From Patescibacteria group bacterium (lineage in GTDB: Bacteria > Patescibacteriota > Patescibacteriia > JAHIZJ01): 64,000 nt of DNA. Positions 1 through 64,000 of the stretch are shown piece by piece (the first letter of the stretch is position 1; the number at the start of each line of letters is the position of its first letter). A program made the position numbers and the translations under genes. The notes under the pieces were generated by a model. That model ran no database searches. It worked only from the letters and a program-made list of their open reading frames with translations, and had not been told where the DNA came from. Location: positions 64,232 through 128,231 of the forward strand of contig JAQTMH010000004.1 in NCBI GenBank assembly GCA_028714495.1, given 5' to 3'.

Positions 1-57
1 TCAACCAAACAATCTCCGGTTTGACCTCGTCGTAGTAATACTACGCCTCGGCCACAA

Positions 58-112
58 TCCTCCCCCGGATTCGGATCCGGGGTCGGCTCAAACGCGTAAG
101 TCCTATAAATAT
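58..112 (+). promoter_or_regulatory. second copy (3' part) of the conserved leader motif CCCCCGGATTnnnATCCGGGGTnnnCTCAAACGYGTAAGTCCTA upstream of HAD hydrolase gene
   Basis: Aligned by eye to 58378..58417. The upstream hairpin differs in sequence but not in form. Confidence 0.5.
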
Positions 113-118
113 CGAACA

Positions 119-790
119 ATGATCAAGGGAATTATCTACGATTTGGACGATGTGATTATCGATTCTTACGGACTCCATGTGAAAGCCACGGAAATGGTGC
201 TGGCTGGATTTGGCATTAAGCCCGACCAGCTAAAAATATCAGATAAACTTGAGGCCAAGCTGTTGGGCAAAAGAGTAATTGAAGTTATGGAAATACTGGC
301 AAAGCATCACAAGCTAAAGGTTGATCCAAGGATTCTTCATCAGCGGCGGGAAGAAATATTTCTGAAGCTGGCTCAGGCAGAGCTGGAGCTTTTTCCCGGA
401 GTAAAGGAATCGCTTCGTCTTTTTAAAACCGAAGGTTACAAAACCGCAGTTGCTTCATCCGGCACAAAGGGGCTGATAAATTTCGTTTTAGGCAAGTTTG
501 GCTTGTTCCACCTATTTGAAGAAATTGTTTCCGCTGAGGATGTAAAAAAGGGCAAGCCGGATCCAGAGGTTTTCAAAAAAGCCGCGGGAAAAATGGGGCT
601 CAAGCCTGAGGAATGCGTCGTGCTTGATGATTCCACGAACGGGATCATTGCCGCGAAGAAAGCCGGATGCAAATGCATCGCCGTGCCAAGCGCTCAGACC
701 CCGAAACAGGATTTATCAAAAGCCGACCGAATCGTTCAATCGCTTAACGAGATTACCCTCTCGATGATTAAACAATTTAATGAACAATAA
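119..790 (+). CDS. HAD-superfamily hydrolase, subfamily IA (beta-phosphoglucomutase-like)
   Basis: The N-terminus has IYDLDDVII (DxD nucleophile motif). The C-terminus has GKPDPEVF and LDDS motifs. ORF is 223 aa. Confidence 0.75.
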   Translation: MIKGIIYDLDDVIIDSYGLHVKATEMVLAGFGIKPDQLKISDKLEAKLLGKRVIEVMEILAKHHKLKVDPRILHQRREEIFLKLAQAELELFPGVKESLRLFKTEGYKTAVASSGTKGLINFVLGKFGLFHLFEEIVSAEDVKKGKPDPEVFKKAAGKMGLKPEECVVLDDSTNGIIAAKKAGCKCIAVPSAQTPKQDLSKADRIVQSLNEITLSMIKQFNEQ

Positions 791-803
791 AAAGGATAAC
801 ACT

Positions 804-1496
804 ATGAAAAAAGATAATATTATTCGCATTGGCCACCGCGGCGCCTGCGGTTATGAACCGGAGAACACGCTCCGGTCGTTTCGAAAAGCGATTGAGCTAG
901 GCGTTGAGATGACAGAATTTGATGTGTATGTTTGTGCGACAGGCGAACTGGTCGTTATCCACGATGATAAAGTTGACCGTACAACTAACGGAACCGGTTA
1001 TGTTTTTAAAAAAACATTTTCCGAATTGAGACAGCTTGATGCCGGTCAAGGTGAAAAAATCCCAACGCTTGAAGAAGTGCTCGATGTGATCAATCGGAAA
1101 GCAAAAGTGAACATAGAATTAAAAGGTGTTGGGACAGCAAAACCGGTGGCTGAAACAATTATTCGTTATCAAAAGGAAAAAGGCTGGTTGATTGATGATT
1201 TTTTAGTTTCGTCGTTTAATCACCACGAATTAAAAGCATTTCATGATTTATTGCCAGAGATTCCAATCGGTGCCCTGATTACTGGGATCCCATTAAACTA
1301 TGCTGAATTTGCAGAAAAGCTGGGGGCTCAGTTTGTTAATGTGTCAATGGAGTTTGTAACTAGAGAATTTGTTGACGATGCGCACCAGCGAGGCCTGAAG
1401 ATTGCCGTTTTTACTGTAAATGAACCGGACGATTTTGAACTGATAAAGGCAATGGGCGTTGATGGAGTATTTTCTAACTTTCCGGATAGAATATAG
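804..1496 (+). CDS. glycerophosphodiester phosphodiesterase (GDPD family)
   Basis: Carries the IGHRGACGYEPENTL motif typical of GlpQ/UgpQ. Start placed at ATG 804 (AAAAGGA upstream); the ORF track allows 780. Confidence 0.8.
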   Translation: MKKDNIIRIGHRGACGYEPENTLRSFRKAIELGVEMTEFDVYVCATGELVVIHDDKVDRTTNGTGYVFKKTFSELRQLDAGQGEKIPTLEEVLDVINRKAKVNIELKGVGTAKPVAETIIRYQKEKGWLIDDFLVSSFNHHELKAFHDLLPEIPIGALITGIPLNYAEFAEKLGAQFVNVSMEFVTREFVDDAHQRGLKIAVFTVNEPDDFELIKAMGVDGVFSNFPDRI

Positions 1497-1629
1497 ACAA
1501 AGCAACAATTTTTGAATTTAAAAAGCTATGTTTTATTTATCCACTTGCTTGTTAATTCCAAGGCCGCTATAATAATATAAGCTCTCTCTCACGCACTGGC
1601 CCGCCATATCCTCTTTCCCCATGATGCCT

Positions 1630-1668
1630 GGTGACTTTAGTCCGCGGCCCTAAAGTCACCTTTTTTAT
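1630..1668 (+). terminator. rho-independent terminator after GDPD gene
   Basis: GGTGACTTTAG...CTAAAGTCACC stem followed by TTTTTT. Confidence 0.7.
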
Positions 1669-1943
1669 TTGCCTTCACACCAGCAGTTGTAGAGTTACTT
1701 AACAATATTTTCAGTACAAACGAAAGCGGAGCCATAGGCAAATAACCCGCCGAAGGCCCCCAATATTACCTAGCTGGTAAAAAGCCAGATAAATAATGAA
1801 AATAAGTACTGTTAAATAAATGCTAACCGGAGGCGGGTAATGACCACCTTATTACCAAGGATTTACATTGGAGATGCCGGAACCCCCTGACTAGATCGGG
1901 GGCCGGCATGACTGCAGAAGTGGTATTATTAGCCGCTGCAAAT

Positions 1944-2055
1944 AACCCCGCCCCAATCTCAGCCAAGTCCGTAGTTTGTCGTTGACCTAAGGCGAAGCCG
2001 CCTAGCGGCTTGCGCTTTTTCTTATTGATGGCGTCCATAAGATTGGGGCGGGGTT
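1944..2055. repeat. 112-nt palindromic hairpin element, copy 1 (16-bp terminal inverted repeat AACCCCGCCCCAATCT)
   Basis: Termini are perfect reverse complements. An internal GCGAAGCCGC...GCGGCTTGCGC hairpin is followed by a T-run. A second copy lies at 48881..48991. Confidence 0.8.
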
Positions 2056-2337
2056 AAACAGCTATTTATTTTAAATAATTGTAAAATTGACCCAAGCCCA
2101 AAAATATGCAATGATTATAAGGCCGAGAGGTTCTTGGCAACCGCTCATTCGGCCCATAACCACAAGGGGGTTCAATTTGAACTGGCCAGGGCTGCTATTC
2201 GACGCAGTCGCGGGGAGTGAGGTCGCGAACAAGGCCAACACGAAGACGGCCGAGCGTGACGACATGTCGTGAGCCAACTCAGGAGGACTCACCCATGAAC
2301 CGCATACGCGATTCCGACTGAACCGCCAAAGCGGTGC

Positions 2338-2372
2338 GCGGCAGAGGTTATCCAACCACTGCCGCCTTTTTA
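2338..2372 (+). terminator. rho-independent terminator
   Basis: GCGGCAG...CTGCCGC stem followed by CTTTTTAC. Confidence 0.55.
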
Positions 2373-2415
2373 CTTTAGGGAAATTAACAGAAGGCGGTTG
2401 TTATCCACAGCAGCT

Positions 2416-2443
2416 TTGACACTAGTAGTAAGTGGACTATAAT
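2416..2443 (+). promoter_or_regulatory. consensus sigma70-type promoter (TTGACA-N16-TATAAT)
   Basis: Exact TTGACA at 2416 and TATAAT at 2438. Confidence 0.6.
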
Positions 2444-2543
2444 ATACCTGTCGTTCGCGTGTGCGGTTGTGCGGCAGGGGGAGTTGGCGAATGACAGCAG
2501 GTAAACCGTCGTGGCCGCATTAACTGGGGAAAGGAGAAATCCT

Positions 2544-2579
2544 ATGGCCAACAGACGGTGGAGCTCGGTTCTCTTCTAG
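2544..2579 (+). CDS. 11-codon micro-ORF (MANRRWSSVLF) with strong SD
   Basis: AGGAG lies 7 nt upstream of ATG. It sits between the consensus promoter and a rho-independent terminator. Function unknown. Confidence 0.3.
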   Translation: MANRRWSSVLF

Positions 2580-2624
2580 CTCTTCCTGGCGAAGAAGAGG
2601 GCTCAAAGGCTCCGGATGCCTGAA

Positions 2625-2698
2625 GGTGGCTGAAAGTATCTTGTCGGGGAGATCCGTGGCGGCTACGACAAGAGCTGGAAGCCACCTCTTTTTATTTG
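2625..2698 (+). terminator. rho-independent terminator (long stem with internal hairpin)
   Basis: GGTGGCT...AGCCACC followed by TCTTTTTATTTG. Confidence 0.55.
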
Positions 2699-3160
2699 CA
2701 GTGGCTAAAACCCTACCCGCCTCCGGTTGCTGCCTGCTTTCGCTTTTTCTATTACATTCATTTTTCATTATTACAACAGTTAGGTAAATAAGGGGGGCCT
2801 TCTGCGGGTATTTGCCCTTGGCTTCGACAATGTAATTAGTAATAGATAATCTTCCACCCATCACATTTGTTGGTTCTTTGTCAAATAAAAAACGGGGCGA
2901 ACCGTCTGAAGGGAGCAAGCCGCAGAGAAGTTTCGGCAGGCGCGGCTTGCCAACCACCGGTTCGCCCCTTCCGGGCAATGGCGATCGGCGCATAGATTTT
3001 TGGAGTTGGGCGGGGTCACCCGGCAAGCTTTTCGGTAAACGCCGACCAATGAGCAATTCAGTACCCCCTAGGCTTCTCTTATAGTCCGGGCGGGAAAAAG
3101 CTCCGGCCCAGCTATGATTTTAGTATAGTTGTTATTGGATAGGCAGACAAGTGCTGGTAG

Positions 3161-3529
3161 TTATAGTTGTTTAACCATGTATGTATCTCGAAGTTTGTAG
3201 CCGATTTTACGATAGTACTCACGCACCCCGATGCCGGAGATAACGGCGATTTTTTAAAGCCTTTTTTGAGAGCGATTTTTTCAGCTTCACGCATTAATCT
3301 TTTGCCCAGGCCAAGATGCTGGACCGCTGATTCCTTCTTTTTTCCCCTTCAGTTCAATCAGCTGGCCGTATATGTGGAGCTCTCTAATCAGCGCGCCGTC
3401 CTTTAAAACCGGAAACAGCTGATTGATTTCCGGCGATGGATAAATTGGGAGCCGGACAAAGGCATAAAGCCTCTGGCGGTTTTTATTCTCGTAGAATATG
3501 AAATATTCAGTGCCAGCCGAAGCCACCAT
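3161..3529 (-). pseudogene. displaced 3' fragment of elp3-like gene (frameshifted)
   Basis: The two short ORFs 3112..3294 and 3287..3529 are homologous to the C-terminal GNAT region of ORF 4579..6180 (LYAFVRLP.., LIRELH.YGQ, KKGFKK). One A is missing in the A-run near 3251, giving a frameshift. The last 87 bp are near-identical to 4590..4677. Confidence 0.75.
3169..3255. repeat. 87-bp direct repeat (left copy) flanking inserted element
   Basis: Near-identical to 4590..4677 (2 mismatches, 1 indel). Flanking sequence is only about 70 percent similar. Confidence 0.85.
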
Positions 3530-3556
3530 TTTTTTAATAATAAAAGGAGGCGTTAT

Positions 3557-4297
3557 TCACGCCTCGCGGGTCAGCTGTGCGATCTCGTCTTTGTAGAGAT
3601 CAAGCCACCCTTCATCAAAGAACCACTTGGGAACGAGTGATCCCTTTAGCCGCCGCTCGCGCTGGAGCGTCCGGTACGTCCAGACGCAGTGACCCTCGCT
3701 GCCGCGCACCTTAGGCGCGGTGACCGCCTGACGCACGACATTGTGCGGAAGTGTGTAGGGCGGATTGAATCCGCCGTTGATTTCGATGTAGGTGCGGCGC
3801 AGGTTGAGCGCTGCCGTGAGGAATCGCACGAGCAGGCTGAACCCGCGGTTGGTGCAGCATGCGTCGGGATGAACGATGATCAGGAACGACTGTCCCCGTC
3901 CGCGCATCGGGTGATTGATGCAATTCCAGGTGTCGCTGCCGTCGATTGCCCGGTCCGTTGTTCGGCACTCAGGCGGAGAGGACAGATACGTGATGGGGTC
4001 GCCGGGTTCGTCTCGCAGGAGCACCCGGTCAGTGGCACCGTTCACCATGAAGGCCCCGTGCCAGCCCAGGAGCTCGGGATGATACCGCGGAATCACGTAA
4101 AGACTGTCGTTCGGATCGTCCGAGAACGTGCAGCAGCCGCGCCAGAACGTGAAGGGATGCTTCTTCGGCGCGTAGAATGTGACGCGCCAGCGTTCCAGGC
4201 AGTCAGTCTCGACTTCCCAGCGCAGGAGAATGCCATAGCGTCTCCGGATGCGCGTGACCAGGCCCTTGAGGGCGCTTTCCAGACTAGGATAGAACAT
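3557..4297 (-). CDS. hypothetical protein with FNPPY motif (possible N6-adenine/N4-cytosine DNA methyltransferase catalytic motif IV), GC-rich foreign gene
   Basis: 246-aa ORF with RBS GGAAGGGGG upstream of ATG 4297. It contains NGGFNPPY; no clear AdoMet motif I was recognised. The antisense 297-aa ORF was rejected. Confidence 0.5.
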   Translation of the reverse strand: MFYPSLESALKGLVTRIRRRYGILLRWEVETDCLERWRVTFYAPKKHPFTFWRGCCTFSDDPNDSLYVIPRYHPELLGWHGAFMVNGATDRVLLRDEPGDPITYLSSPPECRTTDRAIDGSDTWNCINHPMRGRGQSFLIIVHPDACCTNRGFSLLVRFLTAALNLRRTYIEINGGFNPPYTLPHNVVRQAVTAPKVRGSEGHCVWTYRTLQRERRLKGSLVPKWFFDEGWLDLYKDEIAQLTREA

Positions 4298-4506
4298 CAG
4301 TGTACCCCCTTCCGTGGATTTGGTTGGCTGTTGACAGTATTTGGCCGACAGCCCTTTTTATCATATTCAGTTTGTCTTGTCAAGGGCGTAAAAAGGCCGT
4401 CGGCTTGCATTTCTATGGATCGGTGTCGGTTCACTCCTATGAATGGTAACAATGACGATGCTAACCCCACGGCAACCGTGATGAGCATCCTGTACATTTT
4501 TAGCAC
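4297..4506 (-). CDS. hypothetical small protein (69 aa, N-terminal hydrophobic segment)
   Basis: ORF only, inside the inserted element. Confidence 0.25.
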   Translation of the reverse strand: MLKMYRMLITVAVGLASSLLPFIGVNRHRSIEMQADGLFTPLTRQTEYDKKGCRPNTVNSQPNPRKGVH

Positions 4507-4578
4507 ATTGGGCGGTTATACGGCTGAGCCGCGACTCGGTGCTATTGAAACTATATTGCGTTGTCGGATGAATGATAA

Positions 4579-6180
4579 TTAGGACAGAGGTTTGACCATA
4601 TATGTATCTCGAAGTTTGTAGCCGATTTTACGATAGTACTCACGCACCCCGATGCCGGAGATAACGGCGATTTTTTTATAGCCTTTTTGGCGGGCGAGAC
4701 GTTCAGCCGTTAGCATCAGACGCTTGCCAAAACCCAAGTGCTGCACGGCTTTTTTATCTGTTTGACCGACAGGGATCATTTGGCCGTAAGTATGGAGCTC
4801 ACGGATAAGCGCTGTGTTTTTTAATACAGGTAACAACTGTTGCAGGCGAGATTGGCCAATCTCGCCTATGGGTGAATTGTTTGGCAGACGCAGGCGCAGG
4901 AAAGCATAAAGCTTCTTTCGAGTTTTATCCTCGAAAGAAATAAAGCACTCATCTCCAGCCGCGGCCCGGTATTTTTCGGCAAAAATCTTGGCTTGACTGG
5001 GTTTAACCTGGCTGGCACGAGCTTCGCGGCAACGAATGCATTGGCAGATTACGCCGCGCTCGCTTAGAACCTGGCGCAGGTTTGTCAGACGGCTTCCAGC
5101 CACGATATCTGGGCCGGGAATATCGCGCACCAGCCGTTCGATTCTGACCCAGCGGGGAACCAGCGCTTTCAGCTTTGGGATTAATGACATCAGTTGGCGC
5201 TCGGAATAGGGTTTATATTTCCCGCGTTTCCACAGATGATAAAGGGGAGAGTTTTTAAGCACCACGGTCGGATAGAGTTTTAGGAAATCGGGTTTGAAAC
5301 GCGGATCAGTAAAGACTTCCCGGAAGGTTTTGATATCTTTTGCCGGAGTAGCTCCAGGCAAGCCGGGCATGAGATGATAATTGATTTTTAAACCGGCCTC
5401 ACGCAAAAGTTTCGTGGCTTGGACTATGGTTTTAACATCGTGGCCGCGCTTAACCAGCTTGAGGATTCGATCGTCAGTGGTTTGAACGCCGATCTGAACG
5501 CGGGTAACGCCCAATTCACGCAGGCGCCTGATCTCTTCCGGAGTGATGAAGTCGGGCCGGGTCTCGATAGTCAGTCCGATAATCCGGTTTTTGGCGTGTT
5601 CATTCAGTTTCTGAGCAGCTGATAGGCCAGAGGCAGTTTTTCCATTAGCCGCGTCAAAGCATCGCTTAATAAACTGGGTCTGATAGGCTGTTGGGTAAGC
5701 CGACCAGGTGCCGCCGAGGACGATGAGTTCGATTTTATCAGTGGCGTGGCCATTGGCCTGAAGAGTGGCTATTCGGGTTTTTACTTGTCGATGAGGGTCA
5801 AATTTAGCGCGAAAAGCCCGTTGCGCCGCCGGTTCGGAAACCAGATAGCTTTTTGGCATCTGATCTTCGGCCGGACAGTAAACGCATTTGCCCGGGCAGG
5901 GGTAGGGCTTAGTTAGCGCGGTTATTACGGCCACGCCCGAAAGGGTGCGGATTTTGCGGCGGCGCAGGGTATTTAATAGAGGAGCGCTAACCGGCAAACG
6001 CCCGGCCTTTATCAATTGCCGATATGCCCGTAAAATAGTATTATTAGAGATGATCGGGAGATTAAACTCTTTGGCGGCGCGACGCTTAAATCCAGCCAAG
6101 TCTTCCGAGCTAGCGACGCTACTCCCCAATAATTTTTTGACTATGGGATACCAATCCATATGAAAAGCGATTTTGCTCAA
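4579..6180 (-). CDS. elp3: Elp3-like radical SAM / GNAT acetyltransferase (tRNA U34 modification family)
   Basis: Radical SAM region has KIRTLSGVAVITALTKPYPCPGKCVYCP and GHATDKIELIVLGGTWSAY. The C-terminal domain is GNAT-like. 533 aa. Confidence 0.8.
   Translation of the reverse strand: MSKIAFHMDWYPIVKKLLGSSVASSEDLAGFKRRAAKEFNLPIISNNTILRAYRQLIKAGRLPVSAPLLNTLRRRKIRTLSGVAVITALTKPYPCPGKCVYCPAEDQMPKSYLVSEPAAQRAFRAKFDPHRQVKTRIATLQANGHATDKIELIVLGGTWSAYPTAYQTQFIKRCFDAANGKTASGLSAAQKLNEHAKNRIIGLTIETRPDFITPEEIRRLRELGVTRVQIGVQTTDDRILKLVKRGHDVKTIVQATKLLREAGLKINYHLMPGLPGATPAKDIKTFREVFTDPRFKPDFLKLYPTVVLKNSPLYHLWKRGKYKPYSERQLMSLIPKLKALVPRWVRIERLVRDIPGPDIVAGSRLTNLRQVLSERGVICQCIRCREARASQVKPSQAKIFAEKYRAAAGDECFISFEDKTRKKLYAFLRLRLPNNSPIGEIGQSRLQQLLPVLKNTALIRELHTYGQMIPVGQTDKKAVQHLGFGKRLMLTAERLARQKGYKKIAVISGIGVREYYRKIGYKLRDTYMVKPLS
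4590..4677. repeat. 87-bp direct repeat (right copy) flanking inserted element
   Basis: See 3169..3255. Confidence 0.85.
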
Positions 6181-6870
6181 ACCTTGTTAAGAAAAGTCCG
6201 CGCCGACTATCAAATGCTGGCGGATCAGTATTCATCTACCCGGGAAGACATCTGGCCGGAGTATCTCGAGTTTCAAAAATATCTTCAGCCGGGAATGAAG
6301 GTTTTAGATATTGGCTGCGGCAATGGTAGATTAACGAAAATCTTCGATAAAGTAAAGGTTGATTATACCGGCGTGGATGTCAGCCCGCGTATGCTGGAGC
6401 AAGCCCGGAAGCTTTTCCCGGGTTATAAATTTCAGGTTGGCGATATTATGAATCTGCCGTTTAGCGAAGGAGAATTCGACGCGGTGTTTTGCCTCCAGGT
6501 CATCCACCAAATTCCCTCGGGCGAACTGCGCCGCCAAGCGCTTGGGCAAATGTCGCGGGTGCTTAAGCCAGGTGGCCGGATTATTGTAGCGGTTTGGAAT
6601 TTGTGGCGGCCGATTTACCGCTCGAAGCTTAATCGAAATAACCTGAAGAAATTTTTTGGTCTGACGCCGTACGACAAAAATGACATTTTGATACCCTGGC
6701 GCGATTCCGGGGTGGAGCAGTATTATCACGCCTTTACCCAGCCTGAATTGAAAAGGCTTTTGAGTCAGGCCGGTCTGAGGGTTGAACGGGAGTTTTTGGG
6801 CAAGGAATACAAAACAGACAGTAAGTACCACTTCAACAACATTGTCATCATCGCACAAAAAGCGGGTTAA
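6160..6870 (+). CDS. class I SAM-dependent methyltransferase
   Basis: VLDIGCGNGRLT glycine-rich motif I, and motif II VLKPGGRIIV. Confidence 0.8.
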   Translation: MKSDFAQTLLRKVRADYQMLADQYSSTREDIWPEYLEFQKYLQPGMKVLDIGCGNGRLTKIFDKVKVDYTGVDVSPRMLEQARKLFPGYKFQVGDIMNLPFSEGEFDAVFCLQVIHQIPSGELRRQALGQMSRVLKPGGRIIVAVWNLWRPIYRSKLNRNNLKKFFGLTPYDKNDILIPWRDSGVEQYYHAFTQPELKRLLSQAGLRVEREFLGKEYKTDSKYHFNNIVIIAQKAG

Positions 6871-6949
6871 CTTGTAGTTCAGCGACTTAAACTCTAGAAT
6901 TAATCATTGGCTTCTGCTAGGATAAGAATATAATAAATAAACCAATAAC

Positions 6950-8107
6950 ATGTTCAAAAAGAAACCTCTCGTCATTATTTTGATTGCTGCCAGCGCGGTC
7001 TTTTTGCCGCTGGTTGTTTTGGCTGAAATCAACCGCTCGGTCTTAGTCGGCAGTAGTGAGGTCATTAATGATAATTTTGTTAATTTTGGGGAAGTTATAA
7101 CAGTTGACGGTCAGGTAAATGGTGATGTGATTTTGGGAGGCAGCGACGTGACGATCAACGGCCAGGTGGCAGGCGATGTCTTGATTGCCGCGGCCAACGT
7201 GACGATCAGCGGAGAAGTTTTGGGCAATGCCAGGATCGCGGCCAGCACTGTGATAATTCGTGGTACCATCGCGAAAAACGCGACAATCTTGGCGAATGAT
7301 CTCACCTTCACCGAAAAGGGCTCGATCGGCTGGAGCCTGGGCTACCTGGCCGGTTCAGCGGATTTAAAAGGAAAGGTGGCGGGCAATCTAACCGGCGAAT
7401 CGCTCTCTCTGACATTGGGCGGTCAGGTTGGCAGCAACGCCCAAGTTACGGTCGCGAGAAATAATTTGGTTCTTGATCCAGGCGTTAAAATCAAAGGCGA
7501 TTTGAACTACCGAACCCAGGCCGAAACCGCGATCAGGCCAGGGCAGGTAGGCGGGGTTGTTACGCATAACGAGATTGAGGATGTTCAAAATCAAGTCAGA
7601 AAGTTTTTTGTCGCGAGCTCATATTATCTGAAGCTAATATCCCTCCTTGGCTTGTTGCTGGTCGGTTTGCTGATTGTGGCGGTTTGTCCGAAAAAGGTCG
7701 AACAGATCATTCAAGAAATTACGGTCAAACCTTTAACAAAAATTGCCTGGGGTGTTCTGTTCCTTTTCGGTATTCCTGTCGCGGCTTTTATCCTTTTCAT
7801 TTCAATTATCGGCGCGCCGTTGGGTTTGATTGCTCTGGGCGCCTATCTCATATTGGTTTATCTCAGCCGGATTTTCTCGGGTTTGATAGTAGGAAAATAT
7901 GTTTTTGGCCTGATTTTTAAGGATCGGACCATTTCTCCGACCTTGTCTCTAATATTTGGAGTGGTTATCTTAGTTCTGGCCAGCTGGCTGCCTTATGTTG
8001 GCTGGCTGATCGGTCTGACGGCCACAGTTTTTGGACTTGCCGGAGCCATTTTGGTCGGTTTCCGAGACATCAGGAAGGAAAATCCGACAACGAGCGCAAA
8101 GAAATAA
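6950..8107 (+). CDS. membrane protein with N-terminal bactofilin-like beta-helical repeats and C-terminal polytopic membrane domain
   Basis: Has a signal/TM segment, then repeated GDV/GEV beta-strand units (VDGQVNGDVILGGSDVTINGQVAGDV...), then four or more hydrophobic helices. Confidence 0.55.
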   Translation: MFKKKPLVIILIAASAVFLPLVVLAEINRSVLVGSSEVINDNFVNFGEVITVDGQVNGDVILGGSDVTINGQVAGDVLIAAANVTISGEVLGNARIAASTVIIRGTIAKNATILANDLTFTEKGSIGWSLGYLAGSADLKGKVAGNLTGESLSLTLGGQVGSNAQVTVARNNLVLDPGVKIKGDLNYRTQAETAIRPGQVGGVVTHNEIEDVQNQVRKFFVASSYYLKLISLLGLLLVGLLIVAVCPKKVEQIIQEITVKPLTKIAWGVLFLFGIPVAAFILFISIIGAPLGLIALGAYLILVYLSRIFSGLIVGKYVFGLIFKDRTISPTLSLIFGVVILVLASWLPYVGWLIGLTATVFGLAGAILVGFRDIRKENPTTSAKK

Positions 8108-8152
8108 CCATTAACCAGGCAGCTGGTTTTTTGCCAGCGTGTTTTTCTATCT

Positions 8153-9499
8153 ATGAACTCGCCATTGAATCTGCCGAAAAAGATATTTCGTTCATACGAC
8201 ATTCGTGGAATTTACCCCACGGATATTAAACAAGAAGTGGCTTTTGTCATTGGTCAGGCGTTTGCCCAGTTAATCCAGGCAAAGAAGGTTGTGGTTGGTC
8301 GGGACGCCAGGCTGTCTTCGCCCGAACTCCACCAGGCGTTGATTGAGGGCTTGATAAATCAAGGAGTGGAGGTGCACGATTTGGGCTTAGTCCCATCCGA
8401 ATTGATTTATTTCGCGGTCGGGAAGTACGGCTATGATGGTGGGGCGATGATTACAGCCTCGCACAATTCCAAAGAATATAACGGTATTCGCTTTGTCAAC
8501 AACAAAGTCGAAATGTTGCCCGGAAAAGTAGTATACGAGTTTATTGCGAGTAAAAAGGCTTTTTCTCCCGCGGAAACACCGGGCCGGGTTGAATCTAAGA
8601 ATTATCTGACTGGCTATATTCAGCACGTGCTTTCATTTATTGACATTAACCAGGTCAAACCGTTAAAGATAGTAATTGACGCGGGCAACGGCGTGGCCAG
8701 TACCGTCATTCCGGAATTGGCCAAACGCTTGCCGATAAAAATATACCCATTATTTTTCGAGCTTGACGGAAATTTCCCGAGCCACTCACCTAACCCTGTT
8801 TTACCAGAAGCCCGGCTCGCCTGCAGTCAAAGTGTTCTAGAAAAAAAGGCTGATTTCGGGATACTCTTTGACGGCGACGCGGATCGGGCAATGCTTATGA
8901 CGGAAAAAGGCGAGTGGATACGCGGTGATATCGGCCTTCTGCTACTGGCGAAGCAGCTTTTGAAAAAAAATCCGGGCAAGGGTATTTCCTACAATGTCGT
9001 CTGCAGTCGCGCGATACCGGAAAAAATAATCGAATGGGGCGGACGACCATTGCGCACCCCCGTCGGTTTTGTGAATGTTTCCGGGGCGCTGCGGAAGTAT
9101 GATGGCGTACTGGGCGGCGAAACCTCAGCTCATTACTGCTTCCGTGATAATTATTACGCCGATTCGGGCATGATCGCTTTCGTTATAATAGTCCAGATGC
9201 TGTCTGAAGAGAATCAGACGATGTCGCAATTAGTTGCCGACTTGAATCCATATCATCGGATCGAAGAATATTTTACCATCGATGATCAACAGCCCATCAT
9301 CCAAGCCTTAAACCAAGACTATGCTGACGGGAAAAAAGATACCCTCGATGGTTTAACCGTCGAGTACGACGACTGGTGGTTTAATGTTCGGCCGTCGAAT
9401 ACTGAGCCGTTACTCCGATTGACAGTCGAGGCGAAAAGTGAGACACTTCTACGAGATAAACTCCATCAATTAAAAAAATATTTCATAACTAAAAGATAA
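8153..9499 (+). CDS. phosphomannomutase/phosphoglucomutase (alpha-D-phosphohexomutase)
   Basis: TASHNSKEYNGIRF active-site serine loop and GDGDADR metal-binding loop. Confidence 0.85.
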   Translation: MNSPLNLPKKIFRSYDIRGIYPTDIKQEVAFVIGQAFAQLIQAKKVVVGRDARLSSPELHQALIEGLINQGVEVHDLGLVPSELIYFAVGKYGYDGGAMITASHNSKEYNGIRFVNNKVEMLPGKVVYEFIASKKAFSPAETPGRVESKNYLTGYIQHVLSFIDINQVKPLKIVIDAGNGVASTVIPELAKRLPIKIYPLFFELDGNFPSHSPNPVLPEARLACSQSVLEKKADFGILFDGDADRAMLMTEKGEWIRGDIGLLLLAKQLLKKNPGKGISYNVVCSRAIPEKIIEWGGRPLRTPVGFVNVSGALRKYDGVLGGETSAHYCFRDNYYADSGMIAFVIIVQMLSEENQTMSQLVADLNPYHRIEEYFTIDDQQPIIQALNQDYADGKKDTLDGLTVEYDDWWFNVRPSNTEPLLRLTVEAKSETLLRDKLHQLKKYFITKR

Positions 9500-9508
9500 T
9501 CATTATTT

Positions 9509-10942
9509 ATGAAAATCAATCCGTTCGTTTTTCGTAACTATGATATCCGAGGAATTGTCGATGTTGATCTTGACGTTGAAAAAGTTGAAGCAATCGGCAA
9601 GGCGTATGGGACGTTTTTGCGGCGCCGGAAAATACGCCAAGCGGTCATTGGACGCGATTGCCGGTTAAGCGGTCCTGATTACCAAACCGCGATGATAAAA
9701 GGCATGACCGCGATGGGTATTGATATGGTTGACTTGGGAATGGTGATGACTCAAATGGTTTATTATGGCCACTACCGTTTTCAGACAAATGGCGGGGTCA
9801 TGATCACCGCCTCTCATAATCCTTGGAATTTCAATGGCTTTAAACTGGGCGTGGGTTATTCGCAAACAACGGAGCCGGAACACGTTCAGGAGATAAAAGA
9901 TATTGTTGATTCGGACAATTATTTTAAATCCGATGAAACAGGTAAGGTTGAAAAAGCCGATATTACCGAGGATTATTATCACGACGTCTTGAAGCGCGTC
10001 AGGCTGAAGAAAAAATACAAGGTCGTGGTTGATTCACATTTTGGTACGACCGGAATGTATATCCCCGAGATTCTTAAACGGGCTGGTTGCGAGGTTATCG
10101 CAAAAAATATAAAGGTAGATGGGCATTTTCCGGCTGGCACGCCAGATCCGACTGACGAAGCACTTATGAAAAAGGTCAGAGACATGGTTTTGGAAGAAAA
10201 GGCCGATGTGGGCTTTGCTTTCGACGGTGACGGTGATCGGATCGGCGTGGTTGATGAACAGGGACATATCCTTTGGAACGACGTGTTAGTGGCGATATTT
10301 GCCCAGGAAATTCTCAGCCGTTTTCCTAAGTCGAAGATTGTGTATAACACTCTCTGCTCGCAAGTTGTACCCTTGGTAGTGGAACAGGAAGGTGGCATAC
10401 CAGTAATCTGGCGGACCGGCCATTCGTTTATCAAGTCAAAAATAGCTAAAGAAAAGGCGGCCTTTGGCGGTGAATTATCGGGTCATTTCTTCTTTGCCGA
10501 CAATGCTTATGGTCACGATGACGGCTCATACGCCGCTTTACGTCTTCTGGAATATCTCTCTGACCGAAATCTGACGTTAAGCCAGGTTTATGAATCTTTC
10601 CCGCAATATATCTCATCACCAGAGATAAAGATCGGTTGCCCGGACGACAAGAAAGCCCAGGTGATAAAAGAGATATCGGTAAAATTTCAAAAGGATTTTC
10701 CCGAGGGAAAGGTGACTGATGAAAGAGTAATTCCAGGCGATGACGGTTGTCGGATTGATTTTAAGGACGGCATGATGATTTTCCGCTATTCACAAAACGG
10801 CCCATATATTACAGTAAAATTCGAAGCTAAGGATAAAGAGACTTACGAGAAACGCCGCCTTTATGTCCGCGATACACTCAAATCGTACCCGGACATGATT
10901 TGGGAAGACCAGCTCTGCGTTAATTTAGCCGTACTTGAATAA
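9509..10942 (+). CDS. phosphoglucomutase/phosphomannomutase paralog
   Basis: ITASHNPWNFNGFKL and FDGDGDRIG motifs. Confidence 0.85.
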   Translation: MKINPFVFRNYDIRGIVDVDLDVEKVEAIGKAYGTFLRRRKIRQAVIGRDCRLSGPDYQTAMIKGMTAMGIDMVDLGMVMTQMVYYGHYRFQTNGGVMITASHNPWNFNGFKLGVGYSQTTEPEHVQEIKDIVDSDNYFKSDETGKVEKADITEDYYHDVLKRVRLKKKYKVVVDSHFGTTGMYIPEILKRAGCEVIAKNIKVDGHFPAGTPDPTDEALMKKVRDMVLEEKADVGFAFDGDGDRIGVVDEQGHILWNDVLVAIFAQEILSRFPKSKIVYNTLCSQVVPLVVEQEGGIPVIWRTGHSFIKSKIAKEKAAFGGELSGHFFFADNAYGHDDGSYAALRLLEYLSDRNLTLSQVYESFPQYISSPEIKIGCPDDKKAQVIKEISVKFQKDFPEGKVTDERVIPGDDGCRIDFKDGMMIFRYSQNGPYITVKFEAKDKETYEKRRLYVRDTLKSYPDMIWEDQLCVNLAVLE

Positions 10943-10953
10943 CAAATAAAACT

Positions 10954-11805
10954 ATGAATAATAATCGTGCCAGGCAAGTCATCCAAACAGCTGTTCGTCG
11001 AGCCGGACGATTATTGCTGAAAAACTTCAACAAAGTTCAAAGGGTCGAACTTAAAACCCGGAAGGATTTAGTATTAGCCATAGACGTTCAACTCGAGAAG
11101 ATGATATTGCGCGACCTCCGCCGGCATTTTCCGGAATATAACACTCTATCTGAGCAACAGGGATTTTCGGATCATGGCTCAGCCTATACCTGGGTGCTTG
11201 ATCCGATGGACGGCTCAGTTAATTACTTTAATGGCGTATTACCCGTTTGCGTTGGCGTAGCCCTGGTTTATCGCAATACGATAATACTATCGGCTGTGTA
11301 TGAACCCCTGGAAAAAAGGTTTTATTTTGCCGAGCGTGGTCAGGGTGCCTGGCTGAACGGGCGGCAGATCAAGGTCAGTCGGCATACGGACATACACAAT
11401 ACGCTGGTAATGACGCATTTGTCATCACGCCGGATTGCTCGCGCGCTGACGCTGAAAACATTTGGCCGACTCTATGACCATGATATGCGGATTCGGATGA
11501 ACGGGTCAGGCATTGCCGCACTAGCCTATGTGGCGGCTGGGAAATTTGATGTTTTCTACAACATCCTAACCTATCCCTGGGACATAATTCCAGGCGCGCT
11601 CTTAGTGCAGGAAGCCGGCGGGAAAGTGACGGATTTTCAAGGGCGGCCGATTACCCTGAAATCAACTTCGGTTTTGGGAACGAACCGCAGGTTTCATTCA
11701 ACCCTTCTTCGGCTAGTCAAAGACGCCCATGTTCCCAGCGAGGTAATACATAAAGCGGTTTTTCGATCAATACACGGAGAGCAAGGATTGAGAAAAACCG
11801 CATGA
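10954..11805 (+). CDS. inositol monophosphatase family protein
   Basis: WVLDPMDGSVNY motif (IMPase family WxxDPxDGT). Confidence 0.75.
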   Translation: MNNNRARQVIQTAVRRAGRLLLKNFNKVQRVELKTRKDLVLAIDVQLEKMILRDLRRHFPEYNTLSEQQGFSDHGSAYTWVLDPMDGSVNYFNGVLPVCVGVALVYRNTIILSAVYEPLEKRFYFAERGQGAWLNGRQIKVSRHTDIHNTLVMTHLSSRRIARALTLKTFGRLYDHDMRIRMNGSGIAALAYVAAGKFDVFYNILTYPWDIIPGALLVQEAGGKVTDFQGRPITLKSTSVLGTNRRFHSTLLRLVKDAHVPSEVIHKAVFRSIHGEQGLRKTA

Positions 11806-12590
11806 TCGGTATTTTCGATTCAGGCATTGGCGGGCTGACAGTGGTAAAAGAGGTATTGAGGCAATTGCCGAATTACCAGATTGTTTATTTTGGCGACACT
11901 GCCCGGACACCCTATGGCAGCAAAAGTCCGGAAACAGTGACAAAATACGCGCTGCAAGACGCCCAGTTTTTAATTGACCAGGGCGCGCAGATTATTATCG
12001 TAGCCTGTCACACCGCCTCGGCAGTGGCAGCCGAGGAATTAAAAAAGCGTTTGGCTGTGCCGATTTTCGAAGTGGTCAGCCCAGCTATCCGAAAAGCGCT
12101 TGCCGTGACAACCAAGAAACGACTCGGGATTATCGGCACTTCAGCCACCATTGCCAGCGGAATATACCAGCGCCGGCTAAAAGAGGCGGATAGGGAATTG
12201 GAGCTGATAACCCAGGCTTGTCCGCTTTTTGTTCCATTGGTTGAAGAGCGCTGGGTGAAGAAACCGGAAACGAAAATGATTGCCAGACGCTATCTCTACC
12301 CCCTGAAACTTAAACAAATCGATACGCTGGTCCTCGCCTGCACGCATTACCCGCTCATGCGGGAGATTATTCAGCAGAAAATCGGCCAGCGGGTAAAGCT
12401 GGTGGATCCGGCCGCTGAGGTGGTTCAGGAGGTAGGCCAATATTTGAAACAACATCCGGAACTCGAACAAAAGCTCACCCGGGGCCAGGAACACAAATTT
12501 TATGTCAGTGATATCACGGATAAGACGCGGCAATCGGCCAAAGATTGGCTGGAGCGACCCGTGCGTCTTGAAAAACACCTGTTGGAATGA
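11802..12590 (+). CDS. murI: glutamate racemase
   Basis: IGIFDSGIGGLTV N-terminus and VACHTAS second active-site region. Confidence 0.85.
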   Translation: MIGIFDSGIGGLTVVKEVLRQLPNYQIVYFGDTARTPYGSKSPETVTKYALQDAQFLIDQGAQIIIVACHTASAVAAEELKKRLAVPIFEVVSPAIRKALAVTTKKRLGIIGTSATIASGIYQRRLKEADRELELITQACPLFVPLVEERWVKKPETKMIARRYLYPLKLKQIDTLVLACTHYPLMREIIQQKIGQRVKLVDPAAEVVQEVGQYLKQHPELEQKLTRGQEHKFYVSDITDKTRQSAKDWLERPVRLEKHLLE

Positions 12591-12736
12591 AAGGTAGGAC
12601 GCAGGTCTAATTAACAATTCAGAATGCAGAATGCAGAAGTAAGAAGGTCGGTTGTCCCGTTGCGGGACTTCAATAATTATTCCTACTGATCCCCGATCTA
12701 GTCGGGGATGAATTCTTAATTTCTTCATTCGACCAA

Positions 12737-12775
12737 AAAGAAAAAGAGCGCTGACAAGAGTGTCAGGCTCTAAGA
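12737..12775 (-). terminator. rho-independent terminator (minus strand) after ORF 12782..13108
   Basis: On the minus strand, hairpin GAGCCTGACA..TGTCAGCGCTC followed by TTTTTCTTTTT. Confidence 0.55.
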
Positions 12776-12781
12776 AGGTAC

Positions 12782-13108
12782 TCACGGAGCTTCGGGTTCC
12801 GCATGTTCTTCTTGGGTCGCGATGACTTCAGGGTTTTTCGGGTCATAGGGTCCCCACAAATCGACCAGATCCGGATTTCCGCCGGTCGTGAAAATGACCG
12901 GCTGCTTTAGGCCCATGCGATCAGTAAGCGGTGCGGCGGTGAAGGAAGGGCCTTCTGGACCCCAGGCTAGAACACGACCGTCCTCAGCGCAATAGATGTA
13001 TTCCATCCTGTCGTCATCGCACTCGATGTATGCGGGGTTGTCTGGTCCTTGGGGTAGAGAAGTGATCTGGCCGCTCCTCATGCCTTCTGGAAGTCTTAAA
13101 GAGCCCAT
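12782..13108 (-). CDS. hypothetical protein, GC-rich singleton
   Basis: 108-aa ORF with AGGAGGG SD. GC content is clearly above flanks. Confidence 0.5.
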   Translation of the reverse strand: MGSLRLPEGMRSGQITSLPQGPDNPAYIECDDDRMEYIYCAEDGRVLAWGPEGPSFTAAPLTDRMGLKQPVIFTTGGNPDLVDLWGPYDPKNPEVIATQEEHAEPEAP

Positions 13109-13290
13109 AATACCATCCCTCCTATGTTTCTGTTCGGTTGACAGCGATAACTCCTAATGTTTCAATCCATTCAGATTTCCTTATGGTAATACGTTCGGCA
13201 AAAAAAGCAAGGAGTAAGCTTTTAATAAAAAACGTAGGCGAGGATGATTATCCTCGCCAACGGTGAATATTTATTACCTAAGTATTTATA

Positions 13291-14463
13291 TTATAGGCCC
13301 ATCTTTTTTTTCACTTCAGCCAGCGTCTTTTGGGCGATTGGCCGGGCTTTTTTAGCGCCGTCATTGAGAATCTTCCAGACTTTTTTAGGTTCCTTTGCCA
13401 GATCAGCTCGTTTATTCTGGAAAGGATTGAGTTTTTTAACAATCGCGTCGGCCAGCGCTTCTTTCAATTCGGAGTAGCGGATAGTTTTATCAGCATAAGC
13501 GGATTCGAACTTCTTGATTTCAGCCGGAGCGCCAAATTCCTTCAAAAGCACGAATAGATTTTTCACGCCTGGGCTCATCTCACCGCCTTCAGAGCCGACA
13601 TCAGTAACGGCTCGGCTGATCTTTTCGCGGATGGTTCCGGGCGTGTCGGTTAAAGCGAGGTAGTGCTTTGGCCCAAGGGATTTGCTCATTTTCTTGGTCG
13701 GGTCAGCCAAAGACATAATCCGTTGGGCCTGTGACAGCTGAGCTTTTGGCACGATAAAGGTCTCGCCAAACTGGCTATTGAATTTTCGGGCAATTGTCCG
13801 GGTCAATTCCACATGCTGTTGCTGGTCTTCGCCTACTGGGACGATGTGGGTTTTATAAAGCAGGATATCGGCGGCCATGAGAATAGGATAATTTAACAAT
13901 CCCGCCTTAATAGTGTTTAGCTTCGCATCAAATTCAAGCATGCCTTCAACTAAATCTAATAATTTCTCAGCTGTTTTTGTAGCTCTAGAGATGCGGTTTG
14001 TAATATTAGAAATATCGTTACTTCCATTAAGTATATTTTCATTTATAACTTTCCACGTATTCTTTAAATGACGAAAATCTGAATCATTAATTGATATCTC
14101 AAATTTCGGTTCATATGATATTTTATCCTTCCACTGTGTCATTCTTCTAAGCTCCCCGACAGGAGTTACAGTATTCAATAACCACGCTAACTCTGAATGT
14201 TCTGGCACATGCGATTGGACAAAGATGATCGATTTCTTCGGATCCAAGCCAGCCGCGAGATAGTCCAGGGCAGCGTTAAAAATACGCTGCTGCATTTCCT
14301 CAGGCTCGTATTTAACTGTAATGGCGTGATAGTCGACAACGCAAAAAATACAGTCGCTGGTTTCCTGAAGAATCAACCACTGTTTAATCGCGCCCAGGTA
14401 ATTGCCGATGTGGAGCATGCCAGTGGGCTGGATGCCGGAGAAGATTTTAAGTTTTGAGGCCAT
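13291..14463 (-). CDS. trpS: tryptophanyl-tRNA synthetase (with ~70-aa AT-rich insertion)
   Basis: HIGH motif (GMLHIGNYLG) and KMSKS (KKMSKSLG). A TGnTACAAT promoter lies immediately upstream. Confidence 0.9.
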   Translation of the reverse strand: MASKLKIFSGIQPTGMLHIGNYLGAIKQWLILQETSDCIFCVVDYHAITVKYEPEEMQQRIFNAALDYLAAGLDPKKSIIFVQSHVPEHSELAWLLNTVTPVGELRRMTQWKDKISYEPKFEISINDSDFRHLKNTWKVINENILNGSNDISNITNRISRATKTAEKLLDLVEGMLEFDAKLNTIKAGLLNYPILMAADILLYKTHIVPVGEDQQQHVELTRTIARKFNSQFGETFIVPKAQLSQAQRIMSLADPTKKMSKSLGPKHYLALTDTPGTIREKISRAVTDVGSEGGEMSPGVKNLFVLLKEFGAPAEIKKFESAYADKTIRYSELKEALADAIVKKLNPFQNKRADLAKEPKKVWKILNDGAKKARPIAQKTLAEVKKKMGL

Positions 14464-14504
14464 AATGGTTATATTGTAGCACAGGAATTAGAAATGAAGA
14501 AGTT

Positions 14505-14624
14505 ATGCGCCGCCCCATAAAGACCATAAGTACCACTGTCATCCCGGACTTGATCCGGGATCCCATTATTTCTACTACAATGGGATCCTGAAACGAGTTC
14601 AGGATGACAGATGGGGGGCGGCGC
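14505..14624. repeat. 120-nt compound palindromic element (outer stem ATGCGCCGCCCCAT / ATGGGGGGCGGCGCAT enclosing three hairpins)
   Basis: Inverted repeats are read directly. It lies between the terminator and the trpS promoter. Confidence 0.6.
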
Positions 14625-14652
14625 ATTCGGTTGTTTTTACCACTTTCCCGGA

Positions 14653-14684
14653 TACCAAAACCCCATACCACGTTGGGTATGGGG
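14653..14684 (-). terminator. rho-independent terminator after large surface protein gene
   Basis: Minus strand CCCCATACCCAACGTGGTATGGGG followed by TTTTGG. Confidence 0.65.
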
Positions 14685-14711
14685 AATGGTTATTTGAATT
14701 ACTGAAGTTCT

Positions 14712-17700
14712 TTAGTAGCCTGGGGCGATAGTGATGCCGCCGCGGAAGCCCTTGTGGTGTGAGAAGAACTGGGACAAGGCTTTACCGTTCCGGTCAAAGG
14801 TCCTGATTTGCGGACCCATGCCCTGGCCTGGCGCAGTCACAATCTCATTCGTGCCATCGCCGTTTAAGTCAGCTACGAAGGAGGTGAAATTGCCTCTTAG
14901 GCTTGATGAATAAGCCCAGAACTGGGAGAGCACCTGGCCATTCTTGTCAAACACCCGGATCTGCGGACCGGCAGAGGAAATCGGAGAGACAACAATGTCG
15001 TTGTTGCCATTGCCATCAACATCGCCGACTGAGGCATTTACGCCGCCCCTGAAAGTCTCGGCGTAGGCGAAGAAGCGTTTGATTAGAGTGCCATCGCCTT
15101 TGAAGATAGCTACCTGCGGGCCAAGTCCGGCTTTTGGACTAACCACGATATCAGCTGTGCCGTCGCCATCAATGTCACCAGTCTTTATATTGTAACCGCC
15201 GCGGACAGTGGTGGCATAGGCGAAGAATTGGCTAACCTGGGTGCCGTCGTCTTTGAGGACCCGGATCTGCGGACCGGCATTGCTTTCCGGCGCCACCACC
15301 AATTCATTTATGCCATCACCATTGGTATCTCCAGTCGCCACGGTTAAGCCACCTTTGTAAGAGCTGGCATAGGCCATAAATTGATGTTTAACATCACCCT
15401 TGTAATTAAACACGCGTACTTGCGGGCCACCACCAGACATAGGTGAGGTGATTATTTCAGCGATGTTATCGCCATTGACATCAGCCGCGGTCAAATTTAC
15501 GCCCATTCTCACTTTTGAATCATAGGCGAAGAATTGGTATTTGAGTTTGCCAGCGTGATCGAAGACTCTTATTTGAGGACCAGCACCAGCGCCTGGAGCG
15601 ACAATTATCTCGACTTCGCCGTCGCCGTCAACATCAGCCGTTGTGGCCTGGATGCCGATGCGGAGCGTGGAGGCATAGGCGAAGAAGTTAGCAATCACTT
15701 TACCGTTCTCATTGGCAAGGATCACTTGCGGACCGCCGCCTGATAGCGGAGTGGCAATGATGTCGTAGTTATTGATTTCATTTCCGGTCGCGCCAGCGCC
15801 GGTAGCCAATGCGAAATTCGTGAAGTGATCAACTGAGAAGCAAACGACATTATTTTCAGTGTCCTGGGTAACTCCGTTAGGTAACTGCCAGGCGCCATTG
15901 GTAGAGTTATAATACTTAGCTACCAGGTCGTCTTCGTTGACCCCCACTTCATCCAGCACGGCTTGATCATAAGGGATGCAGATGGTTACGTTGCTATTGA
16001 ACGACTCGATCAATTGCTGATTGCTGTCCAGGGCCGAGAAGTCCCAAGCGAAATTGATCGGCTTGGTGTCGTTGGTTCGATAGATATTTATGTTCGGTGA
16101 AGCCATGAAGGTCACGTCGCCTTCAGTAGCCAGGGCGTTGGCCGGAATGCTTACAGTAGTGCCATCGGGTAGAGTGATGTTGTTTTGATTTGAAGCGGTA
16201 ATTTGCTGGGTTAAACCTTCGGGAATCGACCAGGCCTTCTTCTCCAGAGTGAATGATTTAGTAACCTCGCCTTTGGCAGAAATCGTCACCATCGCTTCGT
16301 CAGAACGGTAGAATCCTTCAGTTGTGCCCATTTCGCAGCCAATATACCAAGTTCCGATAATCAATGGGATTCGACCGGTACCATCCATTATTTCACCGCC
16401 GGAAAAGCCGCCATCAGGATTGAAGGCATGGCACCAACCGAAGTTTACTTTTGAACCGTCGGCAAATGAAGCATTGGCAATGACCGTGGCATCAGCTTGG
16501 CGGAACTGCATAGTTACCGTAGCGGGCGAAGTCGGTGTAACCGTAATATCCTGAGCCATTTCTGGAGGCATCCAGTTATTTTTTGCCATTTCCATACCGT
16601 TGCCAGAACCGCACTCATAGGTATCGGCGACCAGGCGAACCACGCCAGTGCCACCTCGAACTTCAGAACCGGCATTAATTTCCTTGCCCCCCTCGAAATC
16701 ACCAGTTACTTTATTTTCATGGGCTCTTCGGTTTGAACACCAGATATAACCATATGACACTGGATTGCCGGACGGGTCGAGCAAATTGACTGTAATTTGC
16801 GAATCAGCTCGATAGACGGTAACGACTTTAGTGACAGTGCCGCCAACCGGTACGGTAAATGGCGCCTGGTCTGGATTTGTCTGGACAAAGTCAGGATTAT
16901 TTCGGAACCAATAGTTTAAGAAGTAGGCCTTGCCGCCTTTGACCGGCAGATTGAAACTGCCATCGGCCTGAAGACGGGTGTTCATCCACATGCCGCCGCC
17001 GTCTGATCCGGCATTGACATCAGCTTCAACATTGGTAACCTTTGTGCCGTTTTGATCTTGGAAGAAGCCGATAATATTCGCGTCTGGCGGTATCATGGTT
17101 AGCTTAACATCTTTTGTCTCGCCGGCCGCGATAGCAACTTCCACCTCCTCTTTTAACAGGAGAGTGGCTTGGTCAGAGGGAGTCTGGGCTCCAACAACAA
17201 AGGTTTCCCCACCGATCAGATGAATAGTGGCGGATCCGTTTTGAATGCCGTTGCCGAATTGATCGCCCCCCTTATTCCCACCGCTCTTTTTGCGGGCATA
17301 GGCATAGCCGAACATATTATTAATAGCGTTGCCGTTCGCGTCAACTAATTTTACGTTTATCGTGGCGTCAGCCAACTGGACCACGATATCTTCTGCAGTA
17401 ACAGTTTGGTTGGCAGACAGTATATAAGAAGGTCTCGGACCCGATTGATTTTGAATGTAGGTAGAATCAGGACCTTGGTTTATGCTGCACTCCCATTCAC
17501 CCGGCCAGACCCAGGCAGTATAGCTGCCGTCAGCGCCGGTTTGACCCTGTGTCCAGCCAAAGCCCTGCCGTTGATTGCAATTGACTCCAAGACTGGCGAC
17601 TGGCGTACCGGTATTGGTAATAACCCGGCCGACAATCCTGCTGGTTTTTTCCGACATGGTTAAGGTGCCGAGGTCGAGAGTTTGGTTAGCCGCAACTGTT

Positions 17701-19028
17701 ACCGAGGTTTCTGATAGATAATATTTAGATAATTCAGGAAACCGCTGAGTATCGGCGTTGACGCTCATTTTATACGTGCCATCAGTAAGATTCGCAGAGA
17801 AGGTGCCATCCTGATTTATTCCACTACCCATGCCCTGGCCTTCGCCTTTGCGCAGATCGACATTTCCGCCAGACAAAGGAGCACCGTTAGGCAGGACAAT
17901 TTTACCTTTTATTATCGCGTTGGTTTTAGTAACGGTGAAATCCGTTGTCAGATTTTGAACGGAATTATCGTTTACGAAACTTACCATGGTTGGCGGCTGA
18001 TTATAAGTCCAGTCAACTTGTCTCTGGCGCTGATTCTCTTGATCCCAGCCGGCATTGAGATTTAGGTTCCAGTTGCCGCCCGAGAGAACCAGGCTGTACG
18101 TTCCATTACTACCGAGATCAACGCCCTTGCCGCCAGAACCACCTTCACGATTGGCCCAGATTTGTCCGCCAGTGGTAACTGGAGTGCCGTCGTTATATCT
18201 GACAGTTCCGGTTAGGGTCTTGGTGGCAGCTTGCAATTGAGCGTTAACCGTAGCGGCAGTAGTTCCGTTATAGGCAAACTGGATTGGATCTGGGGCGACA
18301 AAGTCACCATATTGAGGACTAAGAAATATATTCAGAGTGTAGGTGCCAGCAGTGATGTTGCTATCAACAAAGGAATAGGCGCCCCATAGATCAGTTTGAG
18401 TATGAAAATTCATCGAAAAGTCAGCCGTTTGGATGTCAACACCTAGATTGGGAGCTATATCGCCGTTTGGCAGGGTTACGTTGCCCTTAACTTGGTACGC
18501 GCCAAAATAGACCGGATCAGAAGGAGTTTTATCCGGATTATCGCCACCCTCCTCACCAACCAGAGAAGTCATGCCATAGGCGCGGTAGTGGCCGTTGATA
18601 TTGATTGGGTTTCGCACGCCGGCAATTACCAAAGTGTAGTCACCAGCTGCTAGGTTGTTAACAAAAATTCCAAAATTAGTACCCCCGGCGTGGAATTCTC
18701 CAGCCAGACCAGAACTCAAGGTCGCGTCTGTAAAACTGGGATTGCAGAAATCCCATTGCCCATTACAACCGCCGCTTACTCCAAAATCAAAAACCACATT
18801 GCCAGGACTGCTCAAGGCGGCTCCCATTGTAAAATCGATTGTATAGGTGGTAGTTGCGCCAGCCACTGAACTTGCGGCGCTAAAAGAGACCGCGGTAATA
18901 CGAGAATCAGGATCAGGAGTTGTGGGCATTTCATCGGCGCGGGCTGGTTGAACCACTAGAAAAAACGAAAAAATCAATACTGCTCCAGCTCCGACGTAGA
19001 AAATTGCATTTTTTTTGGACTTTTTCAT
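14712..19028 (-). CDS. giant secreted surface protein with prealbumin/Ig-like domains and C-terminal FG-GAP/VCBS beta-propeller repeats
   Basis: 1438 aa with an N-terminal signal peptide. The C-terminal third has about 7 tandem repeats (...SGGGPQVRVF...DVDGDG..EIVV..). Confidence 0.8.
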   Translation of the reverse strand: MKKSKKNAIFYVGAGAVLIFSFFLVVQPARADEMPTTPDPDSRITAVSFSAASSVAGATTTYTIDFTMGAALSSPGNVVFDFGVSGGCNGQWDFCNPSFTDATLSSGLAGEFHAGGTNFGIFVNNLAAGDYTLVIAGVRNPININGHYRAYGMTSLVGEEGGDNPDKTPSDPVYFGAYQVKGNVTLPNGDIAPNLGVDIQTADFSMNFHTQTDLWGAYSFVDSNITAGTYTLNIFLSPQYGDFVAPDPIQFAYNGTTAATVNAQLQAATKTLTGTVRYNDGTPVTTGGQIWANREGGSGGKGVDLGSNGTYSLVLSGGNWNLNLNAGWDQENQRQRQVDWTYNQPPTMVSFVNDNSVQNLTTDFTVTKTNAIIKGKIVLPNGAPLSGGNVDLRKGEGQGMGSGINQDGTFSANLTDGTYKMSVNADTQRFPELSKYYLSETSVTVAANQTLDLGTLTMSEKTSRIVGRVITNTGTPVASLGVNCNQRQGFGWTQGQTGADGSYTAWVWPGEWECSINQGPDSTYIQNQSGPRPSYILSANQTVTAEDIVVQLADATINVKLVDANGNAINNMFGYAYARKKSGGNKGGDQFGNGIQNGSATIHLIGGETFVVGAQTPSDQATLLLKEEVEVAIAAGETKDVKLTMIPPDANIIGFFQDQNGTKVTNVEADVNAGSDGGGMWMNTRLQADGSFNLPVKGGKAYFLNYWFRNNPDFVQTNPDQAPFTVPVGGTVTKVVTVYRADSQITVNLLDPSGNPVSYGYIWCSNRRAHENKVTGDFEGGKEINAGSEVRGGTGVVRLVADTYECGSGNGMEMAKNNWMPPEMAQDITVTPTSPATVTMQFRQADATVIANASFADGSKVNFGWCHAFNPDGGFSGGEIMDGTGRIPLIIGTWYIGCEMGTTEGFYRSDEAMVTISAKGEVTKSFTLEKKAWSIPEGLTQQITASNQNNITLPDGTTVSIPANALATEGDVTFMASPNINIYRTNDTKPINFAWDFSALDSNQQLIESFNSNVTICIPYDQAVLDEVGVNEDDLVAKYYNSTNGAWQLPNGVTQDTENNVVCFSVDHFTNFALATGAGATGNEINNYDIIATPLSGGGPQVILANENGKVIANFFAYASTLRIGIQATTADVDGDGEVEIIVAPGAGAGPQIRVFDHAGKLKYQFFAYDSKVRMGVNLTAADVNGDNIAEIITSPMSGGGPQVRVFNYKGDVKHQFMAYASSYKGGLTVATGDTNGDGINELVVAPESNAGPQIRVLKDDGTQVSQFFAYATTVRGGYNIKTGDIDGDGTADIVVSPKAGLGPQVAIFKGDGTLIKRFFAYAETFRGGVNASVGDVDGNGNNDIVVSPISSAGPQIRVFDKNGQVLSQFWAYSSSLRGNFTSFVADLNGDGTNEIVTAPGQGMGPQIRTFDRNGKALSQFFSHHKGFRGGITIAPGY

Positions 19029-19232
19029 AATTTTTACTTTACTTTTTAGGTTAAATTACTTAAATGATATATAAAAAACCACTTAATAGTGGCTTAGATT
19101 AGCTAAGTAAACAAAAAATATTGTATAGGTTGCCAATTATCTTATTCTGATCTCCTCCATCGATCATGAACTATGTGAAAGGCAATATTATACCTATAGT
19201 ATACAGGTATTTTCCAATTGTGTCAATTTGTT

Positions 19233-20963
19233 TTACACAACTATGACGACTGGCAGGATCATCGGCCGCCGTTCAGTCTTTTGAAAAAGGAATTGGCCGA
19301 GGTCATCACGGATCTTGTTCTTGATATAGGTATCATTAAGCGAAGATTCAGGATCGTGGTCTTTTAGAATTTCTTTGACCTTAGCTTGGGTTTCGTCAAT
19401 AAGTCTTTTGCTGCTCTTCATATAGACAAAGCCGCGAGAAATGATGTCGGGCTGTCCAACCAGAGTTCCGGTTTTGCCCTCGATCGTGGCAATGATCACA
19501 ATCATGCCGTCGGCGGCTAGTTGTTGGCGGTCTCGCAAGACAACGCTTGAAACATCGCCTACGCCCAAGCCGTCGACCATGACGTATTCTGACGGTACGC
19601 GTTTGTTGGTAATCCGGCCGCCTTGCTTAGTGAATTCTATTATTTGGCCGTTGTCCGCGATGAAGATTTTTTTCGGATCAAAACCGGTTTGGATAGCCAC
19701 CTTGGCGTGTTGCCGGAGAAAGGAATGGTTGCCTTCGACAGGAATCAGATACTGCGGATTGACGAGCTTCAGCATTAACTTTAGATCTTCCTGTTTAGCG
19801 TGGCCGCCGGCATGGATGTCCATCATTTTATAATTAATTACTTCAGCACCCTCACGATAGAGAGTGTCGACCAGTCGCTGAACCGAGCGTTCGTTGCCCG
19901 GCACGACTGAGGAAGAAAAGATTATGGTATCACCTTTTTCGATTCTGGCCCTTTTGTGCTCCCGGTTGGCCAGGCGCATCAAGACGGCCCGGCCCTCGCC
20001 CTGGGCGCCGGTGCAGAGGATAACGAGCTTTTGGCTGGGAAACCTTCTCATATCCTCGAAGCCAATAAGCGTGCCCGGTTTGATTTTCATATACCCGAGT
20101 TGCTGGGCGATTTCGACATTGGTCTTCATGCTGTAGCCGTCAATGACAATGTGGCGGCCATATTTTTCAGCCAATTGAATAATCTGCTGGATGCGGCCCA
20201 GAAGCGAAGCGAAGGTGCCGATAATCAGCCGGCCCGGAGTTTTACTGAAGACATCTTCGAGATTGAGCATGATTTCTTGTTCAGTGAATTGGTGGCCGGG
20301 CTGGGGAGCGTTAGTGCTGTCGGCCAACATAACCAGGACATTTTGTTCGTTTAACCGGGCGATTTTGGCGATGTCAGCCGGCGTATCCCCAGACGGCTGC
20401 AAATCAAGTTTGAAATCGCCGGTATGGACAACCAGCCCAACCGGCGTATTGACAATGACGCCTAGAGAGCCGGGGATATTGTGGCTTACCCCGAAGAATT
20501 CAACCTCGAAAACGCCCAGCCGCAATTTCGTTTCATTATCAACGGCGTGCAGATCAAGTCTTCCGCCGCCGTTTTTGTAGTCTTCCTGGCGCTTGGCGAT
20601 AATTCCCAGGGTAAGTGGTGTGCCGAAAATCGGCGGCCGGCCCAGGCGCGGAATGAGGTGAGGAATCGCGCCGATATGGTCATAGTGACCGTGGGTTATG
20701 ATCACGCCTTTTACAAATTTTTCTTTTCCTCTGAGATAGGAGATGTTTGGGATAATATAATCAATTCCGGGCATATCCTCCTCGGGAAACTGCAGGCCCA
20801 TGTCGATAATAATGATATCGTGCTTATATTCGAGCACGGTCATATTCCGACCGACTTCCTCAAGTCCGCCCAGAGGAATGATTCTCAGGGTGTCGGTTTT
20901 TTTGCCCAATTGAGGTTGAAGCGCTGGCCGTTTGTTGAATTTACGGTGTCTTTTGTGACTCAT
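19233..20963 (-). CDS. rnj: ribonuclease J (metallo-beta-lactamase / beta-CASP family)
   Basis: HGHYDHIGA motif, beta-CASP region, 576 aa. Confidence 0.85.
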   Translation of the reverse strand: MSHKRHRKFNKRPALQPQLGKKTDTLRIIPLGGLEEVGRNMTVLEYKHDIIIIDMGLQFPEEDMPGIDYIIPNISYLRGKEKFVKGVIITHGHYDHIGAIPHLIPRLGRPPIFGTPLTLGIIAKRQEDYKNGGGRLDLHAVDNETKLRLGVFEVEFFGVSHNIPGSLGVIVNTPVGLVVHTGDFKLDLQPSGDTPADIAKIARLNEQNVLVMLADSTNAPQPGHQFTEQEIMLNLEDVFSKTPGRLIIGTFASLLGRIQQIIQLAEKYGRHIVIDGYSMKTNVEIAQQLGYMKIKPGTLIGFEDMRRFPSQKLVILCTGAQGEGRAVLMRLANREHKRARIEKGDTIIFSSSVVPGNERSVQRLVDTLYREGAEVINYKMMDIHAGGHAKQEDLKLMLKLVNPQYLIPVEGNHSFLRQHAKVAIQTGFDPKKIFIADNGQIIEFTKQGGRITNKRVPSEYVMVDGLGVGDVSSVVLRDRQQLAADGMIVIIATIEGKTGTLVGQPDIISRGFVYMKSSKRLIDETQAKVKEILKDHDPESSLNDTYIKNKIRDDLGQFLFQKTERRPMILPVVIVV

Positions 20964-21190
20964 AAAGAGTAATTTGAATTTTAGATTTTAATATCTATAA
21001 CAATTATTAACTAGATTGTACTGGCGAGCGAGATAAGCTAAGAAATAATAAGAAAATGCGGAGTAATATTATTGAAACGAAGGCTATAATAGTTCGATTG
21101 AACCGACGCCAACTGAAACAGATAGAGAATTAATATACCAGGCATCTTAAATCAACAACCACCGCTGCCGTGCTGATATCTTCCTTTTTT

Positions 21191-21277
21191 TGGTGCCGGG
21201 AAGAGGACTCGAACCTCCATGGGATTGCTCCCACACGGCTCTGAACCGTGCGTGTCTACCAGTTCCACCATCCCGGC
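21191..21277 (-). tRNA. tRNA-Leu (anticodon CAG)
   Basis: Minus-strand cloverleaf: acceptor GCCGGGA/TCCCGGC, anticodon loop UUCAGAG, long variable arm, T arm GGAGGTTCGAGTCCTCT, CCA encoded. Confidence 0.85.
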
Positions 21278-21369
21278 ATGTGTGGGTGTACACGATTATG
21301 TAAAGATATTGGCAAGTTCAGCGGGCAGGCCGCGCCCGCAACGAATGCTTATGCGGTCGGGCGGGTCTG

Positions 21370-21447
21370 CCAATTCCGCCACCCGCCCACCTCTGGTACG
21401 GGGTAAATCTGCCAGCTTGCCCCGCGCCCATTGTGGTGCGGGGTGGA
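21370..21447. repeat. GC-rich tandem repeat (2 x ~35 nt) upstream of tRNA-Leu
   Basis: TGCCAATTCCGCCACCCGCCCACCTCTGGTACGGGG and TGCCAGCTTGCCCCGCGCCCATTGTGGTGCGGGG. Confidence 0.5.
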
Positions 21448-21499
21448 GTTTATCTCGTCATTCGACGAGGCCACTTGCCCATCAATATATTGAAGAACT

Positions 21500-23284
21500 T
21501 TACCACTCCCGCTTGGTTTTGATATACCAATTTTCAATATTTGTAAAACGGTCAGAAGGGATAGTTATGCGGTTTAAATTGAACCCCTTAATATTGGCGT
21601 TTAATCCGTAAGTATAGGTGGGATTGTAGAGAAAGAGAGCCGGTAATTCGTCAGCCAAAATATTTTGGAAATGAAGATATTTCATCTGGCGCTGTTCGAG
21701 ATCAGTAGTTTTTCGGGCTTCTTCCAAAAGCTGGTCAACATCTTTATTGACATAGACGGAGAGGTTCAGTCCTGGATCCCGGCCTTGAGAGGAATGCCAA
21801 AAAGAGTATGGATCGGGGTCAGTCCCCACGATTTCACCGACGAGAAGTGCCTCATAATCCCTTGGCTTAATTACGTATTTCTCGATTCGACTCCCGTCAA
21901 TGATTCTTAGCTCAACTCCCACGCCGATTTTTTGCCAGTAGTCTTTGAGCAAATTGGCGGTGGCGACGAAGTCCGGCTGGTCAATCGTGGTCAAAGTGAA
22001 GCGGAGCTCTTGACCGTCCTTTTTTCTCATTCCCGATTCTTCGTCCAATGCCCAGCCGGCCTTATCCAACGTTTCAATAGCCTTGGTCGGTTCAAACTCG
22101 TATTTTTTTACTTCTGGATTGTAGCCGATAAAGCCGGGCAGAATCGGCGCGTGAATCGGTTCGCCCTCGCCCTTAAGCACCTGCTCGATTATCTCGGGTT
22201 TATTTATAGCGTAGGCCAGCGCTTGCTTGATATCCAGGTTTTTTAGAAGCTGATTTTTTTGGTTGAGAAAAACGGCGGTATATTGGGGCAAATGGAGAAG
22301 GTGGGAGACGATTTCTTTGTTTTTTGACAAGAACTCCTTTGATTCTTTTGGAACGTAGCCCAAGCCCTCCACCTTTTTATCACGCCCAGCCTCGATTAAA
22401 CTTTCCAGGTCGGGGTAAAAGACGAAACGAATTTTCTCGATATAGGCGGGCCGTTGGTAATAGTCGGGATTGCGGATCAATTCATAGGATTTAATATTTC
22501 CCGAACGGTCTTTTTTGAGGGAATTGAATTTATAGGGACCAGTGCCGATGGGCTTCAAATTCGTTTCCGCCAAGTGGAAAGAAACCGGTTGGATGTCGCT
22601 CCAAATATGATAGGGCAGGATGCCGAATGTCAGCGAGTTTAGAAATGGAGCAAAGGGTTCGGTTAAAGTAAGAATAATGGTTGAGCCGTCCGGGGCTTCA
22701 GCGGTAACGCCACGTAAATTTAGAGCCAGCGGGCTTTTTATCTCCTGATTTTGGATTGCCTCAATCGTCAATAATACGTCTTCTGAACTGAAAGGCTGCC
22801 CGTCGTGCCACTTGATATTGTTTTTTAAATGAATGGTGTAAGTCTTTTGGTCCTCGCTTAATTCATAGCTTTCGGCTAAATCAGGCACCAGTTCCCGCTG
22901 CTCATTATATTCAAAAAGACCGGAGAAAACCAGGCGAGAAATATCCATATCGGTATCGTTGGAAGGAGCCAGGATGGGATTGATATAGGCCGGATTGCCC
23001 ACCAAACCCTCGACGTATTCTCCTCCAGAGACAGGCACTTCTTTGGTGTGGCCGAGATAAAAACGTATGCCCAGCACAATCCCCGATATTAAAAACAAGG
23101 CTAACAGGCCGAGAAGAATTATTTTTTCTTGCTTGGACAACACTCTAGGCAAATACCGAAGTTGTCGAGGGGAGGGCCAACGACGACCTTGGGAAAAATA
23201 ACGCTGACCGGAAGTCGCCGCCGGCGAGAATCTTCGTCGGTATTTGGTGAATAATTTTTTAGACCAGTCCGAAAATCGTGCCAC
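21500..23284 (-). CDS. ABC transporter substrate-binding protein, family 5 (oligopeptide/dipeptide-binding-like), membrane-anchored
   Basis: 594 aa with an N-terminal TM anchor and SBP_bac_5-like sequence throughout. Confidence 0.75.
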   Translation of the reverse strand: MARFSDWSKKLFTKYRRRFSPAATSGQRYFSQGRRWPSPRQLRYLPRVLSKQEKIILLGLLALFLISGIVLGIRFYLGHTKEVPVSGGEYVEGLVGNPAYINPILAPSNDTDMDISRLVFSGLFEYNEQRELVPDLAESYELSEDQKTYTIHLKNNIKWHDGQPFSSEDVLLTIEAIQNQEIKSPLALNLRGVTAEAPDGSTIILTLTEPFAPFLNSLTFGILPYHIWSDIQPVSFHLAETNLKPIGTGPYKFNSLKKDRSGNIKSYELIRNPDYYQRPAYIEKIRFVFYPDLESLIEAGRDKKVEGLGYVPKESKEFLSKNKEIVSHLLHLPQYTAVFLNQKNQLLKNLDIKQALAYAINKPEIIEQVLKGEGEPIHAPILPGFIGYNPEVKKYEFEPTKAIETLDKAGWALDEESGMRKKDGQELRFTLTTIDQPDFVATANLLKDYWQKIGVGVELRIIDGSRIEKYVIKPRDYEALLVGEIVGTDPDPYSFWHSSQGRDPGLNLSVYVNKDVDQLLEEARKTTDLEQRQMKYLHFQNILADELPALFLYNPTYTYGLNANIKGFNLNRITIPSDRFTNIENWYIKTKREW

Positions 23285-23310
23285 TTAGGAACGTTTACTA
23301 GTAGAATTGA

Positions 23311-23529
23311 TTACGTAAAGAGTAGATTCGCCACCGCCACCCCCATAAAGAGCACGGAGACGACTATGGTAAAAATGAAGATGTAGCGTTCAACGCCGCG
23401 TCGCGTCTCAAAAACATTACCCTCGCCGCCAAAAACACCACCCAGGCCAGAACCGCGTTGCTGAAGAATCACCGAGGCTGTCAGCAGGACTGACAATACG
23501 ATTAGCGCGATATTGAAATAAAATTGCAT
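23311..23529 (-). CDS. secG: preprotein translocase subunit SecG
   Basis: 72 aa with two TM segments and the LQQRGSGLGGVFGG glycine-rich loop. Confidence 0.7.
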   Translation of the reverse strand: MQFYFNIALIVLSVLLTASVILQQRGSGLGGVFGGEGNVFETRRGVERYIFIFTIVVSVLFMGVAVANLLFT

Positions 23530-23618
23530 AGTAGTTATTTATAGAAAAAAGCCAATACTGGCTAACTAGGAGATTAGCATGAGGGCAAGAATTTGTCAAT
23601 GGAAAGATTATTTCTCAT

Positions 23619-23779
23619 GACAATTTTTCCCGGTGGGCTTTTTCACCAATAATTTTTTGTAATCTCAAGATACTCCGACTATTCACTTTCATTTTCGGTT
23701 TTTTCTTGTATTGTCGGCGCTGGGCTTTTTGAGCCAGACGCTTTTCAATTTCCACGTGATGATTGGAAGTTGACATTTA
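23619..23779 (-). CDS. hypothetical small basic protein (53 aa)
   Basis: ATG abuts the TAA stop of the upstream gene. Not in the ORF track (<60 aa). Confidence 0.3.
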
Positions 23780-24622
23780 TTATTTTCCGATTTCAATCAG
23801 GCGCCATTCTTGGCCGACCCTAATTACCACACCCCGCGACTCAACCTTAAGATCATCGTATTGGCCCGAGTATAGATGTTCATGCACTCCGCCTGGCGCA
23901 AAGTAATGCAAGCCGTCGTCTCTTACGCCGACAATTCCATTCTTACAAGGTTCCCAGGTTAAAAAATTATCCTCGCAAATTTCTTGGGGGTTATTCCGGG
24001 TCTCTTCTTGTGCGAGAAAAAGCTTTCTCACACCCTTTTCAGTCCTTTCAAGCACGACCCCCTCTAGCCAGGGATGAGTGCACCAGCTCTCGGTCTCTGA
24101 ATTGAAATTGTTATATAGATTGTAACTGCGGTTTTCCGGCAAGCGAATTTTTAGAATATTGCCCTCCTCGGTGATAACGCCGGTCGGGTGAGGTTCCAAT
24201 CTTTGATGGCCGGAGGGAGTTACTCGTTCCCGGCCGTTGATTAAATAGCTTGAGCCATCCCGAATATGCACGCCGCCGGGGAATTGATAGTGGCCTCGGT
24301 ATTGGCCTTCGTTTTTGTATAGAGGATCCACCCAGCGGCCACCATTTTGGATTATCGAAAAATCTTTGCCTTGTCTGAGGACAACCCCCTCAGGTGTTAA
24401 AAACCATTCATCATACTCGGTTCCAGGCGGGAGCAGATTTTCTCCTCCATTAAGGAGCAGCTGACCATTGCTTTCGATTATTACCCCATTTTCATTAGAA
24501 CGCCAGGTATCCGCCTGACCGTTAAATCGGCAAAGCTCTTTTGATTTGGGCCTGTGTTCGGTTGTTGTCTCCGGCTCTTCTAGAACAGCTAGAGACGATT
24601 CTAATTCTCTGCCTCGGCGCAT
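23780..24622 (-). CDS. hypothetical protein
   Basis: 280-aa ORF with no recognised motif. Confidence 0.5.
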   Translation of the reverse strand: MRRGRELESSLAVLEEPETTTEHRPKSKELCRFNGQADTWRSNENGVIIESNGQLLLNGGENLLPPGTEYDEWFLTPEGVVLRQGKDFSIIQNGGRWVDPLYKNEGQYRGHYQFPGGVHIRDGSSYLINGRERVTPSGHQRLEPHPTGVITEEGNILKIRLPENRSYNLYNNFNSETESWCTHPWLEGVVLERTEKGVRKLFLAQEETRNNPQEICEDNFLTWEPCKNGIVGVRDDGLHYFAPGGVHEHLYSGQYDDLKVESRGVVIRVGQEWRLIEIGK

Positions 24623-24708
24623 AATATTATATTATTAGATAATTAGTTGATTGGTTGATAAGTCAAATAGTTGATTGAACGGACAATTAACATTTTACCT
24701 CTTTTTGC

Positions 24709-26517
24709 CTAGCTACCCAAGGAATCGCGGATCACTTCAGTTAAATGCGAACCGACGAGTTTTGTCAACTCCTTATCACTGGCCTGGCGAATACCCGAGA
24801 CTGAACCGAATTTTTGGAGTAGTTTTTTCTTGGTTTTCGGGCCGAGGCCGGGAATTTCATCGAGCTGTGATTTTATTGACTGGCGGCGGTGGGTTTTCCG
24901 ATAGAAACCGATGGCGAAACGGTGGGCTTCATCGCGCATTCGTTGAACCAGAAAAAGGGCGGGAGAATCAGGCGGGAGCAGGATCGGATTTTTCTTGCCT
25001 GGCAGAAATAACTCTTCATTTCTTTTTGCCAGAGCGGCCAGGGGGATGTTAAACCTGTGCTCGGCGGGGACGCCTCGCGCTCCGTTGAGTTTAGCCAGGA
25101 CACCTCGCACAACGTTAAGTTGGCCTTTACCGCCGTCGAGAATAATCAAATCGGGTTCTGGCCAGGCGGCTGGCGAAGTCTCAGCCAGGTGGCCGAAACG
25201 CCGCTGGAGAATTTCAGCCAGCATGGCCGGGTCGTTTGCTCCTGACACAGTTTTGATCTTGAATTTGCGATAGTCTGATTTTTTCGGCAGGCCAGCCTCG
25301 AAAACGACCATTGAACCGACGGCGTTGACTCCCTGGATATTTGAAATATCGTAGGTTTCAATCCGGCGCGGTGGTTCGGCCAGGTGGAGGAATTTTGCCA
25401 GATCTGCCAGGGCTTGATCGAGCTGGGTTTGACTGGCTTCATCTTCGACCCGACTTTTAGCCAGGGCATCTCGGGCATTGGCTTCACCAAGCTTCAGAAG
25501 CTGAAACAACTTACCTCGCTCGGCTGTTTTAAATTTCAGCTGTAGCAGTTTTTCAATCTCTTCTCGCCGGTCTGGAAGTTCTCGGAAAATAACCTGTTTC
25601 GGATGTTCGGTTGATTGGGTATAATATTGTTCTACAAAGCTGGCCAGAAGAAATGGATTTTTTTCGTCCTGGATATTTTTCAGAATGAAGTTTTTCCGAC
25701 TGATTAGCTTGCCCTCGCGAAAAGCAAAAAGATTTATGCCGGCCAAGGCCCGTTCCCGGACTAGGCTGATGAGATCAAGGTTGTCATTAGTCCGGAGGAT
25801 GACTTTTTGCCGCTCAAGTACGCGTTCGATCGCGGTGATCCGATCCCTGGCTTCGGCGGCTTTTTCAAAGTGTTGCTGCTTTGACGCTTCAGACATTGAA
25901 CGGCGCAGCTCGACGAGGACACCCTCGCTTCTGCCTTCAAGAAAGTGGATAAAGTTTTTGATAATCGCTTGGTATTCACTTCGGCTAGCCGGTGAAGTCA
26001 GATGTCCGGCGCAACGATGCAAGCGGAAATCAAAACACGGATCTTCAGGTTTATTTTTGCAGGTTTTGATTGGGAAGATTTTTTTCAGATGTTTCAAGGT
26101 GAGTCTGACGATTTTGGCTGACTGGTAGGGGCCGAAGTATCGCGTTTTGTCTTTAGCAATCCGGCGGACCAAAGAGACCGAGGGAAAATCCTCGGCTAAA
26201 TTGATTTTGATATAGATAAAATATTTATCATCCCGCATAATGATATTGTAGGGCGGGTGGTGGCGCTTGATCAGGGTTGTTTCCAGAAAGAGCGCTTCGG
26301 TCTCGGAGTCAACGATAATGTATTCGAGATCAGCAATTTGTGTGACCATCAGGCGCTTCGAAGCCTCAAGGGAATTTGATTTCTGGAAATAGGAAGCCAC
26401 CCGGCTTTTCAGATTTTTCGCTTTGCCCACGTAAAGAATCGACCCTTTGACATTCTTGAAGAGATAGACGCCGGGTTTTTTAGGAATATTTTTAATCTGA
26501 TTTTTCAGGCTCTTCAT
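24709..26517 (-). CDS. uvrC: excinuclease ABC subunit C
   Basis: N-terminal GIY-YIG domain (PGVYLF..ILYVGKAKNLKSRV), C-terminal HhH, 602 aa. Confidence 0.9.
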   Translation of the reverse strand: MKSLKNQIKNIPKKPGVYLFKNVKGSILYVGKAKNLKSRVASYFQKSNSLEASKRLMVTQIADLEYIIVDSETEALFLETTLIKRHHPPYNIIMRDDKYFIYIKINLAEDFPSVSLVRRIAKDKTRYFGPYQSAKIVRLTLKHLKKIFPIKTCKNKPEDPCFDFRLHRCAGHLTSPASRSEYQAIIKNFIHFLEGRSEGVLVELRRSMSEASKQQHFEKAAEARDRITAIERVLERQKVILRTNDNLDLISLVRERALAGINLFAFREGKLISRKNFILKNIQDEKNPFLLASFVEQYYTQSTEHPKQVIFRELPDRREEIEKLLQLKFKTAERGKLFQLLKLGEANARDALAKSRVEDEASQTQLDQALADLAKFLHLAEPPRRIETYDISNIQGVNAVGSMVVFEAGLPKKSDYRKFKIKTVSGANDPAMLAEILQRRFGHLAETSPAAWPEPDLIILDGGKGQLNVVRGVLAKLNGARGVPAEHRFNIPLAALAKRNEELFLPGKKNPILLPPDSPALFLVQRMRDEAHRFAIGFYRKTHRRQSIKSQLDEIPGLGPKTKKKLLQKFGSVSGIRQASDKELTKLVGSHLTEVIRDSLGS

Positions 26518-26791
26518 GGGGCAATTATATCAGCCTGGCGGGGTCTTGACAAAAGCTAAAGAATGCGCTATTATACTTGGTTATTGAGGATTACAGCGGT
26601 TATTGTTGAGAATAAAGGCGGCGGATAGGAAGGTTTTTAATAATTTTCTGTCCTGCGCCTTGATTCAGTCAGACATTTGTCAGACGAACCAGGGCAGATA
26701 GTCGCTCTTTACTATTTATTGGTGTTAATGGCCATTAGGTCCATAGATTCTGTGGTGTTTGGTCGCTCAGGGTTCAACAAGGAGGATTGTC

Positions 26792-27379
26792 ATGGCACTC
26801 TCGCACACGGTCGCAATCACCGAGCTTCCTCTGAAGCAGGTCATCGTTCGGTTCTACACCATGCCGCCCAAGGGCACCGCCATCCCGGAACAGAAGCGCG
26901 ATGATCGGCGTATTGAACAGCGCCACACTACCGAGGCGCAAGCTCAGGGCATCGACGCCCAACGGCTCCAGCGCGGCAAGCCCGACTCGGGCCGGCAGCT
27001 CAGGGACGTGACCTACGCGACGCTCGACCTGCTCATCTCGGATCTCCGCGCTCTCGGCTTCAAGCTCGTCCAGGCCTTCTGGAACGAGCAGCGCCGGGCG
27101 AACGATCCGAACCGGCCCATGTATGTCGTCTCGTTCGTCTTCGGTCTCGAAGGCGAGGAGATCGCGCTCGGTCCGGTCGACCTGGAGTGGTTCATGCGCC
27201 GGATCAATCTGGCCCACGAGAAGGTGACCATCTTCGCCAATCCCAAGCGGATGGGCGAGGAGGAGGACTTCACCTGGCGTCAGGACACGGTCAACTGCCG
27301 TGGGGCCAAACCCGACCAGTCGCCACGCCTCCAGACACGGATGCGCGAGCTCGGCGACTATTCGCACGACGAACTGTAG
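26792..27379 (+). CDS. hypothetical protein, GC-rich singleton
   Basis: AAGGAGG SD is 6 nt upstream of ATG 26792. A plus-strand terminator follows. GC content is clearly above flanks. Confidence 0.55.
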   Translation: MALSHTVAITELPLKQVIVRFYTMPPKGTAIPEQKRDDRRIEQRHTTEAQAQGIDAQRLQRGKPDSGRQLRDVTYATLDLLISDLRALGFKLVQAFWNEQRRANDPNRPMYVVSFVFGLEGEEIALGPVDLEWFMRRINLAHEKVTIFANPKRMGEEEDFTWRQDTVNCRGAKPDQSPRLQTRMRELGDYSHDEL

Positions 27380-27423
27380 GACAGCTCGTCCTACTTCCAC
27401 CTGGGTTCTGCACACAACTGCAA

Positions 27424-27468
27424 CAGGCCGGCCTTTTCCTTCGGGGATTGTGCCGGCCTCTTCTTTTT
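27424..27468 (+). terminator. rho-independent terminator
   Basis: AGGCCGGCC...GCCGGCCT followed by CTTCTTTTT. Confidence 0.65.
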
Positions 27469-27524
27469 ATACGAGAAGTCTATGTATCCGTAGGTGAGCG
27501 TTAACACTCACTTACGGACGTAAA

Positions 27525-28958
27525 TTATTCTTCGGCGGCAATTGTCTCGGTTGCCGATCCGCCCAAATCAAGTCGTGAGAGCATATAGTTACCGAGAATT
27601 TTTTTAACCGGTTCGATTGAGCCGTGATTGACAAGTTTCAAAATGTCCCGCTCGATCGTTTTCACCCACGACGGAACGATGAGGCCAGAGGTTAATTCGA
27701 AGAAGTTCATAAGAAAGGTGGTGGCATAGGCGCCTTTTGGTAGGGTAAAGCTGATGACCACGCCCTCGGGAGTAATTTGGGAAGCGTGAATGTCTGGTTT
27801 GATGATTGTGGAGACCGCACGCTTGGCTGGACGGATAAACGGAAATGGTTTAATATACCGCAAAAAGCTTTCTGTCTCATCCTCTTTCAGATAAGTCAGA
27901 TAAGGCTCATGGTCAGTCGGGTCAGGACTCAAAAGCAGGGGCAGGGTTTCCGGTAGAGGCTTGCCTTTTTTCGCAGCCTCGGAAACTATTTTATTAAATA
28001 GATAGCTGACATAGGCATAAACCCAGAGTCGGGTGTGCTCAGATATACAAGTAAGTGCACCGAGGATGTCATTTGGATTTTCCTTCAAATATTCCAGCAC
28101 TTTTATTTCATTACGGAAAGTGTAGGGGAAGCGTTGAAATTCTTTGAGCATACTTTGTCCATCATCGAAGAGAGTCTGTGCCTTTTGGCGGACCACTTGA
28201 AAATAAGGTGGTTCGGATTCGTTAGTTCCAACCAGAAATAGATTAAGCGCGTCAGTGTAATTTCCTTGCAAGATTGCTCGTCCGAACTGGTGGACTGAAG
28301 AACGACTGCCGAAACGTTGAACGCCATAGTAATTTAAAACTCCATTTTCTTGGCATTCGGTCAAGTGCCGGGTTAACCACTCCGGATCAACGGGCTCCTT
28401 GGTGCGGATAAAAATAATGAAGCGATTGCCGGCCAGCCCGCCAACAGTTATTACGCCCTTGCCATAATGGTAATTTTTTAAGAAAAGGCCTGGAATTTTA
28501 TGTTCAGCCACAACTTCATATTTAATTCGACGGAGACTGATTTGCTGGCTAGTGACAGCAACCGCATCCTTAATGCCCGCATAGCCAATCTGCTTGAGCT
28601 CAATTTTCAGGGACTCGCTTAAGCGTTTAAGGGCTTCGAGTGTGAAAATACCGGCCTTGACCAAGGTACAGAATAGCGTTCTTTGATCAGGTATGTTTTG
28701 AGGCGGGGTAGGTGGTTCTGGCGTTATTGTAATTAAATTTCCATTAATTGCCACCTCCTCGACGATGAAATCTTGGGGGTAGAGACGATAGTAGCCAAGG
28801 GGGCGATCAGCTGGGAGCGTGTCGATACCGATGTGTTTTAATATTCGCTGGGGATTCAGCTTTGAATCAATCTCAAACCACTCCGGTTTATCGCGGCGGA
28901 GCTGATCAATGGTTGCCCTTTCATTTTCCCATAGTTCGTGTGAAATGTTTTCTGACAT
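27525..28958 (-). CDS. truD: tRNA pseudouridine synthase TruD/Pus7 family
   Basis: YAGIKDAVAVTSQ (catalytic Asp motif GxKD) and NYYGVQRFG motif. Confidence 0.7.
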   Translation of the reverse strand: MSENISHELWENERATIDQLRRDKPEWFEIDSKLNPQRILKHIGIDTLPADRPLGYYRLYPQDFIVEEVAINGNLITITPEPPTPPQNIPDQRTLFCTLVKAGIFTLEALKRLSESLKIELKQIGYAGIKDAVAVTSQQISLRRIKYEVVAEHKIPGLFLKNYHYGKGVITVGGLAGNRFIIFIRTKEPVDPEWLTRHLTECQENGVLNYYGVQRFGSRSSVHQFGRAILQGNYTDALNLFLVGTNESEPPYFQVVRQKAQTLFDDGQSMLKEFQRFPYTFRNEIKVLEYLKENPNDILGALTCISEHTRLWVYAYVSYLFNKIVSEAAKKGKPLPETLPLLLSPDPTDHEPYLTYLKEDETESFLRYIKPFPFIRPAKRAVSTIIKPDIHASQITPEGVVISFTLPKGAYATTFLMNFFELTSGLIVPSWVKTIERDILKLVNHGSIEPVKKILGNYMLSRLDLGGSATETIAAEE

Positions 28959-29060
28959 ATTAATTTGAGCTTATCTTCGGCCTAGACTTTTGTCAATTAT
29001 AAGGACTTGCCAAGATTTGCCTTTGCCTGTATACTATCTGTTAGTATTTTTTTATTACCT

Positions 29061-31961
29061 ATGGCGGGAAAAATCACCATCAAAGGCGCGCGAGTGCACA
29101 ACCTGAAGAATATCAGCTTGGATATACCACGCGATAAACTAGTTGTGTTTACCGGCATATCCGGCTCGGGAAAATCATCTTTGGCATTCGATACGATCTA
29201 TGCCGAGGGCCAGCGCCGCTATGTCGAATCCCTGTCGGCTTATGCTCGGCAGTTTTTGGGTTTGATGGATAAGCCTGACGTGGACCAGATCGAAGGTTTG
29301 TCGCCGGCTATTTCGATCGATCAGAAATCAACCTCGCACAATCCGCGCTCGACCGTCGGCACGGTAACGGAAATCTACGATTACCTCCGCTTGCTTTTCG
29401 CCAGGGTCGGCACGCCTCACTGTCCGAAGTGCGGTCTCGAGGTGGCGCGCCAAACCGTTGACCAGATTGCCGAAAAAATTCTCGAATTGCCGGTTGGCAC
29501 GAAAGTCAGTCTGTTGTCCCCGATAATAAAAGACCAAAAGGGCGAGCATAAGAATATTTTGGAAAAAATACGAAAAGCTGGGTATGTCCGAATTCGGTTC
29601 GATGGATTAATGTACACTGTCGAAGAAGCCGAGGCGATGACGATTGATAAAAACAAGAAGCACACCATGGAGGTCGTGATTGACCGCCTGGAAATATCGG
29701 CTGAAATGCGGAAAAACAATTTGCCGAAGCGGGAACAGAAAGACACCGAGCGCGGCCGGCTGATGGATTCCCTGGAAACGGCGCTTGATCTGGGCAATGG
29801 AATAGTCTACATCCAGCAGGAGGGCCAAGACGAGGATTTGGTTTTCAGCCAGCATTTTGCCTGCACCAAATGCGGCGCTAGCCTACCCGAGATCGAGCCG
29901 AGGAATTTTTCTTTTAATAATCCCCACGGCGCTTGTCCTGATTGTAGCGGCCTCGGCACGAAGCTTGAAATTGACGGAAGCTTGATTATTCCGAATAGAA
30001 AGCTGACGCTGGCCGAAGGCGCGATCCGGCCCTGGTCCAGGACCTCGGCCAACCAGACCTGGTATTTCCGAATTCTTGAGTCAGTAGCCCGTGAGAACGG
30101 TTTTTCAGTCAATACGCCGATAGAAAAATTAAGCAAAAAACAGCTGGATATCGTTCTTTACGGCACCGGCAGTAAAACTTATGATGTCAATAATGAGTTT
30201 GCCGGGGGCAAGGTGCGTGAGCTTTGGACAACCTTTGAAGGTGTGATTCCGAATCTCGAGCGCCGGTACAAAGAGACGGATTCCGATTATATTCGTTCGG
30301 AAATCGAACGCTACATGCGGATTTACCCTTGTCCTACCTGCGGCGGAAAACGTTTGAAGCCGGAAGCTCTAGCCGTGACAGTCGGTGGCTCGTCGATTGA
30401 CCAGGTTGTCAGATTGACCATCGACGAAGCGGCCAAGTTCGTTGTCCAGCTAGTCGCCAAATCGAATTCGCGGGCTTTAACTCAGAGGCAGCAGGTGATT
30501 GCCAATCAGATTTTGAAGGAGATAAAAAACCGGCTCGCTTTTCTTGAGAACGTCGGCTTAAATTACCTGACGCTTGACCGGCCAGCCGCGACTTTAGCCG
30601 GAGGAGAAGCTCAAAGAATCCGCCTGGCCACCCAGATCGGTTCCAGCCTGGTCGGCGTGGTTTATATTTTGGACGAGCCCTCGATCGGCTTGCACCAGCG
30701 CGACAATGACAAATTGATCGCTACCCTGATGCGGCTCAAGGATATCGGCAATACGGTAATTGTAGTTGAGCATGATGAGCAAATGATCCGGTCAGCCGAT
30801 TTCGTGGTGGATATCGGTCCGGGCGCGGGCGAGCACGGCGGAGAGATTGTCGCTCAGGGTACGCCCACCCAGATTATGAAGAATAATAAGTCGGTAACCG
30901 GCCGCTATCTTTCGGGCTCGCTTAGCATAGAACCGCCTAAGAAATATCGTAGCGGCAACGGTAAATTTTTAAGCATTCTAGGCGCCAGCGAGTTCAATTT
31001 GAAAAACGTCGATGTTCATATTCCGCTCGGGAAGTTCGTCTGCATCTCGGGTGTTTCCGGATCGGGCAAATCTACTCTGATGACGGATATTCTCGCCCGC
31101 GCCCTGGCCCAGTATTTTTACCGAGCTAAGGATATTCCCGGCGCACATAAGGAGATTAAGGGCATTGAGCATCTCGACAAAGTCATAAATATTGACCAGT
31201 CGCCGATCGGCCGCACTCCCCGGTCAAACGCGGCCACTTACACCGGCGTCTTTACCTATATCCGCGACCTTTTCACCCAGATTCCCGAAGCCAAGATTAG
31301 GGGTTATAAGGCTGGACGCTTCAGTTTCAATGTCAAAGGCGGCCGGTGTGAAGCCTGCCAGGGCGACGGCTATAAAAAGATTGAGATGCAATTTTTGCCC
31401 GATGTTTACGTCGAATGTGAAGAGTGCCATGGCCAACGCTATAATCAGGCCGCGCTGGAGATTCATTACAAAGGTAAAAATATTGCTGATGTTCTTGATA
31501 TGACAGTCGAAGACTCCTATAACTTTTTTGAAAATATTCCAGCGATCCGCCAGAAACTACATACTTTGCGCGACGTAGGCCTGGATTACCTCCATCTGGG
31601 TCAGTCAGCTACCACTTTGTCTGGTGGCGAAGCCCAACGGATTAAATTGGCGACTGAGCTTTCCCGACGGGCGACTGGCCGGACGCTCTACATCCTGGAC
31701 GAGCCGACTACCGGCCTTCATTTCGAAGACGTCAAACGATTGCTCCACGTTCTCAATAAGCTGGTGGACAAGGGTAACACCGTTTTAATCATTGAGCACA
31801 ATCTGGATGTGATAAAATCGGTTGACTGGGTTATTGATCTGGGTCCAGAGGGCGGCGATAAGGGCGGCGAGATCGTGGCAGAAGGCACGCCGCGCGATTT
31901 GGCTAAAATAAAGAAGTCGTACACCGGGCAATACTTGAAAAAAGTGTTAGCCAAGGAATAG
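29061..31961 (+). CDS. uvrA: excinuclease ABC subunit A
   Basis: Two ABC ATPase modules ([18 protein letters not shown]) and zinc-finger Cys clusters. Start taken at [15 protein letters not shown]. Confidence 0.9.
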
Positions 31962-32085
31962 AATAATATTTTAAGCGACTCCCTCGTCATTTTGTAAACC
32001 AAGGCAAACACATCTGGCTGTCGCCTGACTTTCTTTTTGAATTTATTAGTTTGCTTTTCTCTATTAAAAACGCCATAATTGAACT

Positions 32086-33027
32086 ATGACGACCTCATCT
32101 CTTAGCCGATCAATACTCTCGGAACTGGCTTATTTTGATATTTTCGAACACCCCCTAACTTTGATGGAAATTTGGCGGTTTAACAGTCAGCCCAAAGTAA
32201 CTTTAGCCGAAGTAATTGAAGCAACACAAAATGATGATTGGTTGAAGGAGAAAATTGATCAAAAATGGGGATTCTATTTTCTCAAAGGACGTCAACATAC
32301 AGTTGAACTTAGGCTGAAGCGCTACCGGGAGGCTGAGGCGAAATATCAAAAAGCCCTGAAGTTTGCTCGACGGCTGTCCGCCTTTCCCTTCATCCGAATG
32401 ATCGGCGTATGCAATTCCCTGGCCTACAGCAATTCCCGTCTGGCCGGGGATATCGATTTTTTGATCGTCGCCGAGCCGAGAAGAATTTGGACCGCCCGGT
32501 TTTATGCCGCCGGCTGTCTCAAACTTTTAGGGGAGCGGCCCGTCGGCCAAGAGACAAAGGATAAAATTTGTTTGACCTTTTTTATCTCGCCCGAGGGATT
32601 TGATCTGCGGCCGATAAAGATTTCCAGCCCAGACATTTATCTGGCGCACTGGGTGAAACAAATCGTCCCAATTTATGACCCCCGGCGGCTATACCAGCAG
32701 TTTATGAAGGCAAATAGCTGGGTTGATGAATCGTTTCCAAATGGTTATCCGGTGATCGTGCCGCCGGCGCGAAAAATTAACCGGTCCTTTTTTAATAAAC
32801 TTGGGCAAAAAGTTTTTGAGACTATTCATTCCAGCTGGCTTGGTGATTGGCTCGAACGATATTTTGAAAAAATCCAACGCCGCCGTCTTCCGGATCAGTT
32901 GCAAAGATTGGCGAACCGCGATAGCCGTGTAATTTTATCCAAGCAGATGCTGAAATTCCACGACAATGACCGGCGGGAAAAATACCAGAACCTGTGGCTG
33001 CAAAAATTAAAGACCCTTGGTTTATGA
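32086..33027 (+). CDS. hypothetical protein
   Basis: 313-aa ORF. Confidence 0.5.
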   Translation: MTTSSLSRSILSELAYFDIFEHPLTLMEIWRFNSQPKVTLAEVIEATQNDDWLKEKIDQKWGFYFLKGRQHTVELRLKRYREAEAKYQKALKFARRLSAFPFIRMIGVCNSLAYSNSRLAGDIDFLIVAEPRRIWTARFYAAGCLKLLGERPVGQETKDKICLTFFISPEGFDLRPIKISSPDIYLAHWVKQIVPIYDPRRLYQQFMKANSWVDESFPNGYPVIVPPARKINRSFFNKLGQKVFETIHSSWLGDWLERYFEKIQRRRLPDQLQRLANRDSRVILSKQMLKFHDNDRREKYQNLWLQKLKTLGL

Positions 33028-34427
33028 CTTCACGCTTAGCCAGAATCACCGAGTATCTTCTTTACCTGTATGTTTTTTTACTGCCTTGGCAGACGCGCTG
33101 GATAATCAAAGAAGGCCAACTCAATGGCGGAACCTGGGAATACGGCACCTACAGTCTCTATGCCACTGACCTTTTGTTCTTGCTGTTGATATTTTTTCAT
33201 TATCTAAGCTCCCGGAAAGATACCAAGGAGTCTTCGCATCGGCCAGCCAGAGGACTCGACATATCAATTATCGCTATTTTGGTAATTGCCGCTTTGTCAT
33301 TTTTTTGGTCCTTGAACCAAGGGTTGACGCTATATGTTCTGACCCGCTTAGTTATGGGCGGGATATTGGTTTGGTTAATCGGAGGAATAAAATTTAGATT
33401 GCGCCGTCTGGCCCAAGCGTTTGTCGGCGGAGCCTTGATCCAGGCGATTATTGGTTTAGCCCAGTTTTTTTCCCAGACCGCGCTAACCTCGAAATGGCTG
33501 GGTTGGGCGACCCATGACCCTGGCCAGCTTGGCACATTTGTGGTTGAGACTGATGGACAGAGGCTGCTCCGGGCTTACGGCGGCCTGCCCCACCCGAATA
33601 TCCTGGCCGGGTTATTGGTCATCGCCATACTTTTTATCTTCGGCCTATATTTTGATTTATATCATCGGATACACATTTGGTTTGAGAGAATAGCTCACGA
33701 TCGCAAACGTAAATTTTGGTCAAAACATAGACCGGAGATATCACGCTTCACCGCCGAGATTATGTTTTATCTCCTCAGCCTGATTTTTTGCATGTTTGGT
33801 TTGATTGTCACATTTTCCCGGTCGGCTTGGCTGGCCTTAGCCGTGGCCCTAGCTGTTCTTGCTCTGGTAGTGATTATAAAAAGTGACAAAGTTAGATTGA
33901 TTACCTTTAGCAAGCTTTTTGTCGTAATGTTGCTCGTCGCTGGAGTCGCGCTGGCTCTGTTTCGGGAACCGATATTTTCACGGTTTCAGCCGGAGCACCG
34001 CTTAGAGCAGATTTCAATTGAATCTCGTCAGACTTATCAAGAGCAAGCGGTTCAGCTTTTGAAGAAACATTGGATTGTTGGCGTGGGTCTGGGAACATAC
34101 ACTCAGGCTGTTCATGACGGCATTGACACCCGGCTCAAACCCTGGGACTATCAGCCGGTTCACAATATTTATCTTCTGCTGGCTGGCGAACTTAGCTTTT
34201 TCGGTCTCTTGGCTTTAGGCTTTCTGCTTTTCGAGATTTTACGCAAGACGGTGAAAAAACTTTTTTCAGGTCAGCCAATCGATCACTGGTTCATGGTGGC
34301 AGTCAGCCAGGTCGCGGTTTTGTTTGTCTTCGGACTGTTTGATCATTTCTGGTGGACGCTAAATTTTGGAATAATGCTGTGGTGGCTGGTAATTGGGGTA
34401 TTTCGAAAGACGGCAATTAGAAATTAA
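32994..34427 (+). CDS. O-antigen ligase/polymerase-like polytopic membrane protein
   Basis: 477 aa with 10 or more TM helices and a periplasmic loop, Wzy_C-like architecture. Confidence 0.6.
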   Translation: MAAKIKDPWFMTSRLARITEYLLYLYVFLLPWQTRWIIKEGQLNGGTWEYGTYSLYATDLLFLLLIFFHYLSSRKDTKESSHRPARGLDISIIAILVIAALSFFWSLNQGLTLYVLTRLVMGGILVWLIGGIKFRLRRLAQAFVGGALIQAIIGLAQFFSQTALTSKWLGWATHDPGQLGTFVVETDGQRLLRAYGGLPHPNILAGLLVIAILFIFGLYFDLYHRIHIWFERIAHDRKRKFWSKHRPEISRFTAEIMFYLLSLIFCMFGLIVTFSRSAWLALAVALAVLALVVIIKSDKVRLITFSKLFVVMLLVAGVALALFREPIFSRFQPEHRLEQISIESRQTYQEQAVQLLKKHWIVGVGLGTYTQAVHDGIDTRLKPWDYQPVHNIYLLLAGELSFFGLLALGFLLFEILRKTVKKLFSGQPIDHWFMVAVSQVAVLFVFGLFDHFWWTLNFGIMLWWLVIGVFRKTAIRN

Positions 34428-34635
34428 CGGCTTGAATTAGCTGGATCAAATATCACTCCCCATGGTATTGCGGGACCCTTTTATCTTCCTAGCCACTTTA
34501 GTGGCGTACCCGACTATCCCATCATACAACGGGATCCCGTCCCCGATCTAGTCGGGGATGGCGGGAAAGTCGGTTAGAAGAATCTTTTCTTCTTAGCCAC
34601 TTTAGTGGCGTTGGCGCATTGGCTCGAAGGGGCTC

Positions 34636-34663
34636 TTGACTTGAGCCTGCTTTTTGCTAAGAT
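34636..34663 (+). promoter_or_regulatory. groESL promoter (TTGACT-N16-TAAGAT)
   Basis: Read from sequence. Confidence 0.55.
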
Positions 34664-34675
34664 GAAGTAACGGAA

Positions 34676-34702
34676 TTAGCACTCATATATTTGGAGTGCT
34701 AA
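34676..34702 (+). promoter_or_regulatory. CIRCE operator (HrcA binding site) TTAGCACTC-N9-GAGTGCTAA
   Basis: Perfect match to the CIRCE consensus inverted repeat, upstream of groES. Confidence 0.85.
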
Positions 34703-34756
34703 TATTCGAGAAAAATTGGCTAAATTAACATTAATTTTATCCACAAGGAGTAAATT

Positions 34757-35032
34757 ATGCATCTGAAACCCCTAGGCGATCGCGTGATCGTGAAGCCTAC
34801 CAAAGACGAGGAAATTACCAAATCCGGCATTGTCCTGCCTGACACGGTAGAGAAAGAGAAGAAGGAACAGGGCGAAGTCATAAGCGTTGGCAATGGTGAA
34901 AAAATTACCAAGCTCGGACTCAAGGCCGGCGACAAAGTGCTTTTTGGCAAATACGCCGGCGAGGACGTGGAAATTGACGACACTGAATACAAGGTGCTGA
35001 AAGAGGAAGACGTTTTAGCAATCATCGAATAA
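34757..35032 (+). CDS. groES: co-chaperonin GroES
   Basis: MHLKPLGDRVIVKP... Confidence 0.95.
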   Translation: MHLKPLGDRVIVKPTKDEEITKSGIVLPDTVEKEKKEQGEVISVGNGEKITKLGLKAGDKVLFGKYAGEDVEIDDTEYKVLKEEDVLAIIE

Positions 35033-35049
35033 CTTTCATTATTAATTAA

Positions 35050-36699
<1,650 letters not shown>

Positions 36700-37071
36700 A
36701 GCAAGCATTCAATATTTGCCAAGCGGACTCGAAAGGGTCCGTTTTGGTTTAGATACTATTGTAGATTTGTTCCGTTCCCGCAATTTCAAATTGCGGGAAC
36801 GATTTAATGCCCCGTTTTTGAATTATCGTTTAGCCGATGAAAAAATATTTCTCGAGCGAAGTTGAGAGATACTTTAATGTATCTCTCCATGCCCCAGCCA
36901 GTCGCGACTGGCTGGGTTAGTCGAGAAATAATATTAATTTCTTAAACAGCCCCGTTTTTGGTTTATGAAAAATTCTTGACAATTCTCCAGATTTAAAATA
37001 AGGTGATGGTGTTTTCGGAAAGTCGAGGAAGAGTTGATTAACAACCTGTTCTTTAGAGGGAGGGACTGATC

Positions 37072-37698
37072 ATGACCTGGAAGGTGATTTCAGTGGTTCT
37101 GGCCTACGCGCTCAGTCTAGCCGGCTTTGCGCTCATTCACACGCCGAAGCCGAGCATTTGGTTTCTTGCCGGATTGACGTCCTACCTGTTGTACTTCCTC
37201 GTCAAGCAATTCAACCCGGCCGACATACCAGCCAGTCGCCAACTGCTCTGGCGCGGCAAGTCGGTGGTGGGCTGGACAATACTGGCTGGCGTATCGTGCA
37301 GCACCTGTTTGCTTCTGCCGCTCCTTATCTTCACGGCACAGTTCGGGGCGATCAAGGATTGGGTAGACGCCCTACCACTGCTGTATTCCTTAACAGCCAA
37401 TTTGATCATCTCGCTGGTGAGCCTCTACAGTGTAATCGGCTTTCCCGTTTGTACCTTTGTGGCGCTGGTCATGATTCTCCTGCCGACCAAGATTCTCGAG
37501 ACTCCAGGCAAGGTAACAATCGATCATGATTCTCTCTGGGGAGAAACAAGGACGGTCGGAAAAACCTTCTCTGAACAGTCGAAGGAGTGCCGGTGGATAG
37601 CGCTCTACGGCAATCCGGTCGGATTCCTGTACTGGGTGATCCGCGCGCTTTGCCGGTTCAGACTTCAGCGGGCTCTGGGTGTTGGAATCAGCGCTTGA
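37072..37698 (+). CDS. hypothetical membrane protein, GC-rich singleton
   Basis: GAGGGAGG SD and multiple TM segments. A terminator GCGGC..GCCGC+TTTTTTT lies at 37744..37776. Confidence 0.5.
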   Translation: MTWKVISVVLAYALSLAGFALIHTPKPSIWFLAGLTSYLLYFLVKQFNPADIPASRQLLWRGKSVVGWTILAGVSCSTCLLLPLLIFTAQFGAIKDWVDALPLLYSLTANLIISLVSLYSVIGFPVCTFVALVMILLPTKILETPGKVTIDHDSLWGETRTVGKTFSEQSKECRWIALYGNPVGFLYWVIRALCRFRLQRALGVGISA

Positions 37699-37851
37699 CT
37701 CCAACTTTCAGCACCAATGCCCTTTCATCTCCGGAAACGATATCCGCGGCTAGGCTAAGCCAAGGCCGCTTTTTTTATCCAGACTTGCTTTTTTTCGTAA
37801 AATCGTGTATAATATAGACGATTGAAAAAAGATACCTAAATAAAAGCAAAA

Positions 37852-38370
37852 ATGTCAGACAAAAACCAAGATCAAAGCAATCAAGAAACAATTAAAACCG
37901 AGAAAGAGGTTCCCCCAGAAGCTGTTTTGGCCGGTCAGCCATTGAGCGTTTATTTCAAGGCGATCATCCGGCCAGTTTTTATATCAATCGCCCTGCTCGT
38001 TTTATCAGAATTCACTGAGACATTGCCTTATTTGGACTGGATTGTCGCTTTTGGCCTATTTTGCTATGTTGGCTGGCGCTTTGTTAGTAAAAAAACCACC
38101 GATACTCTCCAAGCAGTAGTCGCGGGTGGACTGGCCGGGAGCCTTTTGGGCCTGAGCGTCGCGCTGTTTCGTTTCATTGTTCATCTTAATGTCACAAGCT
38201 TCTTCCAAATAATTACTGAGCCGATTACCTATGCCATAATCGGCATGCTGACTGCCGGGGTGATCTATTGGTGGTCGCCAAAACAAAAACCCAATTCGAA
38301 ATCTTTAATTAAAAAAACAGTTAACCAAGAAGTCTTCCGGCTAATTCAATCCGGTCGGAGGCTTCCCTAG
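37852..38370 (+). CDS. hypothetical membrane protein
   Basis: 172 aa, 4 TM. Confidence 0.5.
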   Translation: MSDKNQDQSNQETIKTEKEVPPEAVLAGQPLSVYFKAIIRPVFISIALLVLSEFTETLPYLDWIVAFGLFCYVGWRFVSKKTTDTLQAVVAGGLAGSLLGLSVALFRFIVHLNVTSFFQIITEPITYAIIGMLTAGVIYWWSPKQKPNSKSLIKKTVNQEVFRLIQSGRRLP

Positions 38371-38381
38371 GAGAAAGATTT

Positions 38382-38681
38382 ATGCCAAACGAAAAACCAG
38401 TAACGAGTCAAGACGACAAGCTGATGGGCGCGTTGTCCTATCTGTGGATTTTGAGCGTGGTTATGCTCGTCATAAAAAAGGACAGTGAATTTGTGAAATT
38501 TCACGCTCGACAGGGATTAATTCTTTTTATCGTATCATTTTTATGGTTCATCCCGGTGGTGGGCTGGATTGTAAACTTAGCTGTTCTCCTTATGATAGTC
38601 ATTGGATTCTTTAAGGCTTACTCGGGCGAAAAATGGGAAATGCCCGTGATCGGCGCCTTGGCCAAGAAAATAAATTTATAA
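38382..38681 (+). CDS. small membrane protein (DUF4870-like, FHARQG motif)
   Basis: 99 aa, 2 TM. Confidence 0.5.
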   Translation: MPNEKPVTSQDDKLMGALSYLWILSVVMLVIKKDSEFVKFHARQGLILFIVSFLWFIPVVGWIVNLAVLLMIVIGFFKAYSGEKWEMPVIGALAKKINL

Positions 38682-38741
38682 ATCTTAGCAATAACTTTTA
38701 AATTACGGGCCGCCTTAAACGGAAGGCCTTCGTGAAATCTT

Positions 38742-41156
38742 ATGCCGAAAACCAAGGGCAAAAAATTAATTTTGTGGTTTAAAGAAATCCGCAAAACTGA
38801 CGTAGGTTTGGTCGGCGGAAAAAATGCCTCGCTGGGAGAAATGTATCGCTTCCTAACTCCGCGAGGCGTTTTAATTCCAAACGGATTTGCCACCACCGCG
38901 TCAGCTTACCAAATTTTCTTGAAAGAGGCGGGGATAAAAAACGAAATCAGGAAAATTCTCGAGCAAACGAACATCCATAATATCCAAAGCCTGATGGCCG
39001 GCGGCCGAAAGATCAGAGAAACGATTTTACGGGCGGAATTTCCCAAGAAGCTGAATGAGCAGATCATCAAATCATACCGCCAGTTGGAGAAAGAGTTTGG
39101 CCGGAATTGCGATGTGGCGGTCCGCTCTTCGGCCACAGCCGAGGATTTGCCTGATGCCTCATTCGCGGGCCAGCAGGAAACCTTCCTCAATACTCGGGGT
39201 CCCAAGGAACTTTTGCTGGCTTGCAAGAAATGTTATGCCTCGCTCTTCACCAACCGGGCGATTTCCTACCGTCAAGACAAGGGTTTTGACCACTTTAAAA
39301 TCTCGCTTTCCATCGGTGTCCAAAAAATGGTCCGATCGGATTTAGCCGCCTCCGGGGTTATTTTCACGCTCGACACCGAGAGCGGGTTTAAAGACGTGGT
39401 GCTGATTAATAGCTCATACGGTTTGGGCGAGAACGTTGTCCAGGGCAAGGTTAACCCTGATGAATATTACGTATTTAAGCCGACATTGGCTAAGGGCTAT
39501 AGCGCGATCATCTCCCGGCACCTTGGCAATAAAACGCCGAAGATGATTTACAGCAAGAATCCGGCAAAGCCCACGGTTGACGTACCGGTCAGCGAAACGG
39601 ATCAGGCAAAATTCTGCATTACCGATCGGGAGGTATTGAAGCTGGCCAAATGGGCGGTGATAATCGAGGAACATTACCAGCGGCCGATGGACATCGAGTG
39701 GGCCAAGGATGGACAGACCGGCAAGATGTTTATCGTCCAGGCCCGGCCCGAAACAGTCCAATCGCAGCGCGATTATTCGGTACTGGAGGATTATCGTCTC
39801 GCTCGCCGAGGCAAGGTTTTGATAACCGGTTCGCCAGTCGGTTCAAGAATCGGCGCCGGCACGGCTAATGTCATCAGAGACGTAAAAGATATCAGCAAGT
39901 TTAAAAAAGGCGAGGTCCTGGTTACGGACATGACTGATCCGGACTGGGAGCCGATTATGAAGATTGCCTCGGCCATTGTCACAAATCGGGGCGGCCGGAC
40001 TTGCCACGCGGCGATTGTTTCACGCGAGCTTGGCATCCCCTGCATCGTCGGAACTAAAAATGGCACGCAGAAAATAAAGACTGGCCGTCAGATCACGATT
40101 TCCTGCGCCGAGGGCGAGATCGGCTATGTTTATGAGGGTCTTTTGAAATTCACCGTTAAGAAAACCAGCATTAAAAATTTGAAACGCCCGAAAACCAAGA
40201 TCATGATGAACCTGGGCGATCCGGACCAGGCGTTTGAATACAGCTTCATACCGAATGACGGCGTGGGTTTGGCGCGTGAGGAATTTATCATCAATTCGTT
40301 TATCAAAGTCCATCCCGGCGCGCTGCTCAACTTCGGCCGGTTAAAAGACCCCAAGGCCAGAAAGATTATCACTAGCCTGACTAAGGGCTATCCGAGCAAA
40401 AAACAGTATTTTATTGATCGGCTTGCCTCAGGTATCGGCATTATCGCCGCGGCGTTCTATCCCAAGGATGTGATCGTCCGCCTCTCGGATTTTAAAACTA
40501 ATGAATACGCCAATCTCATCGGCGGCCGGCAGTTTGAACCGGTGGAAACCAATCCGATGATCGGCTGGCGCGGCGCTTCCCGGTATTATGATCCGAACTT
40601 TGCCGCGGCTTTCGGACTGGAATGCCTGGCCCTAAAAAAGGTTCGCAGCGATATGGGTTTGACTAACGTGAAGATAATGGTGCCTTTCTGCCGAACCGTG
40701 GAAGAGGGGAAAAAGGTTTTGGCTGAAATGGCAAAATACGGCCTGGTTTCTGGAAGAAATGGACTGGAAGTCTACGTGATGTGCGAGATTCCCTCAAACG
40801 TGATACTGGCTGATGATTTTTCAAAGATCTTCGACGGCTTCTCTATCGGCTCGAACGATTTGACCCAGCTCACGCTCGGTCTGGATCGCGACTCGCAATT
40901 GGTCAGCCATATCTATGACGAGCGCAACCCGGCGGTTAAAAATTTAATTGCCGAGGTTATCCGCAAGGCTAAGAAGAACAAGCGGAAAATCGGCATCTGC
41001 GGCCAGGCCCCGTCGGATTATCCCGAGTTTGCCCGATTTATTGTCGAGGAGGGCATTGACAGCATGTCGCTCAACCCCGATACCGTGATAAAGACCACTC
41101 TGGATATATTGAAGCTGGAAAAGAAATTAGGTGGCCGGCCAAAGAGAAAAAGATAA
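38742..41156 (+). CDS. ppsA: phosphoenolpyruvate synthase (pyruvate, water dikinase)
   Basis: PEP-utilising enzyme mobile domain GGRTCHAAIVSRELGIPCIVG, 804 aa. Confidence 0.85.
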   Translation: MPKTKGKKLILWFKEIRKTDVGLVGGKNASLGEMYRFLTPRGVLIPNGFATTASAYQIFLKEAGIKNEIRKILEQTNIHNIQSLMAGGRKIRETILRAEFPKKLNEQIIKSYRQLEKEFGRNCDVAVRSSATAEDLPDASFAGQQETFLNTRGPKELLLACKKCYASLFTNRAISYRQDKGFDHFKISLSIGVQKMVRSDLAASGVIFTLDTESGFKDVVLINSSYGLGENVVQGKVNPDEYYVFKPTLAKGYSAIISRHLGNKTPKMIYSKNPAKPTVDVPVSETDQAKFCITDREVLKLAKWAVIIEEHYQRPMDIEWAKDGQTGKMFIVQARPETVQSQRDYSVLEDYRLARRGKVLITGSPVGSRIGAGTANVIRDVKDISKFKKGEVLVTDMTDPDWEPIMKIASAIVTNRGGRTCHAAIVSRELGIPCIVGTKNGTQKIKTGRQITISCAEGEIGYVYEGLLKFTVKKTSIKNLKRPKTKIMMNLGDPDQAFEYSFIPNDGVGLAREEFIINSFIKVHPGALLNFGRLKDPKARKIITSLTKGYPSKKQYFIDRLASGIGIIAAAFYPKDVIVRLSDFKTNEYANLIGGRQFEPVETNPMIGWRGASRYYDPNFAAAFGLECLALKKVRSDMGLTNVKIMVPFCRTVEEGKKVLAEMAKYGLVSGRNGLEVYVMCEIPSNVILADDFSKIFDGFSIGSNDLTQLTLGLDRDSQLVSHIYDERNPAVKNLIAEVIRKAKKNKRKIGICGQAPSDYPEFARFIVEEGIDSMSLNPDTVIKTTLDILKLEKKLGGRPKRKR

Positions 41157-41336
41157 ATAACATCAGAAGAAATATACGGCTTCCCGAGCGTAAAAACTCG
41201 GGAAGTTTGTTTATCAATATAGTACTCGCTGACGATTTTTTGAGTATTGACATTTTTGATAAAATAGTCTACCTTTTTAACTGCCTGTAATTTGGTGTGG
41301 AAGCGGCTTCAAAACCACTAGGAGGACGTAGCTAAA

Positions 41337-41636
41337 ATGGCATATGGCGATCAGACACCAGCGAGGGTCTCCAAGGTGCGCCTGGATGGTGTACTAGGTG
41401 AACAGTCGGTCAGAGAAACGAGGCGGCCGGAGGAATGGAATGATGTATTGAGCACGGTTCAGCTGCGCTCAATCGGCGATGGCCGGGTTCATGTGCGCAA
41501 TATCTGCGGTGATGTCCGAGTGGACGGCCAGCGGATCGGCGCAGCCCAGAGCATCACGCTCGAACCCGGGGCCCACTTCCAGGTGAATGGCCTGGTTGGT
41601 CAGATCATCGATCGGGCTCCCCACAGACCTTCGTAG
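41337..41636 (+). CDS. hypothetical protein, GC-rich singleton (weak FHA-like pattern)
   Basis: AGGAGG SD. A terminator hairpin lies at about 41650..41710. Confidence 0.45.
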   Translation: MAYGDQTPARVSKVRLDGVLGEQSVRETRRPEEWNDVLSTVQLRSIGDGRVHVRNICGDVRVDGQRIGAAQSITLEPGAHFQVNGLVGQIIDRAPHRPS

Positions 41637-41821
41637 TACGACTTCCACACGCTTACCCCGACCCCGTACCAGTCGCTAACGCTTCGGTACAGGGTTCGGG
41701 GTTCTTTATTTAATGAGTATTTTCAGTTATAGTGAGTATAGTTTTAGAGAGGTCGTCCCGGAATAAATCCGGGACAGGTGCCATGGTCTCGTGTGCTACA
41801 TTAGCAGAACGTGTATGGAGC

Positions 41822-41908
41822 GGAGGCGTGCCAGAGCGGTTGAATGGGCGTCCCTGGAAAGGACGTATACCCGAAAGGGTATCAGAGGTTCAAATCCTCT
41901 CGCCTCCG
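41822..41908 (+). tRNA. tRNA-Ser (anticodon GGA)
   Basis: Acceptor GGAGGCG/CGCCTCC, anticodon loop CUGGAAA, long variable arm UAUACCCGAAAGGGUAUC, T arm AGAGGTTCAAATCCTCT. Confidence 0.85.
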
Positions 41909-41999
41909 CCCCATATATGTTTGTGAATCCATGCCCCGTCTCTCTGCCCTAGCGCGGGTTCGCCTCCGCCAGTTAAAAAGAGTTTTAGATATTTAATTA

Positions 42000-42398
42000 T
42001 TGGCTAGAAACAGAATGAAACACGCGTTGAAAATTTTCGGTTACGGTTTTCTTCTATTCATTATAACGATGGTTCTTTTGTTCCTTCTCTCGATGATCAC
42101 TGGTTCGGATTCACCGGTGGGTTTTTGGTGGGTTGGGGTAGTCTTAGCGATTATCATGACAGCCACATCTTTTTGGTTTTCCCGTGGTCTGCACCCGGCC
42201 ACAGCCAAACAGGCGTTTTCTCTTGGATTAACCTGGGCAATAATGCTGGCTGGGTTTCTCCTCGTCATTGCCATTCCCAATGGTACGACTGATATCGTTT
42301 TTGGCAACTGGAGCACATACCTGGTCTTTGTTGGGGTAGCGGTCGGACCAGTATTTATGAAGCCGAGGCCGGTTGCGCCTAATACAAAAATGCAGTAA
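42000..42398 (+). CDS. hypothetical membrane protein
   Basis: 132 aa, 4 TM. Confidence 0.5.
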   Translation: MARNRMKHALKIFGYGFLLFIITMVLLFLLSMITGSDSPVGFWWVGVVLAIIMTATSFWFSRGLHPATAKQAFSLGLTWAIMLAGFLLVIAIPNGTTDIVFGNWSTYLVFVGVAVGPVFMKPRPVAPNTKMQ

Positions 42399-42407
42399 GA
42401 ATATTCA

Positions 42408-42436
42408 CGAGCGCAGGCACGGAGACCTGCGCTCGG
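42408..42436. repeat. REP-like GC-rich hairpin CGAGCGCAGG-CACGGAGA-CCTGCGCTCGG
   Basis: 10-bp stem. Copies at 44641..44667 and, inverted-core, 45286..45311. Related units at 44890..45060. Confidence 0.75.
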
Positions 42437-42438
42437 AG

Positions 42439-42819
42439 ATGAAAACAACACTCTTATTAAATATTATGAAACTCTTCAAATCTACTATCATCTTTTTCTA
42501 CCTCATTGCCGCTTTTTGGATTGCCTTCGGCGTGATGTGGCTGTTTCAAGAGTCGGATTACCGATGGTTCTACTTTACCGGAGCGCTTAGTAACGCAATC
42601 ATGCTGGCTATTTTGACTTATCTCATGAGCCGCGGCCGGAAATGGGCATATTGGTTGTTAGTCATTCTTCTGGCTTTAAATATTATTTTGACGATTACCG
42701 ATCAGATCGGCTGGTTTGACCTGGCGTATCTGGTGCCGGCTGTGGCGGCATTTATTTTGATTTTGAAGGTGAAAAAAGAAGTGACTACGGCAAAGAGTGA
42801 AAAGCAGATTATTAAATAA
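42439..42819 (+). CDS. hypothetical membrane protein
   Basis: Start taken at MKTTLLLNIM. 4 TM. Confidence 0.5.
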   Translation: MKTTLLLNIMKLFKSTIIFFYLIAAFWIAFGVMWLFQESDYRWFYFTGALSNAIMLAILTYLMSRGRKWAYWLLVILLALNIILTITDQIGWFDLAYLVPAVAAFILILKVKKEVTTAKSEKQIIK

Positions 42820-42829
42820 TTAGAAAAAA

Positions 42830-43090
42830 ATGAATGAAAGAGGACAAGAAAACCCAATAGAAAGAGAAGGCGGCGGCATTGAGACTGCCACCTCGTTTGA
42901 CGAGCTTTACGTGGCAATCCGCGCGCAAGGAAAAATAGTCGGTTCGCGAGAGGAATATGAGCCAGAAGAAATTATCGATCTCATCGAGGGTGTCAGGCTC
43001 GGCGGTATCAGATTAAATTATGTCACGCGTAGCAACGGCATTAGGGATGCAGTGAGACGCCTACTCCAGGTAGAGAAACCGGGGGAGTAG
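42830..43090 (+). CDS. hypothetical protein
   Basis: 86-aa ORF. Confidence 0.4.
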   Translation: MNERGQENPIEREGGGIETATSFDELYVAIRAQGKIVGSREEYEPEEIIDLIEGVRLGGIRLNYVTRSNGIRDAVRRLLQVEKPGE

Positions 43091-43162
43091 TGTGATGGGG
43101 GTGGGGGTTGGGGTGAGGAAAGAACACGTATATAGATTTATTGGTGATAAACACTAATAATT

Positions 43163-44188
43163 ATGGATTCATCTCTGATTAGTAAAAAGGTGGTAAAAGT
43201 ACATGCACATTGTTTATTTCCATTAAGCACTAATGGAAAATATTCTTTTAAATTCGGCAGTTGGAAGCTCATTGAACACAATAATTTTATTGCGATATTT
43301 GAAACTAATATTGATATTAATAACCCTGAATTACATCGAGAGTATTACAAATTATTAAATAAATTAGAATGTATTTTATCTGCTGTATATCTTATTGATT
43401 TTATACCAAAGAGAATTGATTATTTTGAAATTGAAAAATTATCTGATCTTACTCGTAATGAGCAGATACGACTAGTGACGATATTTGGAAACAAGCCTTT
43501 TGTACCAACAACCATAGAGCACGAAGCCCACAGATCATTTAGTAGTATGGGTATGGTGCATATGTTTTTAAAAGCGCAGCGGGGTATTAATTATTCGGCG
43601 CCAACTCAAGATATAAAAACATTGTATGAATTTTTGAATGAGCATACAAACATAGCAAATAGTACAGGGTTAATTCGAGAGGGATATTGGAATCTAAACT
43701 ACTTAAATCAAAACCAATTATATGGTTATTTTAACGAGTATTCCCTACGAAGCGCAATATTATTAATTGTATCAGGACTTGAGAATATTTTTACAAAAGG
43801 GGCAAAGCAAGAGATAATTTATCAATTCTCGACCATTGGGAGTATTTATTATGACAGATTTGTAACAAATGATTATTTTAATCAATTTGATAACGTAAAA
43901 AAAATACCATCAAGAGATTTCAGAATAATATTAAAAAAATTATATGATATTCGTTCGGCGATTGCCCACGGTAGCAGTGGTTTTCTCGGAAGTAAAATAA
44001 AGGAGACTAACGAAATATTTTGTAGAATGGGTATGCGTCAGGTTCAATATAAAAATATTCAGCTTTTAAGAGCTAATGCATTAATGTTATTTTCATTCCT
44101 TCAACCGCATATTCACGGAATTATAGTTCAAGCAAAAGAGAAATTAAGTATGGGGGGAGAGATAATCGAAGATACATTTATCAATTAG
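43163..44188 (+). CDS. HEPN-domain protein, abortive-infection-like putative RNase (AT-rich foreign gene)
   Basis: C-terminal LYDIRSAIAHGS contains the R-x4-H HEPN catalytic motif. Marked AT-rich composition relative to neighbours. Confidence 0.5.
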   Translation: MDSSLISKKVVKVHAHCLFPLSTNGKYSFKFGSWKLIEHNNFIAIFETNIDINNPELHREYYKLLNKLECILSAVYLIDFIPKRIDYFEIEKLSDLTRNEQIRLVTIFGNKPFVPTTIEHEAHRSFSSMGMVHMFLKAQRGINYSAPTQDIKTLYEFLNEHTNIANSTGLIREGYWNLNYLNQNQLYGYFNEYSLRSAILLIVSGLENIFTKGAKQEIIYQFSTIGSIYYDRFVTNDYFNQFDNVKKIPSRDFRIILKKLYDIRSAIAHGSSGFLGSKIKETNEIFCRMGMRQVQYKNIQLLRANALMLFSFLQPHIHGIIVQAKEKLSMGGEIIEDTFIN

Positions 44189-44244
44189 TGATTTGTTTCG
44201 AAATACGTATCAATACTGATTAAACTTATAAAAACATTATTATT

Positions 44245-44601
44245 ATGAAATTCATTAAGTCGTCAGATAAACCCTGGGAGGAGAAAAAGGGGTATAGCAA
44301 GAAAATCTTTCTTGATGAAGAAGATTTGCATACGCCAGGCGCGCGTATTCAACTGATAAAAATCAAACCGAAGGAAACGGCGAAAAATCATTACCATAAA
44401 AAGCAAACGGAAATTTCTTATTTCCTAAATAACAACGGATTTTATATTGTTAATGGTATAAAGCAGCAAGTGGAAGCAGGCGATGTCATTGTTATCGAGC
44501 CCAATGATCGGCACGAAGTGGTTAATAATACTAATAGTGATTTCTTGTATGTTGTTTACAAGCTTAATTATGCCGAAGACGATCTTTTTTGGGGAAAATG
44601 A
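44245..44601 (+). CDS. cupin-domain protein
   Basis: HYH...E...H pattern (KNHYHKKQTEISYF ... PNDRHEV). Confidence 0.65.
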   Translation: MKFIKSSDKPWEEKKGYSKKIFLDEEDLHTPGARIQLIKIKPKETAKNHYHKKQTEISYFLNNNGFYIVNGIKQQVEAGDVIVIEPNDRHEVVNNTNSDFLYVVYKLNYAEDDLFWGK

Positions 44602-44701
44602 TAATGACGTGTCGAGTGCGTTGAGGGCTGATATCGACATCGCGCAGGCACGGAGACCTGCGCTCGGCGGCTATCCTAAATAACATTAACAAATAAAAAT
44701 C

Positions 44702-44884
44702 ATGTCAAACTGCTTCCAAAAAGGCGGATCAGCTGGCGCGGTCTATGGCCTGGGCTTGATCGGCGCAGCTGTTTATTTTATCGGCCACGCGGGGGGTTTT
44801 TGGATCGGCGTGCTCGGATTTCTCAAAGCGCTGGTTTGGCCGGCCATGCTGGTTTATCGCGCGCTCGAGGTTTTGTATCAATAG
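44702..44884 (+). CDS. small membrane protein (60 aa)
   Basis: Gly-rich TM hairpin. Confidence 0.35.
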   Translation: MSNCFQKGGSAGAVYGLGLIGAAVYFIGHAGGFWIGVLGFLKALVWPAMLVYRALEVLYQ

Positions 44885-44889
44885 GGCTC

Positions 44890-45060
44890 GGGTGCGCCCA
44901 ACGAGAGCGCGGGCACAGACCCGCCCGCATTGCTTCACAACGCGAAGTGGGCGGGGACCCGCGCTCGGAGGATAATAATTATCCTATCGTGGGGGCGCGG
45001 AATTGAAAAAACACATCGCGCACCCGCGGAGGGGCGCGCTCGGAGGATAAAAATTATTCC
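44890..45060. repeat. cluster of REP-like GC-rich palindromes (BIME-like)
   Basis: Contains CCCGCCC..GGGCGGG, GGATAATAATTATCC and two CGCGCTCGGAGGATAA units. Confidence 0.7.
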
Positions 45061-45074
45061 ACCGTTCAAATCGA

Positions 45075-45353
45075 ATGACCCAACGAAGAATTTATCAAGA
45101 CGAATTCCCGTATTTCGTAACATTTCGGACGGCTGGGGACAATCCGTTTTTTGAAAACGCGAAATACGCCGCATTATTGTCGGATATTATATTCGAGGCG
45201 GGAAAATTGAAAGGATTTGACGTTTTATCGTACCAAATCATGCCGGATCACTTACATTTATTTACTCAAAAAACCCAAACCGACCACCGAGCGCAGGCCT
45301 CCGTGCCTGCGCGTACATCGAAAACGGATCGCGCACCCCGTTTTTTACTATAG
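45075..45353 (+). pseudogene. truncated REP-associated tyrosine transposase (RAYT, IS200/IS605 TnpA-like), disrupted by a REP hairpin
   Basis: HUH motif QIMPDHLHLF at residues 56-65. The ORF ends at 92 aa before the catalytic Tyr region. The REP-like hairpin 45286..45311 sits at the break. Confidence 0.6.
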
Positions 45354-45475
45354 GCACGGGAAATCCCAGAAAATATATCTTGTTGGTATAAAGTATTAAA
45401 GGGTATAGACAAGGAATTTATATAAAAGTAAAAGCCCCAAGGAAAGTATCCATGGGGCTTCGAACGAGCTGTTGA

Positions 45476-45838
45476 TCAGATCCCGTTGGTAGGGGGCCTG
45501 ATTTCGTAATCGTCGGGACTAAAGGTTGCGCCGATTACCCGCTTGGTGATCGGATGTATCCGGCATTCGATCATCGTTCCGTATCTGATCTGCGGAGCGC
45601 CGGTTCGAACCTCGAACGGGGGAGGCTTCATAGTGAAACACCGATGTTGCGTACCGGACGATTCCGGAATGTTGATGAACAGAATGAACTTCGGATCGCT
45701 CATCGGCCCCACTTCCCAGCTGTCCACGAAGCCGCTCTTCTGGATTGTGAGCTGAGGAATAACATGGGGCGCGACCATGACGACCACACACAGCGCCGCG
45801 AACAGAACGAGCAATATGACAACTCTTCTCATGATCAT
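45476..45838 (-). CDS. small secreted hypothetical protein, GC-rich singleton
   Basis: AAGGAGG SD then MIMRRVVILLVLFAALCVVV signal-like N-terminus. Confidence 0.5.
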   Translation of the reverse strand: MIMRRVVILLVLFAALCVVVMVAPHVIPQLTIQKSGFVDSWEVGPMSDPKFILFINIPESSGTQHRCFTMKPPPFEVRTGAPQIRYGTMIECRIHPITKRVIGATFSPDDYEIRPPTNGI

Positions 45839-45968
45839 CCTCCTTTGCAGACATCCGATTGAGTGCCAGTTGATAGTAACGAGCCATATTACCACAATGG
45901 ATCGTATTTGTCAAGGGTTTATATGTGGTATTATATATTTATAACGTAAAATTATTAAATAATTAATT

Positions 45969-47492
45969 ATGAAAAAAACACTAATTATCATTCTCGCGGT
46001 AATTATCTTAGCTGGCGCAGCTGTGGCTATTATCCGTTTTGGCTTTGGCGGGGATGAGGACACCTGGATCTGCGATAATGGCCAATGGGTGAAACACGGC
46101 AATCCATCGGCGGCACAGCCAACGACCGGTTGCGGGAACGCGACGAATACAAACACGGCAGCCAATACGAATTTACCAGTGCTGAATGTTACATACGTGC
46201 CGTACGCTAATCAAGAGCTCCTCTTTACCTTTGACACAGTAGATGAATGGACCTCGATCGCGCCTGAGGAGATCCAAAAATCCGTGACGGCTGAACAACG
46301 GCACGGATATGAGATACAGTATTTTTCTTCAAATACGGACGCGGTCACATTTTCGGTTTCAGAAAAGAAATCAGCCGAGCTCACGAATATCGCGGCCATC
46401 GTGGCTGACGACCGGTCGGTTTCAAAAGATAGTCAGAGCGTCACTTGGATAGACGAGCGTCTTGGCCAGAGTGATGCCCGAACTGAGCTGAGGCAGGTTG
46501 TCGGTACGACTGAATACACCATTTATTCACGCTATCTTATTGTTTCATCAGCTGCCGGAGAAACACGCTGGGCGCTAGCGGAAATTGGTGTTCCGTCGGC
46601 CAAGAAAAACCAATATAGCGGCGTGGTCGCGCATTTGCTTGACGCGCTGCAGCTGTCTGATGATTCATCCGGCAATGCTGATCCCTCGAAGCAACTCAAC
46701 TGGTCAACCATGGATCAGGGGCCATACCGCGACAAGGTTACGTATGCTACGGGCGCTAACCTGACAGATTGGAGAGTTTCGGGGAAAATATTGGCTGAAC
46801 ACGCTTCCGTGCCAGGCGCGGTAGTGAAAGACGGCACGATTTTTGTCTATTTCGTCGATGTCTCACAAGAAGGCCTGAAAGAACAGCTCGGTATGGTGAA
46901 ATCAACTGACAATGGGCAGACTTGGTCAACGTCAACCATACTGACAATTTCGGGCTTGGGAAATAAAGCCATGGCTGATCCAGCGCCGGTCTTGCTGGCT
47001 GATGGACGGATTCGACTCTTTTACTTTGATATCAACGAACGGCGCATAAGCATGCTGGCTAGCGGCATTGAGCCCACTAATAAGATTTATTCAGCCATAT
47101 CTAGCGATGGTGTTAATTTCACCCAGGAAGACGGCGTCCGTTTTGAACGAGCTGGGGTGTTTGATCCGGACGTCGAGCTGGTTAATGGTACCTGGTATAT
47201 GTATACGGGCGATGTTGAGACCAACCAGGTGATTGTCGCCACTTCGACTGACGGCCTGACTTTCACGGAAAAAGGCGTGGCGTATTCTGGCGGAGCCGTA
47301 CCGGATGTCTGGCAAGAAGATGGAAAATGGTATCTTTACCTGGCTGGCATTAGTCTGGCCACTTCGACTGACGGCCTGACTTTTACAGCTACAAGTACGC
47401 GGTTCAATGATCCAGCGTATAAAATAACGGCTGATCCGTCTGTGGTCCAGCTAGCGAACAACAGCTATTTGATGTTTTATAAAGTAAAGTAA
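45969..47492 (+). CDS. secreted BNR/Asp-box repeat protein (sialidase/glycoside-hydrolase-like beta-propeller)
   Basis: N-terminal TM/signal. Asp-box S-x-D-x-G-x-T-W (KSTDNGQTWS) plus repeated STDGLTFT units. Confidence 0.65.
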   Translation: MKKTLIIILAVIILAGAAVAIIRFGFGGDEDTWICDNGQWVKHGNPSAAQPTTGCGNATNTNTAANTNLPVLNVTYVPYANQELLFTFDTVDEWTSIAPEEIQKSVTAEQRHGYEIQYFSSNTDAVTFSVSEKKSAELTNIAAIVADDRSVSKDSQSVTWIDERLGQSDARTELRQVVGTTEYTIYSRYLIVSSAAGETRWALAEIGVPSAKKNQYSGVVAHLLDALQLSDDSSGNADPSKQLNWSTMDQGPYRDKVTYATGANLTDWRVSGKILAEHASVPGAVVKDGTIFVYFVDVSQEGLKEQLGMVKSTDNGQTWSTSTILTISGLGNKAMADPAPVLLADGRIRLFYFDINERRISMLASGIEPTNKIYSAISSDGVNFTQEDGVRFERAGVFDPDVELVNGTWYMYTGDVETNQVIVATSTDGLTFTEKGVAYSGGAVPDVWQEDGKWYLYLAGISLATSTDGLTFTATSTRFNDPAYKITADPSVVQLANNSYLMFYKVK

Positions 47493-47599
47493 CAAAAATA
47501 TCGGCAACGCTTAAAAAATCTGCCAGTATAATTATCAATCAATTATTCATTTAGCAAAAAATAGGGCTAGTCAGAATAGCTGTCGATGATAGAAAAACC

Positions 47600-48169
47600 A
47601 TGAAAAAATGGAAACGCAAAAGCACGGAACTCGTTTTGGATACAAAGTATTTTAAAGTTCGCCGAGATGTTGTTGAACTTCCCGGTGGACAGCAGAAGGA
47701 TTGGACCTATTGGGACAGCAATGATTCGGCCATGGTAATCGGTCTGACAGAAGACAAAAAATTGGTAATGATCCGTCAATACCGTTATCTGGTGAACGAT
47801 GAGGTAATCGAATTTTCTTCAGGTTCACTTCATGACAATGAACCGATTGAAGTAGGGGCCAAGCGGGAGTTTGAAGAAGAAACAGGCTATACTTGTAGTC
47901 CGGAACCACTTGTAAGATTGGGTTCGTTTTATGAAACGTATGGACAGTTAAATCGTCGGATACATATTTTCTTCGCTGATAAGGTAAAAAAGTCAACGCA
48001 AACTTTGGACAATGGCGAAGACGGATATGAGGATATACGCGTTGAACTGGTTGAATACAATGAAGCTGTTAAGCTGGCGCTGGAAGGCAAGATAGCGGCT
48101 ATGGGCTCGACCTTAGCGATGCTTTTGCTACACGAGAAAAGAAAGGAACCGGGATTAAATATTGACTGA
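47600..48169 (+). CDS. NUDIX hydrolase
   Basis: Nudix box GAKREFEEETGY. Confidence 0.85.
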   Translation: MKKWKRKSTELVLDTKYFKVRRDVVELPGGQQKDWTYWDSNDSAMVIGLTEDKKLVMIRQYRYLVNDEVIEFSSGSLHDNEPIEVGAKREFEEETGYTCSPEPLVRLGSFYETYGQLNRRIHIFFADKVKKSTQTLDNGEDGYEDIRVELVEYNEAVKLALEGKIAAMGSTLAMLLLHEKRKEPGLNID

Positions 48170-48175
48170 ATAAAA

Positions 48176-48742
48176 ATGACAAAATTTAATCTTAAAAACC
48201 TTGCGTCAGACAAACCCAGCATAAAATACTGCACCGCGAAGCAAGCCGTGGAACTGTCGAAGCAAAACCCACAAGCTCTCTATCCTAAGCTCGACGTATT
48301 TCTGCCGTTTCTCGACGGCGAAAACCATGTGCTCAAATGGGTAGCCATAATAATTATCGGAAATCTAGCCGGTGTTGACCGTAATAAAAGAATCGACCGG
48401 CTGGTGCCGAAATTGGCCGGCTTCTTGCACACCAAAGAATTAATAACCGCCGCGAATTCGATAAAAGCGCTGGGAAGTATCGCCCTGGCCAAACCTAAGT
48501 TCCGGGATGAAATTATCCGTCATATGTTGACGGTAGAAGGGGCTAATTATATAAGCAAGGGTAAAATATCTCCAGAATGCAGAAATGTCGTTCTCGGGCA
48601 CGTCCTGACCACGTTAGGTGAGTTGCCGGATGAGGCAATACGTAAGCCTGTAGTCACGGCCTTTCTCAAGCGCCAAACGAAAAACCGACGGCCAGCGGTG
48701 CGGGAGAAAGCGGTTGAATTGTTGAAAAGACATTGTAAATAA
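48176..48742 (+). CDS. hypothetical protein
   Basis: 188-aa ORF. Confidence 0.5.
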   Translation: MTKFNLKNLASDKPSIKYCTAKQAVELSKQNPQALYPKLDVFLPFLDGENHVLKWVAIIIIGNLAGVDRNKRIDRLVPKLAGFLHTKELITAANSIKALGSIALAKPKFRDEIIRHMLTVEGANYISKGKISPECRNVVLGHVLTTLGELPDEAIRKPVVTAFLKRQTKNRRPAVREKAVELLKRHCK

Positions 48743-48880
48743 AAGTCATCCTTTCTAACCGACTTTCCCGCTATCCTGCTTTCTAACCGACTTTAGTCGG
48801 GTAGTGAAAAAAAGGTGGGATCCCGTCGAACCTGTCCCGTCGAATGACGGGATGGCGGGATAGCCGGGTTAACGATGTTT

Positions 48881-48991
48881 ACCCCGCTCCAATCTCAGCC
48901 AAGTCCGTGGTTTATTGTTGGCCAAAGGCGAAGCCGCCTAGCGGCTCGCGCTTTTTCTTATTGATGACATCTATAAGATTGGGGCGGGGTT
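48881..48991. repeat. 112-nt palindromic hairpin element, copy 2
   Basis: About 90 percent identical to 1944..2055. Immediately followed at 48992..49025 by the sequence that lies 755 bp downstream of copy 1 (2811..2843). Confidence 0.8.
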
Positions 48992-49062
48992 CTTTGCCAT
49001 TGGCTTCGATAATGTAATTACTGAATTATTTACTTCTACTCATTACCAGAATTGGTACGGGG

Positions 49063-49098
49063 CAAAGAAAAAGGCGGAGCAGGATTGGTGCTCCGCCG
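49063..49098 (-). terminator. rho-independent terminator for ORF 49156..49546
   Basis: GGCGGAGCA...TGCTCCGCC; T-run on minus strand. Confidence 0.6.
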
Positions 49099-49155
49099 CA
49101 GGCTATGTGTTAGATTACCTGTGTGCGTGTTGCCGCCTAGGTTGGCCGCGTGCTG

Positions 49156-49546
49156 CTACTTGGGATCGCCCTCCGGCTGATCTCCAGCTCCCTCGGCTTC
49201 GCTTGCCGGAGCGCCCCCACCCTCCTCCGCCACGGCCGGAGCTTCCGCGTCATCGGTCGGCCCGACGCGATCTCTGTCCAGCTCGCCTTCGCCCTCGTCC
49301 TCGGCTTCGTCCTCCTCCTCGTCCTCGTCCGGGACATCCACGCCCTCCAATGGCTCGATGTAGAGCGTGTCGCCGTCTTCGATCACCGCGTCCGGGTTGA
49401 TCTCGCCCTGCTTCTCGGTCACGAGCCGGTGGGTCTCCGGGTCGAACTCGTAACCCGCCTCCTCCAGCAGTTGCTGGGCCGTGACTTCCTCGCCCTCCAC
49501 CATGGGTTCGTGCCACTCGGTCACCTCCGTAACTCGGCGCATTGAA
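49156..49546 (-). CDS. hypothetical acidic protein with possible beta-grasp (ubiquitin/MoaD-like) N-domain, GC-rich singleton
   Basis: AAGGAGGAGG SD. N-domain pattern is AQQLLEEAGYEFDPETHRL...VIEDGDTLYIEP. The C-terminal tail is poly-acidic. Confidence 0.45.
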
Positions 49547-49950
49547 AATCCTCCTCCTTGTGGGGTTTTGCGTTTCTGGCCGCACCTTACGGCCTGGAAA
49601 CATATTACAGGATGCCAAAAAATTGTCAATATGCTGAGATATCCGAAAGACAGTTAGCTACAAAGTGTGCTTGACTCGGGAAAAAATACCAGTGTAAGAT
49701 GGCGCTTGCGTGTTAGAAGTATCGCTGCCAACTTGACTATGATAGACAACTCGTGACCAGCCGATTAAGTAACGGAGACTAGACAGACCAACTTACCCGC
49801 TATGTCATTTTTGACCTCTGGCGGGCTATTTTTTACTAAAATTTGCTGATAATATACTAATCAAGTAAGATATAATTAAATAAGAGATTAACATTTTTCT
49901 GGGTTCTCGGGTCAAGCCCGAGAACGACAAGATAATAAAAGTTTAATAAA

Positions 49951-50406
49951 ATGAAATTAAAATATTATAAACAACAGACAAATTACACTTGCGGTCCGGC
50001 TTGTCTGAGAATGATATTGCGAGTATTTGGAATAGAGAAAACAGAAAAGAGCTTGAGCCGGGAAATGAAAGCTGATCCCAGGGCCGGAGTTGCACGTAAG
50101 TATTTTACTAAGCTGGCAAAAAAATATAAATTGATATATAAGACAGGTGAAAACGCCAACCTCATATTATTGCGGCAATTAATAAAGGCTAAATTCATTA
50201 TTATAGTCGAATACTATATCTATCGGCACAAGGAAGCCCATTACTCAATAGTAAAGAAGATCAGCAGAGGTAGTATATATTTTTTAGACCCCTGGTTTGG
50301 GCCGAGACATAAATATCGGTTGGCATACTTCAATAGGGTATGGCGCGATGGGTTTAAGAAGAACAGCAGAAAGAAGTGGTATTTCGCGGTAAGATATTCA
50401 AAGTAG
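49951..50406 (+). CDS. standalone peptidase C39-like (papain-fold cysteine peptidase) domain protein
   Basis: QQTNYTCGPACLRMIL matches the C39 Q...CGxACLxMI catalytic Cys region. A His lies in YRHKEAHYSIV. Confidence 0.55.
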   Translation: MKLKYYKQQTNYTCGPACLRMILRVFGIEKTEKSLSREMKADPRAGVARKYFTKLAKKYKLIYKTGENANLILLRQLIKAKFIIIVEYYIYRHKEAHYSIVKKISRGSIYFLDPWFGPRHKYRLAYFNRVWRDGFKKNSRKKWYFAVRYSK

Positions 50407-50496
50407 CCAGTTTACATATTTACTGCCACAATGGTAATGATCGCAGGTACTTATTAATGAATTTTATTCGGATTAAGAAATATTAAATTTATAACA

Positions 50497-50952
50497 ATGG
50501 TGATAAAAAGCAAACAAAATCAATTAGCTAGATTAATCGCTCCTTGCGGTATGAACTGTGGTTTGTGCGCCGCGTATTTGCGCGAGGCAAAAAAATGCCC
50601 TGGGTGCCGAGGCGGCAATATCGATAAATCACCCGCCTGTATAAATTGTCGTATCAAAAATTGTTCCAAGCTGAAAAAAGCTAAATCTTCGTTTTGCTAT
50701 GCTTGCGACAGCTATCCCTGCGAACGAGTTAAACATCTGGATGCGCGATATCGGGAGCACTACCACATGAGTATGATCGAAAACCTGCGGTATATTCAGG
50801 CTAAGGGTATTGACGCGTTTATGCGCAATCAAAAAAAGAAATGGCAATGTCCGACCTGCGACGGAATGATTTGCTGTCACAACGGCCTGTGCTACAAGTG
50901 TGATATAATGAAATTGAAGGCGAAAAAGAGAAAATATCGCTGGGAGGATTAA
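50497..50952 (+). CDS. cysteine-rich (about 20 Cys) putative metal-binding protein, DUF3795-like
   Basis: Repeated CxxC/CxxxC clusters: CGMNCGLCAAY, CPGCRGG, CINCRIKNC, CYACDSYPC, CPTCDGMICCHNGLCYKC. Confidence 0.5.
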   Translation: MVIKSKQNQLARLIAPCGMNCGLCAAYLREAKKCPGCRGGNIDKSPACINCRIKNCSKLKKAKSSFCYACDSYPCERVKHLDARYREHYHMSMIENLRYIQAKGIDAFMRNQKKKWQCPTCDGMICCHNGLCYKCDIMKLKAKKRKYRWED

Positions 50953-50973
50953 TAAAATAATGAAAAAATAACT

Positions 50974-51531
50974 ATGAAAAAAACCTATCAAAATCTTCTC
51001 AAGGCAATCGCCGGCGAATCGCTGGCCCGCAACAAGTATACTTATTATGCCGAGATTGCCATGAAAGAAGGCTTGGTTTGGATCGCGAAGGTATTTGAAG
51101 AAACGGCGGATAATGAACGCGCTCACGCCCAGGAAGAATTGGAAAAGCTGCCCGAGAAAACGGAAATGACCAACACTTACGACATCCATCCGCTGGGAAC
51201 AACACTGGAGAATATCCGGAACGCTGAAGCCGGCGAACGTTATGAGTTTGGCACAATGTATCCAGAATTTGAAAAAGAAGCCCGCGCAGAAGACGAAACA
51301 GCTATCGCCGTTCTTTTTAAGGAAATTAGCGAAGTTGAGGAAAAACACGCTGAACGTTATAAAATATTGGGTGACAGATTGGAACAAGGAAAACTTTTCC
51401 AAAGCGACGAAGAAGTAGAATGGAAATGCCTAAACTGCGGCTATATCCACAAAGGCAAAAACGCGCCCGACAAGTGTCCGCTTTGTATGAAACCACAGGG
51501 TTGGTACATGCAAATTGGCGCGGTTCGATAA
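50974..51531 (+). CDS. rubrerythrin
   Basis: Ferritin-like diiron ExxH motifs plus C-terminal rubredoxin-like CxxC...CxxC (WKCLNCG...CPLC). Confidence 0.85.
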   Translation: MKKTYQNLLKAIAGESLARNKYTYYAEIAMKEGLVWIAKVFEETADNERAHAQEELEKLPEKTEMTNTYDIHPLGTTLENIRNAEAGERYEFGTMYPEFEKEARAEDETAIAVLFKEISEVEEKHAERYKILGDRLEQGKLFQSDEEVEWKCLNCGYIHKGKNAPDKCPLCMKPQGWYMQIGAVR

Positions 51532-51569
51532 AGCGCTTCACGAGTAAATATATGCCTGAGTTTTGAAGG

Positions 51570-52166
51570 GTGGATTGTATGGAAAGCATCTATAAAAAAA
51601 TCTGGCAGCTGGCGATTCCCTTTTATAAAAAAGGCCGGTCTTACGATATTATCCAGGTTCGCTGGATGATGAAAGAGGGTGATCGAATAGCTGATCTGGA
51701 AAAGATTGATAAAAAATTGTTATTACCTCTTATTATTTTACATGATGTTGGCTACTCGAAGGTGAAAATCAAGGATCCGCATATCAAGGACAAGGATACG
51801 AAAAGAGTGCACATGCGGGAGGGCGCGAAAATCGCCGCCAAGATTTTGGAACAAGTTAAGTATGATCCGGAACTAGCGAAAATTATCGTGAGATACATTT
51901 CAATCCACGATAATTGGGTTTTCGGAGATGATTGGCCGTATAAAAGCTCGCGTGAGATGGCTTTATTCAATGATTTGGACTTTCTCTGGGTGACGTCCAG
52001 TTTTAGAGCTTTCGCCGCCAACGGCAAGTCAATGGGCTTAACGCCGAAAAGCTTCTATAAGTTTTGGGAAAGTGACGAGAAATTGACCAGGCGGCCTTTT
52101 TGCTGTTCGGCCACCCAGAAAATATTCGACCAATCAATGCGCAGAATTAAACAACAATTAACCTAA
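51570..52166 (+). CDS. HD-domain phosphohydrolase
   Basis: ILHDVGY H...HD motif. Confidence 0.65.
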   Translation: MDCMESIYKKIWQLAIPFYKKGRSYDIIQVRWMMKEGDRIADLEKIDKKLLLPLIILHDVGYSKVKIKDPHIKDKDTKRVHMREGAKIAAKILEQVKYDPELAKIIVRYISIHDNWVFGDDWPYKSSREMALFNDLDFLWVTSSFRAFAANGKSMGLTPKSFYKFWESDEKLTRRPFCCSATQKIFDQSMRRIKQQLT

Positions 52167-52172
52167 AAAACT

Positions 52173-52502
52173 ATGTCAGAGGGAACAAAATTACCAGAAG
52201 GGATCGAGCAAGAGGAACAAAACGAAGAAAAAGTCGAGCCATCGGCGGAAATGCCACAGCCAAAGGGATGGAAAGATTTATTCGGAGCCAGAAACGATCC
52301 AGCCTGGAAGCAGTTTTTAACTGAACGCGGACACCTGGTGGAGTATCAAAAACTGGCTGGTGCCCTGAGGGATTTTAATAGAACCGGTGGCGAAAAATCG
52401 CCAGCCGATTTCCGCCGTTTTTTGAAAGAAGGTGGTTACAAGAAACAGTATAAAAAGATGATGGGCTATTTAGATTCTTTTGAACAACAGGGTAAGGAAT
52501 AG
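52173..52502 (+). CDS. hypothetical protein
   Basis: 109-aa ORF. Confidence 0.4.
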   Translation: MSEGTKLPEGIEQEEQNEEKVEPSAEMPQPKGWKDLFGARNDPAWKQFLTERGHLVEYQKLAGALRDFNRTGGEKSPADFRRFLKEGGYKKQYKKMMGYLDSFEQQGKE

Positions 52503-52577
52503 CCGGTTTGACTGAATCGCCCGATATTGTCATACTGACGATAGGGTCAGTGTTTATCTAATATTAAAAACAATTTT

Positions 52578-53231
52578 ATGAGTGAAAGTAAATTTGCCAT
52601 CGGCGAGGCAGTCAATTTCGGCTGGAACAAGACAAAAGAAAATGCCGGGTTATTAATTGTGATAGTGCTGATTACGATGGCAGTGAGCGGATTTGGATCA
52701 TTGTTCAGTCGGTCCGGGTCGGCGGTATATTTCATTAACCTGATCACCTGGGTAGTCGGGCTTTTTATCGGCATTGGCGTGATAAAAATCATGCTGAAGA
52801 TATATGACGGGCAAAAACCAGAGTTAAATTTATTATGGTCGGGTGGTCCGGTTTTCGTAAATTATTTATTGGGCAGCATCCTTGTTTCATTGATAGTGTT
52901 AGGAGGTTTGATTTTATTGGTTATCCCGGGCATCATCTGGAGCTTTAAGTATTCCATGACTACGTATTTGATAGTTGATAAAGGAATGGGACCAACCGAG
53001 GCTTTGCGCAAGAGCGGGGAGATTACCCAGGGTTCGAAATGGCAACTTTTTTTGCTGGGACTTGTTTTGGCCTTGATCAATATGGCGGGCGCCCTGGTTT
53101 TTGGCATCGGGTTGTTATTCACTATCCCGCTGACTTATCTGGCCATGGCTTTTGTCTACCGCAAATTACTGGGCCAAGCACCAGCTTCAGCGCCGACTCC
53201 AACTCCAAAGCCAGCCGCGCCAACTAATTAA
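52578..53231 (+). CDS. hypothetical polytopic membrane protein with Pro/Ala-rich C-terminus
   Basis: 217 aa, about 5 TM. Confidence 0.5.
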   Translation: MSESKFAIGEAVNFGWNKTKENAGLLIVIVLITMAVSGFGSLFSRSGSAVYFINLITWVVGLFIGIGVIKIMLKIYDGQKPELNLLWSGGPVFVNYLLGSILVSLIVLGGLILLVIPGIIWSFKYSMTTYLIVDKGMGPTEALRKSGEITQGSKWQLFLLGLVLALINMAGALVFGIGLLFTIPLTYLAMAFVYRKLLGQAPASAPTPTPKPAAPTN

Positions 53232-53261
53232 TTACTGAATAAGAATTAGATAAGCAGCTCC

Positions 53262-54143
53262 ATGACCTATTTGTTATTTGATATTGGCGGGACGAATATG
53301 CGTTTGGCCGTGGCGCATCAGACTAAGTTGTTTAGCGCGTTGACGATTGTCCGACGGCCGAGAAGCTTTGCTACTGGAATCCGCTTGATTAAAAAGTTGG
53401 CCGGTAATTTAGCAGCTGGTCGGAAAATTGATCAGGTAGTCGGCGGAATGGCTGGAGTATTAGATAAAGAACATACTCGTTTACTCCGCAGCCCGCATTT
53501 GCAGTCGTGGGTCAATAAACCCCTGCAGCGCGAACTCAGCCGCGCTCTAAAGGCGCCGGTTCGTTTGGAAAATGACGCTGACCTGATTGGTTTGGGCGAA
53601 GCAGTATCTGGAGCGGGCCGGGGCCATTCAATCGTCGCTTCCATAGCCATCGGTACGGGCATTGGCGGCACCCGGATTGTAGACGGACGGATCGATCATA
53701 ATGTTTTCGGCTTTGAGCCGGGCCACCATTTTCTCAATATCGGCATTCGCAAGCATCGGCATATTTCTCCTCATCCGGGCGACTGGGAAAGCTTGGTCTC
53801 AGGCAGCGCGATGAAAACGCGCTTTGGCCGGCCAGCCGAGAAAATAAATCAAAAAGCAATTTGGCGCGAGATGGCCCAGTATGTCGCTTACGGGCTGGTA
53901 AATGTTTCAGTTTTTTGGTCACCGAATATAATTGTGCTGGGCGGATCGCTCATGAAACGTTTGCCTCTGTCCGAGATCCGTCGCTATTATAAAAAATATT
54001 TAAAAATGTTTCCAACCCTGCCCCGAATCGTCCGGAGCAAGTTAGGCGACCGAGCCGGTTTGTACGGCGCGTTAAAATTAATAAACAATGATAAATGGAA
54101 CCAATATGCCAAAAGCCCAACAGGAAATAGAGACAAAGGTTAA
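53262..54143 (+). CDS. ROK-family sugar kinase (glucokinase-like)
   Basis: LLFDIGGTNMRLAV N-terminal ATP-binding motif. Confidence 0.7.
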   Translation: MTYLLFDIGGTNMRLAVAHQTKLFSALTIVRRPRSFATGIRLIKKLAGNLAAGRKIDQVVGGMAGVLDKEHTRLLRSPHLQSWVNKPLQRELSRALKAPVRLENDADLIGLGEAVSGAGRGHSIVASIAIGTGIGGTRIVDGRIDHNVFGFEPGHHFLNIGIRKHRHISPHPGDWESLVSGSAMKTRFGRPAEKINQKAIWREMAQYVAYGLVNVSVFWSPNIIVLGGSLMKRLPLSEIRRYYKKYLKMFPTLPRIVRSKLGDRAGLYGALKLINNDKWNQYAKSPTGNRDKG

Positions 54144-54341
54144 GACGCCGACCTCGACCCGGGTAGCCAAAGCGGTTTTGGTTATTTTTACCTCGGTCCT
54201 GGTTTTGTCAATTGCCCTGGTCTTCAGAATTTTCGCGACCAACATACGTTAGGCTATAACTGAGGGTGATATAAGACACTTGCCAAACCGGCGGTTTTCG
54301 CCTACTCTGGGAAAGGCCGTAGAAAATTAAATTGCAAAATT

Positions 54342-56135
54342 TTGGATAATGTAGTAGAAGAAATCAAAACCCGTTTGGATATTGCCGAAATCGTTCAAGA
54401 GTACGTCAGGCTGACCAGGGCGGGTACTAATTTCAAAGGGCTTTGCCCGTTCCACACGGAGAAGACGCCCTCTTTTATGGTTTCGTCGGACAAGCAAATT
54501 TACCATTGCTTCGGCTGCGGCGAGGGCGGTGATGTTTTTAGCTTTGTCATGAAAATGGAGGGGATTGAATTTCCCGAGGCCTTGCGGATTCTGGCTGAAA
54601 GGGCCGGCGTCAAAATTCCGCCGCGCAATCCTAAGATGGCCAGCCAGAAAACAAAATTTTTGGATATTAACAGAGTAGCCGCCGCGTTTTTCAATAAAGT
54701 GTTACTGGAATCGTCGAAGGCGCAGGTAGCGCGCGACTATCTCAAACGGCGTCAGGTTTCGGATGAAACCTTGGACCGGTTCCAGCTCGGCTACAGCGTG
54801 GAGGATTGGGACGCGCTCAATAATTTTTTGATGAAGAGGGGATATAGCGTGGCAGAGATATTCGCGGCTGGCCTGACGATAAAAAAAGACCGCGGCGACG
54901 GCTACTTTGACCGTTTTCGCGGCCGGCTGATGTTTCCTCTCGCCGACGCCCATGGCCAGATCGTGGGATTTAGCGGACGAATTTTAAAAGCAGAGGAAAA
55001 AGCCGCCAAATACGTCAATTCTCCGCAAACTCTTATTTACAATAAAAGCGCGGTACTTTACGCCTTGCACTTGGCTAAGAAAGTGATCCAGAAAGAGAAA
55101 CTGGCCGTAGTGGTTGAAGGGCAAATGGACGTATTGGCTTCACACCAAGCGGGCGTTGAGAATGTTGTCGCCTCTGGCGGCACCGCCCTGACTCAGGAAC
55201 AAGTTCGTTTGATCAAGCGCTATTGCCAGGTGGCGGCTTTTGCTTTTGACATGGATGTGGCTGGGGCGGAAGCGGCCCGCCGGGGACTGGAAATCGCCTG
55301 GCAAAATGAATTAGAAACCCGCGTGGTCCAATTGCCTTTTGGCAAGGATCCAGACGAATGCATAAAAAAAGATCCGGCCGCCTGGCCAAAAGCCATTGCC
55401 GAGGCGCGACCGTTCATGGATTATTACTTTGATAAAATCTTTAAAGACCATGACCCGGCGAATGTCCAAGGGAAAAAAACAGCCGCCAACCTTTTTCTGC
55501 CCTTGGTCAGGCGCTTGCCCAATCCGATTGAGCAGACTCACTATCTTCAAAAACTGGCCGCCAAGATAAATGTCGAGGAGCGCTATTTAAGAGATCTAAT
55601 GGCGGCGGTGAAGCTTACCAGTACGACAACCCTTGAAGCTTCTTTGCCTAAAACCGCCGATTTGAAAGATCGAACCCAGAGGTTGGCCGAGATGGTGGTA
55701 GGCATTGGTTTGTGCCGGCCCGAGCATCTTGAATTTATTATCAAAGACGTCCAGCCGGAACATCTAAAAATCAAAGAAATATCAGAACTTTACAAAAATC
55801 TGGTAATTTATTATACTGAAAACAATAGATTTGATCTTAAGGATTTTTATTCAGCCCTAGCCAAAAAGGACAGCCGGCAGGTTGAATTGAGCAAACAGTT
55901 GTGCCTGCTGGTCGAGACTGAATATTCCGAGCTGGAGAAAGACGATCCGGCCATGATAAAAAAGGCTTTGATCGAGGCCATTCCTTTTCTTAAAAGACAG
56001 TATCTTTACTCGGAATTAAAGCGCCTGGAAGATGAATTGAGAATCGCCGAAGAATCGGGCAATAAAGAAAGTATTCGGACACTTTCAGAACATATTACAC
56101 GTTTGACCGAGGAATTAGGACAATTGAACCAGTAA
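54342..56135 (+). CDS. dnaG: DNA primase
   Basis: CHC2 zinc finger CPFHTEKTPSFMV..YHCFGCGEGGDVFSF, TOPRIM domain. TTG start per ORF track. Confidence 0.9.
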   Translation: MDNVVEEIKTRLDIAEIVQEYVRLTRAGTNFKGLCPFHTEKTPSFMVSSDKQIYHCFGCGEGGDVFSFVMKMEGIEFPEALRILAERAGVKIPPRNPKMASQKTKFLDINRVAAAFFNKVLLESSKAQVARDYLKRRQVSDETLDRFQLGYSVEDWDALNNFLMKRGYSVAEIFAAGLTIKKDRGDGYFDRFRGRLMFPLADAHGQIVGFSGRILKAEEKAAKYVNSPQTLIYNKSAVLYALHLAKKVIQKEKLAVVVEGQMDVLASHQAGVENVVASGGTALTQEQVRLIKRYCQVAAFAFDMDVAGAEAARRGLEIAWQNELETRVVQLPFGKDPDECIKKDPAAWPKAIAEARPFMDYYFDKIFKDHDPANVQGKKTAANLFLPLVRRLPNPIEQTHYLQKLAAKINVEERYLRDLMAAVKLTSTTTLEASLPKTADLKDRTQRLAEMVVGIGLCRPEHLEFIIKDVQPEHLKIKEISELYKNLVIYYTENNRFDLKDFYSALAKKDSRQVELSKQLCLLVETEYSELEKDDPAMIKKALIEAIPFLKRQYLYSELKRLEDELRIAEESGNKESIRTLSEHITRLTEELGQLNQ

Positions 56136-56238
56136 TCGAATTCTCTACCTTTGTTCCCAAGGGGACACTGATAGATCGGCCCTGTCGTTGGAATGACAGT
56201 CCGGCTTGTATCTATCGGCGGGTAAGGTAAAATTTTAT

Positions 56239-57459
56239 ATGGCTAAATCTAAGGACAAGAAAAAAAAGAAACGGAGCGCGGGCCACCCGAAACTTCAGGC
56301 CAGGAAAAAGGTGCGGGTAAGAAAGAAAAGAAAGATATCGGCAGCGGCGACTGAAAAGGCGAAAAAAGGCAAGGCTGAAGCTTCAAATGAGGCAATCAAC
56401 AGTCTACTGCGCAAAGGCCGGCAGAGGGGTTTTGTTACGGAAAAGGAGATCTTATACTCAATGCCGGAAGTAGAGGAATATATCGATACCTATGAGGATT
56501 TACTCGATAAATTCGAGGAACAAGGAATTAGCGTAGTCGAATCAGACGCGGGAATTCTCGATGTTCAGCCGACCGACAGCTTTCCCGGCCAGACTACTAC
56601 CCAAAGTGACAGCCAGCGCTTTGATTTAAGCGATATTTCAGACGACTCGATCCAAATGTATTTGCGGGAGATCGGAAAAGTCCACCTGCTTTCCGGCGAA
56701 GAAGAAGTCCAGCTCGCCAAGCGTAAAGAAAAGGGTGATGTCGAGGCGGCCAAGCAGATGGTTCAGGCCAACCTCCGGCTGGTAGTTTCGATCGCCAAAA
56801 AGTTTACCGGCCGCTCGCTTTCTCTGCTTGATTTGATCCAGGAGGGCAACATCGGCCTTTTCCGCGCCGTCGAGAAATTTGATTATCGCAAGGGCTATAA
56901 ATTTTCAACCTACGCTACCTGGTGGATCCGCCAGGCGATTACTCGGGCCCTGGCCGACCAATCGCGGATTATCAGAATACCGGTCCACATGGTTGAAACA
57001 ATAAATAAATTCCAGCAAATTGAGCGTTCATTAATCCAGGACCTGGGCCGAGAGCCTCTGCCCGAGGAAATCGCGGCCGAAATGGGTGAAGACGTGGAAA
57101 AGGTCAGGCACATTATGAAAATCTCACAGGACACAGTGTCGCTTGAGACTTCGGTCGGCGAGGATGACGAGGATTCCACCTTGGGCGATTTCATTGAAGA
57201 TGAGAAGACGGTATCGCCGGACCGGATCGCCTCGCTCCAGTTGCTAAAAGACCACGTCAAGGATATTATAAAGGAACTTCCGGCCCGGGAGCAGAAAATT
57301 CTTGAAATGCGTTTTGGTTTGCTGGACGGGGTGGCGCACACTCTCGAGGAAGTCGGCCAAGAATTTGGCGTAACCCGGGAACGAATCCGCCAAATCGAAG
57401 CCAAAGCCCTGGAGAAAATTCAGGAACACGGCGGGATGAGGAAACTGAGGGATTATTAA
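56239..57459 (+). CDS. rpoD: RNA polymerase sigma factor RpoD (sigma-70)
   Basis: Regions 2-4 present: [40 protein letters not shown]. Sits in a dnaG-rpoD arrangement. An alternative start is at 56206. Confidence 0.9.
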
Positions 57460-57523
57460 AAATAAATATGCAATGTTCAAAACGTAAAATGTCTTCTTGT
57501 CAAATATTTATTATTTTGGGAAC

Positions 57524-57832
57524 ATGAAAGACAAGAGGAAATATGCTGATCGAGCGAAATACCTTATCAACGCAGTTAAGAAAAGAAGAAAAAATGTCCG
57601 CGAAATGGCGATCTCTTATAAGGGTAATAGATGCGAGATATGTGGCTACAGAAAATGTAATGAAGCACTGGAATTTCACCACCAGATTAGCAAAAAAGAT
57701 TTTGGAATATCTAGCAAAGGATACACCAGAAGCTGGGAAAAAGTTAAACACGAACTAGACAAATGCGTATTACTCTGTGCGAATTGTCATCGGGAAGCAC
57801 ACGCTGGCAAACACAAAGTTGTTGATAAATAA
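57524..57832 (+). CDS. free-standing HNH endonuclease
   Basis: CEICG...EFHH...CANCHREAH (HNH zinc-finger nuclease motif). About 100 aa. Immediately upstream of the intron-containing tRNA. Confidence 0.75.
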   Translation: MKDKRKYADRAKYLINAVKKRRKNVREMAISYKGNRCEICGYRKCNEALEFHHQISKKDFGISSKGYTRSWEKVKHELDKCVLLCANCHREAHAGKHKVVDK

Positions 57833-57858
57833 ATAGAAAAGGTCAAAGAGCGGTGAGT

Positions 57859-58154
57859 TCCGCGATAGCTCAATGGTAGAGCAACCGGCTGTGTACGAAA
57901 ACGCAGCTTCCGATGGAAACGTCGGGATGAACTCTCTGGGATAACGGTGAAGGCTTCATTCAAATTCTATTTGAATATGCTGATACCGTGGGAACCCCCG
58001 CACCTTCCGAAGGTGAGGGGGGCGCCGTAGAGACTAGATACCAGAGTGCCTAAACCCAGTCATTTGGGTAAGGCAAAGATATAGTCCATGCCGTATGGAA
58101 ACATATGGATTACGTGTAACCGGTAGGCTGTCGGTTCGAATCCGACTCGCGGAG
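57859..58154 (+). tRNA. tRNA-Asn (anticodon GUU) interrupted by a group I intron in the anticodon loop
   Basis: Exon 1 is 57859..57892 and exon 2 is 58117..58154. The spliced product has acceptor TCCGCGA/TCGCGGA, D arm GCTC-AATGGTA-GAGC, anticodon stem ACCGG/CCGGT, loop CUGUUAA, T arm GTCGG-TTCGAAT-CCGAC and discriminator G. Confidence 0.8.
57893..58116 (+). ncRNA. group I intron (224 nt, small IC3-like tRNA intron)
   Basis: P1 pairs exon GCUGU (57888-92) with IGS GCAGC (57903-07), giving a U.G wobble at the splice site. R element AGAGACTAGA (58029-38) and S element AAGATATAGTCC (58076-87) form P7. The terminal G (omega-G) is at 58116. Confidence 0.8.
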
Positions 58155-58263
58155 CTCGCCGCTTTTACTATTTAGGAAGATATTTAGGAAGAAGTGATGG
58201 ATCAATAATAAATTATCCCTTTGGATTGATTTTTTGCTTGATTAGGGGTAAACTTTAAAAAAG

Positions 58264-58417
58264 ATAGGACTTACGCGCTTGCCGCTTTCGACCCGGCGAA
58301 GCCGGGTCAGTAAGCGGCTTTACCACCCAATCCGCCAAAGAGGCGGATTGGGAACCCGATTTGGCCAATTTCTTCCCCCGGATTTAATCCGGGGTTGTCT
58401 CAAACGTGTAAGTCCTA
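58264..58417 (+). promoter_or_regulatory. structured 5' leader / MITE-like element upstream of SDR gene (13-bp closing helix TAGGACTTACGCG / CGTGTAAGTCCTA around three hairpins)
   Basis: Long-range complementarity is read directly. The 3' 55 nt are conserved with window positions 58..112, upstream of the HAD gene. Confidence 0.5.
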
Positions 58418-58441
58418 AAAGAATTATAAATTAAGAGTATT

Positions 58442-59236
58442 ATGTCAAAAAAATCAATCTCCGAACTGTTTAATTTAAGCGGCCAGACTGCCGTGGTCAC
58501 TGGCGGGGCCATGGGGATCGGTTTCGGCATCGTTAAGCGTTTGCATGAGGCCGGAGCCAACGTTGTCATCGCCGATTTGGCCGAAAAGGAAGGCCAGCAG
58601 AAAATCGAGCAACTAGGTGAGCGGGCGCTTTTTATAAAAACTGATGTCAGTAGTGAGGCTGACGTGAAAAAATTAATCAGCGCCACGGTTGAGAAATTCG
58701 GCGGATTGGACATTTTCGTTAATAACGCTGGGATTTACCCTTCCGCATCGGCGCTGACTATGGACGTTCAGCTATGGGACAAAGTACAGGCAGTGAACAT
58801 GCGCAGCGTGTTTCTGTGTTGCCGGGAAGCGGCTGGGGTAATGGTCAAAAAAGGAAAGGGCAATATTATCAATATTGCTTCGATTGACGCCTTGCATCCG
58901 AGCCAGATCGGCTTGGCCGCTTATGACGCTTCAAAACACGGTGTGTGGGGGTTTACTAAGAATTTTGCCCTGGAATTAGGTAAGCAGGGTGTGCGAATTA
59001 ACGCCGTTGCTCCAGGCGGCATAGCCACCGAGGGCGTGGCCAAGATGAGTGAGCCGGCTGCCGCTGCCAGTATTGACATGAAAGAAATGACTAAGCAGTT
59101 CTTGGCAAAGATACCGCTTGGCCGCATGGGCGAGCCGGATGAAATTGGTACGGTTGTCTTATTTCTTGCCAGTGATGCGTCTTCATACATGACTGGCTCA
59201 ATGATTGTTGTTGATGGAGGAGCGTTATTGGCGTAG
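58442..59236 (+). CDS. short-chain dehydrogenase/reductase (SDR) family oxidoreductase
   Basis: TGGAMGIGFG cofactor motif, NNAG, and catalytic YDASKHG (YxxxK). Confidence 0.85.
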   Translation: MSKKSISELFNLSGQTAVVTGGAMGIGFGIVKRLHEAGANVVIADLAEKEGQQKIEQLGERALFIKTDVSSEADVKKLISATVEKFGGLDIFVNNAGIYPSASALTMDVQLWDKVQAVNMRSVFLCCREAAGVMVKKGKGNIINIASIDALHPSQIGLAAYDASKHGVWGFTKNFALELGKQGVRINAVAPGGIATEGVAKMSEPAAAASIDMKEMTKQFLAKIPLGRMGEPDEIGTVVLFLASDASSYMTGSMIVVDGGALLA

Positions 59237-59399
59237 ATCGGCAACCAATAACGATATGAATGGCTTGAGATTCCAAACCATCCCGTATTTTGTAGTGGTT
59301 AGCTTGAAGACTTGGAAATCATCCGGGGCGGCTCGCGGAGCAGAGGGTTTTTATATTTATGCAATGGTGTTGGGGGATAAAGCATGCTAAAATTAGTCA

Positions 59400-59999
59400 A
59401 TGATTATTGGCATTAGTATAAAACTGGTGTGCGCTGTTCTGGCCGGTTCTATCGCGGTAGTCGCGGGGTTCTGGCCGTATATTCGTGATATCTATCGGCA
59501 CAAAACAAAACCCCACGCATACACTTGGCTGATTTGGACTATTACCCAGGGTACTGTGTTCGTGGGTTTGTTACTGGGCAACGGCGGCTGGGCAACATGG
59601 GCCATGGCTTTAGGTGTGAGTATAAATATAATTGTTCTAACGCTTTCCTTGCGTTATGGTACGCGGAACATCACCCGGGGGGATTCGATTATTCTGATTG
59701 CCGCCTTATTGGCAATAGTGGTATGGTGGCAGTTGCGTAATCCGCTGCTGGCGTTGATAATGGTATCGCTGATAGATATCATGGGGTATATCCCAAGTTT
59801 CAGAAAAACATACAAAGAGCCATGGTCAGAAACCGCGCTATCCTGGGCAATTTTCACCATAACAAACACACTGACGATTTTTGCGCTCAGTGAATATAAC
59901 TTTATGACGATGGCTTATCTAGTTTCTATTACTACGGCTAATCTGACGCTTCTGTTGATTTGTTTGATCCGAAGACGGGTCATCTCGGATCCGGGATAA
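59400..59999 (+). CDS. hypothetical polytopic membrane protein
   Basis: 199 aa, about 6 TM. Confidence 0.5.
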   Translation: MIIGISIKLVCAVLAGSIAVVAGFWPYIRDIYRHKTKPHAYTWLIWTITQGTVFVGLLLGNGGWATWAMALGVSINIIVLTLSLRYGTRNITRGDSIILIAALLAIVVWWQLRNPLLALIMVSLIDIMGYIPSFRKTYKEPWSETALSWAIFTITNTLTIFALSEYNFMTMAYLVSITTANLTLLLICLIRRRVISDPG

Positions 60000-60125
60000 C
60001 CTGCCCGATTTTGCCAACGAGGCAAACTTGCTGGAAGGCGGGCTTTGGGAGCTGGGTGCTGAAGCAGGACATGGAGACGAAATAAAAGTCGTCTTCTTTT
60101 ATGATTCCTAAATTTCAAACTCGTA

Positions 60126-60692
60126 TTAGTTCTTGAGCTGCTTAATTTCTTTTTTCAGTTCCACCATCTTTAGTTCCCGTCCAACCATCAGTTTGTTCAG
60201 CTTTGATAGTTCATCAACGCGAGCCTCAAGTTCGGCTGTTTTCTCGGCAATGCCTTTTTCAAGATTTTTAGTATAATCGGCCAACTTTTTTTCAATCGTC
60301 TTTTTTAACGTGATATCTTCGATGGCCAATAAAATCTGTTGCGTCGCATCCAACTGTCTGGCATTTAGTATCATTATTTTCAGTCCAATATTAGGAAATT
60401 CATGGGTAACCTCAAAATCGTTGAGAGATTTTTTCTGCGGTAGAATATTCTCCAATAGCCGGCGAAGCTCGGGAATATTCCACTGGCCATTTCCTAAATC
60501 ATAAATGAGTTGATTCTCCGTTCCTTCTTTGGCTACTTGGAATATTTTGTAGAAAGCGGTATTTGCCGCGACTACTCGAAGGTCAGGGTTAAGAATTAGA
60601 AACGGCTCTCTGGCCGTATTGCAGAAACTGCTGATGTAGTACAAAGCAGTCTCTCTGTCTGATTTTTTCGGAGTCCCCTCCTTTTTTTTCAT
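60126..60692 (-). CDS. PAS-domain protein with C-terminal coiled coil
   Basis: PAS-like N-domain (FLILNPDLRVVAANTAFYKIF) followed by a coiled-coil tail. Confidence 0.55.
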   Translation of the reverse strand: MKKKEGTPKKSDRETALYYISSFCNTAREPFLILNPDLRVVAANTAFYKIFQVAKEGTENQLIYDLGNGQWNIPELRRLLENILPQKKSLNDFEVTHEFPNIGLKIMILNARQLDATQQILLAIEDITLKKTIEKKLADYTKNLEKGIAEKTAELEARVDELSKLNKLMVGRELKMVELKKEIKQLKN

Positions 60693-61328
60693 AAAATTCC
60701 CCTCCTATATTTAATATTTAATAGTTTTAACGAATAATTATTGATTCATACTAATAAAATTACGTATCATTTCCAGGCAGCTGGCAGTATTTATTTACAA
60801 TCCCATCGATTACGCGAGTTATGGAATGGATTTTTATGTCTTTTATATGAACGATGCTCTATTTTTAATATTAAAACAAAGAAAATTTATGTCAATAATG
60901 GAGATGTGCCTCATGTCGTATGCCCGCAAATCAATGGTTTTTTACTGCGAACGCGAGGATGGCCACGGAGATTGCGTCGAGCATTTATAGCATCTAAAAG
61001 AAAAAAACGTGAAGATTCGCTGGGGAATCAAGTAGCATAGTCATTGCTATTTGATAGATTTGAATATATATTGTATAATAAAGAGTATCAAAGTCTGTTA
61101 TATTTTTATGAAACGGGGGGACATAAAAATAAGCCGAAGTATCTGTATTTATGCTCAATCAGTAAGGAGGGCAGATAGCTTTTCAGATTTTCTTATTTTG
61201 AAACACCTCATTGTTTAAAGTCGACAATGAGTTTTTTATTTTTTGGAAACTAGCTGTTTGATTGAGTTTTATACACTCATCTTAAACCATTGGTTTTATC
61301 TACTGGAAGTATCCAATTAAATATCAAT

Positions 61329-63824
61329 ATGCGTAAGTGGAGATGGGGCGCCCTTCTTGTTCTGGTCGTTGGTTTTATTGTTTTCGCGCTTTACGCGGGG
61401 AGCGAGGCTTTAGCGGCCGATGAAGCTAAAACGATCAGAGTAGGAATTTACGACAACAAACCAAAAGTTTACCTCGATGACAATGGTGTGGCCGCCGGCC
61501 TTTTCCCGGACATTTTAAATTATATTTCGGAAAAGGAAAACTGGCAGTTAGAATACGTTTTTGGAACCTGGGAAGAGGGCTTAACTCGTCTTGAGAATGG
61601 CGAGATCGACGTGATGGTGGACATGGCGCTTTCAGAAGAGAGACAGGAAAGATACGATTTCACAAATGAGACCATATTCAGCAGCTGGGGGATAGTTTTT
61701 GTTCGCAAAAATTCCACTATAAAATCCTTTCAGGATCTTGATGGTAAGAAAATCGCGGTTTTGGAATCAAGCGTTTATTATGGCGGATCAGAGGGAATTG
61801 ACCGGTATTTGAAAGCCTTTGATTTGAAAGCGGAATTAATTACTGTTTCTAAACAAGCCGATGTCTTTGATATATTAAATCAAGGAGAAGTTGATGCGGG
61901 CGTGGTAAGCCGGGTTTTTGCCTTGATTAACCAAAAAGATTACCCAGAAATAAAACAGACGGATCTATTTTTCAGTCCCACGGAATTGCGATTTGCCCTT
62001 ACGAAAGGCAAGACCGACAATCAATATTTAATTGAAAGACTGGATTACTGGGTGAAAGAACTGAAAGAAGGTTATGACGGCGCTTATCAGCAGATGTTGA
62101 AGCGTCATGGTTTGACGGGGATAGCTAATGGCAAAGAGGTGGTTCCCAGGTGGATTTTTATTACGGTATTCGCGGGCGCGTTATTTTTACTATTATCGTG
62201 GCTGATTATCGCCAGGTTGCGGCGCGCGAGAATGATCGCCCTCCGGGAGCTGAAAGAGAGCGAGCAATTTCATAAAGCGCTTGTCGAAGCGGCGGACCGG
62301 GCGGGAATAGGCATTGTCATTCTACAGAACGTCAAGGACAGAGAAGCGGCGATAGTATCGGTTAACGATCAGGCGTGCAGCATATCAGGCTATTCGCGAG
62401 AGGAGTCGCTGAAGATGTCTATTCAAGACGTTATACCTGCCGATATTATCAAGCAGATCATGACAAGATACAGGAGCAGGCAGCGGGGCAGTCCTGCGCC
62501 GTATTCCTATGAAACAGCGATTGCGCGTAAAGACAAAACGAAGGTTCCTATAATAATCAGTCTCGCTATAATGAAGCTTCATGGCAAGACGGCCACGGTT
62601 GTGTATTTCAGAGATATTACAGAAAGTAAAAAATCCGAAGAGGAGATTAAAAAACACGAGAACGAACTAGAAAAATCCCAGGAAGCTCTTATGAACGTGT
62701 TGGAGGATTTGCGTATCGAAAAAAACAGACTGGAAGAGGCAAGGGTCAAAGATGAAGCAATTTTAGGAAGTATTGCCGATGGGGTTATTGTTGTTAACAA
62801 GGACAGCAAGATAATTCTTATGAATCAGGCCGCTGAAAAAATGCTAGGCTGGAAAAGAGAAGCGGCATTGGGCAGACCATGGTTTGAAATTTTACAGCGG
62901 GAAGACGAAAAAGGTCGTTCCGTATCCCCAGAAACAGGAGCCATCCAGGTGGCGCTCTCAAAAGAAAAAGTTACCGCCGCCGACTCTTATTATTACGTCC
63001 GCAAGAACAAAACAAGATTTGCCGCATTTAGAACGGTATCTCCCATTATTATGGGTAAGAAAGTAATCGGCGCCATAAATGTTTTCCGCGACGTTACGCA
63101 TGAAAGGGAGATTGACAAGATGAAAGACGAATTTTTAATCGTCGTTTCTCATGAATTGCGGACTCCGATGACGGCAATCATGGGCAATATTGATATGGTT
63201 TTGAAAGGCCAGGCTGGCCCGATTAGTGAAGAGGTCAGGGAATATCTGAAAGACGTAGCCATTGCTTCTGATCGGCTGATCAATCTGGTCAATGACATGC
63301 TCAATGTTTCCCGTATTGAAGCTGGCAGTTCAAAATTTATTCCCAAGCCGGTGGATATTTCTGTCTTGATACGATCTGTGATTAAAAATTTTGAGACCCT
63401 TGCTAGAGAAAAGAAACTCGTCTTGAAATATAAACCGGGAAGGAATTTGCCGTCAGTATTTGCCGACCCGGATAAAGTAGTCCAAATACTGAATAATATC
63501 ATCAGCAACGCGATCAGGTTCACCCCAAAAGGGTCAGTGGGCGTCACAACCGATTATCAACGCGACATGGTTATTGTCCACGTCAAAGATACGGGTATCG
63601 GTATTTCCGAGGAAGATAAGGAAAAATTATTTAAAAAATTTACCCAACTTGATTCCAGTATGGCGAGAGAAACAAAGGGGACCGGACTGGGTCTTTATGT
63701 CAGCAGGCAAATTGTCCAGCAAATGAAGGGAGATATTTGGATGGACAGCGATGGTTTAGACAAGGGGTCGACCTTCAGTTTTTCCCTGCCGATTGCTGGC
63801 AGCAAAAAGCCAAGAAAAAAGTGA
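61329..63824 (+). CDS. sensor histidine kinase with periplasmic solute-binding (SBP_bac_3-like) domain, PAS domains, HisKA and HATPase
   Basis: H-box VSHELRTPMTAI. N, G1 and G2 boxes in the C-terminus (GTGLGL). Periplasmic domain lies between two TM segments. Start taken at MRKWRWG. Confidence 0.8.
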   Translation: MRKWRWGALLVLVVGFIVFALYAGSEALAADEAKTIRVGIYDNKPKVYLDDNGVAAGLFPDILNYISEKENWQLEYVFGTWEEGLTRLENGEIDVMVDMALSEERQERYDFTNETIFSSWGIVFVRKNSTIKSFQDLDGKKIAVLESSVYYGGSEGIDRYLKAFDLKAELITVSKQADVFDILNQGEVDAGVVSRVFALINQKDYPEIKQTDLFFSPTELRFALTKGKTDNQYLIERLDYWVKELKEGYDGAYQQMLKRHGLTGIANGKEVVPRWIFITVFAGALFLLLSWLIIARLRRARMIALRELKESEQFHKALVEAADRAGIGIVILQNVKDREAAIVSVNDQACSISGYSREESLKMSIQDVIPADIIKQIMTRYRSRQRGSPAPYSYETAIARKDKTKVPIIISLAIMKLHGKTATVVYFRDITESKKSEEEIKKHENELEKSQEALMNVLEDLRIEKNRLEEARVKDEAILGSIADGVIVVNKDSKIILMNQAAEKMLGWKREAALGRPWFEILQREDEKGRSVSPETGAIQVALSKEKVTAADSYYYVRKNKTRFAAFRTVSPIIMGKKVIGAINVFRDVTHEREIDKMKDEFLIVVSHELRTPMTAIMGNIDMVLKGQAGPISEEVREYLKDVAIASDRLINLVNDMLNVSRIEAGSSKFIPKPVDISVLIRSVIKNFETLAREKKLVLKYKPGRNLPSVFADPDKVVQILNNIISNAIRFTPKGSVGVTTDYQRDMVIVHVKDTGIGISEEDKEKLFKKFTQLDSSMARETKGTGLGLYVSRQIVQQMKGDIWMDSDGLDKGSTFSFSLPIAGSKKPRKK

Positions 63825-63856
63825 TATATTAAGCAGGAGAGTGAGTGACTAACCAT

Positions 63857-64000
63857 ATGAAAAAAATTTTACTTATTGAAGACGAGGCCCTAATGCGGAG
63901 AATGTTCCAGCGAATCCTTACCAAGAAAGACGGCTTTCAATTGACAACGGCTACGAGCGGCGAGGAAGGGCTAAAAATGATCAAGAAAGAAAAACCCGAT
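63857..64000 (+). CDS. response regulator receiver domain (partial, runs off window)
   Basis: MKKILLIEDEALMRRMF... CheY-like N-terminus. Confidence 0.7.
   Translation, partial: MKKILLIEDEALMRRMFQRILTKKDGFQLTTATSGEEGLKMIKKEKPD

Follow-up and report, generated by a model that had tools for sequence, protein, structure and literature searches.

The GDPD-ELP3 intergenic region of a Patescibacteria genome, about 3 kb in length, raises the question of how two sequence parts that are contiguous at one site came to lie apart at another. In the window, that is, the whole 64,000-nucleotide stretch of DNA that was analysed, a 112-nt palindromic element occurs twice. An earlier note described a 3' flank that directly follows the second copy and is separated from the first by 755 bp (2056..2810), and proposed that these 755 bp are a small non-coding mobile insertion or an sRNA locus, or else that the corresponding DNA was deleted at copy 2. 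Patescibacteria are an uncultured, host-dependent group with very small, tightly packed genomes.

The duplication of the palindrome is real: positions 1945-2055 and 48881-48991 are 91% identical over 111 nt (blastn, E=4.7e-38). A scan of the 64-kb window for pairs of termini revealed four pairs, spaced 94-110 nt apart, and the corresponding repeats fall into two subtypes, E1 with E3 and E2 with E4:

1712..1842, minus strand: E1, a palindromic repeat with core 1745-1838 (ACCCGCC...GGCGGGT), the inverted partner of E3, with the outer extension GAGCCATAGGCAAATA on its left
1943..2056, plus strand: E2, copy 1 of the 112-nt palindrome, with a 17-bp perfect terminal inverted repeat and a central motif, GGCGAAGCCGCCTAGCGGCTT, that precedes a T-tract in the manner of a terminator
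2705..2845, plus strand: E3, a palindromic repeat with core 2715-2809 (ACCCGCC...TGCGGGT), with the 28-nt motif TTGCCCTTGGCTTCGACAATGTAATTA (2811-2838) immediately after its right terminus
48881..49020, plus strand: E4, the second copy of the 112-nt palindrome (48881-48990/48991); to the right of it (48993-49020) the outer extension, or flank motif, is complete

The terminal inverted repeat of E2, TAACCCCGCCCCAATCT, is perfect over 17 nt (1943-1959 and 2040-2056) and that of E4 comprises 16 bp including one G-T pair. Both elements are 110-114 nt long, have no ORF and contain the internal terminator-like hairpin that had been noted earlier, followed in each copy by a T-tract (1995-2011 in E2, 48932-48946 in E4). 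E4 is located just after the plus-strand gene 48176-48742, and its hairpin is the only plus-strand terminator-like site listed after the stop of that gene. The terminal complementarity of E1 and E3 amounts to only 7 bp, and their folding is no better than that of shuffled sequences. They match each other in inverted orientation (1727-1776 to 2777-2826, 82-83%) and are overall ~80% identical. Common to all four repeats are the termini ACCC(C)GCC...GGCGGG(G)T and the outer extension (..TCGAAGCCAAKGGCAAAKA), the extended terminus reading ..ACATTRTCGAAGCCAAKGGCAAAKAACCCCGCCCCAATCT; because terminus and extension are shared, E1 and E3 are placed in one family with E2 and E4. The similarity of the E1 and E3 arms had also been considered as a remnant of a small membrane-protein gene, represented by an 83-aa ORF in a sister genome (L001). 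This idea was dropped because stops occur in every frame in some copy and because the shared repeat termini explain the similarity better.

The motif at 2811-2838 recurs at 48993-49020 with 93% identity (E=2.9e-5), directly after copy 2, such that the two parts indeed adjoin at copy 2 and are separated by 755 bp at copy 1. Exact matches to the outer-extension motif in the window are confined to 2811-2827 and 48993-49009. The 28-nt "flank" is the outer extension of the repeat family, situated beside the terminus of E3. Since it adjoins the terminus of this other repeat copy, nothing need have been separated, and the supposed split of the element from its flank found no support; on inspection of the sequence, the junctions at 2056 and 2810 revealed no matching repeats.

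A comparison with the sister genome L001, the Elp3 protein of which is 95% identical, identified the variable portion of the locus. Positions 2082-3054 correspond to the same locus in L001, with 4 substitutions in 973 bp (99.6%). Positions 1678-2081, which include E1 and E2, are unalignable or diverged, the arm corresponding to E1 strongly so. The terminal repeat of E2 is absent from the 21.6 kb of L001, which at the E2 site contains a different, 57-nt palindrome; E2 presence or absence thus differs between sister genomes. Two haplotypes were found: the Logan contig L019 is of the window type at 100% and contains E2 with 100% identity, and L020 is of the L001 type. E3 is identical in L001 and L020. 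That the near-identity of L001 reflects constraint or recent transfer was considered and rejected, as other 1-kb blocks inside protein genes are 100% identical. Because the identity between the genomes is mosaic, the value of 99.6% is no evidence of constraint. The variable part of the locus is the duplicated 112-nt palindrome, one of four related repeats in the window.

Within 2056..2810, two independent units reaching from a promoter to a terminator, RNA A and RNA B, are predicted, as defined by consensus matches only. They are listed here together with neighbouring candidates:

1545..1672, plus strand: RNA C candidate, with promoter TTGCTT-N17-TATAAT at 1545-1573, a CU-rich transcript of ~90 nt (~1580-1668) and a hairpin at 1631-1661 followed by a T-tract
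2087..2372, plus strand: predicted RNA A unit, with promoter TTGACC-N17-AATGAT with TG (2087-2115) and a transcript ~2122-2372
2295-2321, plus strand: mini-ORF of RNA A, AGGAGG and 8 codons, MNRIRDSD
2338-2365, plus strand: terminator of RNA A, a hairpin followed by a T-tract
2416..2698, plus strand: predicted RNA B unit, transcript ~2450-2698 (~250 nt), with promoter, P1 hairpin, Shine-Dalgarno sequence and 11-codon ORF, and terminator
2450-2458/2487-2495, plus strand: P1, the 5' hairpin of RNA B
2526-2536, plus strand: Shine-Dalgarno sequence of RNA B, purine-rich GGGGAAAGGAG
2544-2579, plus strand: mini-ORF of RNA B, 11 codons, MANRRWSSVLF
2625-2686, plus strand: terminator of RNA B, a long hairpin GGTGGCT...AGCCACC followed by the T-tract TCTTTTTATTT
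2894..2969, minus strand: convergent terminator, a 76-nt hairpin followed by a T-tract, fold z=-3.8
4380..4560, minus strand: X RNA candidate, directly following ELP3 on the ELP3 strand, listed as context for a putative conserved ELP3-adjacent RNA island

The exact promoter TTGACA-N16-TATAAT reported earlier is present at 2416-2443 and is the only exact consensus in 64 kb, where 0.01 would be expected. Both plus-strand terminators described for the interval were recovered in MFE folds as G+C-rich hairpins followed by a U-tract (TTTTT after 2338-2365, TCTTTTTATTT after 2625-2686); a simple scanner had missed the two because their loops are long. The features of intrinsic terminators were found at 1995-2011, 48932-48946, 2338-2365, 2625-2686 and, on the minus strand, at 2894-2969, the last of which serves in L001 as the terminator region downstream of ELP3. 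RNA A has a fold z of -3.0 and is identical in L001; no homolog was detected outside the sister genome. In L002, a more distant Patescibacteria lineage, the unit that precedes RNA B was considered as a homolog and rejected: both peptides start with MNR and the similarity is not significant (z=-1.1). RNA C, with a second promoter-like match overlapping the first (1549-1576), is identical to L001 from the -10 box onward. Pairing of RNA C with the Shine-Dalgarno regions of RNA B or RNA A was tried as well and was not significant relative to shuffles (p~0.05-0.06).

Homologs of RNA B were identified in two more distant Patescibacteria lineages, L002 (12752->12503) and L025 (2105->1848), in both cases beside ELP3, and in all three lineages RNA B is convergent with ELP3. 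Local alignments compared with dinucleotide shuffles yielded z values of 7.9 (window-L002), 13.7 (window-L025) and 58 (L002-L025), with relatedness alone being able to exceed this shuffle control. E-type palindromes were not found in L002 and L025. Among the three lineages, all nine pairs of P1 are kept and four of the nine have changed on both sides; 98.8% of the P1 cells pair overall, as opposed to 35-55% when the partners are slid. By these features RNA B is a conserved structured RNA with one covarying helix in a small sample of three lineages, and the covariation is limited to one helix because only three divergent lineages carry RNA B. The mini-ORFs, MANRRWSSVLF in the window and MARIWRSILA and MSGRWKSILV in the other two lineages, are 10-11 codons long and align at the ATG and the stop, with the frame kept, an in-frame 3-nt indel and a conserved Shine-Dalgarno sequence. 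Most of the mini-ORF differences between L002 and L025 are non-synonymous, and a conserved helix (GGAGC/GCUCC) covers part of the ORF. The X RNA is likewise conserved in L002 (12324-12499) and L025 (706-869), with z values of 20.3, 13.1 and 31.5, and has no Rfam match. Searches with nhmmer profiles and the covariance model R1 found no further homologs of RNA B or X in L003 and L021-L024, and L026 contained no significant match to either, a look-alike unit scoring 2.4 bits. RNA B is conserved in at least three lineages as a ~250-nt unit with a sigma-70-type promoter-like site. This candidate would most likely be a stand-alone small regulatory RNA or a micro-ORF mRNA.

Gene callers annotate in the interval a minus-strand hypothetical protein of 113-193 aa, which might suggest that the 755 bp are a decayed protein-coding gene in which the promoter and terminator matches are incidental. 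Such a pseudogene is extremely improbable. The ORF (2520-3056, 178 aa) crosses E3 and the two terminator hairpins in antisense orientation. In a search of 5.8 billion clusters it had no homologs beyond its own species, and there is no Pfam, PHROG or NCBIfam match of note. In a tblastx comparison with L002 and L003 nothing was found in 2056-2810 beyond one 12-residue match (E=9e-4), and the homology of RNA B at the RNA level is significant. The hypothetical protein annotated over 2520-3056 is very likely spurious. The earlier statement that the interval has no convincing ORF holds, in that only chance-like ORFs are listed, and Shine-Dalgarno sequences in 2056..2810 are confined to the mini-ORFs. 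The cmscan search against Rfam that the earlier note had recommended returned, for 1500-4700 at E<=10, two chance-level matches only; for the whole window, at gathering thresholds, it gave no matches other than a tRNA and a group I intron, which lie outside this region. L001-L003 yielded no Rfam match, and no tmRNA was found by ARAGORN. The interval carries predicted small-RNA-like genes, one of which is conserved in related lineages.

The contiguity of the two parts at copy 2 and their 755-bp spacing at copy 1, and a G+C content of the interval higher than that of its immediate surroundings, would fit an ancestral unit of 112-nt element and 28-nt flank that was split at copy 1 by a non-coding mobile insertion of 755 bp carrying promoters and terminators. 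This origin is very unlikely and is contradicted by the comparison of genomes: L001 contains the sequence from 2082 rightward yet no 112-nt element, and in L002 and L025 the syntenic site beside ELP3 contains RNA B but no repeats. Moreover, ~100 bp at the right end of the "insert" (2715-2809) are homologous to E1, which itself lies to the left of the 112-nt element, and the proposed boundaries therefore cut through a repeat copy, while the 28-nt motif has its own adjacent terminus in E3. Terminal repeats of its own, a target duplication and copies elsewhere, as expected of an insertion sequence or transposon, were not found for the interval; neither the window nor the fetched loci contain a further copy, and blastn searches of phage and plasmid collections gave no match for 1500-3120. 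A larger composite unit was also considered, in which E1 and E3, as inverted copies of ~80% identity that bracket the cassette both here and in L001, would be the arms ending a non-autonomous transposon of ~1.1 kb (1712-2845) with RNA A and RNA B as cargo. It is quite unlikely, given that no second copy occurs in the window or the fetched loci and no target-site duplication flanks 1712 and 2845; in addition, the cassette predates the arms, because L002 and L025, which lack the arms, have RNA B in this position too, beside ELP3 and convergent with it.

There is also the possibility, an unlikely one, that the unusual copy is copy 2, where E2-type and E3-type right termini in an arrangement like that of locus 1 would have recombined with loss of the intervening DNA. 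The E4 junction GGGGCGGGGTTCTTTGCC can be read as an E2-type terminus fused to an E3-type extension (E3 reads CTGCGGGTATTTGCC), and related termini could support such a recombination. However, ~1 kb would first have to be duplicated to a position 47 kb distant. Such a duplication has left no trace, and nothing else from 1500-3200 has a match near 48.9 kb. E2 also carries on its left side a partial outer extension (AGCCGCTGCAAATA), which agrees better with a symmetrical extended terminal repeat. Among the options offered earlier, that of an sRNA locus gained support from the two promoter-to-terminator units, the retention of RNA B beside ELP3 in two further lineages and the covarying 5' hairpin. 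In the more plausible model, the 755-bp "insert" is probably long-standing intergenic DNA, a small-RNA island between the repeat copies E2 and E3, and the palindromic repeats colonised the region later.

E2 and E4 are short and non-coding and possess terminal inverted repeats, as MITEs do; the termini of E1 and E3 are only 7 bp. The copies are also dispersed and polymorphic, with four in 64 kb, absence of E2 from the orthologous site of L001 and occurrence in other Patescibacteria. A target-site duplication of fixed length was not found: TA..TA flanks are present at E2 only, and E4 and the copies L008, L009a, L009b and L016 have no matching flanks. No transposase with ends matching the repeats was found. 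ORF246 was examined as a candidate transposase of the repeats and rejected, since it is not surrounded by matching termini and has no family match and no known fold. The repeats would be non-autonomous elements of the MITE, ERIC or Correia kind that are moved in trans by a transposase. Beyond the window, a Ca. Sungiibacteriota MAG was found to contain three copies of the E2 type, which was also identified in one metagenome contig. Each of these elements occupies a spacer between ribosomal-protein genes and has the orientation of those genes; the perfection of the terminal repeats across lineages was imposed by the search patterns used. A metagenome scan with the extended terminus as a 25-nt degenerate pattern gave no matches. 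Among the matches listed for a second metagenome pattern scan, eight of nine were due to chance and the remaining one was a genuine member of the family, and among those listed for the pattern scans of genomes and metagenomes only short elements occurred. All six E2-type copies examined point along local transcription, which suggests that the genomes tolerate or exploit them as RNA hairpins. Where a U-tract follows, as in this window, they may act as terminators; within operons they may be neutral or processing hairpins.

The repeats belong to the MITE/ERIC-like kind and RNA A and RNA B to the kind of small-RNA genes, both of which are already known. ERIC/IRU, Correia elements and the Rickettsia palindromic elements are MITE-like palindromic repeats of enterobacteria, neisseriae and rickettsiae. 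Like these, the E2-type elements are ~100-150 nt long, non-coding, bounded by terminal inverted repeats and present in several copies per genome. They too reside in transcribed spacers, including those of operons, vary in presence between close relatives and can contain terminator-like hairpins. They differ in having no sequence similarity to those families and no consistent TA target-site duplication, in the long (~35-nt) imperfect outer extension of their termini and in their host, the Patescibacteria (CPR). REP/REPIN sequences are units of 20-40 nt with a conserved GTAG head, arranged as inverted doublets alongside a RAYT transposase gene. The repeats described here are likewise short G+C-rich intergenic palindromes able to form mRNA hairpins, but their unit is 95-112 nt with termini of 15-17 bp and a conserved central motif, and the copies read contain no GTAG head or REP-sized doublets. 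A literature search found no description of such repeats, or of non-coding RNAs, in Patescibacteria.

SgrS/SgrT- and RNAIII-type RNAs are dual-function sRNAs with micro-ORFs. RNA B resembles them as an intergenic unit of ~250 nt with its own predicted promoter, a 5' hairpin, a Rho-independent terminator and a Shine-Dalgarno sequence with a short ORF, whereas neither its sequence nor Rfam relates it to any known family and its ORF has just 10-11 codons. In leader-peptide attenuators a short ORF precedes alternative hairpins and an intrinsic terminator. The short ORF of RNA B similarly precedes hairpins and an intrinsic terminator; unlike in attenuators, neither the window nor L025 has a same-strand gene after this terminator. 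In all three lineages RNA B is directly followed by a convergent terminator, and in L002 a same-strand lipoprotein-like gene is located ~300 nt further, beyond the convergent terminator.

A tentative reading, which at present seems rather unlikely, goes further: RNA B and X would be an undescribed, Patescibacteria-specific RNA family beside ELP3 that encodes a conserved peptide of 10-11 residues (M-[AS]-x-R-x-W-x-S-[VI]-L-x), and the E2-type palindromes would be not just selfish MITEs but orientation-selected RNA hairpins, serving as terminators or processing sites in reduced CPR genomes, including their ribosomal-protein operons. The region holds at least two RNA candidates, RNA B and X, that have no Rfam family and are conserved across lineages, one of them with a conserved micro-ORF. 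The palindromic repeat family reaches the ribosomal-protein operons of other lineages, and its members can serve to mark recent changes in the genome and may influence where transcripts end. Should the RNAs be expressed, they would provide entry points to post-transcriptional regulation in this uncultured, host-dependent group.

The palindromic element that the earlier note described as duplicated is present at 1945-2055 (E2) and 48881-48991 (E4), the two copies being 91% identical over 111 nt (blastn E=4.7e-38). The ends of E2 form a perfect 17-nt inverted repeat, TAACCCCGCCCCAATCT, at 1943-1959 and 2040-2056. Inside both copies lies the terminator-like hairpin AAGCCGCC-TAG-CGGCTT with a T-tract behind it, and both fold far better than shuffled sequences (z=-5.9 for E2, z=-4.5 for E4). 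The 28-nt motif regarded as the 3' flank of the element also recurs (2811-2838 and 48993-49020, 93% identity). The 755-bp interval 2056..2810 has the properties ascribed to it: an ORF scan gave no credible ORF, two terminators are seen in folds, and the exact promoter TTGACA-N16-TATAAT at 2416-2443 is the sole exact consensus in 64 kb, where 0.01 is expected. For a 178-aa antisense ORF annotated by the gene caller, a search for homologs yielded none beyond the organism's own species.

A self-comparison of the window revealed an inverted repeat, 1727-1776 versus 2777-2826, which can be extended to two further palindromic repeats:

1745-1838, inverted relative to E3: E1, a unit of about 95 nt with ACCCGCC...GGCGGGT-like ends
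2715-2809, inverted relative to E1: E3, a unit of about 95 nt with ACCCGCC...GGCGGGT-like ends

The right terminus of E3, CTGCGGGTA, runs straight into TTTGCCCTTGGCTTCGACAATGTAATTA, just as the E4 terminus, GGGGCGGGGTT, does into CTTTGCCATTGGCTTCGATAATGTAATTA. On E1 this outer extension is found inverted at the left side, and E2 retains a 15-nt remnant, also on the left. Since the extension adjoins the termini of all four repeats, the 28-nt motif can be identified as a continuation of the family's terminal repeat on its outer side. Judged from these alignments, the motif at the first locus belongs to E3 and nothing was split off from E2, so that the proposed separation of E2 from its 3' flank falls away.

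On the flanks are genes for a HAD hydrolase and a GDPD phosphodiesterase, plus a minus-strand gene for a radical-SAM/GNAT Elp3 whose homologs place the window in the Patescibacteria. ORF246, a minus-strand ORF, is identical to PHI73_04285, an NCBI protein from a Patescibacteria MAG. Syntenic loci taken for comparison were L001, from a sister genome (Elp3 protein 95% identical), L002 (Elp3 69% identical), L025, a third lineage found via an ORF246 homolog, and the more distant relatives L003, L021-L024 and L026. Among Logan contigs, L019 reproduces the haplotype of the window and L020 that of L001.

Positions 2082-3054 align with L001 free of gaps and with four substitutions, a near-identity that means little because identity between the two is a mosaic in which other 1-kb blocks reach 100% inside protein genes. 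For the adjoining 1678-2081, which comprises E1 and the 112-nt element, alignment was impossible or showed strong divergence. The E2 terminus is absent from the 21.6 kb of L001, which has a different palindrome of 57 nt at the E2 site. The interval is thus resident and the palindrome the variable part. L001, L002 and L025, as well as where E3 lies, contradict a mobile 755-bp insertion that split the palindrome from its flank; of the earlier interpretation, the small-RNA locus stands and the mobile insertion does not.

An origin of E4 by deletion or as a chimera requires an extra duplication step and is improbable. L002 and L025 lack E-type palindromes, so the repeats came in later than the RNA island. 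A composite transposon with E1 and E3 as its ends is unlikely, since the cassette predates the arms, and the reading of the interval as a pseudogene is unsupported. The small-RNA island is resident in the sister genome, with RNA B and X kept in two further lineages, and the palindromic repeats are dispersed and polymorphic between genomes.

Searched for the two termini, a genome collection yielded three copies from a Ca. Sungiibacteriota MAG and, from a KSB1 bin, two matches to the termini only; a metagenome scan added one true copy (L016). All four true copies outside the window lie in ribosomal-protein spacers (L2/L23, L6/S8, S8/S14 and L24/L14). The six E2-type copies, once aligned in one orientation, share a central motif, GGCGAAGCCGYCTRRCGGCT, sub-terminal blocks and common termini, the perfect conservation of the latter being a product of the search patterns and not evidence. 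Their aligned interiors showed no covariation. All six are co-oriented with local transcription; the operon-internal copies lack a U-tract, and the window copies have one and are terminator-like. Neither a consistent target duplication at the copies nor a partner transposase was found. The repeats may be MITE/ERIC/Correia-like elements that are non-autonomous and mobilized in trans. In sense orientation they would act as RNA hairpins, and those with a U-tract behind them as terminators; E4 would be placed where the plus-strand gene 48176-48742 needs a terminator. The Sungiibacteriota ribosomal-protein operons also contain a second, related palindrome type with termini ACCCGCCCAAGTTTTTC (L009 4952-5088 and 6198-6358; L008 75-140) and a repeated block of about 75 nt after each element, so that several spacers of the operon are filled with nested repeats.

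RNA B, convergent with ELP3, has counterparts in L002 (12752->12503, aligning to window 2448-2700) and L025 (2105->1848), with local-alignment scores of z=7.9, 13.7 and 58 against dinucleotide shuffles. All three lineages have a sigma-70-like promoter, a hairpin (P1) at the predicted 5' end (GUCGUUCGC/GCGAAUGAC, GUCAUCCG/CGGAUGAC, GCCACCCG/CGGGUGGC) and a Shine-Dalgarno sequence rich in purines (GGGGAAAGGAG or GGGAGAAAGGG) 7-9 nt 5' of an AUG. A helix GGAGC/GCUCC is also common to them, as is a long terminator with the invariant outer stem GGUGGCU/AGCCACC. In P1, both sides changed in four of nine pairs and none was broken; pairing is 98.8% and drops to 35-55% when the partners are slid. The comparison covers three lineages, and covariation is confined to P1. 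The mini-ORFs (MANRRWSSVLF, MARIWRSILA, MSGRWKSILV) have aligned starts and stops and a 3-nt indel in frame; most of the L002-L025 differences are non-synonymous, which makes translation plausible but unproven. RNA B is thus conserved well beyond the sister genome and may be a stand-alone regulatory RNA or a micro-ORF mRNA. A role as attenuator was rejected because a same-strand gene downstream is absent in the window and L025, and the unit faces a convergent terminator in all three lineages.

In L001, RNA A (2122-2372) recurs unchanged, and alignment tests against shuffles gave no significant homolog beyond that genome. A fourth lineage, L026, has a convergent unit of RNA B-like architecture in its 293-nt post-ELP3 spacer (3790-3964, minus). 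Its elements are TTGACA-N17-TATTAT, a hairpin at the 5' end, GGGAGGG with a 12-codon ORF (MAVRNVRGIAVS), and a terminator. The unit scores only 2.4 bits against the RNA B covariance model, and homology is therefore not established. Directly after the GDPD gene lies a CU-rich candidate of about 90 nt, RNA C (1580-1668, plus), with its own promoter and terminator, identical in L001. Its CCUCUUUCCCC is complementary to the Shine-Dalgarno region of RNA B; compared with shuffles, the predicted duplex has no significant advantage.

A further RNA candidate is X:

4560->4380, minus strand (L002 12324-12499; L025 706-869): X, RNA candidate immediately downstream of ELP3

X is a unit of about 175 nt that has a promoter-like site and a terminator of its own, conserved in the window, L002 and L025 (z=13-31) and without a match in Rfam. 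In L002, the X and RNA B terminators form one bidirectional hairpin. The 1.3-kb segment 3267-4589, missing from L001, contains X, ORF246 and a diverged ELP3 3' fragment (3287-3529, minus), and is bracketed by direct repeats of 100 nt of the ELP3 3' end (3169-3268 and 4590-4689, 93% identity). The L001 arrangement equals the upstream part of the window ELP3, the shared 100 nt and the downstream part of the fragment. By its layout, this pattern reads as the signature of a circular ELP3'-X-ORF246 fragment integrated by a single (Campbell-type) crossover, or of the reversal of that event via repeat-mediated deletion. In L025 the order is ELP3, X, ORF245, without a duplicated ELP3 fragment after ORF245. 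ORF246 (3557-4297, minus) has 62% G+C, versus about 47% for the genome, and belongs to an uncharacterized family of 128 cluster representatives, mostly of about 360 aa with an extra N-terminal region. It matched nothing in Pfam, NCBIfam or PHROG. AlphaFold models it with very high confidence (pLDDT 94.8, pTM 0.91), and Foldseek returned nothing at E<0.2 from PDB and BFVD.

Elsewhere in the window, two features sit between rpoD and a short-chain dehydrogenase gene (57497-58108):

57497-57832: HNH-endonuclease-like ORF, preceding the intron core
57883-58108: group I intron core (RF00028 in Rfam, 52.4 bits)

A 1438-aa ORF (14712-19028, minus) contains diverged tandem repeats of 153/306 nt (14950-15690); its positional counterpart in L001-L003 is an FG-GAP-repeat protein.

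Palindromic MITE-like repeats and small-RNA genes are already known kinds, and literature searches on the Patescibacteria turned up no description of such RNAs or repeats. Two or three unannotated RNA candidates kept across lineages, together with the repeat family, make up the main value of the locus.

Follow-up and report, generated by a model that had tools for sequence, protein, structure and literature searches.

The closest described systems include integrative elements in the 3' ends of protein-coding genes, such as ICESt1 and ICESt3 in the 3' end of fda and the CIMEs of Streptococcus thermophilus, and the islands of tRNA genes. A second type is Campbell-type insertion-duplication by suicide or integrative plasmids. 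A third is homology-facilitated illegitimate recombination as defined in PMC3240628; in its classic form one junction is homologous and the other illegitimate. The locus described here lies at the 3' end of an elp3 gene in a 64,000-nt stretch of a Patescibacteria genome (hereafter the window), and a sequence-only reading had taken it for an integrative element lodged in that gene. As detailed below, a discrete foreign insertion bounded by direct repeats was indeed found; the notion of an integrase-driven element was not supported, and the insert corresponds to a permuted but otherwise ordinary chromosomal locus.

The near-identical repeats reported at 3169..3255 and 4590..4677 were confirmed (Table 1). 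An exact run of 76 nt (3180-3255 = 4601-4676, the longest at offset 1421) lies within a near-identical stretch of ~87 nt (3169-3255 and 4590-4676) that contains only two mismatches (3173/4594 and 3179/4600), and the wider segments 3169-3268 and 4590-4689 are 93% identical without a gap. The edge of the repeat is marked by a 1-nt indel within a T/A run, and upstream of it, in gene orientation, identity drops to ~58-62% over ~270 nt; the drop had been noticed before, and its level, given then as about 70%, was measured here at ~60%. By our own arithmetic, 76 straight matches at a background identity of ~60% have a chance probability of the order of 1e-16, and self-BLAST of the whole 64-kb window revealed no further repeat of this kind.

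Table 1. Features of the insert and of the elp3 gene that carries it (window coordinates)
Feature	Position	Strand	Evidence or remarks
Left direct-repeat copy (core), followed by the original gene end (VKQL-stop) and host downstream sequence	3169..3255	-	Below 3169 collinear with L005
Inserted segment, 1,421 nt	3256..4676, equally 3180-4600	-	L005 joins the sequences flanking the core directly
PU, 275-nt elp3 C-terminal fragment	3256..3530	-	Distant elp3 lineage; lacks a start codon, two frame changes
Junction where the sequence after the terminator, common to L001, gives way to the elp3 fragment	3516..3534	-	Homologies appear to overlap by ~15 nt (AAAAAATGGTGGCTTCGGC)
Intrinsic terminator that overlaps the ORF246 stop codon	3547..3565	-	Kept in L001
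ORF246, 246-aa gene of a Patescibacteria family without a characterised member	3557..4297	-	dN/dS, family, structure model
PD unit, sRNA-like element of ~150 nt	4330..4580	-	Promoter-like site 4578->4550; hairpin and T-run near 4410-4390
Replacement elp3 terminus from the insert (VKPLS-stop)	4579..4594	-	Alignment with L005 and translations
Right direct-repeat copy (core) in the elp3 3' end, encoding 27 residues	4590..4676	-	Exact run 4601-4676
Resident intact elp3, radical-SAM/GNAT tRNA U34 modification enzyme	4579..6180	-	Pfam Radical_SAM, Radical_SAM_C, GNAT

The check for an empty-site allele in a relative gave a clear answer. A sister MAG (GCA_028717285.1, L005) matches the window collinearly to the left and right of the insert and contains the exact empty site: a resident-type elp3 leads through a single core into the sequence found below the left repeat, with nothing between. 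The 1,421 nt present in the window are missing there, and elp3 and the GDPD gene lie ~1.4 kb closer together. The resident elp3 of the window shares 95% amino acid identity with its counterpart in this genome (P0130), with collinearity up to 4590, and the right core of the window is identical to the single core of the sister genome except for 2 nt. Both core copies carry host-lineage sequence, with about one private change in each. The two genomes are 96% identical in this region, and the differences are unevenly distributed: ~8.6 per 100 nt over 5700-4600 and 44 in 3000-3199, as against 0-3 in most other bins and none in 2700-2999. This raised divergence places the insert within a recombination tract of ~2.7 kb. 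Sharp identity boundaries (76 nt exact next to ~60%), together with host-type cores, are the outcome that would be expected of repair against the chromosome.

The insert comprises new last three codons of elp3, a conserved sRNA-like unit (PD), a 246-aa gene (ORF246) with its terminator and a 275-nt elp3 fragment (PU). The resident elp3 is intact, with insert-derived last codons. The sequence-only reading had the element bring its own replacement 3' end, and a new end is supplied, although it is limited to a stop and the three codons before it: VKQL is the ending in both the sister genome and the left copy, whereas the resident elp3 ends in VKPLS. The left elp3 copy, core included (3170-3530, minus strand), covers ~120 codons of the C-terminus and needs two frame changes to be read. 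It is thus a frameshifted C-terminal fragment, as had been proposed, but it derives from a distant elp3 and was not copied from the resident gene. Outside the core, PU differs from the resident elp3 with dN 0.31 and saturated dS, and the two share 58% of nucleotides and, depending on the alignment used, 54-59% of amino acids. The best protein match to PU anywhere is P0132, at 63%, and because it is no closer the donor lineage is unsampled. The affinities of the insert are mixed. PU resembles the type of P0132 and of a further relative, L007 (47 versus 30 informative sites lean towards L007, nucleotide counts that are confounded by GC differences), and PD occurs solely in the type of two others, L001 and L006. 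As for which elp3 end is native, that of PU or that of the resident gene, the identities of neighbouring genes to L006 and L007 were mixed, and a sliding-window comparison gave no clear switch.

Composition sets the cargo apart. Consistent with the earlier description of it as GC-rich relative to the host, its GC content is 61% compared with 47% for the window, and its GC3 is 0.77 compared with 0.53-0.56 in neighbouring genes. The cargo has its own terminator and probably its own promoters. The PD unit has homologues, at nhmmer E ~1e-63, in L001 (686-924) and L006 (8305-8557), with a closing 5'/3' stem predicted in both; it is absent from L005 and L007, so that among the compared loci it occurs solely in L001, L006 and the insert. 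A 69-aa ORF (4297-4506), previously listed as a small hydrophobic cargo gene, was rejected as a gene, as it is not conserved in L001 and overlies this conserved non-coding unit, which has its own predicted promoter and terminator. An Rfam search of 1400-4700 at a permissive threshold gave no real match, the PD unit included. The region holds several unannotated structured-RNA-like units.

We next consider the source of the insert. In L001, another Patescibacterium, the chromosomal order is elp3-sRNA-ORF245-terminator, and this locus aligns continuously with the window from 5280 to 3516, through elp3, PD, the ORF and the terminator, diverging exactly at the start of PU. The insert is therefore a circular permutation of the L001 order (compare core-PD-ORF-terminator-PU with elp3-PD-ORF-terminator). 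Homology to L001 stops at 3516 and the elp3 homology of the fragment begins at ~3534; by our own reading of the sequences, the two appear to overlap there, as given in Table 1. No second elp3 or core copy was found in the 480 nt after the terminator in L001. The L001 elp3, upstream of ORF245, is a different one (69-78% amino acid identity to the others), and ORF245 is flanked on each side by sequence with homology to the ordinary chromosome of L006, which does not have the gene. Both ORF246 and PU are also missing from L007-L009, which are, like L006, distant relatives that share the upstream synteny. Other GC-rich single genes lie downstream of elp3 in L006 (62% versus 52%) and L007 (52% versus 42%). 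Beyond these loci, elp3 was near an ORF246-family gene in 0 of 14 more distant loci (L002-L004, L010-L012 and L013-L020); in L013, short repeated intergenic motifs surround the family gene, and these are not a gene-fragment duplication. A search of a 5.8-billion-protein index for further copies of the cassette returned just the window's own protein and P0002, JGI metagenomes contained no close relatives, and the ORF246 family was not found in IMG/VR or in phage and plasmid collections. Literature on elp3 together with Patescibacteria yielded just an unrelated Thorarchaeia context.

ORF246 had been put forward as an amino-DNA methyltransferase because it contains the string FNPPY. The string is present, and its NPPY resembles motif IV, (D/N/S)PP(Y/F/W), of the N6_N4_Mtase and MT-A70 enzymes. 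However, ORF246 is not a DNA methyltransferase. The profile check for MT-A70 and N6_N4_Mtase gave no Pfam or NCBIfam match, neither for ORF246 nor for its longer relatives (10 examined in Pfam and 2 in NCBIfam). The motif is not conserved: the closest homologue, ORF245, reads NPPH at this place, and among 44 family members G-G-F at positions 175-177 shows little or no variation and the four residues that follow differ (GSPY, KPPY, STSL, DGNL and others). There is no conserved FxGxG, and the confident structure model (pLDDT 93.7) has a predicted fold that is not Rossmann-like and has no methyltransferase neighbour. Nor did any other family or fold match emerge from Pfam (E up to 0.1), NCBIfam, PHROG or fold searches. 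The possibility that ORF246 is a spurious ORF in GC-rich or structured-RNA sequence was rejected: compared with ORF245 its dN/dS is 0.21 in its own frame, with changes mainly at the third position, and of the remaining five frames, four have a dN/dS above 1 and one, antisense, has 0.27 but is broken by 12 stop codons. ORF246 is the short form of its family (128 representatives) and equals the C-terminal domain of relatives of ~360 aa. Because His, Glu, Arg, Ser and Cys positions are invariant, it is most likely a cytoplasmic enzyme of unassigned activity. The family appears restricted to Patescibacteria, and its confidently predicted fold, which matches nothing solved, would be new.

Overall, the reading that we favor, with a probability of roughly 0.55, is that the recombination machinery of the cell itself, rather than an integrase, left the insert behind as a non-autonomous scar of horizontal transfer between Patescibacteria. 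This would have involved homology-anchored uptake of foreign chromosomal DNA and, later, strain-to-strain exchange by recombination of the flanks. A stretch of donor chromosome with the order elp3, small-RNA-like gene, ORF246 and terminator, as in L001, would have been joined to the host at the 3' end of elp3, inside the ~84 nt that are most conserved there. The product would be an insertion-duplication, in which the host elp3 and core are followed by the new codons, the sRNA-like gene, ORF246, the terminator, the divergent elp3 3' fragment, a second core and the original gene end. The simplest path would be a single reciprocal crossover (Campbell-type or 'ends-in') in which a 1.4-kb donor fragment, circularised or permuted, recombined with the host core, with gap or mismatch repair against the chromosome afterwards rendering both core copies host-like. 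In a variant, a linear donor fragment would have entered by homology-facilitated illegitimate recombination and taken the place of the old 3' end; deletion between the repeats would afterwards have removed the cassette from the sister strain. By either path, the allele could then spread among close strains, or vanish from them, via homologous recombination of the flanks. Uptake would presumably have been by competence and the crossover RecA-dependent; Patescibacteria are described as having kept homologous-recombination genes, and natural competence has been reported in them (PMC12455944; PMC10633639).

Each path has its parallels and its costs. Like a Campbell-type insertion-duplication, the insert includes a segment homologous to its target (PU plus core, ~360 nt), this segment is present as a direct duplication on either side, the inserted sequence is circularly permuted relative to its source, and both repeats are chromosomal in sequence, as gap repair predicts in the double-strand-gap repair model. 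The present case differs in being natural rather than engineered, in having an arm only ~60% identical outside the ~84-nt block, and in that the 'vector' is a 1.4-kb piece of chromosome without replication functions; the path supposes that such a plain chromosomal fragment was at some point circular or permuted. Recombination between sequences just 60-85% identical is very inefficient, which counts against the favored reading. The linear path would require that the sister lineage afterwards deleted the cassette precisely, and also a breakpoint within elp3, for which the maximum chi-square of the informative-site partition was not significant (permutation p = 0.14). Homology-facilitated illegitimate recombination (PMC3240628) is paralleled in that foreign DNA lies beside a homologous anchor with no dedicated recombinase, a short overlap of similar sequence occurs at the non-homologous junction, the donor order is collinear with L001 and the phylum is reported competent (PMC12455944; PMC10633639). 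Here, however, both host junctions lie in one core, and that mechanism would fit only if PU were the host's old 3' end and the sister genome later deleted the cassette.

The main competing explanation is that of a small non-autonomous integrative element, CIME- or satellite-like, in which the ~84-nt elp3 core serves as att and a tyrosine or serine recombinase encoded elsewhere acts in trans; PU-core-PD would then be attP and the sister genome would carry attB. We consider this possible but doubtful. Near-perfect flanking direct repeats with a precise empty site in a sister genome are the classic integrase signature, element sequence rebuilds the 3' end of the gene, and the parts stand in the circularly permuted order that an excised circle would give. 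Terminal repeats, a restored gene end and an empty site in a relative are likewise features of ICESt1/ICESt3-type elements, and CIMEs resemble the insert in being small cargo-only units without an integrase. In addition, the elp3 that precedes a close cargo homologue in L001 is quite different, and ORF246 and ORF245 are far more alike (83% amino acid identity, dS 0.54) than the adjoining elp3 sequences (~55-67%); an ORF246-type gene may on this ground have reached the position downstream of elp3 twice independently, in two lineages, which would fit a targeted element better. Against this, and in agreement with the earlier statement that the window contains no integrase, none of its ORFs of at least 150 aa has an integrase, recombinase or transposase domain in Pfam, and the insert itself, consisting of ORF246 (which has no recombinase-like fold), the PD unit and PU, encodes no recombinase. 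Its cargo and flanks are ordinary chromosome in other Patescibacteria: L001 has no second elp3 or core copy after the terminator, and the surroundings of ORF245 match L006 chromosome that lacks the gene. An identity of 76-84 nt, synonymous sites included, beside ~60% exceeds what an att core or an integrase needs and implies gene conversion in any case, and the repeat is flanked by a long divergent gene fragment that resembles a recently functional gene rather than a long-lived att arm. Finally, one further copy of the cargo was found, with no more in the protein, metagenome, virus, phage and plasmid collections searched, and protein-based scans revealed no contig with the putative attP arrangement. 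Homology-driven recombination accounts for the insertion at least as well as an integrase.

The remaining explanations concern the polarity or the reality of the difference. It is unlikely that the cassette arrangement is older in the species group and that recombination between the repeats, or the import of an empty allele, removed the 1,421 nt from L005. Exact direct repeats of 76 nt are good substrates for deletion, the allele flanks are ~9% diverged, as if both alleles were old compared with the rest of the genome, and about one private change per core copy is compatible with some age. However, the lack of ORF246 and PU in L006 and L007-L009 places an insertion on the way to this lineage regardless, and such a history would reverse the direction of the change between L005 and the window without affecting what kind of feature this is. 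An assembly artefact, in which contigs of two co-occurring organisms were joined through a shared 76-nt core, is very improbable. The source is a MAG and a typical read pair is longer than the repeat, but a chimera through one repeat cannot yield the terminator-to-PU junction and then return to the host, 76 nt of identity between organisms 60% identical nearby would itself require explanation, and both flanks are collinear with an independent assembly. We regard as slightly less probable still a local tandem duplication of the elp3 3' end, followed by decay of one copy, insertion of a gene between the copies and gene conversion of the core. It would explain two elp3 3' ends in direct orientation but is contradicted by the comparisons above: the divergence of PU from the resident gene resembles that of functional orthologues from separate lineages (lineage-specific loop lengths in addition to the substitution rates given above), and L005, so similar here, has no trace of a second copy.

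Patescibacteria have tiny genomes with few recognisable mobile elements and much strain-level gene turnover. Against this background, the locus, for which an empty-site allele exists, cleanly illustrates how a single foreign gene would have entered without an integrase, leaving its essential target gene intact, and then passed from strain to strain. A speculative extension is that Patescibacteria exchange single-gene 'cassettes' without mobile-element machinery, a fragment of a housekeeping gene (the elp3 3' end) serving as a portable homology arm. If so, DNA that is taken up would be inserted by host recombination at the same gene in distant lineages, and the locus downstream of elp3, which holds different GC-rich single genes in the window, L001, L006 and L007, would be a recurrent landing pad. 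In a bolder version, the orphan ORF246 family may itself promote the insertion. If the pattern is general, it would account for part of the 'islet' variation in Patescibacteria genomes.

The window belongs to a Patescibacteria MAG. The nearest Elp3 among 5.8 billion proteins (P0130, 95% identity) comes from a sister MAG, GCA_028717285.1, whose locus (L005) shares the gene order of the window on either side: PGM, PGM, DUF8173, methyltransferase, elp3, a non-coding stretch, GDPD and HAD. The elp3-to-GDPD spacing is ~1.4 kb less in L005 than in the window. L005 4374-11570 corresponds to window 11786→4590 at 96.7% identity, and L005 11321-12674 matches window 3421→2082. In a four-way alignment, L005 tracked the resident copy of elp3 upstream of the direct-repeat block (core), was identical within the core, and past it tracked what lies below the left repeat (..VKQL* followed by host downstream DNA); the resident copy after the core reads ..VKPLS* and is followed by unrelated DNA. 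The layout is thus upstream-core-downstream in L005 and upstream-core-[1,421 nt]-core-downstream in the window, and this empty site proves the insertion. The sequence-only reading, which had proposed direct repeats around an insertion at the elp3 3' end and an empty site elsewhere, is confirmed on both points: the L005 allele supplies the empty site, and 3169-3268 aligns with 4590-4689 at 93% identity and without gaps, with an exact run of 76 nt at offset 1421 (3180-3255 = 4601-4676) and only 2 mismatches in 3169-3255. Outside the repeat, upstream in gene orientation, similarity extends for a further ~275 nt at only about 58-62%. The G+C content of the block between the repeats is 61%, compared with 47% for the whole window.

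The elp3 C-terminal fragment at the left end of the insert (PU) had been taken for a duplicate of the resident elp3, which the comparison did not bear out. Reading PU takes two frame changes, one in a variable loop and one of 1 nt in an A-run at the core edge; with the frames restored, it shares 59% amino acid identity with resident elp3 over 88 codons (54% in a multi-sequence alignment), with a dN of 0.31 and saturated dS. Of 120 Elp3 proteins, P0132 matched PU best (63%), compared with 54% for the resident and 55% for L001, a contig that carries a relative of the inserted gene. The PU loop is of the short form, as in the P0132-P0134 group, and that of the resident is of the long form, as in P0131 (the Elp3 of L006, the locus of a more distant relative), P0136 and P0137. 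Overall, the divergence between PU and the resident has the pattern of two functional orthologues from different lineages.

The table lists the parts of the insert in minus-strand reading order, followed by other features of the window and of related loci. PD, the unit next to the elp3 stop codon, has homologues at L001 686-924 and L006 8305-8557, the latter without an adjoining ORF246-like gene; a 5'/3' closing helix was predicted in L001 and L006, and Rfam returned no family match for PD. PD is a conserved, unannotated sRNA-like gene with its own predicted promoter, terminal stem and T-run. A 69-aa ORF noted in the sequence-only reading lies over part of PD, has no conserved counterpart in L001 and is not regarded as a gene. 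A TTGACA upstream of ORF246 is conserved by our own reading of an alignment.

Coordinates of the insert parts, in minus-strand reading order, and of further features
Feature	Position	Strand	Remarks
Last three codons and stop of elp3	4594-4579	minus	
PD	within 4330-4580	minus	~150 nt; promoter-like site 4578→4550; hairpin and T-run near 4390-4410
ORF246	3557-4297	minus	246 aa; NCBI protein PHI73_04285
ORF246 intrinsic terminator	3565→3547	minus	over the stop codon
PU	3530→3256	minus	elp3 C-terminal fragment
Resident elp3	4579-6180	minus	Pfam radical-SAM, Radical_SAM_C and GNAT domains
Promoter-terminator unit	2416-2443 → terminator near 2630-2695	plus	perfect TTGACA-16-TATAAT
Promoter-terminator unit	2087-2115 to ~2376	plus	
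Promoter-terminator unit	1549-1576 to 1668	plus	
Promoter-terminator unit	3150-3122 to 2907-2890	minus	
Orphan ORF	26759-27379	plus	206 aa; no Pfam match
Orphan ORF	49156-49629	minus	157 aa; acidic; sub-threshold KHA match only
ORF downstream of elp3 in L006			180 aa; lipoprotein-like; 62% G+C vs 52% for the locus
ORF downstream of elp3 in L007-L009			170 aa; 52% G+C vs 42%

ORF246 and its relative ORF245 on L001 differ at 30, 22 and 75 sites by codon position, and the dN/dS of ORF246 is 0.21 in its own frame. Of the remaining five frames, four give values >1 and one, an antisense frame with 12 stop codons, gives 0.27. This substitution pattern marks ORF246 as a real gene. An exhaustive HMMER search yielded 128 cluster representatives, most of them ~360 aa in length, and ORF246 corresponds to the C-terminal 200-230 residues of these longer relatives; other short forms exist too. 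Family loci with named organisms belong to Adlerbacteria, Saccharibacteria and Paceibacterota. Neither PHROG, PADLOC and PDB sequence or profile searches nor searches of phage and plasmid collections and IMG/VR produced a match. In an alignment of 44 sequences, F49, W52, P130, G176, F177, L211 and P223 are invariant, and Y72-H73-P74, G87, T89, H129, G175, R198, G199 and E201 are at least 90% conserved; N86, S200 and C204 are invariant only within the 11 closest members. The proposal that the cargo protein is a methyltransferase was ruled out because the positions after GGF vary across the family and the closest homologue reads NPPH; further, no Pfam or NCBIfam domain was found in any family member tested. 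From the conserved polar residues, we infer that ORF246 is an enzyme. In most loci, the G+C content of the family gene is 5-12 points higher than that of its flanks. At L013, a distant family gene is flanked on both sides (4018-4480 and 5699-6159) by one pair of short motifs, namely an identical 37-nt block that follows a terminator and, ~370 nt further, a repeated TTGATT...TATAAT promoter.

The single close ORF246 homologue in the protein index was the ORF245 product (P0002, 83% identity), encoded on the 2.2-kb contig SRR22387827_2528722 (L001) in the order elp3 3' part, PD, ORF245, terminator. L001 aligns unbroken with window 5280→3516, and divergence begins exactly at the start of PU. Because L001 is collinear with this stretch and splits off at PU, the insert carries the L001 order in circularly permuted form. 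The elp3 genes of L001 and L006 (P0131) are 78% identical, and L006, which lacks an ORF246-like gene, has homologues of both PD and the L001 DNA that follows ORF245; the flanks of ORF245 are therefore ordinary chromosome in the L001/L006 clade. Between the window and L001, identity is about 60-68% in elp3, 63% in PD and 83% (nucleotide) in the ORF, with a peak of 92% over the first third, and thus the ORF is more alike than its surroundings. The dS between ORF246 and ORF245 is 0.25 in the first third (window 4297-4050 vs L001 957-1200) and 0.65-0.83 in the rest; the low value could reflect a mosaic history or nucleotide-level constraint.

In the greater part of the 10 kb they share, the window and L005 differ at 0-3 sites per 100 nt (0 in 2700-2999), compared with ~8.6 per 100 nt across 5700-4600 and 44 differing sites in 3000-3199, which places the insert midway in a ~2.7-kb tract of raised divergence. 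We read this as strains ~9% apart having swapped the entire allele, cassette included or not, through ordinary homologous recombination. Two reports describe competence and recombination capacity in the Patescibacteria phylum (PMC12455944; PMC10633639), and the proposed exchange is consistent with the capacity described there. Divergence from the sister MAG is patchy (5700-4600 and 6500-6700 vs L005), with patches of 8-12% amid stretches of 0-3%, which suggests that homologous recombination is frequent in the population. The two strains also differ by ~300 nt of non-homologous sequence (window 1776-2082 vs L005 12674-12990), bordered by well-conserved sequence on the elp3 side and by ~85% identity on the GDPD side. 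The GDPD gene, intact in the window (238 aa), appears as two ORFs (178 and 56 aa) in L005 13276-13964, where it may be disrupted or affected by an assembly error. Other GC-rich single genes lie directly downstream of elp3 in relatives that share the upstream synteny; no second elp3 fragment was found in L006 or L007-L009.

Several further features of the window were recorded. The region of ~1.7 kb that separates the insert from the GDPD gene (1500-3160) is without a convincing gene (a 178-aa ORF had no Pfam match) and holds several units delimited by promoter and terminator. No Rfam match was found in this region, ~1.1 kb of it is kept at 96% in the sister MAG, and long-range inverted repeats pair 1661-1959 with 2692-2892; these units are candidate structured RNAs that lack annotation. 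Two copies of a 111-nt element, 91% identical to each other, lie at 1945-2055 (in the segment differing between the window and the sister strain) and 48881-48991. The ends of the element are 17-nt terminal inverted repeats, ACCCCGCCCCAATCT...AGATTGGGGCGGGGT, enclosing an inner hairpin followed by a T-run (fold, -56 kcal/mol), and it is absent from every related locus compared, the sister MAG included; it is a candidate small mobile or repeated element. Two GC-rich islands (26700-27500 and 48800-49700; 0.60-0.64 vs 0.47), with one orphan ORF each, are candidates for additional single-gene acquisitions. A tRNA gene at 57858-58185 (plus strand), located between rpoD and an SDR gene, carries a group I intron in its anticodon loop (Rfam RF00028, 57883-58108, 52.4 bits); ARAGORN made no call on the interrupted gene and, with the intron removed in silico, returned a tRNA, which most boundary choices gave as Thr(CGT).

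An explanation of the locus has to account for a precise insertion-duplication, host-lineage sequence in both cores and a very abrupt change of identity at their edges, a gene order that is collinear, in permuted form, with a locus of ordinary chromosome, an elp3 fragment that is divergent but recently functional, and the absence of a recombinase. With regard to the last, Pfam revealed no integrase, recombinase or transposase among the window ORFs of at least 150 aa, all of which are housekeeping or unknown, and the integrase-type element of the sequence-only reading is not supported; the scan took in ORFs other than those antisense to or overlapping within these genes, and for the ORF at 9509-10942 (a phosphoglucomutase by L005 synteny) the precomputed annotation of the orthologue in L005 was used. 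All five facts would be explained by one crossover of the host core with a donor fragment, either circularised or ends-in permuted, together with gap or mismatch repair templated on the chromosome; the sister genome would then represent the ancestral state. Alternatively, a linear, L001-like donor fragment (elp3 3' part, PD, ORF, terminator) could have been anchored in elp3 and its far end attached by an illegitimate join at 3516-3534, a stretch in which donor-like and elp3-like DNA overlap for ~15 nt; the host's old 3' end would have been displaced to become PU, and the sister strain would later have deleted the cassette between the repeats.

The two paths were compared through the question of which elp3 3' region is native. 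The neighbouring sequences are mixed in affinity, the methyltransferase, DUF8173 and Elp3 residues 1-180 being nearer L007 and PGM and Elp3 residues 181-480 nearer L006. The partition of informative sites along elp3 has the shape predicted by the linear-fragment path but is not significant (p = 0.14), and PU leans to the L007 type (47 vs 30 sites) in a count that is confounded by base composition. As these comparisons do not separate the two paths, both are treated as a single explanation, an acquisition anchored by homology and independent of a recombinase, to which we assign a probability of 0.55. The main rival, a site-specific element mobilised in trans, would agree with the classic att-like anatomy and with ORF246 and ORF245 being far more alike than the adjoining elp3 sequences, and we consider it unlikely. 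Overall, the locus is best read as foreign chromosomal DNA that entered a Patescibacterium by insertion-duplication without an integrase, and the insert carries the sRNA-like gene PD and a protein family of unknown fold.

Follow-up and report, generated by a model that had tools for sequence, protein, structure and literature searches.

RAYT (TnpA-REP) transposases have been described together with REP hairpins in several settings. The Escherichia coli TnpA-REP protein (YafM/RayT, PDB 4ER8; Messing et al. 2012, PMC3479197) has an HUH/Y1 fold and a gene adjoined by REP clusters, and its recognition unit consists of a hairpin and a 5' tetranucleotide foot, the last two bases of which (AG) were proposed to pair with the CT cleavage site. 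A survey of 2178 complete bacterial genomes (Quentin, Siguier, Chandler & Fichant 2018, PMC6006769) described in-frame intragenic REPs for TnpA-REP subclass 2.4, which equals RAYT group 4 of Bertels et al.; those genomes are without CPR, and none of the names Parcubacteria, Microgenomates, Saccharibacteria, TM7 or Candidatus occurs in the text of that paper. Subclass 2.7 was found there in Cyanobacteria and a few other phyla, and intragenic REPs were not reported for it as a rule. In REPINs (Bertels & Rainey 2011, PMC3116915), two inverted REPs and a short spacer form the unit. Elements of the IS200/IS605 type combine a Y1 HUH transposase with subterminal hairpins, and a stem-loop in the IS200 leader hides the ribosome-binding site.

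Within the window, by which we mean the whole 64-kb stretch of DNA analysed here, the segment from 44.9 to 45.4 kb was read as a decayed REPtron, namely a class-2 RAYT gene with cognate REP hairpins and a native in-frame hairpin doublet, from which the C-terminal half has been deleted. We put the probability of this reading at roughly 80%. Its observed basis is the anatomy and homology of the locus, the doublet found in frame throughout the family, covariation in the hairpin stems and the match between intragenic and extragenic hairpins. The features concerned are as follows.

42408-42436, + strand: extragenic REP in iREP orientation; stem CGAGCGCAGG / CCTGCGCTCG, loop CACGGAGA, tail G.
44641-44667, + strand: extragenic REP with the inner stem and loop of the 42408 copy (covariance model 32.8 bits, E 1.5e-6).
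44905-44968, + strand: nested REP; outer stem GAGCGCGGG/CCCGCGCTC with a GG tail, and a second palindrome, CCCGCCCGC...GCGGGCGGG, in its loop.
44951-44990 and 45026-45065, + strand: 40-nt direct repeats, 80% identical (repeat comparison).
45017-45043, + strand: extragenic REP with compensated stem GCGCACCC/GGGCGCGC (covariance model 29.4 bits, E 1.2e-5).
45075-45353, + strand: RAYT (TnpA-REP) pseudogene or fragment; residues 1-63 are the HUH half, after which a degenerate insert leads to a TAG stop.
45286-45312, - strand: intragenic REP, left member of the doublet; 96% complementary to the 42411 copy over 26/26 nt (covariance model 40.3 bits).
45327-45340, + strand: what is left of the second (right) intragenic hairpin, 5' arm only, gatCGCGCACCCCg.

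The 92-aa ORF at 45075-45353 carries DHLH at residues 58-61 (encoded at 45246-45257), which aligns with the HUH motif of both Y1_Tnp and REP_Tyr_transpos. Its match to NCBIfam REP_Tyr_transpos (NF047646) reached 43.2 bits (E 3e-11) over model positions 2-76 of 146, below the curated cut-off of 80; the same family scored highest in every case, including 73.5 bits for the full-length homologue P0003. Pfam Y1_Tnp (PF01797), proposed in the sequence-only reading as the profile for this ORF, did match it at 20.3 bits, but below the cut-off of 23, and the IS200 model gave 15.7 bits. When the C-terminal halves of homologues were used as tblastn queries, no C-terminal (catalytic-Tyr) half was found in any of the six frames of the 64-kb window, and the Y-x3-NP motif of the catalytic Tyr, present as YI[KQR]xNP in full-length homologues, is missing from the ORF, in agreement with the earlier description of a truncated RAYT. 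Judged from these profiles and motifs, what the window contains is a piece of a RAYT family member and not a working member. A doublet is present in each of its two nearest relatives so far, L045 and L046 (83-86% amino-acid identity).

On the coding (+) strand, the intragenic REP at 45286-45312 reads 5'-CCGAG-CGCAGGC-CTCCGT-GCCTGCG, the canonical REP orientation, and occupies codons 71-80 with the in-frame translation HRAQASVPAR. P0001/L040 (HRARAAVPAR), L016 and P0023 have their hairpin at this site and in this frame. The ORF had been thought to stop exactly at this REP; in fact the hairpin is read through, and the stop lies 13 codons further on, at 45351-45353. Between the two is the remnant of the second hairpin, which lacks loop, 3' arm and CTCGG tail; in direct comparison, the inserts of L077, L040 and L074 run on from the equivalent point as CGCGCACCC-ACAGCG-GGGTGCGC-TCGG. 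The window gene appears to be dead, since only the 5' arm of the second hairpin precedes the stop and the catalytic-Tyr half is gone. Beyond the stop, the sequence ENISCWYKVLKG might be a relic of the beginning of alphaC, a reading set aside as too weak for use.

Homologues of the ORF numbered 158 at E<=1e-3, and one of them bears the JGI name 'REP element-mobilizing transposase RayT'. Homologous loci were retrieved with the N-terminal half only, and there was thus no selection for intact genes. Among 55 non-redundant metagenomic loci, 46 contained a C-terminal half together with an insert of 81-246 nt at one site, and five had no insert; the insert is thus present in 46 of the 51 non-redundant homologues that have both halves. 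It was in frame and open in 39 loci, in frame with one stop in four and frameshifted in three, and the 39 in-frame lengths were all multiples of 3 despite wide differences in length. In almost all resolved homologues the insert consists of two inverted REP hairpins, a doublet located between the HUH strand (beta3) and helix alphaC; it maps between residues 63 and 91 of 4ER8, to which the homologues align on both sides of the insert with marginal similarity (E 0.007). Full-length homologues have the motifs DH[VL]H, [WF]QxRF and YIxxNP, and the Tyr is followed by only ~32 aa; HuH variants were DHVH (28), DHLH (9) and NH[VI]H (6), the W motif is [WF]Q, and the Y motif takes the forms YIKNNP, YIKHNP, YIKQNP and others. 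The N-terminus MTQRRIYQ marks the family, and a leader, CCTTCCCC...GGGGAAGG, precedes the ATG of most homologues. Truncations at the doublet occurred independently of the window in L040 (5 assemblies) and L066, and paralogues on the same contig are mosaic and diverged.

Of the hairpins of the family, 53 aligned without gaps to 5'-..CGCA-nnn-loop-nnn-TGCG-CTNGG with invariant positions C10, G11, C12, G27, C28 and T31. The 5' foot is CC[GAC]AG, in which A occurs in 53/53, G in 40/53 and each of the two C's in 45/53; on the other strand, the stem is immediately followed by CT. Covariation was assessed at 107 sites, which were located by flanking anchor columns alone without selection for pairing; 382 of 428 variable stem cells were paired, against 222 +/- 10 in shuffles (maximum 257, 2000 shuffles). 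Inner stems almost always differ between the two hairpins of one doublet. The reading frame is fixed for each hairpin class, and differing frames were therefore rejected as proof of selection at the DNA level, the argument holding only between classes or orientations. Across 394 kb of homologous loci, ~88 of 100 matches to the hairpin model lie inside RAYT genes.

Set against the described subclasses, the family resembles subclass 2.4 in its median length of ~194 aa, WQ, YIxNNP-type Y motif, lack of a C-terminal extension, REPs flanking the gene and a variable, frame-keeping REP insertion between beta3 and alphaC. It differs in its HuH motif (mostly DH[VL]H, versus NH[IFV]H in 2.4), in its foot (5'-CCNAG, whereas REPs are defined by GT[AG]G) and in the guide-binding region, where N, D, S or T takes the place of R104 of the E. 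coli protein, a residue reported as conserved in 2.4. Compared by motif only, the W and Y motifs fit 2.4 and the HuH fits 2.7 ([ND]HVH) better; subclass 2.7 likewise lacks a C-terminal extension. The 2.7 REP of Desulfomonile tiedjei, GTAG-CGCCGGC-CTCCGT-GCCGGCG (Table S1, PMC6006769), shares with the window hairpin, CGAG-CGCAGGC-CTCCGT-GCCTGCG, a 4-nt foot, a 7-bp stem starting with CGC and the 6-nt loop CTCCGT, but has the foot GTAG where the window has CGAG. A tblastn search against plasmids with an insert-less family member returned 27-33% matches to 'transposase' entries and was useless for subclass placement. In E. coli, the gene lacks an intragenic REP and encodes an inhibitory C-terminal tail, and the REPs have bulged stems and hundreds of copies; the foot agrees in that its A is invariant in our family, with CT following the stem on the other strand. 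By analogy with E. coli TnpA-REP, the family protein probably binds the hairpin together with its 5' foot, whose AG would pair with the CT cleavage site. Two inverted hairpins with a short spacer recall the REPIN, but the stems of a doublet differ and so form no single long hairpin, and most copies are intragenic. From IS200/IS605 the family is set apart by the low score of the IS200 model (15.7 bits), by Y...NP in place of Y...Q (Y-x3-Q), by the lack of tnpB, by hairpins that are mutually inverted where those of LE and RE share one orientation, and by paralogues within one genome that are diverged and not identical multi-copy elements; the leader of most homologues does resemble that of IS200.

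Recurrence of the GC-rich hairpin at 42408, 44641 and 45286, as first noted, was confirmed by pattern matching and repeat comparison, and the third copy, which had been called core-inverted, simply lies on the opposite strand and differs by a single base of the loop (A to G). The exact 29-mer was found by pattern match at 42408-42436 (+), and the 27-nt copy at 44641-44667 (+) lacks the first two bases of the left arm; shuffles of the window yielded 0 matches like these two. The 42408 copy occupies the 41-nt gap from ORF 42000-42398 to the ATG at 42440, scored 40.3 bits (E 1.6e-8) with covariance model R1, and folded as DNA at -13.8 kcal/mol (z -5.1 against shuffles). The 44641 copy sits between the cupin gene (end 44601) and a 60-aa ORF (start 44702), at the right edge of a low-GC island. 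A palindrome cluster reported at 44890-45060 was resolved into the nested REP, the compensated-stem REP and the 40-nt direct repeat. The nested REP folded as DNA at -22.8 kcal/mol (z -3.8, 0/200 shuffles as good) and has analogues at 5992-6065 of L015 and in the RAYT insert of L045, and each 40-nt repeat comprises a REP 3' arm, a CTCGG tail and GGAGGATAAWAATTATYC. The 45017 REP, 28 nt upstream of the RAYT start, has the left arm of the second intragenic hairpin's remnant; in the closest homologue, L045, a REP that shares the left end acatCGCGCACCC and is related in sequence lies 9 nt before the ATG.

When a covariance model built from homologous hairpins was run over the 64 kb, four significant copies were found, all inside 42403-45320, and the total for the window is five hairpin copies, all within 3 kb, four of them intergenic. 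They have 7-10-bp GC-rich stems, 6-8-nt loops and energies of -9.5 to -13.8 kcal/mol as DNA, and no Rfam family matched them at the gathering threshold. With copies located 28 nt, ~110 nt and 404 nt before the start of the RAYT ORF and a further one inside it, the locus has a REPtron arrangement (REPs within ~1 kb). The four extragenic copies, all within 2.7 kb upstream, include two with the stem of hairpin 1, one with that of hairpin 2 and one nested. Over core and foot, window extragenic copies are 96% identical to the gene's own hairpins, above the value for any of 40 other loci. The cognate comparison covered extragenic hairpins at most 0.4 kb from a RAYT, plus the window copy at 2.6 kb; 5 of 11 ranked 0-1 of 40 loci for the hairpins of their own RAYT, including both AGG-stem window copies.

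The sequence-only reading had a mobile REP strike an uninterrupted RAYT gene and truncate its ORF. In its favour, a REP does lie inside the ORF, the ORF ends 40 nt after it, and the intragenic copy is 96% identical to the extragenic ones, as expected of a recent insertion. We nevertheless consider it highly improbable. A doublet occupies the exact site in 46 of 51 two-half homologues, 39 of the 46 inserts being in frame and open, and the class-fixed frames fit inheritance or homologous exchange over repeated de novo insertion; in the window the REP itself is read through in frame to a stop within the degenerate second hairpin, and a 27-nt insert cannot account for the loss of a whole C-terminal half. 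Almost no credence was given to the hairpins being ordinary terminators or mRNA-stabilising stem-loops that stand beside a transposase relic by coincidence. Enterobacterial REPs do act secondarily in these ways, and GC-rich stem-loops lie just 3' of stop codons at 42408 and 44641. Neither copy, however, is followed by a T-run or was called terminator-like; the same sequence occurs inside the ORFs of ~46 RAYT homologues, foot and loop are conserved while stems covary, and the same 22-mer is found in canonical GT[AG]G-footed REPs of other phyla.

It is also conceivable, though we judge it improbable, that the 92-aa product is a functional stand-alone HUH half, either binding REP hairpins or acting as a poison of full-length RAYT paralogues. 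For the first 63 codons, dN/dS of the window copy against L045 and L046 was ~0.08, and such strong purifying selection could mean that the fragment is still in use rather than a pseudogene; ORFs with the N half only also recur (P0001/L040 in 5 assemblies, L066, P0009, P0010 and P0037), but some short database ORFs may be contig ends. The dN/dS value spans the whole divergence, most of which may be older than the truncation. The window copy is, moreover, without the leader hairpin and Shine-Dalgarno layout seen at the ATG of most homologues, no Shine-Dalgarno lies at a usable distance before its ATG, and the residues of E. coli TnpA-REP that make base-specific contacts (R78, K82, R97; PMC3479197) fall in the missing part.

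Under the preferred reading, a decayed REPtron, the RAYT family gene natively holds two inverted REP hairpins within its reading frame and encodes a predicted HUH/Y1 single-strand DNA nuclease-ligase of class 2. The window gene has kept its HUH half and first hairpin intact and in frame, with the second hairpin cut after the 5' arm, and a deletion has taken the half with WQxRF and the catalytic Tyr (YIxxNP), leaving a copy that would be unable to cleave DNA alone. The extragenic copies may most simply have spread locally, either by RAYT-type single-strand cleavage and joining, for which an intact trans-acting RAYT is assumed in the source genome, or by recombination. The small and local number of hairpin copies and the non-canonical foot speak against this reading. 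The window itself, with a dead RAYT and a few REPs close by, matters little; of wider interest is that the RAYT/REP partnership with in-frame REPs reaches a large family in groundwater and sediment metagenomes, and Patescibacteria-labelled MAGs. That such a system would be notable beside CPR-like gene content had been suggested, a claim weakened by the publication of in-frame REPs in tnpA-REP (PMC6006769) and by the JGI naming of a homologue; what differs from those published REPs is the foot, CCNAG.

We tentatively raise a further idea, which we consider rather unlikely, that the intragenic doublet and the alphaC-beta4 segment form an exchangeable 'specificity cassette' linking a RAYT to its own substrate, the doublet being no tolerated passenger. 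Hairpins of one class (4-nt loop, 8-bp mixed stem) go with an alphaC of IKGNF and 14 aa to WQ, and those of the other (6-8-nt loop, GC stem) with IKSYF and 19 aa to WQ; the association is perfect (13/13 and 18/18), and by eye 37 protein sequences obey the rule. DNA identity between the same-contig paralogues L045 and L046 is 94% up to codon 66, counted from the ATG, and 83% over the distal part of the C-terminal half, and between these shared ends they carry unrelated cassettes, one of each class; the discordance recurs in L089 and L090. Base-specific contacts with the hairpin come from the alphaC region in E. coli TnpA-REP (R78, K82; PMC3479197). If the idea were true, then together with the CCNAG foot and the altered guide-binding residues it would set the family apart as a RAYT subclass of its own, one whose target specificity is modular and swappable, and would offer a natural experiment on the co-evolution of an HUH single-strand nuclease with its hairpin and on the re-programming of specificity.

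Beyond the RAYT loci, the hairpin with a matching T[CT]GG tail is scattered over several contigs of Patescibacteria-labelled MAGs, which have the exact 22-mer on 2-4 contigs each, with no RAYT in the 8-kb loci; this dispersal and the match to the gene's own hairpins bear out the REP-like family first proposed. Chloroflexi, Acidobacteria, Burkholderiaceae and other MAGs contain the identical hairpin on a GTGG or GTAG foot. A locus labelled Gammaproteobacteria (L036) is syntenic with the window (GroEL 75% and PEP synthase 67% amino-acid identity) and has the exact 22-mer at a different place, so the hairpin is not specific to the window. As had been stated, the direct copies at 42408 and 44641 enclose the HEPN gene and its neighbours, but the HEPN call itself is weak (Pfam HEPN_Apea, E 0.08), and PADLOC returned no match for the HEPN-like, cupin and neighbouring ORFs. 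In Pfam terms, 20 ORFs of the window have a housekeeping content that is not decisive for taxonomy, and the PEP synthase of the window is 804 aa long.

The ORF at 45075-45353 (92 aa, starting MTQRRIYQDEFPYF) was best matched by the NCBIfam model REP_Tyr_transpos (43 bits, E 3e-11, model positions 2-76 of 146), with DHLH at residues 58-61, in agreement with the HUH motif and truncated REP-associated tyrosine transposase (RAYT, or TnpA-REP) of the sequence-only reading. The IS200 model gave only 15.7 bits, and the check proposed with Pfam Y1_Tnp returned a match at 20.3 bits, slightly below cut-off. The C-terminal half of a RAYT was not found anywhere in the window, and this copy is dead. It had also been proposed that a REP insertion broke the gene and that the ORF stops exactly at the REP. 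Both points were wrong: the REP is read through in frame (codons 71-80, HRAQASVPAR), the stop lies 13 codons further, and most homologues carry an in-frame insert at the same site. The hairpin copies in the window are as follows.

42408-42436, REP hairpin of 29 nt, CGAGCGCAGGCACGGAGACCTGCGCTCGG, by exact pattern match
44641-44667, 27-nt version of the REP hairpin, by pattern match
44890-45060, cluster with a 40-nt direct repeat that combines the REP 3' arm with GGAGGATAAWAATTATYC
44905-44968, nested REP, outer stem GAGCGCGGG/CCCGCGCTC around a second palindrome (-22.8 kcal/mol, z -3.8)
45017-45043, REP with altered yet complementary stem GCGCACCC/GGGCGCGC
45286-45312, reverse complement of the 42408 copy with one loop change, by repeat comparison

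The recurrence of the hairpin at 42408, 44641 and, inverted, at 45286 was thus recovered as first described, as was the palindrome cluster at 44890-45060 with its nested REP, compensated-stem REP and direct repeat; matches like the 42408 and 44641 copies arose in 0 of 100 window shuffles. Four significant copies were found in the window with covariance model R1, every one within 42403-45320. No T-run follows the hairpin in any window REP copy, and no terminator-like call was obtained for either AGG-stem copy (42408, 44641).

Exhaustive HMMER searching returned 158 relatives at E<=1e-3, many of them 170-210 aa long against the canonical ~150 aa, with a hypervariable stretch between H-x-H-LL and (N/T)ISxLMxxIK (peptides such as DRTLENVRSG...ERTLSRVRSG and APAERCARG...RVSVPAMG). 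A metagenome scan queried with the N-terminal 66 residues only returned 54 loci, which together with earlier loci gave 55 non-redundant RAYT cases. An insert of 81-246 nt at this site, with the C-terminal half present, was found in 46/55; 5 had no insert and 4 had no C-terminal half (the window, loci L040 and L066, and one contig end). Inserts were in frame and open in 39 of the 46, carried a single in-frame stop in 4 and were frameshifted in 3; the 39 in-frame inserts differ in length, and every length is a multiple of three. Since retrieval relied on the N half only and none of the in-frame lengths departs from a multiple of three, selection acts on the reading frame through the insert, and the RAYT genes with an open in-frame insert appear to be working genes that tolerate it.

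At the DNA level nearly every resolvable insert consists of two hairpins in opposite orientation. Fifty-three insert hairpins align without any gap to the consensus 5'-..CGCA-nnn-(loop GGAG, ACGGAG or CACGGAGA)-nnn-TGCG-CTNGG, with columns C10, G11, C12, G27, C28 and T31 invariant; in conventional REP orientation this reads 5'-CCNAG-CGC...stem-loop, which is the orientation of the window intragenic copy on the coding strand. For the covariation test, sites were re-detected by flanking anchor columns only, avoiding circularity. Complementarity held in 382/428 variable stem cells over 107 sites (shuffles 222 +/- 10, maximum 257 of 2000), numbers that are inflated by relatedness among the sites. 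More than 10 distinct stem variants occur among the anchor-detected sites, and the alignments clearly indicate that stems change via compensated substitutions, with altered residues in the peptides encoded by the two arms. Both doublet orders were seen (hairpin-CTCGG...CCGAG-hairpin and the reverse), and the inner stems of one gene's two hairpins are nearly always different. The reading frame is fixed within each hairpin class, a pattern that agrees more with inheritance or homologous exchange than with a series of de novo insertions.

An in-frame intragenic REP is already a published property of related RAYTs. Quentin et al. 2018 (PMC6006769) covered 2178 complete bacterial genomes in their classification of TnpA-Y1 proteins; in one subclass, 2.4 (signature NH[IFV]H / WQ / YIxNNP, median 194 aa, no C-terminal extension), the reading frame is preserved through the insertions, which make up an extension of variable size at the periphery of the protein. 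The present family shares with that subclass the insert, length, WQ, a YI[KQR]xNP motif and the short tail, but mostly has DH[VL]H and a CCNAG foot rather than GT[AG]G. The subclass 2.7 REP of Desulfomonile, GTAG-CGCCGGC-CTCCGT-GCCGGCG (Table S1, PMC6006769), shares loop and architecture with the window hairpin. No CPR lineage names were found in the text of Quentin et al. 2018 (PMC6006769), and our literature search found no paper on REPs in CPR; one homologue already carries the JGI label 'REP element-mobilizing transposase RayT'. In E. coli TnpA-REP, E100, H101 and R104 bind GTAG, whereas the present family has T/S/A, R and N/D at these positions.

In the window gene, the second intragenic hairpin (gatCGCGCACCC...) ends after its 5' arm at ~45340, as judged against homologous loci L077, L040 and L074; it lacks the loop, the 3' arm and the tail, a TAG comes next at 45351, and only ~120 nt separate this from a convergent gene. 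C-terminal halves were lost independently in L040 and L066, likewise at the doublet, so the doublet looks like a hot spot of breakage or recombination. The N half has dN/dS ~0.08 against loci L045 and L046 (83-86% amino-acid identity), a low value suggesting either that the C half was lost recently or that the fragment is still of some use. Most RAYT homologues have a leader hairpin, CCTTCCCC-loop-GGGGAAGG, then a T-run and directly the ATG, with GGAAGG at Shine-Dalgarno distance; it lies immediately 5' of the RAYT ATG at L040 2866-2889, L044 4976-5000 and about 30 further loci, in many cases with a TTGACA...TAnnnT promoter-like pair ahead of it, and is absent from the window copy. Because its 3' arm is the Shine-Dalgarno-like GGAAGG at the right distance, the leader has the look of a terminator that doubles as a Shine-Dalgarno mask.

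Hairpin class covaries with the adjoining alphaC segment, a lead going beyond the literature. Hairpins with 4-nt loops pair with alphaC type IKGNF, 14 residues before WQ (13/13), and those with 6-8-nt loops with type IKSYF, 19 residues before WQ (18/18), a split that N-terminal halves do not obey. The paralogues L045 3400-3954 and L046 6001-6525, on one 312-kb contig (Ga0265297_10000093), are mosaic: DNA identity is 94% over the stretch that begins with the ATG and ends at codon 66, and 83% over the distal C-terminal half, and between these two parts lie unrelated insert and alphaC cassettes, one of each class. Loci L089 and L090 show the same discordance. The L045/L046 mosaicism points to exchange of a cassette delimited by the intragenic REP doublet. 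E. coli TnpA-REP makes base-specific hairpin contacts through R78 and K82 in the alphaC region, and pairing with the CT cleavage site has been proposed for the final two bases of the foot, A3 and G4 (PMC3479197); in the present family the A of the foot never varies, and CT comes after the stem on the opposite strand. Given the co-variation, which is a correlation only, and the E. coli contacts in alphaC, doublet and recognition segment may travel together as a specificity cassette.

Model R1 gave 100 matches in 394 kb of homologous loci, about 88 of them inside RAYT genes and most others within about 2 kb of one. Extragenic hairpins near a RAYT resemble that gene's own hairpins above those of almost any other locus (own-gene rank 0-1 of 40 in 5/11 cases, including both window AGG-stem copies, at 96% identity). 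The hairpin is not window-only, as an exact 22-mer scan of GTDB genomes matched 39 loci. In Patescibacteria-labelled MAGs it has a T[CT]GG tail like that of the window copies and occurs on 2-4 contigs each, often as doublets, with no RAYT within the 8-kb locus. CAC(C) or TAC comes after this hairpin in a Chloroflexi MAG (about 15 contigs) and in genomes that include Acidobacteria and Burkholderiaceae; read on the opposite strand, these bases give the canonical feet GTGG or GTAG. The window element is therefore closely related to canonical REPs, with other bases at the start of the foot.

A Gammaproteobacteria-labelled MAG contig (L036, CAZAMC010000002.1) is syntenic with window 36.4-41.1 kb (amino-acid identity 75% for GroEL, 67% for PEP synthase) and has the exact 22-nt hairpin at 1696-1733, between these two genes; at the equivalent spot the window has a weak model match only (37637-37683, 10.5 bits). 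Either the taxonomy of that MAG or the CPR assignment of the window is called into question by this label.

A palindrome in a REP loop was seen at window 44905-44968, L015 5992-6065, L045 about 3610-3665 and L079 about 3775-3850, both outside and inside RAYT genes; it is CCCGCC..GCATTGC..GGCGGG in three cases and another one in L079, and another miniature element may target REP loops. At 43100-44600 the GC content is 25-36%, compared with about 47% in the window as a whole. This low-GC island, which is found 1.2 kb downstream of tRNA-Ser(gga) (41821-41911) and has the REP at 44641 as its right edge, holds a cupin gene and a 341-aa ORF (RSAIAH, Rx4H motif; weak HEPN_Apea match, E 0.08); it gave no PADLOC match.

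Elsewhere in the window, a group I intron (Rfam RF00028, 52 bits, 57883-58108) lies inside a tRNA gene at 57859-58155 that was missed by the standard tRNA scan and called by ARAGORN, with introns allowed, as a tRNA-Thr(tgt) whose intron, of 224 nt, is at position 33. Three dispersed repeat pairs are unrelated to the REP family: 1945-2055 / 48881-48991 (111 nt, 91%), 3169-3268 / 4590-4689 (100 nt, 93%) and 60-108 / 58372-58420 (49 nt, 78%), the last just downstream of the intron-containing tRNA. The minus-strand ORF at 14712-19028 (1438 aa) contains internal 153-nt (51-aa) periodic repeats, families D2 and D5-D7.

Follow-up and report, generated by a model that had tools for sequence, protein, structure and literature searches.

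A rare two-domain protein family with a putative HEPN-type active site at a strain-variable Patescibacteria locus

Does an AT-rich gene downstream of a tRNA-Ser in a Patescibacteria genome encode a ribonuclease of the HEPN superfamily, and would such an enzyme act on its own or as one component of a larger defense island? We addressed this question in the window (the whole 64-kb stretch of DNA that was analyzed), in which a first-pass annotation had described a 341-aa protein with a C-terminal RSAIAH motif as a recently acquired, abortive-infection-like HEPN protein that may work with adjacent membrane proteins or a cupin. An identical protein from a Patescibacteria MAG carries the name "HEPN domain-containing protein" in NCBI.

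The locus and its strain-specific segment

Downstream of the tRNA-Ser, the window carries genes for two small membrane proteins, then an ORF of 86 aa and the HEPN-like gene, and beyond them a gene for a Cupin_2 protein (E = 1.9e-11), a membrane ORF of 60 aa, and an IS200/RAYT-like ORF that is truncated (Y1_Tnp match, E = 6e-4; coordinates in Table 1). The 64-kb window contains three copies of a REP-like, GC-rich palindrome of 26 nt, GCGCAGGCACGGAGACCTGCGCTCGG, none of which lies outside this locus. The tRNA-Ser, both membrane proteins, the 86-aa ORF, the cupin, and the REP/RAYT remnants listed in the first-pass annotation were thus all found in place. The HEPN-like gene has a GC content of 0.305, vs. 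~0.48 in the 6 kb on each side, and GC contents of 0.37, 0.29, and 0.25 at its three codon positions; neighboring genes have third-position values (GC3) of 0.50-0.62, which bears out the earlier remark on its AT-rich codon composition. Because the drop is largest at synonymous sites, it is not merely an amino-acid effect. The cupin gene is also AT-rich. Upstream of the HEPN-like gene, a G-rich tract, (TGGGGG)x3.3, marks the junction between GC-normal and AT-rich sequence. Promoter and terminator scans at the locus returned nothing beyond shuffled expectation, and a search near the gene for Rfam RNAs, a tandem-repeat partner, a structured RNA, or an RNA antitoxin found none but the tRNA.

We compared the window by blastn with a sister Patescibacteria MAG (GCA_028717285.1, locus L027) of ~95% nucleotide identity, which is collinear with window positions 36949-42810 and 44246-45262. 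The intervening strain-specific segment of the window holds exactly the orphan 86-aa ORF and the HEPN-like gene, and in the junction alignment the window has ATTATTA at both ends of it. The sister keeps the tRNA-Ser, both membrane proteins, the AT-rich cupin, the 60-aa ORF, one REP element, and a RAYT that is intact at 173 aa; there, the stop codon of the 117-aa gene (TM117) overlaps the TTG start of the cupin gene. The GC3 of 0.25 together with the absence of the gene from a 95%-identical sister points to a recent foreign acquisition of the HEPN-like gene, in agreement with what had been proposed from its composition. What changes is the extent of the variable unit: the island had been drawn from 41822 to 45353, and only the segment differs between the two genomes, the rest being kept in the sister.

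We also considered a tRNA-integrated genomic island and rejected it, since the ORFs scanned at the locus include no integrase, no tRNA-derived direct (att) repeat was found there, and the variable segment begins 900 nt downstream of the tRNA-Ser.

Table 1. Positions in the window of the HEPN-like gene, its parts, and the features around it
Feature	Position	Strand	Basis or remark
tRNA-Ser(gga)	41821-41911		Upstream of the HEPN-like gene
Strain-specific segment (indel), 1,435 nt	42811-44245		Only 6 nt in sister locus L027
Orphan 86-aa ORF, GC 0.50	42830-43090	+	Within the 1,435-nt indel
G-rich tract, (TGGGGG)x3.3	43096-43115	+	Tandem Repeats Finder and sequence
Gene for the 341-aa two-domain HEPN-like protein	43163-44188	+	ORF, 23 full-length homologues of ~335 aa, AlphaFold model
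N-terminal alpha/beta domain, about aa 1-144 (to ~135)	43163-43594	+	DSSP of AlphaFold model
C-terminal all-helical domain, aa 145-341	43595-44185	+	AlphaFold model, weak HEPN_Apea match
Codon of invariant Glu207, candidate second active-site residue	43781-43783	+	23/23 sequences
Putative catalytic motif Y261-D-I-R264-S-A-I-A-H269-G270	43943-43972	+	Invariance in 23 sequences, helix-end position, hhalign

Family loci and the partner question

We scanned 1.84 billion representative proteins exhaustively with HMMER and retrieved 30 relatives of the 341-aa protein with E<=1e-3, about 23 of which are full length (~335 aa). The closest, at locus L001, is 50% identical, and the 90% clusters examined are all singletons with no informative names. 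GTDB species genomes returned only this known 50% homologue, plasmid, phage, and viral-contig collections returned no relatives, and a word-indexed search with the family alignment added no further members. Judged from these searches, the family is very rare and previously unannotated. Its CPR hosts are those of the window, L001, and L018 (which clusters with Candidatus Shapirobacteria); non-CPR bacteria are probably among the hosts as well, as suggested by a 2.6-Mb contig, by a locus set among genes for lysine biosynthesis, and by a label that reads "Spirochaetia."

At all 11 independent loci, the family gene has a lower GC content than its flanks; at five loci the gap is 14-20 points. Two GC-rich hosts carry family genes with a GC3 of ~0.6, so that AT-richness is not intrinsic to the family.

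A second lineage, which we defined as genomes with a GAPDH at least 90% identical to that of L012 (a locus on an 841-kb contig), provides another natural comparison. Its genomes share the gene order GroEL...PGK-GAPDH-X-PEGA/SH3-UbiA-GT4, in which the content of position X varies. L025, L026, and an 835-kb contig have nothing but a tRNA-Cys (+) there; L012 has the family gene (+, GC 0.32) and a tRNA-Cys (-); and L023, L024, and others have a gene for a double-motif LAGLIDADG homing endonuclease (-, GC 0.35) and a tRNA-Cys (-). The insertion site of L012 thus hosts a selfish gene elsewhere in the lineage. The GAPDH stop codon is the exact point at which synteny is lost. With the family gene as the sole cargo of the L012 insert, it can exist without a partner gene, and the protein must tolerate solo expression. 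These patterns are best explained if the family gene is accessory and is transferred laterally between genomes in a very small piece of DNA, which holds the gene alone in the L012 lineage and the gene with the orphan 86-aa ORF in the window. Flanking cassette or MITE-like repeats, or an upstream element shared across family loci, were not found.

Whether the protein has a partner is the point at which a toxin-antitoxin reading has to be weighed, according to which the 86-aa ORF would encode the antitoxin to a HEPN-like RNase and the pair would have been gained as a unit. The indel holds these two genes and no others, 72 nt apart and on one strand, and relative to the sister the 86-aa ORF is the one gene whose presence changes with that of the HEPN-like gene. 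Antitoxin-type genes adjoin the family gene at two other loci (UPF0175, directly upstream in L015, E = 3.6e-19; a HicB-like gene in L016), and toxins of the Fic/Doc type are found nearby at two more (HTH_17+Fic in L001; Fic/Doc with a BrxC/D-like AAA ATPase in L011). The 86-aa ORF itself, however, is an orphan that forms a singleton cluster with no Pfam, PDB, or PHROGs match; tblastn at the ten other family loci retrieved no homologue of it, nor of the cupin or the membrane protein TM117, and its GC content of 0.50, vs. 0.305 for the HEPN-like gene, argues for separate histories. At L012 the insert is the family gene alone, and at L019 the family gene directly follows RmuC, which lies 3 nt upstream; as neither has an adjacent small gene, a cognate antitoxin is not a general requirement. 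We therefore regard a two-gene toxin-antitoxin system as unlikely. The stricter case of a HEPN-MNT or type II system with a conserved cognate antitoxin was rejected across the family loci: none has a nucleotidyltransferase (MNT), and the small genes that adjoin the family gene (the orphan of 86 aa, one of 129 aa, UPF0175, and the HicB-like gene) are non-homologous.

The remaining neighborhoods are heterogeneous, with GIY-YIG at L009, NUDIX, MazG, and HD genes at L018, and housekeeping genes at L012 (GAPDH/PGK) and L016 (dapA/dapF). No conserved partner gene was found across the family loci, and PADLOC identified no complete defense system among their neighbors, its matches being limited to a generic one for RmuC and weak ones for ATPases. 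Enrichment of the homologues in defense islands is not established; the most fitting description of the family loci is that of variable regions in which genes of the toxin-antitoxin type are common.

The R-x4-H site and the predicted fold

RSAIAH (aa 264-269, nt 43952-43969) is the sole R-x4-H, and indeed the sole R-x4-6-H, in the 341-aa protein. When the protein is shuffled with its composition preserved, 39% of the shuffles contain an R-x4-H; the motif alone is therefore weak evidence, and only its invariance across the aligned family gives RSAIAH meaning. This alignment comprises 23 sequences with pairwise identities of 18-61% (median 29%), in all of which P82, G109, E207, F222, Y230, Y261, R264, H269, G270, and H316 are invariant; S265 is present in 21 of the 23, and A268 is at least 90% conserved. 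The most conserved block, L-Y-x-[IL]-R-S-x-[IV]-A-H-G, includes RSAIAH, and a second, L-L-V-S-G-L-E-x-[LI]-F, holds the invariant Glu. Conserved residues of the N-terminal domain are D79, P82, F88, and G109.

We modeled the protein with AlphaFold2 and the family alignment, both at full length (pLDDT 89.7, pTM 0.90) and as the separate C-terminal domain (pLDDT 90.3). According to DSSP of the model, the N-terminal domain consists of strands 10-18, 34-39, 43-51, and 84-90 and helices 57-79, 98-108, and 118-126. The C-terminal domain is predicted to contain four long helices (162-185, 192-210, 250-268, and 299-323) with shorter helices inserted between them, placing E207 in helix 192-210 and H316 in helix 299-323. 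R264 to A268 form the last predicted turn of helix 250-268, and H269 opens the loop 269-273 (local pLDDT about 90-96), so that RSAIAH does fall in a C-terminal helical region, as had been noticed from the sequence.

In the published definition of the HEPN superfamily, the domain is a four-helix up-and-down bundle whose metal-independent RNase activity depends on the Arg and His of an R-x4-6-H. This motif is located at the end of core helix 3 and the start of the loop after it, and a conserved acidic residue from further upstream is positioned near it; the residue after the Arg is polar, typically N, D, or H, and helical inserts between the core helices are common (PMC3710099). The family shows R264 and H269 in 23 of 23 sequences, the polar Ser265 in 21 of 23 (outside the typical N, D, and H), a motif that is predicted to span a helix end and the loop that follows, and Glu207, invariant in helix 192-210, as a candidate for the upstream acidic residue by its sequence position. 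Profile searches point in the same direction at low scores. Nothing in Pfam, NCBIfam, PADLOC, or PHROGs matches the 341-aa protein above threshold, and PDB sequence and profile searches with its family found no match, but in a survey of weak matches to 24,736 Pfam and 5,027 PADLOC models the only recurrent ones are HEPN-containing models. The best Pfam match of the C-terminal consensus is HEPN_Apea (E = 4.8e-4, 21.0 bits, cut-off 24.4), which is also matched weakly by 3 of the 23 members and scores 13.8 bits, below the 24.4 cut-off, with the 341-aa protein itself. One member, P0011, matches HEPN_RiboL-PSP (E = 2.3e-4, 21.6 bits, cut-off 28.4), and PADLOC models for Csx1/Csm6 (CARF+HEPN; 8.4e-5) and CARF_HEPN (0.033) match one member each, below threshold.

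An alternative to a HEPN domain is a helical protein of novel fold, in which the conserved Arg, His, and Glu would serve ligand or nucleic-acid binding or another catalysis and the R-x4-H would be convergent or coincidental. Foldseek searches of the PDB and BFVD with the full-length and C-terminal models gave no significant match, HEPN structures included, and the N-terminal domain has no Pfam match as a consensus and no Foldseek match as a model. That confident models lack a structural neighbor among HEPN structures, that every HEPN profile match is sub-threshold, that an alignment to ApeA (below) is not significant, and that a bare R-x4-H is frequent in shuffles are all in keeping with this alternative. 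The full signature, however, fits the definition above (R, H, polar residue at +1, helix end, and upstream Glu), and the recurrent weak matches come from four different HEPN-containing models and from no unrelated family. Foldseek is moreover weak on divergent helical bundles. Even the link between the HEPN domain of ApeA and HepT took a specialized aligner (bioRxiv 10.64898/2026.01.26.701840). A non-HEPN protein is thus rather improbable in our judgment. Judging by its conservation pattern, the 341-aa protein very probably carries an active site of the HEPN type, and it is a probable member of the HEPN superfamily that we assign to none of the named HEPN families. We infer a HEPN fold, which the structure search did not confirm. 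The earlier idea of a HEPN RNase accordingly stands in part: it is backed by the invariant motif and Glu, the helix-end site, and the weak HEPN profile matches, but Foldseek recovered no HEPN fold.

Proposed activity and comparison with known systems

We incline, by a modest balance of belief, to the view that the gene encodes a cytoplasmic, self-contained, conditionally active HEPN-type RNase and is a conflict gene of the abortive-infection or toxin type, comparable to ApeA. The steps that we propose are modeled on characterized HEPN proteins, ApeA included. The helical C-terminal domain would dimerize and form a composite R-x4-H active site, a metal-independent RNase site of the pattern Glu207 ... 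Tyr261-x2-Arg264-Ser-x-Ile-Ala-His269-Gly270, in which E207 and S265 may assist catalysis. The N-terminal domain, which we propose to be a sensor or regulatory domain, would sense a signal or autoinhibit the enzyme until stress or infection; once activated, the enzyme would cut cellular RNA (tRNA, rRNA, or mRNA) and cause growth arrest, which could serve abortive infection or gene-level selfishness.

Two further alternatives are far less probable. One is a multi-gene island at the tRNA-Ser, in which the HEPN protein would cooperate in defense with the membrane proteins and/or the cupin, as the first-pass annotation had suggested: the genes are adjacent on the same strand, the cupin shares the AT-rich composition, and a homologue of the 132-aa membrane protein, TM132 (50% identity), precedes the closest family member by ~0.9 kb, at L001 only. 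The sister nevertheless keeps the membrane proteins and the cupin without the HEPN-like gene, so that a defense module with them is not supported, and the absence of the cupin, TM117, and the 86-aa ORF from the ten other family loci and of an integrase or tRNA repeat from this one argues the same way. The other, a housekeeping RNA-processing enzyme of the host, would suit the settings of L012 among GAPDH/PGK and L016 among dapA/dapF but is contradicted by the extreme rarity of the family, its singleton clusters and foreign composition, and the absence of the gene from close sister genomes in two lineages.

A bolder form of the favored RNase reading, which we consider possible but doubtful, is a minimal single-protein abortive-infection system, in which an unprecedented N-terminal sensor would gate a divergent HEPN RNase and the gene would spread by naked single-gene insertion into intergenic hotspots. 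On this account, the hotspots lie next to tRNA genes, are interchangeable with homing-endonuclease genes, and occur in CPR and other uncultivated lineages. Patescibacteria are episymbionts with tiny genomes, and their immune repertoire is almost unknown. If the single-protein account is true, the family would be among the first defense or conflict genes defined from CPR genomes and not from model bacteria. Should the protein prove to be an active RNase that regulates itself, it would represent a new architecture of HEPN conflict proteins, with a sensor-like domain and a divergent HEPN domain in 341 aa. The two natural presence/absence polymorphisms offer clean, isogenic-like comparisons, and the small size of the protein eases heterologous testing. 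What is new here is an unmodeled family with a HEPN-type signature and a new N-terminal domain; HEPN families are known to be numerous, and another one would not surprise specialists.

Several known HEPN systems resemble the family in part. HepT/MntA (HEPN-MNT), a minimal HEPN toxin of type II toxin-antitoxin systems, and RnlA/LsoA are R-x4-H RNase toxins encoded at mobile, strain-variable loci, and RnlA and LsoA are ~350 aa long with a C-terminal HEPN domain, resembling the 341-aa protein in size and in the position of that domain. The family loci differ in having no MNT nucleotidyltransferase and no RnlB/LsoB-like partner, and Foldseek found no structural match to the PDB entries of HepT/MntA and RnlA/LsoA. 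The weak matches to HEPN_RiboL-PSP (PF18735) and Csx1/Csm6 cover the region through the R-x4-H, but no family locus has a CARF domain, a CRISPR context, or an L-PSP partner.

The closest comparison is with ApeA, a single-protein HEPN anti-phage system with an abortive-infection phenotype (Ec1-Ec4ApeA; Pfam HEPN_Apea, PF18739). It is a tRNase that cleaves the anticodon loop and is switched on when a ligand binds in the pocket that separates its N-terminal domain from its HEPN domain (bioRxiv 10.64898/2026.01.26.701840). The DNA fragments in the supplement of the ApeA preprint led us to the complete Ec1ApeA and Ec2ApeA in E. coli genomes, and neither of these validated proteins reaches E<=0.01 against Pfam HEPN_Apea. 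Given so insensitive a model, a score below the cut-off is compatible with kinship, and the number of divergent HEPN effectors is probably underestimated as a result.

Membership of the ApeA family itself was rejected. The PADLOC ApeA model matches neither the 341-aa protein nor any of the 23 members, family profiles found no match among the ApeA chains in the PDB sequence set, and 341 aa do not accommodate the three-domain architecture of ~580-600 aa. Ec2ApeA and Ec1ApeA are 583 and 601 aa long, with a helical N-terminal domain, a Mid domain, and a split HEPN_ApeA domain, whereas the 341-aa protein has a 145-aa alpha/beta N-terminal domain; ApeA also has an insertion of ~75 aa between its Glu helix and catalytic motif that the 341-aa protein lacks. 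An hhalign comparison of the family C-terminal domain with a 31-sequence ApeA-clade alignment is not significant (E = 0.035, probability 1.5%) and aligns the catalytic motif only, placing the RSAIAH motif of the family on the ApeA catalytic IYRTRNLIVHTG. On an extended hhalign path, E207 pairs with the Glu of ApeA "WIALESL," and the Glu helices are collinear apart from the ~75-residue ApeA insertion.

The likenesses lie in the site and in the way the gene occurs. The catalytic stretches of ApeA read IYRTRNLIVH in Ec2 (R502 being the mutated catalytic residue) and IYKVRNKITH in Ec1, so that both families present Y-x2-R-[NS]-x-I-x-H in a C-terminal helical domain, preceded in the same order by an [AG]-L-E-x-L helix ("WIALESL" in ApeA, "LVSGLESLF" in the family). 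No homologues are known for the N-terminal region of either, a lone gene can occur without a partner in each case (the family gene in L012), and both are found in mobile or variable contexts.

Repeats, tract and cupin gene at the window locus

Within the 64-kb window, a 26-nt REP-like palindrome is confined to the locus of the HEPN-like gene. The IS200/RAYT-like gene at this locus is truncated to 92 aa and carries a REP copy at its break, versus 173 aa and intact in the 95%-identical sister genome (L027); the two sequences diverge across window 45263-45947 and L027 8019-8339. Two Logan contigs (L005 and L006), independent short-read assemblies of the window organism that correspond to the window from 41874 onward, begin within tRNA-Ser, and one of them stops at the REP copy near window 44641. 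These contig ends are assembly breaks at repeated elements and do not count as evidence for excision.

The tract (TGGGGG)x3.3 sits on the precise boundary where the GC-normal 86-aa ORF gives way to the AT-rich HEPN-like gene. It could be a scar left by recombination, a regulatory element or a G-quadruplex element. The cupin gene is AT-rich as well (GC 0.36 in the window and 0.35 in the sister genome). Because both genomes have it, it must have been acquired earlier or independently, and was not co-transferred with the HEPN-like gene.

Features at the window locus, at loci of homologues and at the E. coli ApeA loci
Feature	Locus	Positions	Strand
G-rich tract (TGGGGG)x3.3	window	43096-43115
REP-like 26-nt GC-rich palindrome	window	42411-42436	+
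REP-like 26-nt GC-rich palindrome	window	44642-44667	+
REP-like 26-nt GC-rich palindrome	window	45287-45312	-
Degenerate relatives of the palindrome	window	44951-45065
IS200/RAYT-like gene fragment	window	45075-45353
Intact RAYT	L027	7831-8352
Cupin gene	window; L027	44245-44601; 7001-7357
NUDIX hydrolase genes with NDPSase_N domain	window; L018; L013	47600-48169; 2464-2958 and 4167-4697; 930-1460
GAPDH-PEGA/SH3 intergenic site	L012; L023; L025	7867-9089; 5096-5908; 5087-5273
Two AT-rich orphan genes directly upstream of the closest homologue	L001	7220-7902
Perfect 17-nt inverted repeat AAAGTGACAGTCACCTT / AAGGTGACTGTCACTTT	L015	1730-1764
Fic/Doc, 289-aa and AAA ATPase genes adjoining a GC-normal family member	L011	5034-8854
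Validated ApeA gene (E. coli)	L021	2501-4252
Validated ApeA gene (E. coli)	L022	2501-4306

Intergenic hotspot and neighbours of homologues

One lineage has a hotspot at the GAPDH-PEGA/SH3 intergenic site, which is found in three states: empty, occupied by the HEPN-like family gene, or occupied by a gene for a double-motif LAGLIDADG homing endonuclease (GC 0.35 versus 0.47). The adjoining tRNA-Cys is on the + strand when the site is empty and on the - strand when either gene occupies it, and the segment therefore seems to have been exchanged or inverted along with the tRNA.

Beside the closest homologue (L001), the orphan genes encode 96 aa (GC 0.25) and 129 aa (GC 0.31). The 129-aa protein, which contains RNARYYPH (R-x6-H) and has no match in Pfam, PADLOC or PHROGs, might itself be HEPN-like. 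At another family locus (L015), the inverted repeat separates the family gene from a UPF0175 antitoxin-like gene, and could serve as operator or terminator. At L011, a 696-aa AAA ATPase that has a BrxC/BrxD-like region (Pfam E=3e-5), an unknown 289-aa gene and a convergent Fic/Doc gene may form an uncharacterised defence cluster.

In two unrelated contexts the family gene has NUDIX hydrolase genes nearby, and the window and L018 proteins share 32% identity. In L018 the family gene has a NUDIX gene on either side, and MazG and HD genes come after it. The proximity may be fortuitous or may reflect a connection with nucleotide metabolism.

Comparison with ApeA

Ec1ApeA and Ec2ApeA, both experimentally validated, gave no match to Pfam HEPN_Apea at E<=0.01, and RefSeq labels Ec2ApeA 'hypothetical protein'. 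Ec2ApeA is surrounded by baseplate and tail genes of a P2-like prophage, and Ec1ApeA is flanked by an IS2 element on one side and a MobQ relaxase gene on the other.
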